Shown here piece by piece: positions 1-20,000 of a stretch of 20,000 nucleotides of DNA. The notes below the pieces were generated by a model. The model searched no databases and was not told the DNA's origin. It saw only the letters and a program-made list of their open reading frames with translations. The translations under genes and the position numbers were made by a program. The stretch is from assembly GCF_004010195.1 (NCBI RefSeq), contig NC_057719.1, positions 38,678,712 through 38,698,711 of the forward strand. The letters are read 5' to 3'. Numbering within the stretch: the first letter of the stretch is position 1; every line of letters starts with the position of its first letter. The stretch is from Chiloscyllium plagiosum. Taxonomy: Eukaryota.

Positions 1-180
1 GTGTCCTACTTGTTGATCCTCTGCTCTGGTTCTCAGCACCCTACCACACTTTTTTAAACCCTCCGAGTGGCACTAAGACGCCTCTGACTTGGGTGTAATC
101 TGTCTTCTTGCATTGGTCCCACCAGCCCCAGAAGACACCTGAATGATCCACATATCTGAAGCCCTCCTCTTATAGTGTCT
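1..180 (-). mobile_element. CR1 LINE, distal ORF1 (SGNH esterase C-terminal part), degenerate; continues at 1105 beyond a Rex1 insertion
   Basis: Plus-strand 'tttaaaccctccgagtggcacta...ggtcccaccagccccagaagac...atctgaagccctcc' resembles the reverse complement of the end of vertebrate CR1 ORF1 and is colinear with 1105-2030. Recognised by eye. Confidence 0.65.
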
Positions 181-1100
181 TACTATAAACCTTATACACT
201 CATAACTGTGCGGCCAAATTCAGCTCGAGCTGAATTTACAAATTTGGTGATGACACCACCATAGTGAATCGGATTGTAAACAATGATGAGACAGGGTACA
301 GGAAGGAGATAGCTTAGTGACATGGTGTAAAGACAACAATCTCTCCCTCAATGCCAGCAAAACGAAGGAGCTGGACATCAACTTCAGGAATTGGAGTGGA
401 GGACGCGCTGCTACCTGTATCAATGGTGCTGAGGTGGAGACCTCTATGTTCCGAGGAGTAAATATCAACAATGACCTGGAGCATCAACATGGATTGGAGC
501 GTCAATCCATGTTGATGCTCCAGTCAGGAAAGTATACCAATGCTTCCATTTCCTCAGAAAGCTAAGCAATTTCAGTATGCCCACAACAATACTTACCAAT
601 ATTTATAGATCCACCATTGAAAGTATCCTATTAGGATGCATCACAGCTTGGTTTGGCAACTGCTCTGCCCCAGACCACAAGAAATTACAGAGTTGTGAAC
701 ACAGCCCAGTCCATCATGAAAACTAGCCATTCTTCCACTGACTGCATCTACACTTCCCAGCACCTCAGGAAAGCAAACAGCATAATCAGACATTCCTCTC
801 ACCCCGGATATACTCTCTTCCACCCTCTTCCATCAGGCAGAAGATACAAAAGTTAGAAAACACGTACCAACAGACTTAAGAACAGCTTCTTCCTCATTGT
901 TATCAGACATTTGAACTCTGATATATTAGAGTTGATCTTTCTCTGCACCTTCTCTGTAGCTGTAACACTATATTCTGCGTTCAGTTCTATTACTGAATGT
1001 ACTTATGTTAAGCATGATTCATCCAGTTAGCATTAAATACAGTAGTTTTCACTGTATCTCAGTACATGTGACAATAATAAATCAAATCAACTAAAAAAAA
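181..1100 (+). mobile_element. Rex1/Babar-clade LINE, 5'-truncated (RT C-terminus, 3' UTR, AAATC tail), frameshifted
   Basis: Translations KFGDDTT (YADD equivalent), WCKDNNLSLNASKTKELDINFR (ORF 317-565) and RVVNTAQSI...HPGYTLFHPLPSGRRYKS (ORF 653-856). Ends aataataaatcaaatcaa plus an A-run. Homologous to 17323-18817. Confidence 0.88.
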
Positions 1101-1104
1101 GCCA

Positions 1105-2030
1105 GTTGTTGAGCCAAGTATGTAACTGTACTATCTTCCTATTCCTAGTCTTACTGACACATGACACAAGAAATATTCCTGAAATTACAAACCTAGAAGT
1201 GCTGCTTTTCAACTTACTCCTAATGCTCTTTTCAGAATTTCATCATTATTCCTGCCTGTGTCATCAGTACCAACATGTGACTCAACCTCTGTCTGTTTGC
1301 TCTCTCTTTTGATAATGTCCTGCACCTGCTCAGAGATGTCCTTGACTCTGGCAGGGGGCCAAGAGAAGCAACACATCATTCCGGAGTTTACTTTGTGGCC
1401 ACAGAAATGCTTGTCTGTGCCCCCGACTACAGTTCCCTGTTACTACTGCTCCTCCCTCTGGCTACTGCTGTGCCCATTCCCTGATAGGCAACCCTCCCGA
1501 CCAGTATCCAAAATGGTGTACTTGTTAGAGATAGCCACAGGGGTTCCTGCAGTGACTGCCCGCCTTATCTAAAGGTTCGAGACAAAAAAAATCTGCAGGT
1601 GCTGGAACCCAAGGTAGACGAGCTAGAAGACTGGAAGAACACAGTAAGCCAGGCAGCATCAGGAATGCACATGCCCAAAAGAAGGGTTGTACCTTAAATG
1701 TTAACTTCTCCACCTCCTGATGCTGACTGGTTTGCTGTGTTCTTTCAGCATCCTGCTTGTCCATCTTATCTAAAAGTTATCCATCCATCTGATTGAACCT
1801 TGAGAATGACCACATCTCTAAAATCCCTGTGAATGATGCTTTCTGCTTCCTGCATGCTTCGAAGAGCGTCAACTGTCACTCTAACAGATTCACCTGGTCT
1901 GACAGGAGCTCCAACTGGACACGCTTCCTCAGATGAAGTTGTCAGGAGTGTTCAAACTGTTTCTGATTTTCCACATTCCACAATAGAACCCCACTCAATG
2001 CAGTTTTCACCCTCCAGCTATATAACTAGT
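1105..2030 (-). mobile_element. CR1 LINE ORF1 (N-terminal Cys/coiled-coil region plus GDSL/SGNH esterase), degenerate, interrupted by a PLE mini-element at 1578-1764
   Basis: Minus strand of 1330-1440 reads VVGGTDKHFCGHKVNSGMMCC...ARVKDISE, like the CR1 ORF1 motif GDSIVRGTDRRFCG...MVCCLPGARVxDVSE. Minus strand of 1840-1990 reads like the N-terminal CxxCxMWE...CRKCVQLELL region. Confidence 0.8.
1578..1764. mobile_element. Non-autonomous fold-back mini-element made of two inverted Penelope-like terminal-repeat ends
   Basis: Inverted arms of about 52 bp at 1612-1664 and 1715-1766. Flanked by a 14-bp direct repeat, cttatctaaaggtt (1564-1577) and cttatctaaaagtt (1765-1778). Decayed hammerhead-like motif at 1676-1705. 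Confidence 0.78.
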
Positions 2031-2544
2031 TAATTAAAATTAAATTTCTCCTAAATTAATTTATAGCCAATTAGTTGGTCCCTGCTGTTAGATTCTCACT
2101 AAAAAGTTTAAAATATGCTATTCTGTAAATGTAAGTCTAGGTACTACTTTAAACCCTAGTACTGTAGTACACTCTAATGAGGACAAGTGGAAAGAAAATT
2201 AAACTGTAGAAGATGATTTCCTGTATCTTTTTACTTTGGATGGAAGTATACAATGCTCACTTTCAATTCAGCTTCTACTTTAAAACAAAAGTCCGGTGAC
2301 ACATAGAAAGGGTGGTAACATCAATATCGTCTTCCCCTCAATGATTTCTGTCCACTTGTGTGATACCTCTCCATCCCTGTTATCTTTCCACATCTCCCCA
2401 ACCCTTTTTCTCCCACAATCTCAACCTCCACAGTGCCAAGCTACAAGTTGCTCTCCCTTATCAACACCCCTCCTCCGCCACCTTCTTGACCTCCCATGGA
2501 GAGCAAACCTCACAGCTGCCAGTCACTAACACCAGAAAACTCTA

Positions 2545-3243
2545 AATTAAAAAAAACAAAGTACTGCCAATGCTGGAAATCACAAAACGAAAAACAGAAA
2601 TTGCTGGGAAAAAAATTCAGCAAGTCTGACAGCATCTGTGGAGACAAAACGGTTTGGGTCTAGTGACCATTCTTCAGAACTGATTGTAGCTTGGAAAGGG
2701 TTGATGTATATGCTGAAGGAGAAAAAAAATATAAGTGGAGATGGAACCAGAGAGAGAGAAATAGTTGGACAATAAAGGAATGGGTAAAAGTCAGCGTGGG
2801 AGAATCAATAATTGCTAATGGGGACCATTTGTAGCTGACAATGAGTTGGTTGTGGTAGCAGCCCATGTGATGACAAAATCTGGTGTGTGGTGGTTGGGGT
2901 GAAGATATGGGAGAAGGTGCTCAGGCCCTAAAATTATTTAACTTAATACTGAAGGCTGCAGGGTTCCCAGGTGGAAAATGAGATGATAATGGTCAGAATT
3001 AGCAGGTATTGATTCCTATAGGCTGAACTTTACTCATTCCTTTCTCTCTGTCTTTTTGGACTCCATCTCCAGCCATTGTTTATTCGTCCCCTCTCCCTCA
3101 CCGCTTCTCCAGCATATATATCAACATTTTCCTAGCTACAATCAATTCTAAAGAAGGGTCACTGGACCCAAAACATTAACTTTGCTTCCTCTCAATACAT
3201 AGTGTCGGACTTGCTGAGTTTTTTCCAGCAATTTCTGCTTTTG
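2545..3243 (-). mobile_element. 5'-truncated Penelope-like element: GIY-YIG C-terminus plus pseudo-LTR, with an inverted pseudo-LTR copy
   Basis: Minus strand of about 2920-2985 reads HLIFHLGTLQP followed by a frameshifted LNNFRA*, like the PLE GIY-YIG end (EQxLIFxLxTLxPxGLN). Inverted arms at about 2594-2820 and 2998-3240. TSD-like ccagaaaactcta (2532-2544) and ccagcaaactcta (3244-3256). Confidence 0.82.
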
Positions 3244-3596
3244 CCAGCAAACTCTAGTTGCTGCCTTGCACCAGTCCCCTTCCTAATCCCAGCAAAGTAG
3301 CCTCTCATTCTGACCAGCTGGAAATGATAAACAATTGTAAAATATACACCCTCCAAGGATATTCCAATTTCCTAGCTATTCCTCTGCAAATCCTCTCCAC
3401 CACCCTCCCAGCTATTTTTCCCTAGAGCTGGGATCTACAAATTTGGAATAAACACGACATTACAATCATGCATTTACAAAGTGCGGATTTAAGTCATTTG
3501 CAATCATATCATAGTGCAGGAATGCATGAAGTGTACAACTGTGTGGGGTGTGAGGTCAGAATTTTGCTGCAGAGGTTCTTCAATGTAGCGACTAGA

Positions 3597-4060
3597 TGCA
3601 ACCATCTTCAGTTGCTTCATCAATGTTTGCCTGTCCAGTTTAAGGTGGAGAAGTGGGGATATTCACTGTTGATTGCACAATGTTCAGCGCCATTCATGAC
3701 TCCTCAGATACTGAAGCAGTTGGTGCCATATGTAGTAAGACCCAGACAAAACTCTTCTTTTGGTGGTAAGTGGCAAATAGCTTTCATGCCAGAAGGTGCT
3801 GGGCAATCATCATTTCTGAAAAGAGAGAATCTAACCATCACCATTTGATTTTCAATGTCATTAGCATCACTGAATCCCCCACTATCAATACCATTTACCA
3901 TTGAAGGAAAACTGAACTGGTCTCTCCATATAAATACATACAAATACAAGAGCAGATCAAAGACTAAGAATCTTGTAACAAGCAACTCATCTCCTGACTC
4001 CATCTTATATGTTCATCATCTATAAGGCACAAGTCAGAAGTGTTAAGGAATACTCCCTAA
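3597..4060 (+). mobile_element. CR1/L2-group LINE reverse transcriptase fragment (distinct family), degenerate
   Basis: Plus-frame pieces TIFSCFIN, EVGIFTVDCTMFSAIHDSSDTEAV (FADD motif region), KWQIAFMPE, FNVISITESPTIN, KLNWSLHIN and IYKAQVRSVKEYS. Confidence 0.8.
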
Positions 4061-4149
4061 CGACCCCCTTCACGGGCCACTGCCTGGACCTATTTATGGC
4101 CAGTTTGGCCAGGCCCAGGAGCAGACCCACGTCTTCAGGAAATGTTTTT

Positions 4150-4770
4150 AGAAACAATAATCTGGGATTCAATTAAATCACTCAGGCAAATGTGAATTAA
4201 GGAAAGCCAGCATGGATTTGTGAAAAACAAATGGTAATTAACTAATTTCATTGTGCTTTTGGTTAGGTAACTGGGAGGATTGATGAGAATAATGAAGGTG
4301 ACATAGTTTACAGGTCTTCAAAAGACATTGATAATGTGCCCTACAATATGCTTACCAGCAAAGTTTTATGCCTATAGAATAAAAGGGACAGTGGCAGCTT
4401 GAATATAAAATTGGCTGAGTTACTGAAGGAAAATATCTATTAAGGATTCCCAGGAGTCAACATTAATACAGCTGCTTTACTTGATCTACATTGGTGACAT
4501 GGACATGGGTGTATGAGTAAAACTTCAAAATGTCTGTGCATCATAAGCATTATCAGCTGTGAAAAGAATAGTAATAAACATCAAGAGGTGTAGACAGGCT
4601 GGTGGAATGGATGGATTGGGACAGATAATACAGAAAACTGTGAAGTGATTCATTTTGGTAGGAAGCGGAAGAACAGAATTTTAAAAAAAATTCTAAATGA
4701 AGAGGGGTTATACACACAAAAGATATTGAAGGCAGCCAGGCAGGTTGAGAGCATTTTTCAGAAATATTTT
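4150..4770 (+). mobile_element. Old CR1 LINE ORF2 (RT) fragment with many deletions
   Basis: 'attaaggaaagccagcatggatttgtgaaa' encodes IKESQHGFVK. Followed by remnants of FQKAFDKVPH, WIxNWL and KCEVIHFGRK motifs. Confidence 0.8.
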
Positions 4771-7179
4771 GAGGTAGGGTGTTTTACATTGCCTTTGCAT
4801 CTCTTCAAAACCAGATGAAATCAATACATAATTATGTTAGCCTTTAATACAAAATTACACACAAAGTGGTATAAATTGACAATCTGACACAAAGTGTACA
4901 TTGGGATTATTTATGTTAGAAGTAGCAAAATACAGGACACTGCAGTGAATGTTTTTTTTCTGAACTTTGAGTTGGTCAATTTTAGTCAAATACAGACTAT
5001 GCCATACCTGAAAAAGGAAAATCTTGCTGCAGAATCTAGCTGACAGGAATGAAATGCTTACTTCTGCAGCACTGACCTACTTTGACAGTCCCTGGAGCTT
5101 GCATGTTAACAATAGGCATCCCTACACCAGATGACAAGCACAAAGTCCTTTCCTATGAAGACACTGTCCACAACAGCTGTTGCCAGACAGATGCAGCAAT
5201 GGGTTCAAATATGGTGTTGACATCTTTGTGTATGCAGCCAGCCAGTCTCTATATTTTGCTGGAATTATTGCTGAGTGTCTAAAAGCTGGTGTGCGGTATA
5301 GGATATACGACCATTAACAATGTCTCACTATCTAAGCCTGAACAGCACAACCCCAAAATGTGTAGTGTGTTTTTTCAGCTGGTTGCTGCTGACTGTGCTC
5401 AAAGAGAATAGAGTATTATAAATAATTGAACCCATAAACCTAATCCTGGACCATCATTCCTCACATCCAAACTCGCTTGCCCTTTATTTTTGTCTTGTGC
5501 TTGGATTCACATGTTACTCTTCTTTATGAACTTATCAAGATTGACTGCCGAGGTGCTTACACTACTGCTTGATATGTTGCTGTCATTACAACCATGATTT
5601 AGTAACACAAACTTATTGTGACTAACAGCCTCTGGTAGGCATACATAAATATACATACTTATTGATGTTCTGTGGTTTTCTATATGTTGGTCCACAGAAC
5701 AGTGACTTGGTTAAAATTGAGAAATATATTGAAGTTTAGTAACTGTACACTAATATAATATCTCAGAGTTGCGTATAGTCTGGGTTATAGGCTTACTTAT
5801 ATTACTGTTAATTACAAAGCTGGCTGAGGTAACAGACAGATTACTTGTCAGGCATAATTGCTGCTTACTGATTATCTCGACAGCAAGATTGAGATTTTTT
5901 GTACAACATACGCTGTGATGACATCTAGCCATTTTGGCATCTTTCTGAGATCTATACCTTAATAAAGCACATATTATTAAAATAAAAACCTTGTTCCACT
6001 ACCTGAAAAATTCAAAGTTCTTTTGATCCTCTCATGGGTTTTTTTTTTACTTTGCTGGTTTTGCGTTGTTGCTATATTGAAGACTGTGACATGATGAGGC
6101 TTTTTCTCCCTGTAAACTGTCTCCTCCCACCACTATGTAACTTCTATTGTTTCCTCTTACATGGATTGAGAATAATATGGCGATTGGATTCCAAAGCCAT
6201 TATCCCAGCAGAACGCATTGACATAGATTTATGTAGTACACATTCTGATACGTATTTTAAAATTCACATATTTTCTTGAGCTACATTGATTACCTTCTTA
6301 AAACTATCAGTTGAGTTTCCCTAGTTGTGAAAATTCCTTAAATTCCATTGTCTTTCATGGCTTTTTTTTACAATCGTACTTCTTGCATTTTGCAGTTAAG
6401 TCTTGTGAAAATTTAGAATTTATATAATTTATAAATGTTGTTCTCACACATTTCACTCAAAGCCATTGTCTATTTACAACCAGTTTAACCACCTTTCACT
6501 CATTAACCACAGAATTCTTTTCATCAACTGCATTTCTCATCGCAAAGGTAAGTGAAAGTTTGACAGCCTCCAGACCATCTGTCCACTCCCTCAGTCTGAG
6601 GGAGCAATTTGAAAACTAATTCTTCAATGATTCTCTGTCTGTAAAGACAGCATGAAATTTCTAGCATCATACGGCAAAGAATTAATCCTCAGGCAAATTC
6701 TTTGCTTACTTTAATTGCCACATCCAAATTAGAGACTGCAAGTCTTGACAAGTCTGTGCTTAAAATCAACAATGAAGTATCATGGCTTGGTTTTGGCCAT
6801 CTTACAAGTAAGTGATGCAACAAAAAAAAGTGGTGATGTTTAATAATATTTGAGTTTATCTAATTAATGTTTGCATAGGTAATGTGAAAAGAATCAAGAA
6901 TATAATCAGGAATTTGTATTGAAAATCTTGAACCAGAAAGGATATACAAAGGGCATGTGGGGCAATATATCACTGTGATTATAAGTTGACATCTCGATAT
7001 ATGTATGCAAGCATGATGTTGTTGTGAAAATCAAGGACCAGCATATGTAACACACATGACAGAGAACATGCATACTGGACCTGTTCCTAAAAACCTGAAT
7101 ATGGAAGATGATAATATTAGGAAATAGTGATTCCAGGCATTCAATAGAGGACAGAAGTTCAACAGAGTTCAACTGGTCA

Positions 7180-7275
7180 CAATTATGTCAGGCTGAACTA
7201 CACAGCCAAAGAATACTACAGGTCTAATCCCTGAGACAGTACTGAGTTAGCTAATCACATTCAGGTTGGCTGTAG
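7180..7275 (+). mobile_element. Possible ancient tRNA-SINE-like head fragment
   Basis: B-box-like 'caggtctaatccct' followed by 'tactgagttagctaatc', which I recall from an old vertebrate SINE. Highly decayed. Confidence 0.35.
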
Positions 7276-7279
7276 ATAT

Positions 7280-7382
7280 TTTCAATCAATCTGTTCAGAT
7301 GTGTTACAACAAAGCTCTGGGACAGGTGGGACTTGAACTTGGGCTCAAAAGTTGGGACACTATAAATATGTCACGAGAGCTC
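7280..7382 (-). mobile_element. tRNA-derived SINE 5' head fragment
   Basis: Minus-strand B box AGTTCAAGTCC (7329-7339), preceded by 'tagtgtcccaac'. Same family as 10370-10472. Confidence 0.7.
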
Positions 7383-8609
7383 AAAGGACAGCTACATGCT
7401 TGTTCCAGTTACCCTGAGCATTCTGAGGTTAAATGGTGAAAATCTCTCCGAGTACTTTTCTCATTAGAATATTAGTAAGAGTAAAAACAAGAGAAACATG
7501 CACAGCATGCTGAAAGATGTTGAAAGATGCCTAGGGTTGTTTATTCATTACTCACTATGCCTAAATAGTTTGAGGTGGTGATAGTTAAAGTATTAAATTG
7601 CACTGCATGTTAGTTGAATTCTGGTCCTTAGTTGTCATGATATTATACCTGTAATACCAAATGCAGTTTTGGTCAATAAAACATATTGGAGGCATTTACA
7701 CTTTACATGGAGCATAAAGAAGAGTAATGAAGTTGATCCCTAGTGTTATTCAGAAAAGCTATTAAGAATGACTTGGTAACCTAGTGAATTACTGCCCTGA
7801 ATATATGAAAATCATGCAAGGCATTTACCAATATTGACAAATTAAACTCTCTATGCAATAATTGTCGGTATTCCAGAGTAGTAGATTAACAGGACACAGG
7901 TTCAGGCAGATTTAGGATGAAATTAGGAAGTGCATCTACATAGATAATGACAATCTCTGTCTCTTTTTTCCCTTGCAAGAGCAAGGGCACATAATACTAG
8001 AGAGAGGGCTTTCACTGAAGAAGGTGTGTCCCAGCTTGTGACTGCTCCTGCTGTTGAAGAATGGGCAGTGGGATTCTTCAGGGGGAAAGAAAGCTATTCT
8101 AAAAGAAGGGAACACACTCATCTCTGTTCCACAACTTGCCAATAACTCACCCACACTGGGAAACCTCTACTTTCAAATGTTAGTTTCTATGATCCCTTTT
8201 TGTGTGTTCCACAGATTGGTTGTGTGGGGCAATGCTTGATTTATTTGGGCTCAACAAAAGAAACTCAGAAAACAGAGCCAGGATCATCACATCTTACGAG
8301 CATGCTCTCCACAAACACAGCTACAGTTATATAGGTGGATCCATGAGACTGCTGAGCTAGGATGGAACTGGGTGAACAACACAGCACTAATGAACAGAAG
8401 CAGTCAGAGACAAAATAATAATTGTGGGCATTCTCCCCTGAGGATGAATGGCGGTCACAGCAATGTTTAGCTGTGTGGTGATACAGGGTTTTGGAAGTCA
8501 CAGGAAAGAACACTCTTCTTAGACCAACATCAGCAAATGTGTAGTAGTATGTCAGAGTGACAGCAGGATCACTATGAGGGGTGCTGTGGAATGAAGTATG
8601 GTATTTATT

Positions 8610-9245
8610 CATTTGGTGGAACTTGGAAGTTTTGACATCCATATAAGAGTGGTCCCAGTCTTCTCCTTCAAGGGCCAACATTCTGTTCTCGTTGGGGGCT
8701 GAGGAAACGTACATTGGATACCTCTCCACTGGTATGGGCCACTCTGCCCTGTTATGGACTGAGTTCTCCTGTCGTGCGAACAAGGGGGAATGAGTGAAAT
8801 TACAATGGGTGACTTGGCTTTTGTCCTAGTGCATGCAGTGGGGAGGATGGTGAGATATGAAGGACTTGAGGAGGCAGCACAGCTGGCATTCAAGTGAGAG
8901 GTATGGAAGGTTGAGGGGGGACAGTGAGTAAGGGAAGGTGTTTCATGCAATATTGAGCACGGAAGAGCATGAGATGGGTCCAATAACTGAGATAGAGTGA
9001 GTGGGAGGTAGCAGATATGAGTGTGTCATTTATCCTGGTGGAATGGGAAAGGCAATTAGCCTTTCTTTTTGTGCTGCTGGCTGTTCCTCTGCAACGTGGA
9101 GATGGCTCTGAGATGGGTGGTACCCTCAATCTAATGGTGCAGCCTCCTCTGCTCATTCTCCAGGAAGATGACTCATCTCCTTTGTACCACTCACCAGGAC
9201 CACCAGCTCCACATTGGAGAACTGACAGTTTCAGACTCCATCCAT
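8610..9245 (-). pseudogene. Decayed PIF/Harbinger Myb/SANT-like (trihelix) DNA-binding protein gene, two exon remnants (about 9245-9034 and 8768-8610)
   Basis: Exon 1 remnant with stops and frameshifts: FSNVELVVLVSG / RR*VIFLE..RR / RAISTLQRNSQQHKKK / NCL. Exon 2 follows a pyrimidine tract and CAG (8771-8769): ENSVHNRAE / TSGEVSNVRFLSP / NENRMLALEGED. This fits the pattern F..xELxxLV...RRxxLF...RxxxQCxKK...HNxRExxxTGGG...LTxxEE. Confidence 0.6.
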
Positions 9246-10369
9246 GGCTGAGCACAGCAGGTTCGGAATGCCAGTGTTTGCCCATCTGCACAATTGGTGT
9301 TTAAAGATGGTGCAAACAATGTCAGCATCTTGGTGGATATCTGCTGAGTGGTGAGTTTTCTTGCATCAGTGCATGGTAAGATGGGGCAGAAATCAGATTT
9401 AAAGGACATCATAAGAATGCAGTAGTTAATTAATAAGGAAGGTTTACTAAGATAGGGTAGGTAATAAGCTAGGTCTCGTAGTGCACATCCCTTCAAAAAA
9501 ACCGAAGCAACTAGGCCTTAGACAAAAAAAATCGTAAGGTACTGCCCCACGATTTCAAATTCCCTGACATGCAATGTTGCAATTTTGTGTTTGATAGGTT
9601 GGGGTCAATGCTTTTCAGAAAATAGTATCGCTACTTTAAATTATTGATTGAAAAGAAAAAAAGATCTACATTAGGACATTTAACATTGCTGTTCAGCTGG
9701 GTGAATATTACACTTGTTTTTAACAACAAAATAAAGAAGCAATTGAACAGAGTTGACTTTTTTCTCATTCTGAGACTCAGTCTACTTAAAAATTGTGTCT
9801 AGTCAAGTTACATAGAGAATCCGGGTATTGTTTACCCCTTGAGAATCCTCCATCTCATGAGGAACGGATTCCCTATTTATTCCACTCTACACTTCAGCTA
9901 TTTTCATATTGACTTGCTTTTGATTTCTATTCTTTCTCTTTCTCTAGTCATGTACAAATATTGATTTGTGGCTTTGTATTTTGTACCAAGTACAAGAAAT
10001 CATTTAAATGGAAGCAGCAATGTCGTTCAAGATACCCAATTTTATCCCTCATGGAATAGAAAAGTCGATTGCCTTTTATACAAGAAACCGGATCTTGGAA
10101 GAGGGACATAAGTACAGCAATCTCCTGAATTGTATGACACTCTTCCTGTGTAACAGCAAAAAAAATATTTTGCAAGGGATGCACCTGCTAAACAGTGGCT
10201 GTGACTGTGCTGATGTCATGAGATAGATTGCATTAGCCAGCCCATGAAAAATGCAGTATTGATGGGCAGCTCTTTACTGATTATAATTAGACCCATGGCA
10301 ACAGTTAAGACCAAGCAAAAAAAAAATGGTTCTTATTGCCTGCTGTTCTGGCAGTTTCTCCTTGTGATT

Positions 10370-10472
10370 AATTGGCAGCCATGGCATGTTATTACACACT
10401 TCTAGAACAGATGGGACTTGAACCTTGGCCTTCAGTTCAGAGGTAGGGACACTACCCTGCACTACAGGAGCT
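10370..10472 (-). mobile_element. tRNA-derived SINE 5' head fragment
   Basis: Minus-strand A-box-like TAGTGCAGGGTAGTG (10464-10450) and B box GGTTCAAGTCC (10424-10414). Homologous to 7280-7382. Confidence 0.78.
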
Positions 10473-10517
10473 AGCTTGGGAAACTTGGACTGTAGAAGCC
10501 AACAGCTGAGGTTACAT

Positions 10518-10830
10518 TTTTTTTCTTTATTCTTGCATGGGATGTTGGTGTCACTGGCAAGGCCAATACTCATGCTCTTGAATTGAGAACATTCTAAGCC
10601 ATTTCAGAGCGCATTTAAGGCTCAGGCATTCTGGGAATACAGAGTTACAGGTAAGGACAGCAGATTTCCTTCCTTAAGAGATTTCAATGAACCAGAAAGT
10701 TCTTTCTTTCCAACTATTGACATTGGTTACATTGCTGCCATTGGACTAGTCTTAAATTCCTAAGTTTTATTGAATTCAAATTTCATCTCCTGCTATGGTG
10801 CGATTTAAATTCATGAACACGGATCATTGA
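10518..10830 (-). mobile_element. tRNA-derived SINE, MetaSINE/SlmI-like, near full length but degenerate
   Basis: Minus strand contains GGAAATCTGCTGTCCTTACC...CTCTGAAATGGC and a tail ggccttgccagtgacaccaacatcccatgcaagaataaag plus poly-A. B-box remnant near 10800-10813. The family name is from recall. Confidence 0.65.
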
Positions 10831-11043
10831 ACTATAGCTGTGGAATACCTCATCTTCCCAGTACATGACAGTTCAATGACCAAAAAGACCAAATTTTTCT
10901 TAGATGATAATCTAACTGTGGCTAGAAAAAACACTTCTGGCACCCATTCTGACTCAGGAAGGAGAGAGGACCAGGAGAGTGGTGTTGGGAGTCAGTGACT
11001 TCGTCCACATGCTTAGGGAGGTGCAGCAGCAGTCAGGCATACA

Positions 11044-11395
11044 CAGAAGAACCTCAGTTATCCGATATCAATTATCCAAATTTTAGATTATCCAAACAAG
11101 ATCTCAAGCTCCCATAAAAATGTTATTCAATAAACAGAGTTCCCATGCTGGAACCCTGCTTAAAATAAATAAAAGCACAGCGAGAGCAGGCAGCCTGGGC
11201 TGGCAGTGGGAGCAGGAACAGGGTTGCCACGGGGACCCTGTTCCTGCTATTGCCGTCGTCACGGGACCCTGTTCCTGCTATTGCCACTGACACGGGAACC
11301 CTGATTAGTTATTCGAACAATCAATTATCCAAACAAAAATCTGTGTCCCCCACCCCCACCCCCCCAATCTTGTTCGAATAATCGAGGTTGTTCTG
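11044..11395. mobile_element. Tc1/mariner-superfamily (pogo/Tigger-like) MITE
   Basis: Imperfect 22-bp TIRs: CAGAAGAACCTCAGTTATCCGA (11044-11065) versus reverse complement CAGAACAACCTCGATTATTCGA (11395-11374). TA follows the right TIR and CA precedes the left. Repeated subterminal ATTATCC(A/G)AA motifs. No ORF. Confidence 0.8.
11211..11303. repeat. 31-bp tandem repeat plus inverted copy inside the MITE
   Basis: gggaccctgttcctgctattgcc at 11232-11254 and 11263-11285, with a partial copy at 11291-11303. agcaggaacagggt (11211-11224) is the exact reverse complement of 11235-11248. Confidence 0.9.
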
Positions 11396-11399
11396 TATA

Positions 11400-12040
11400 G
11401 TGTAAAGGCTGTAACAGTCTGAAGGTGCATCGCTGCAGTGAATTGTATCTGCCTAGTACCCTCAGGGGCTGCTGGAGATGTGCACACATCTGTATTGCAT
11501 TGTCACAGCCACTGGTCCCCTTGGCCAAAAGCTTGGAGACAGGTATCCTTGACCCCAGTTCAGGTGCCCCTTCCTCACAAGGAGACAGGGTGGTGTCAAG
11601 GGGCCAGAGTTGGAAGCATACAAAAGACTCTCAGTACTTTCCACTCAGGACACTGCAGAAGTACAGGGCTGTCCATTTCCACCCTGCCCAATCCTTTTTG
11701 ACCCTTGTAAGTTCAAGCCAAAGAGAATCTACTTGCCCTTTGGCAAGGCCCTTGGCATGTCTGGCCTGGCTAGAAACAAAAACCTTAGGGGGCTGCCCAC
11801 CAAACCTCCAGGGGCTTAAGGTCAAGCAAGGTTCTTTTACCCCAGTAGCAGAACTAGGGAGTACACTAACACGGAGTGGGAGGGACAGAAAGCCAAACGT
11901 CTATCGAGGACAATTGGGTGACAGGGGTGGAAAATGCTTGTACATTTATACAGAAATGTTCCTGATGTTAACTCTCATGTGTTTGTGTAGGTTTTAAAAC
12001 CTGTTTTCACATCATCCAATAGCATTTCATAGAAATAAAT
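11400..12040 (+). mobile_element. Possible 3' end of a Harbinger Myb-like gene (low-complexity C-terminus), degenerate
   Basis: GC-richer block whose frame includes GGCPP...GSTLTRSGRDRKP, like the basic GRPP...RRSGRxRK tail I recall for such proteins. AATAAA near 12033. Weak similarity only. Confidence 0.35.
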
Positions 12041-12519
12041 GAGGCTTTGTGGATGGAGGGGGAAACAATGTGCATACATAGCATTGGAGCAAGGTGGCAT
12101 CTTTTTTCCGCTCATTTTAACATCCGTAAAATTGGTTCCCTCTGTGCACAAAGATGTAGCTGTCAGAGCTGTGCCCAGCAGTGGCTGTGCCAGGGAGATG
12201 CAATACACAGAGAAGGTTAATGTTATCGGATTGCCAGAGAGTAGGCAGCCTGGGTGCAGTACTTTGCCTGTACTCTCCCATCAAAAGCCCAATCGTCAGT
12301 ATTTGCTTCAGCCCGATCCGTCAAAGGTTGAGTCTTTTCACCTGCCCATTCTGAATGAAGGAGATGGTGAGTATTTCTCTGCCAGTGGTTTCTATCCTCA
12401 GCCTAACATACCAGTAAGTCCCAAAATATCCATATCTCCTTCCAAGGAGCCCATCTTATTAACCCCACTGGCTTCACACTTCCCCAAATTCTTAACCACT
12501 CTATTTACATTCATCTATG

Positions 12520-12680
12520 TAAAAACAATGACTGTAGATGTTGGAAATCAGATTCTGGATTAGTGGTGCTGGAAGAGCACAGCAGTTCAGGCAGCATCCG
12601 AGGAGCAGTAAAATCGACATTTCGGGCAAAAGCCCTTCATCAGGAATACAGGCAGAGAGCCTGAAGGGTGGAGAGATAAG
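12520..12680 (-). mobile_element. Short Penelope-like terminal-repeat insertion carrying a hammerhead motif
   Basis: Flanked by tctatg at 12514-12519 and 12681-12686 (6-bp TSD). Shares the 'gatgctgcctg..ctgctg...ttccagca' 3' block with the PLE ends at 1578-1764 and 2545-3243. Confidence 0.85.
12612..12648 (-). ncRNA. Minimal type I hammerhead-ribozyme-like motif
   Basis: Minus strand 12643-12616 reads CTGATGA-A-GGGC-TTTT-GCCC-GAAA-TGTC: both core boxes intact, a perfect 4-bp stem II and a GUC triplet. Stem I is weak, and the stem III palindrome reads AUGU rather than ACGU. Confidence 0.7.
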
Positions 12681-13364
12681 TCTATGCCTACTCACTTTTT
12701 CCACCCAGGTCCTGGTATATGACGTGACCATGCCTGGGGTGGATGTGAACATTCTTTGCCTTTTCTCCATTTTCCCCTCAGATCCAGGGAGCTCCTGACT
12801 GGATGACACCTTGCTCCCCTGCTCTGGCATTATGCCCTCTAAGTCATTCTTTGCCACATTGAATTCAAGTTGGCACCGGAATGTGAAGACATTTTGTGAG
12901 CTGTCTTCAGCAGATCTTATTCTTACAAGTCTTATAATCATTCTGCTCTTCTAAACCTTAATTCAGAGTCTATCAGAATTAGTGACAATGTTCTCTTAAA
13001 TCTACTTTAAGGTTTAAAGATTTTATGACCAACGAGGATTGATTAATGACACTGGAAAAGCAAGTCTAACGGAATGGCGGGCTGATCAGCTTCCCGCAAA
13101 CCCAACCTCCTCATGGAAACCCTGAAACAAGGCTTGACCAGCATGAGAGCAAGACCTGACCCAACAGTGACCCAACATCGAGGAGGCCCCACCAGACCGA
13201 TTGCAAGACCTCCGCCGGAGTGCTCATGAACGAGAATAGTGCCCACCGGAAGCACTTACCTACCTTGCCGACACTGGAATCTCAAGCCCAGAGGCTTTCC
13301 TGCCTCTTGCAGGCCTGACCTCATGGAAATCTAAAGCCAAAGACCGACCAATGGTGGAACAAGG

Positions 13365-13827
13365 AACATAGAATCATAGAGATGTACAGCATGGAAACAG
13401 ACCCTTCAGTCCAACCCGTCCATGCCGACTAGATATCTCAACCCAATCTAGTCCCACCTGCCAGCACCCGGCCCATATCCCTCCAAACTCTTCCTATTCA
13501 TNNNNNNNNNNNCTATTTATCCTATCCATGCCCCTCATAATTTTGTAAACCTCTATAAGGTCACCCCTCAGCCACCGACGCTCCAGGGAAAACAGCCCCA
13601 GCCTGTTCAGCCTTTCTCTATAGCTCAAATCCTCCAACCCTGGCAACATCCTTGTAAATCTTTCCTGAACCCTTTCAAGTTTCACAACATCTTTCCGATA
13701 GGAAGGAGACCAGAATTGCACGCAATATTCCAACAGTGGCCTAACCAATGTCCTGTACAGCTGCAACATGACCTTCCAACTCCTGTACTCAATACTCTGA
13801 CCAATAAAGGAAAGCATACCAAACGCC
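13365..13827 (-). mobile_element. Young 5'-truncated CR1 LINE 3' end, containing an assembly gap
   Basis: Stop-free LYRTLVRPLLEYCVQFWSPSYRKDVVKLERVQERFTRMLPGL...RGDLIEVYKIM. Tail tctatgattctatgtt. 6-bp TSD acaagg at 13359-13364 and 13828-13833. Confidence 0.93.
13502..13512. other. Assembly gap (11 N)
   Basis: Run of n characters. Confidence 1.
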
Positions 13828-15279
13828 ACAAGGTGATCCAACATCGAGGAGGCTGACCACACCAGCCAAAAAACTCCTAGAACACTCAAGGCTGCAACTG
13901 GTGTCCAAGACCCCATCAGGACTATGCACTTACCTCCTGGAGTAGCAGACTTCCTTCACCAACATCCGGGATTGACTAGGAGTAGCAACCTATTCGGGAA
14001 ATGTGAGAGATGGGCTAGACTTCAGGTGAGACTGAATCAGTGGATTTCAAGCCCCCTCCCCGGCATACTCCTTACAAATGTCCAAACCATTGAAAACAAG
14101 GTGGATGACCTTAAAACTAGACTTACCTTCAAAGGGAATTGAGAGACTGTGCTTGCTCTGAGCATTTGTTTAAAATAAATGTCTCTATTGGACTAATTTG
14201 CTTCTGCTGGGAACTCTGTTACGGAATAAAAATTATTCTTGTATAATATTTCCTTAGTTATCCCTTTTATATACTTTTTGAAATAATTAAACATGTCAAA
14301 TGATGATTAATCATACTTGAGAATTTTGACAAACTGTGGGATTTTGAAACTTCAATTAAATATTGTTTGAACAAAGATGTGTTTTTCTTGGTTAAACATA
14401 TCCCCCATTCTCTCAGCTTCTATTAAAATTAATGAGCAGATGGTTACCCATTCCACAGTGGAACTGTGTGACACCTCTAATTGGATAATAACACATTGTA
14501 TTGATCATGCCTACTGGGATTCAGTTCTAATAAGTAGGAGTGAAAATATATGTTATGATTTATTTTGAATACAGTATGATTATAACTATTGTTCTCCATC
14601 GAAAATAACCACTCTTAAGTGCCTTTCATGATGCTACTTGGAAAATAAGAGTTAAAAAGTCTTCTTGATTTAGTATTGCAATTCAGATGGTGTACTGTTC
14701 ATATAAAGTTGGAACAAAAATTTCAAAAACAAAGCATGTAATGATAAACGGTATAAATATAATTGTCTAACTAAAATTTTCCTTTTTCATTAACTACCTC
14801 AAGACCTAATGTGAAGATGATTTCTGTTTTCTAACATGAGAAAGGATGTCACCAGGCTGTTTCAGTTGAATAGCTGTAATTTTACTGCCAATATATTATC
14901 ATATAGCAAGTTTATTTTTGGAAAGAAACATGGTAATGTCAATGCAATGTGATTCTTAAAAGGATTGTAATTTATCATTTGATATACACACTGAATCAAT
15001 ATTACACGTACTGTTTACACACCAAAAGCCAGAACTAGTTTCATCTTCTGAATCCTGCTGTACAATGGTTGAACTATATCAGTCATGGTGAGGGATGGAG
15101 GTCATGTTGTGGTTGAAGGGAAGGGGATTAATCTCACCTTGGGCCCACATAAGTGAAGGACTAAATGAAATGGTTCTTTCTTCTGGGTCCCAAATATATC
15201 TTCTTAGGCTCAACCTGTGGTCTTTCTAAGATTATGCCACTCACTGATCAATATGCGTGTCCTTGAACACCCAGGTCAT

Positions 15280-15780
15280 CTATGATTTTAATTCTCTGCT
15301 CCATGCACACTGACTTTTTTGTCCTCAGCATCCTGTACTGTTCCAATGAAAATCAATGGAAGTTCAAGGAACAGCATCTCATCTTCTGATAAGACTATTT
15401 GCAGTCTTCTGCAGACTCAACATTGAGTTCAACAATTTCTGATCATAACCTCTGCCTCCAGTTTCTCTTGGATTTTTGGGTTTTTCTGATTTGGCAACAA
15501 CTAATCATTCTGCTTTGCCATTTAAAATGTGTCCTCTAAGCACATGATTTTTTTTCATGTCTTTACTTAACCCATCATCACACTCTCTGCCCTGCACTAT
15601 CGCCTCCTTTGCCATTTAAACTCACTAGTCTCTCGCTCTATTACATACTTTTATTCATTCCTCTTCCTCACCTTTCTCTGTCCTCGCACACAGTTTAAAC
15701 TTGTCATGTTTCTAACATTTTCAAGCTCTGATAGGTCATTGATCTGAAACGTTAGTCCGAATGTTCCCAGTCCTGCTGAC
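15280..15780 (+). mobile_element. Old Penelope-like element 3' end (GIY-YIG C-terminus plus pseudo-LTR)
   Basis: Reads FNSLLHAH.DFFVLSILYCSNENQWKFKEQHLIF*...LNIEFNNF, then a pyrimidine-rich tract and a hammerhead-like remnant CTGAT-AGGTC-ATT-GATCT-GAAACGTTA at 15728-15754. Confidence 0.78.
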
Positions 15781-16193
15781 AGAGAATCTAAAGCAACACT
15801 GCAAAATAGCACATTGGGTCAACTACCTTTTAAGTGATCTTGCTGGAGGAAGTGTCAATACAACAGAGGCTGTAGTAGGTCTTTGCTGAACAGTAAATGT
15901 ATTACTCTCACACCAGGACTGCTGAATCAGATGTAGAATCTGTTTATTTATTATAGGATTGCTCTGCTGTCAGATGAACTGTAATCATTCAGCAACTATT
16001 GTTATAGAAAGGCATAACAGAAATCCCCTCAAACTGGACCGTACAATGGCTATTCAATAGGTTCTTTTACATCCTGGGTACTTGCTTGTTAACATCTTCC
16101 TTCCTTCCCGACAGCAACTGATAGCCAATTACATTCATGAATGGACAGTTTAGCATAATATTCATGGGATTGCCAACAGCTTCCCTACTGCTC

Positions 16194-16488
16194 CAGAATC
16201 AAGAGTCACAGTTTAAGGATATGGAGTAGGCAATTTAGGGCTGAGATGAGGAGAGATTTCTTTACCCAGGGAGTTATGAGCCTGTGGAACTCTCTACCAT
16301 ACAAAGTGATTGAGGTAAAAAAAAGAATATTTTCAAGAAGGAGTTAGATTTAGTTCTTCGGGCTAAAAAGATCCAAAGATATGGAGAGTAATTGGGAACA
16401 GTGTACTGAGTTGGATGATCAGTCATGATTATATTGAGTAGCAGAGCAGACCTGGAGGGTGTGCTCCTATATTTTATGTTTCTATGTG
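16194..16488 (+). mobile_element. CR1 LINE 3' end fragment
   Basis: Reads HSLRIWSRQFRAEMRRDFFTQGVMSLWNSLP. Tail 'ttttatgtttctatgt'. Confidence 0.88.
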
Positions 16489-16526
16489 ACTAGGCCCTCC
16501 CCTCTACCACTGCAACTTGACAGGAA

Positions 16527-17069
16527 AGGTGAGACAACACTTGGAATATTGTGTCCAGTTCTGGTCGCCCTACTATAGGAAAGATACAGAGGCTTTGGAG
16601 AGGGTGCAAAGAAGGTTTACCAGGATGCTGCCTGGACTGGAGGGCTTGCCTTATGAAGAAAGGTTGAATAAGCTCGGGTTTTTCTCTCTGGAGAGAAGGA
16701 GGAAGAGAGGAGACCTGATCAAGGTGTACAAGATAATGAGTGGAATAGATAGAGTCAATAGCCAGAGACTTTTCCCCAGGGCAGGGTTGACTGGTACGAG
16801 GAGTCATAGTTTGAAGGTATTAGGAGGAACGTATAAAGGAGACGTCAGAGGTAGGCTCTTTACACAGAGAGTGGTGAATGCATGGAATGCGTTGCCAGCT
16901 GTGGTGGAAATAGAATCATTAGGAACATTTAAGTGACTGCTGGACATTCACATGGATAGCAGTGAGTTGAGGGGTGTGTTAAGTTATTATATTTTATGTT
17001 AGGAAAAAACCTCGGCAAAACATGGTGGGCCAAAGGGTCTGCCTGTGCTGTACTTTTCTATATTCTATG
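16527..17069 (+). mobile_element. 5'-truncated CR1 LINE 3' end
   Basis: ORF 16517-16936 reads VRQHLEYCVQFWSPYYRKDTEALERVQRRFTRMLPGL...FTQRVVNAWNALP. Tail 'ttctatattctatga'. Confidence 0.93.
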
Positions 17070-17166
17070 AAACCAGAGTCAGTGTCCAGCAGATGGCTGG
17101 AAGCCATCAGTGCCACCACTTAACCTGCAGCACTGACCCACTGGGATGTGAGAGCTGCAGACACAA

Positions 17167-17322
17167 GTCATAAATTCATAAAGTCCTACAGCAGGGAAAC
17201 AAACCCTTAAGTCCAACTCATCCATAATGACCAGATATCCTAGACTGATCTGGTTCCATTTGCCAGCATTTGGCCCATATCACTCTAAACCCTTTCTATT
17301 CATGTTCATATATATTCATGTA
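17167..17322 (-). mobile_element. CR1 3' UTR and tail; distal part of the CR1 split by the Rex1 insertion
   Basis: Similar to 13365-13501, and continues colinearly at 18818. Confidence 0.85.
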
Positions 17323-18817
17323 GCATTTGTTCATGGTCACTGCTGCAGATGTTAGATCGGCCTTCTTGAGAGTGAACCCATGGAAAGTGACTGGCCGATG
17401 GAATCCCAGCCATCCACTCAGATCCTGTGGGGACTAGCTGGTGGGAGTATTCACTGACATCTTCAACCTCTCCTTATTAAGATCTGAAGTCCCCCACCTG
17501 CTTCAAGAAGACCACCATCATCCAGGTGCCAATGATAAAGCATGCCCCAATGATTATTGCCTGATGGCTCTGACATCTATCATTATGAAGTCCTTCCAGA
17601 GATTAGTCATGGCTCACACCAAACCCATACTACTGAATTGCCTTGAACCTTCGCAATTCGCCTAATGATACAACAGGTCCATGGCAGACGTCATTTCCCT
17701 GTCCCCATCATCCCGGGAACATCTGGACAACAAGGATAACTACTCAGGCTCCTACTTATTGACCACAGCTCCGCCTTCAATACCATAATTTCGAATAAAC
17801 TCACCTCCAAACCCCAAAACCTCGGTCATAACTGATCTTCAATTTCCTGACCCATAGACTGCAATCAGTAAGAATTGGTGACAACATCTCCTCCATGAAA
17901 ATCCTCAACACCAATGCCCAGCAAGGCTGCCTACTCAGACCTCTACTGTACCCCTTATACACTGTGGACAAATTCCACCCAAACTCCATTCACATGTTTG
18001 CTGACCACACCATCATTGTAGGTTGGATCTCAGACGATGAGACAGAATACAGCAAAAAGATTGGTATGGTGTAAAGACAACAATCGCTCTATCAACATCA
18101 GCAAAAGGAAGGAGCTGGTCATTGACTTCTGGAAACAGAGTGGGTCTTGCCTGCATGAAGGGTGTTGAGGTGGAGATGATCGATAGCATCAAGTCATTGG
18201 AAGTGATGATTATCAACAATCTGTCCTGGGCCACCCATGTCAACGTGATGATCAGGAAAGCACAACAATGCCTCGACTTCCTCAGGAGGTTATGGAAATT
18301 CAGCATGTCCGCAAAGACTTTTATCAATTTAAGTAACTGCACCATAGAAAGCACCCTATCTGGATACAACACAGCATGGTATGGCAACTGCTCTTCCCAA
18401 GACTGTACAACACTACAGAGAGTTGTGAACACAGCACAGTCCATCACACAAACCAGCCTTTTATCCATTGACTTCATCAATATTTCCCGCTGCCTTGGGA
18501 AAGCAACTCACATAATCAAAGGTCCCACCCACCCCAGTTATACTGTCTTCCACCCTCTTCTGTCAGACAGAAGATATAAAAGTTTGAATAAATGTATAAA
18601 GAGATTCATGAATTACTTTTGAATTGACCTATCAAATGTTAATGATGACCTGTGTCTCTGCACCTTTTCTGTGGCTGTAACACTGTATTCTGCACTCCTT
18701 TCGTTTACACTAATGCATTTTGTATGGTACATTCCACCTGTAGAGAACGCAAAACAATACTTTTCAGTGTATCTCGGTACCTGTGACAACAATAAACCAA
18801 ATCAAATCAACTCAAAT
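17323..18817 (+). mobile_element. Rex1/Babar LINE, 5'-truncated, about 1.5 kb of RT region plus 3' end, frameshifted
   Basis: Contains GVFTDIFNLSLLRSEVP, NDYCLMALTSIIMKSFQRLV, IDHSSAFNTII and FADHT, plus ORF 18122-18622. (AAATC)n-like tail at 18790-18817. atgta on both sides (17318-17322 and 18818-18822). Confidence 0.9.
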
Positions 18818-19410
18818 ATGTACCCATCAAATGCCTATCAAATGTTATAATTGTACCTATCTCCACCACTTCTTCTGGCAGATCATTCCATACACGCACC
18901 ACCCTCTGCATGAAAATAGCACCCGTCCGGTACCTTTTAAATATTTCTCCTCTCATTTTAAACCTAGTTTTGGACTCCCCACTCTGGGGAAAAAAACCTT
19001 GGCTATTCACCTTATCTGTGCCCCTCATGATTTTATAAACTTCTATAAGATCATTCCTCAGCCTCTGATACTCCAAGGAAAAAAAGCGCAGCCTTTTCAG
19101 CCTATCCCTGTATTTCAAACCCTCTAATTCCAGTAACAGCCTTGTAAATCTTTTCTGAACCCTTTAAAGTTTAACAACACCTTTCCTGTAGCTGGGAGAC
19201 CAGAACTGAATGCTGTATTCCTAAAGTGGCCTCACCAATGTCGTGTATAGCCGCAACATGACATCCCAATTCTTGTAATCAATCCATCAACTAATGAAGT
19301 CAAGTATTCCAAATACCTTCTTCACTACCCTGTCTACCTGTGTCTTTACTTGCAAGAAAATATGCACCTGCATCCCGAGGTCTCTTTGTTCAGCAACACT
19401 CCCTAGGGCC
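18818..19410 (-). mobile_element. CR1 LINE ORF2 C-terminal fragment; proximal part of the split CR1
   Basis: ORF 18807-19118 reads RLRNDLIEVYKIMRGTDKV...QRVVRVWNDLPEEVVE, with upstream LVRPL*EYSIQFWSP. Confidence 0.9.
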
Positions 19411-19414
19411 CAAA

Positions 19415-19470
19415 TCCTCAGCCCTGAAGCTCTTCAACCCACATTTCCTCAGCCCTGAAGCTCTTCAACC
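19415..19470 (+). repeat. Direct duplication (25 bp, 31-bp period) at the CR1/PLE junction
   Basis: tcctcagccctgaagctcttcaacc at 19415-19439 and 19446-19470. Confidence 0.95.
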
Positions 19471-20000
19471 ATGTCCTGAAACAAACTCGGTATCACAGCC
19501 ACATTTGCTTCCTCAGTGCCTGTCTCCGTAACCAACTCACCCCACACGGACTCCGGACCACATTTAAACCAGCAGAGTTCGGACCCGAACAGGACAAACA
19601 GTACAGATTACAGATTCAAAAACACCAGCAACGGTTCTCCATCAAGATCCTCCGCTCCACGCTTGCAGCAATGCGCCGGTACCTAACCTCTCTACAGTCT
19701 GCCCTCCCTCAGCTGAGGGCCACACTCTCTCAGAATCGCAAAGGACCCACTCTGTACTACATCCTCAAGAGAATTCATACTCTCAACAAACAGTATTTCA
19801 ATTCCATCTCAAACATCAAAAACTGTAAGTACAACAAACTTTTATCTACCCACCTCCATAACCAGCGCACCTCAAACATTCCAGAAGATTTCCCTGGCCT
19901 CGGAAACACCATTAGCCATGCGGCTGATGCAGCTACCACCACGACGCTGATTGATGATGTCACTTCTGCCCCCATCATGGCCACTCCCACAACCACTTCC
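19428..20000 (+). mobile_element. N-terminal coding region of a young Penelope-like retroelement ORF, open to the window end
   Basis: No stop between the TGA at 19425-19427 and 20000: ISSALKLFNHVLKQTRYHSHICFLSACLRNQLTPHGLRTTFKP...KYNKLLS...ATPTTTS. The HxxFLxxCxxxxLxPxGL motif resembles PLE ORF N-termini. RT and GIY-YIG domains are not visible in the window. Confidence 0.65.

Follow-up and report, generated by a model that had tools for sequence, protein, structure and literature searches.

The 161-bp insertion at positions 12520-12680 (minus strand) of the window, the whole 20,000-nucleotide stretch of Chiloscyllium plagiosum DNA that we analysed, is very probably a solo passenger that was dead on arrival: a 5'-truncated, retrotransposed piece of an endonuclease-bearing Penelope-like element (PLE), taken from its 3' end and carrying a decayed hammerhead ribozyme. 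It is one decayed copy of an abundant repeat, of a kind already described in 2014, and is probably inert here. The insert presumably comprises part of a pseudo-LTR (pLTR) and a tail-like part of such an element. In support of a PLE origin stand the abundance of its family, the existence of relatives both shorter and longer than the insert, and opposite-strand joints between family copies like those of the inverted copies of PLEs.

The ribozyme is a minimal type I hammerhead of 36 nt (12647-12612, minus strand) without a stem III of its own, and all core boxes, CUGAnGA, GAAA and an NUH cut triplet, are present. The 5' strand of stem I (12644-12647), which coincides with the modal 5' end of family copies (12645-12647), is followed by a core segment (12636-12643) consisting of CUGAUGA at 12643-12637 and an extra A at 12636, between positions 9 and 10.1. 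Stem II and its UUUU loop (12624-12635) come next, the GGGC strand at 12635-12632 forming four G-C pairs with GCCC at 12627-12624, among them the G10.1-C11.1 pair (G12635-C12624). The second core segment (12616-12623) holds GAAA at 12623-12620, a U at 12619 (position 15.2, C in most relatives) and GUC at 12618-12616, and leads into the 3' strand of stem I (12612-12615). The pairing of 12644-12647 with 12615-12612 comprises a C-G and a U-A pair beside the core, a U.U mismatch and an A-U pair. From standard hammerhead numbering, we take the predicted cut to lie between 12616 and 12615.

That this motif is a chance resemblance in repetitive DNA has a practically negligible probability. Such a reading could point to the bare CUGAnGA..GAAA pattern, which is close to chance in the window (5 observed versus 1.9 expected), and to the Rfam hammerhead models, a check proposed in the first-pass annotation, none of which matched the window, or 12560-12700 by itself, at E<=10. 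The complete descriptor, which combines the core with a paired stem II and stem I, however, has one match in the window, at this hammerhead, and matched 0 of 1000 dinucleotide-shuffled windows in its strict form and 1 of 1000 in its relaxed form; 22 columns are invariant with loci from other animals, and stem I covaries with them. We therefore rejected chance resemblance on the combined grounds of family abundance, the shuffle test and stem I covariation, and the near-intact minimal hammerhead inside a duplication-flanked 161-bp insertion that the first-pass annotation had reported is confirmed. The insert's fold is no more stable than those of shuffles (whole insert, z -0.8), and its minimum-energy fold, which ties up the CUGAUGA box in pairs with the 33 nt preceding the ribozyme, is a rare structure making up 0.2% of the ensemble.

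The loci from other animals come from a motif scan of metagenomes, which returned 12 loci in animal-like DNA, with 0 matches in viral contigs and 0 in prokaryote genomes. None of the 12 is from the shark family, the alignable part being the 28-nt core alone (4 of 12). Eight of them (L002-L004, L006-L009 and L011) represent one PLE family of animal origin. A GIY-YIG open reading frame (ORF) lies upstream of the same core and stem II in L004 and L008, with 675 nt from stop to core in L008, and reverse transcriptase (RT) and endonuclease matches lie upstream of the same core and stem II in L001. L002 and L006 likewise extend upstream of the core, L007 and L009 begin 3-4 nt before it, and L003 and L011 are cut short by contig breaks 4 nt ahead of it. 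On the 3' side, this family ends either 95 or 100 nt from the core, and ribozyme-headed 100-bp stubs are among its members. Since stubs (L007, L009) occur beside ORF-linked copies (L004, L008), an autonomous element suffices to make them. Stem I lies outside the search pattern, and 3 of its 3 pairs changed on both sides over seven loci (the window and 6 of the 12), the third pair being mismatched in the window's own row; the pattern used for the search dictated stem II, whose conservation in these loci is therefore uninformative. No target-site duplication (TSD) of at least 5 bp was seen around the seven metagenome copies examined, four of which lose a flank to a contig end. A U at 15.2, as in the insert, is present in 3 of the 12 loci (L005:2222-2248, L010:3161-3187 and L012:4001-4027), the search pattern having allowed U; in L005, the C form is present a short way upstream in an inverted stretch, and no difference separates L010 from L012 in the flanks compared.

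The insert is bounded on the plus strand by two copies of TCTATG, at 12514-12519 and 12681-12686, which are separated by exactly 161 bases and form the longest direct repeat in the searched flanks. Both copies lie 1-2 nt or less from the ends of family homology, and a 6-mer common to the ±2-nt surroundings of two random places in the window turned up in 0.8% of trials. The left copy is ambiguous by 1 nt because its final G also fits a continuation of the element, loose family ends occurring before 12519 with a majority G at 12518. As no empty site was found among the 15 joints listed of 31, the duplication has no support from an uninserted allele. Within the insert, the 33 nt upstream of the ribozyme (12648-12680, minus strand) extend past the stopping point of most relatives, and the tail-like last 43 nt (12520-12562, minus strand) appear to be present in a minority of them.

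At 8 or more positions (about 5%), the copy departs from the letter that most of its relatives carry. One of these positions lies inside the 36-nt ribozyme, a share that is about that of even decay and thus gives no sign of selection on the insert copy. A contig of a related organism (organism B, contig 24) spans the right junction with 31 letters inside the insert, its flank diverging by about 4%, and a second organism B contig reaches 21 letters over the left junction. The insertion is therefore shared between the two and is not recent. As to the claim that the insert holds no coding sequence, a 53-codon frame is open on its minus strand, but this frame has no homologue among longer proteins (weak evidence). 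None of 37 PLE-like proteins matched the six-frame translations of the insert at E<0.02. A 174-codon stop-free frame on the plus strand (12039-12563) also enters the insert; it has no Pfam match and is probably due to chance.

To describe the family, four of 24 sequencing runs were compared with 12300-12899 at 80% likeness: contigs of organism A (X5), organism B (X9) and organism C (X15), and raw RNA reads of organism A (X21), the last from one poly(A) single-cell library of which about 2% was read (12,955,460 records). Matching contigs numbered 47,219, 56,082 and 7,705, respectively, nearly all on 12500-12699, these counts and the summed depths not being equivalent to copy numbers and contig depth being biased towards the reference. 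In X21, 1,798 of the 12,955,460 records matched, again almost all within 12500-12699. The majority letter at 12619 gives GAAAC-GUC, with a plus-strand G in 882 of 1116 raw reads (79%) and in 64%, 57% and 75% of the summed depth of the three contig sets. Among the positions listed, all frequent core changes (12616, 12618, 12623 and 12624, each in 13-19% of reads) are of the CpG type, and the remaining common differences lie in loop II, where the letter at 12629 varies in 27% of reads, at the stem I end or beyond the motif. The consensus inferred in the first-pass annotation, and its view that this copy carries a CpG-type change, are thereby borne out, and the assignment to PLE-type minimal hammerheads is supported.

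This single change bears on the palindromic stem III through which two such ribozymes are thought to act as a dimer. The family majority, with C at 15.2, is palindromic at 15.2-16.2 and compatible with a dimer helix, but the insert copy has U-G there and is not palindromic, so that the expectation of a dimer-forming stem III fits the family and not this copy. Because the CpG-type change turns C-G into U-G wobbles, the dimer helix available to the insert copy is weakened and limited to wobble pairs. Calculated helix energies are -1.7 kcal/mol for the family type, +2.6 for the insert copy with itself and +0.1 for the mixed pair, values for bare 4-bp helices that serve as a rough guide only.

Across the family copies, raw-read depth is 929 at 12629 but 167 at 12649 and 104 at 12667, and among the ends listed, loose ends pile up behind 12645-12647 in 1,540 contigs of X5, 1,622 of X9 and 256 of X15 and in 215 reads of X21. 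The letters beyond are near-random and AT-rich for 12645-12646 and a mixture of random and shared for 12647. As the loose-end consensus begins with shared letters, part of the pile at 12647 stems from sibling subfamilies. Family copies thus end most often where stem I begins; the predicted cut site lies about 30 nt further downstream, and no pile-up appears there (12615-12616) among the best-supported loose ends listed. Among the ends listed, 178 contigs of X5 and 312 of X9 continue behind 12679 with a shared purine-rich consensus. Since some relatives run past this point, 12680 is the insert copy's own truncation point, and since most relatives are shorter and some longer, 161 bp is not a unit. 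On the 3' side, raw-read depth is about 1350 over 12580-12599 but about 190 over 12520-12539, and loose ends occur before 12562-12563 and before 12519, a pattern partly confounded by other subfamilies and by the likely small deletion in the insert copy. Joints between opposite strands at 12608/12647 were found in all four runs (10, 19 and 3 contigs and 4 reads).

These ends also bear on the proposal that the short hammerhead-headed copies form a self-propagating non-autonomous family, similar to retrozymes or SINEs, that is transcribed from its member copies, is mobilised in trans by PLE protein and counts the insert as a member. We regard this as quite improbable. The strongly non-random 5' ends, with the counts at 12645-12647 far above those behind 12679, would suit such a family. 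Head-to-tail pairs also exist but are rare: in a few contigs, 12647-12648 is linked to 12519 across a spacer of 13-22 letters, and go-back joints of 78-135 nt occur in single contigs. A 2026 preprint, moreover, derives tandem retrozymes from pLTRs and places them in one chondrichthyan (10.64898/2026.07.22.740005). On the other hand, the insert copy is 33 nt longer than the modal end and hence came from a longer RNA, the modal end lies off the cut site, opposite-strand joints are commoner than go-back joints, no second copy adjoins the insert, the 12647 pile is partly one of sibling subfamilies, and the same stub form occurs elsewhere beside ORF-linked copies (L007 and L009 versus L004 and L008). 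The suggestion of a distinct non-autonomous family therefore holds only insofar as the 5' ends, at the family level, are not randomly staggered; its 161-bp unit is not upheld, 12680 being a private truncation, no tandem array being present and the family ends lying off the cut site.

The ends of the stubs have, in our judgement, an even chance of being due to run-off at the 5' end of an RNA that begins immediately ahead of stem I, as the internal promoter of Penelope (PMC2377424) would allow. A nuclease cut at the ATT of 12647-12645, the triplet preferred by the anole element PAc, is rather unlikely. Other causes, including sibling subfamilies that diverge at this point, are possible without being probable.

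The remainder of the window is mostly LINE and PLE debris. At 19428-20000 (plus strand), an open frame that runs off the window end represents the N-terminus of a PLE ORF: it matches P0031, an 882-residue protein with RT and C-terminal GIY-YIG domains, at a tblastn E of 2e-11, and its closest database protein is from Chiloscyllium punctatum (88% identity). A profile built on this frame from 9 sequences returns 32 proteins, several of which are annotated with PF00078 (RT), PF01541 (GIY-YIG) and PF26215. The frame is preceded by a 31-bp-spaced direct repeat (19415-19470).

Sibling PLE ends that resemble the insert, some of them inverted, also lie in the window. Three of five candidate stretches beat all 500 shuffles in alignment with the insert, the scores of 1580-1770 and 2545-2700 being reached by 0 of 500, while 3120-3250 and 15700-15800 are no better than shuffles (5 and 88 of 500 reach their scores). 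In the sibling copy at 2553-2985, a tail is followed by a decayed ribozyme and a short GIY-YIG-like C-terminal peptide at 2982-2950, which shares 10 of 12 residues with P0044 (E 0.002) and is the best match for 3 of 10 queries (E<=0.06), all of these being short pairwise matches only. A PLE C-terminus profile found nothing significant in the window, the domain at the sibling C-terminus reaching E of about 11.

Several further structures accompany these copies. The stretch 1590-1750 is a small palindromic PLE-end insert, with arms at 1631-1664 and 1715-1748, that is related to the insert's element and carries a decayed ribozyme, and at 2553-3242 two 5'-truncated PLE ends from a sibling family face each other head to head. 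Decayed hammerhead-like stretches lie at 2637-2692 (minus) and 3133-3192 (plus). Another, at 15713-15771 (plus), belongs to a different family; it has kept GAAACGUU, its first box is broken, and it scores 15 bits with the model (E about 0.014). LINE-like fragments occupy 290-1090, 17400-18800, 13367-13830, 16490-17060 and 18800-19400, with direct repeats D1-D5, and one of them contains 11 N (an assembly gap) at 13502-13512. A frame in one LINE fragment matches the Pfam domain ALKBH8_N, which presumably derives from such LINEs. A LINE-like fragment also holds a perfect 21-bp inverted repeat with a 6-nt spacer (476-523), whose weak microRNA-model scores are due to the inverted repeat and to no other reason.

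Among known systems, the closest are the minimal hammerheads in the pLTRs of metazoan PLEs (Cervera and De la Pena 2014, PMC4209133), thousands of which stand alone as remnants of truncated elements. The insert shares with them the type I core without its own stem III, the extra nucleotide between 9 and 10.1 and the G10.1-C11.1 pair; its family shares the palindromic 15.2-16.2 and the thousands of solo copies. It differs in the U at 15.2 and in its short stems, with 4 bp in stem II and 2-3 bp in stem I against 7-8 and 4-5 bp in the Schistosoma families of that report. Among the hosts named there are fishes, coelacanth, frog and reptiles, and no shark is known to be included; the insert's family may already be listed in that work or among the retrozyme families that the 2026 preprint places in one chondrichthyan.

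A second parallel is the Poseidon element PAc of Anolis carolinensis (Frangieh et al. 2024, PMC11167929), whose hammerhead likewise lies near the element end. Reverse transcription of PAc starts 111-118 nt downstream of the core AUG; the corresponding distance here, counted from the A at 12640 to the end of the insert, is 121 nt. Two start sites give PAc an optional tail, to which the loose ends before 12562-12563 and 12519 in the insert's family may be compared, albeit confounded by subfamilies. As far as that account goes, PAc has no RNA ends at the cut site, as is also the case for the ends listed for our family. In PAc, the ribozyme contains the start of the ORF and needs the protein in order to cut, and cleavage is dispensable for insertion in vitro.

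Insertions of endonuclease-positive (EN+) PLEs more generally show 5' truncation, inverted adjacent copies, an optional 30-40-bp tail, short TSDs and solo pLTRs (Craig et al. 2021, PMC8557442; Arkhipova et al. 2013, PMC3846280). The insert and its family resemble them in 5' truncation, inverted adjacent copies, solo pLTRs and the 6-bp TSD, but the insert itself is a simple uninverted copy, unlike the inverted architecture, and the sections of those papers considered here do not describe 5' ends concentrated so sharply where stem I begins.

Non-LTR retrozymes form tandem arrays with at least two, mostly canonical, ribozymes and are expressed as circles (Cervera and De la Pena 2020, PMC7229834; Li et al. 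2026, 10.64898/2026.07.22.740005). The insert is like them in being non-coding, in its type I hammerhead, in its kinship to PLE pLTRs and in a length within their monomer range, and unlike them in being solo, with a minimal motif and ends off the cut sites. We rejected membership on the single descriptor match in the window, the lack of an adjacent direct copy and, among the family ends listed, the pile at 12645-12647. An LTR retrozyme, with type III motifs in two LTRs and a 4-bp TSD, was likewise rejected, the motif here being type I, the copy single and the TSD 6 bp.

A truncated PLE copy of this kind could have arisen as follows, the TSD and the truncation being observed and the reverse-transcription steps being modelled on PMC11167929 and PMC8557442. 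The element's GIY-YIG nuclease would nick the target, and the reverse transcriptase, primed within a downstream pLTR, would begin at an internal position of the element RNA some 120 nt past the hammerhead core. Reverse transcription would then copy through the ribozyme and abort 33 nt beyond it, and repair would leave the 6-bp duplication. The parent hammerhead, judging from the published work, would need dimer formation, the element protein or both to cut after GUC. After insertion, the copy would have drifted by about 5% from the majority letters, including the CpG-type change at 15.2. The link to an ORF with RT and GIY-YIG domains is observed for same-core relatives in other animals and inferred for the insert's own family.

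Could the insert copy nevertheless be an active ribozyme that cuts a minus-strand host transcript, through pairing in trans or with the help of a PLE protein? Both core boxes, stem II and GUC are intact, family copies occur in poly(A) RNA in both orientations, and the anole PLE hammerhead cuts once its protein is added (PMC11167929). Even so, we consider this extremely unlikely. The dimer helix is weakened, stem I has only two stacked pairs, and the upstream 33 nt can pair with the CUGAUGA box, if only in that rare fold. Published minimal hammerheads showed no activity as monomers and low activity as dimers (PMC4209133), and 8 of 9 Xenopus dimers did not cleave, according to the 2026 preprint. 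In X21, depth was zero in all 20 flank bins, a weak test in one poly(A) single-cell library read to 2%; the X21 positions listed show no pile-up of starts or ends, and no host exon was recognised near the insert. Of the family reads in X21, 97% continue into other sequence, which fits passive read-through of other family copies and is a weak test both of cleavage and of the insert locus. The suggestion that the insert cuts host RNA thus finds no partner, a weakened dimer helix and no flank reads in the one raw-read RNA run.

A different idea concerns the family rather than this copy. The many near-intact copies in host transcripts might constitute a latent, switchable RNA-cutting system, in which each copy by itself is silent and is turned on by PLE protein or by trans pairing. 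We hold this to be very unlikely; if it were true, thousands of sites in host RNAs would be clipped during a burst of PLE activity, as might occur in the germ line, and copies changed at 15.2, like the insert, would be weakened partners rather than dead ones.

For the truncated PLE copy that we favour, the single locus matters little, and the family-level pattern of ends is more useful. The role of PLE hammerheads has been called unclear (PMC8557442). Since the short copies in the insert's family and in the PLE family of an unrelated animal both start at the front of stem I, most of them would not have been templated by cut RNA; such starts point instead to an RNA 5' end or a nuclease cut just before the ribozyme.
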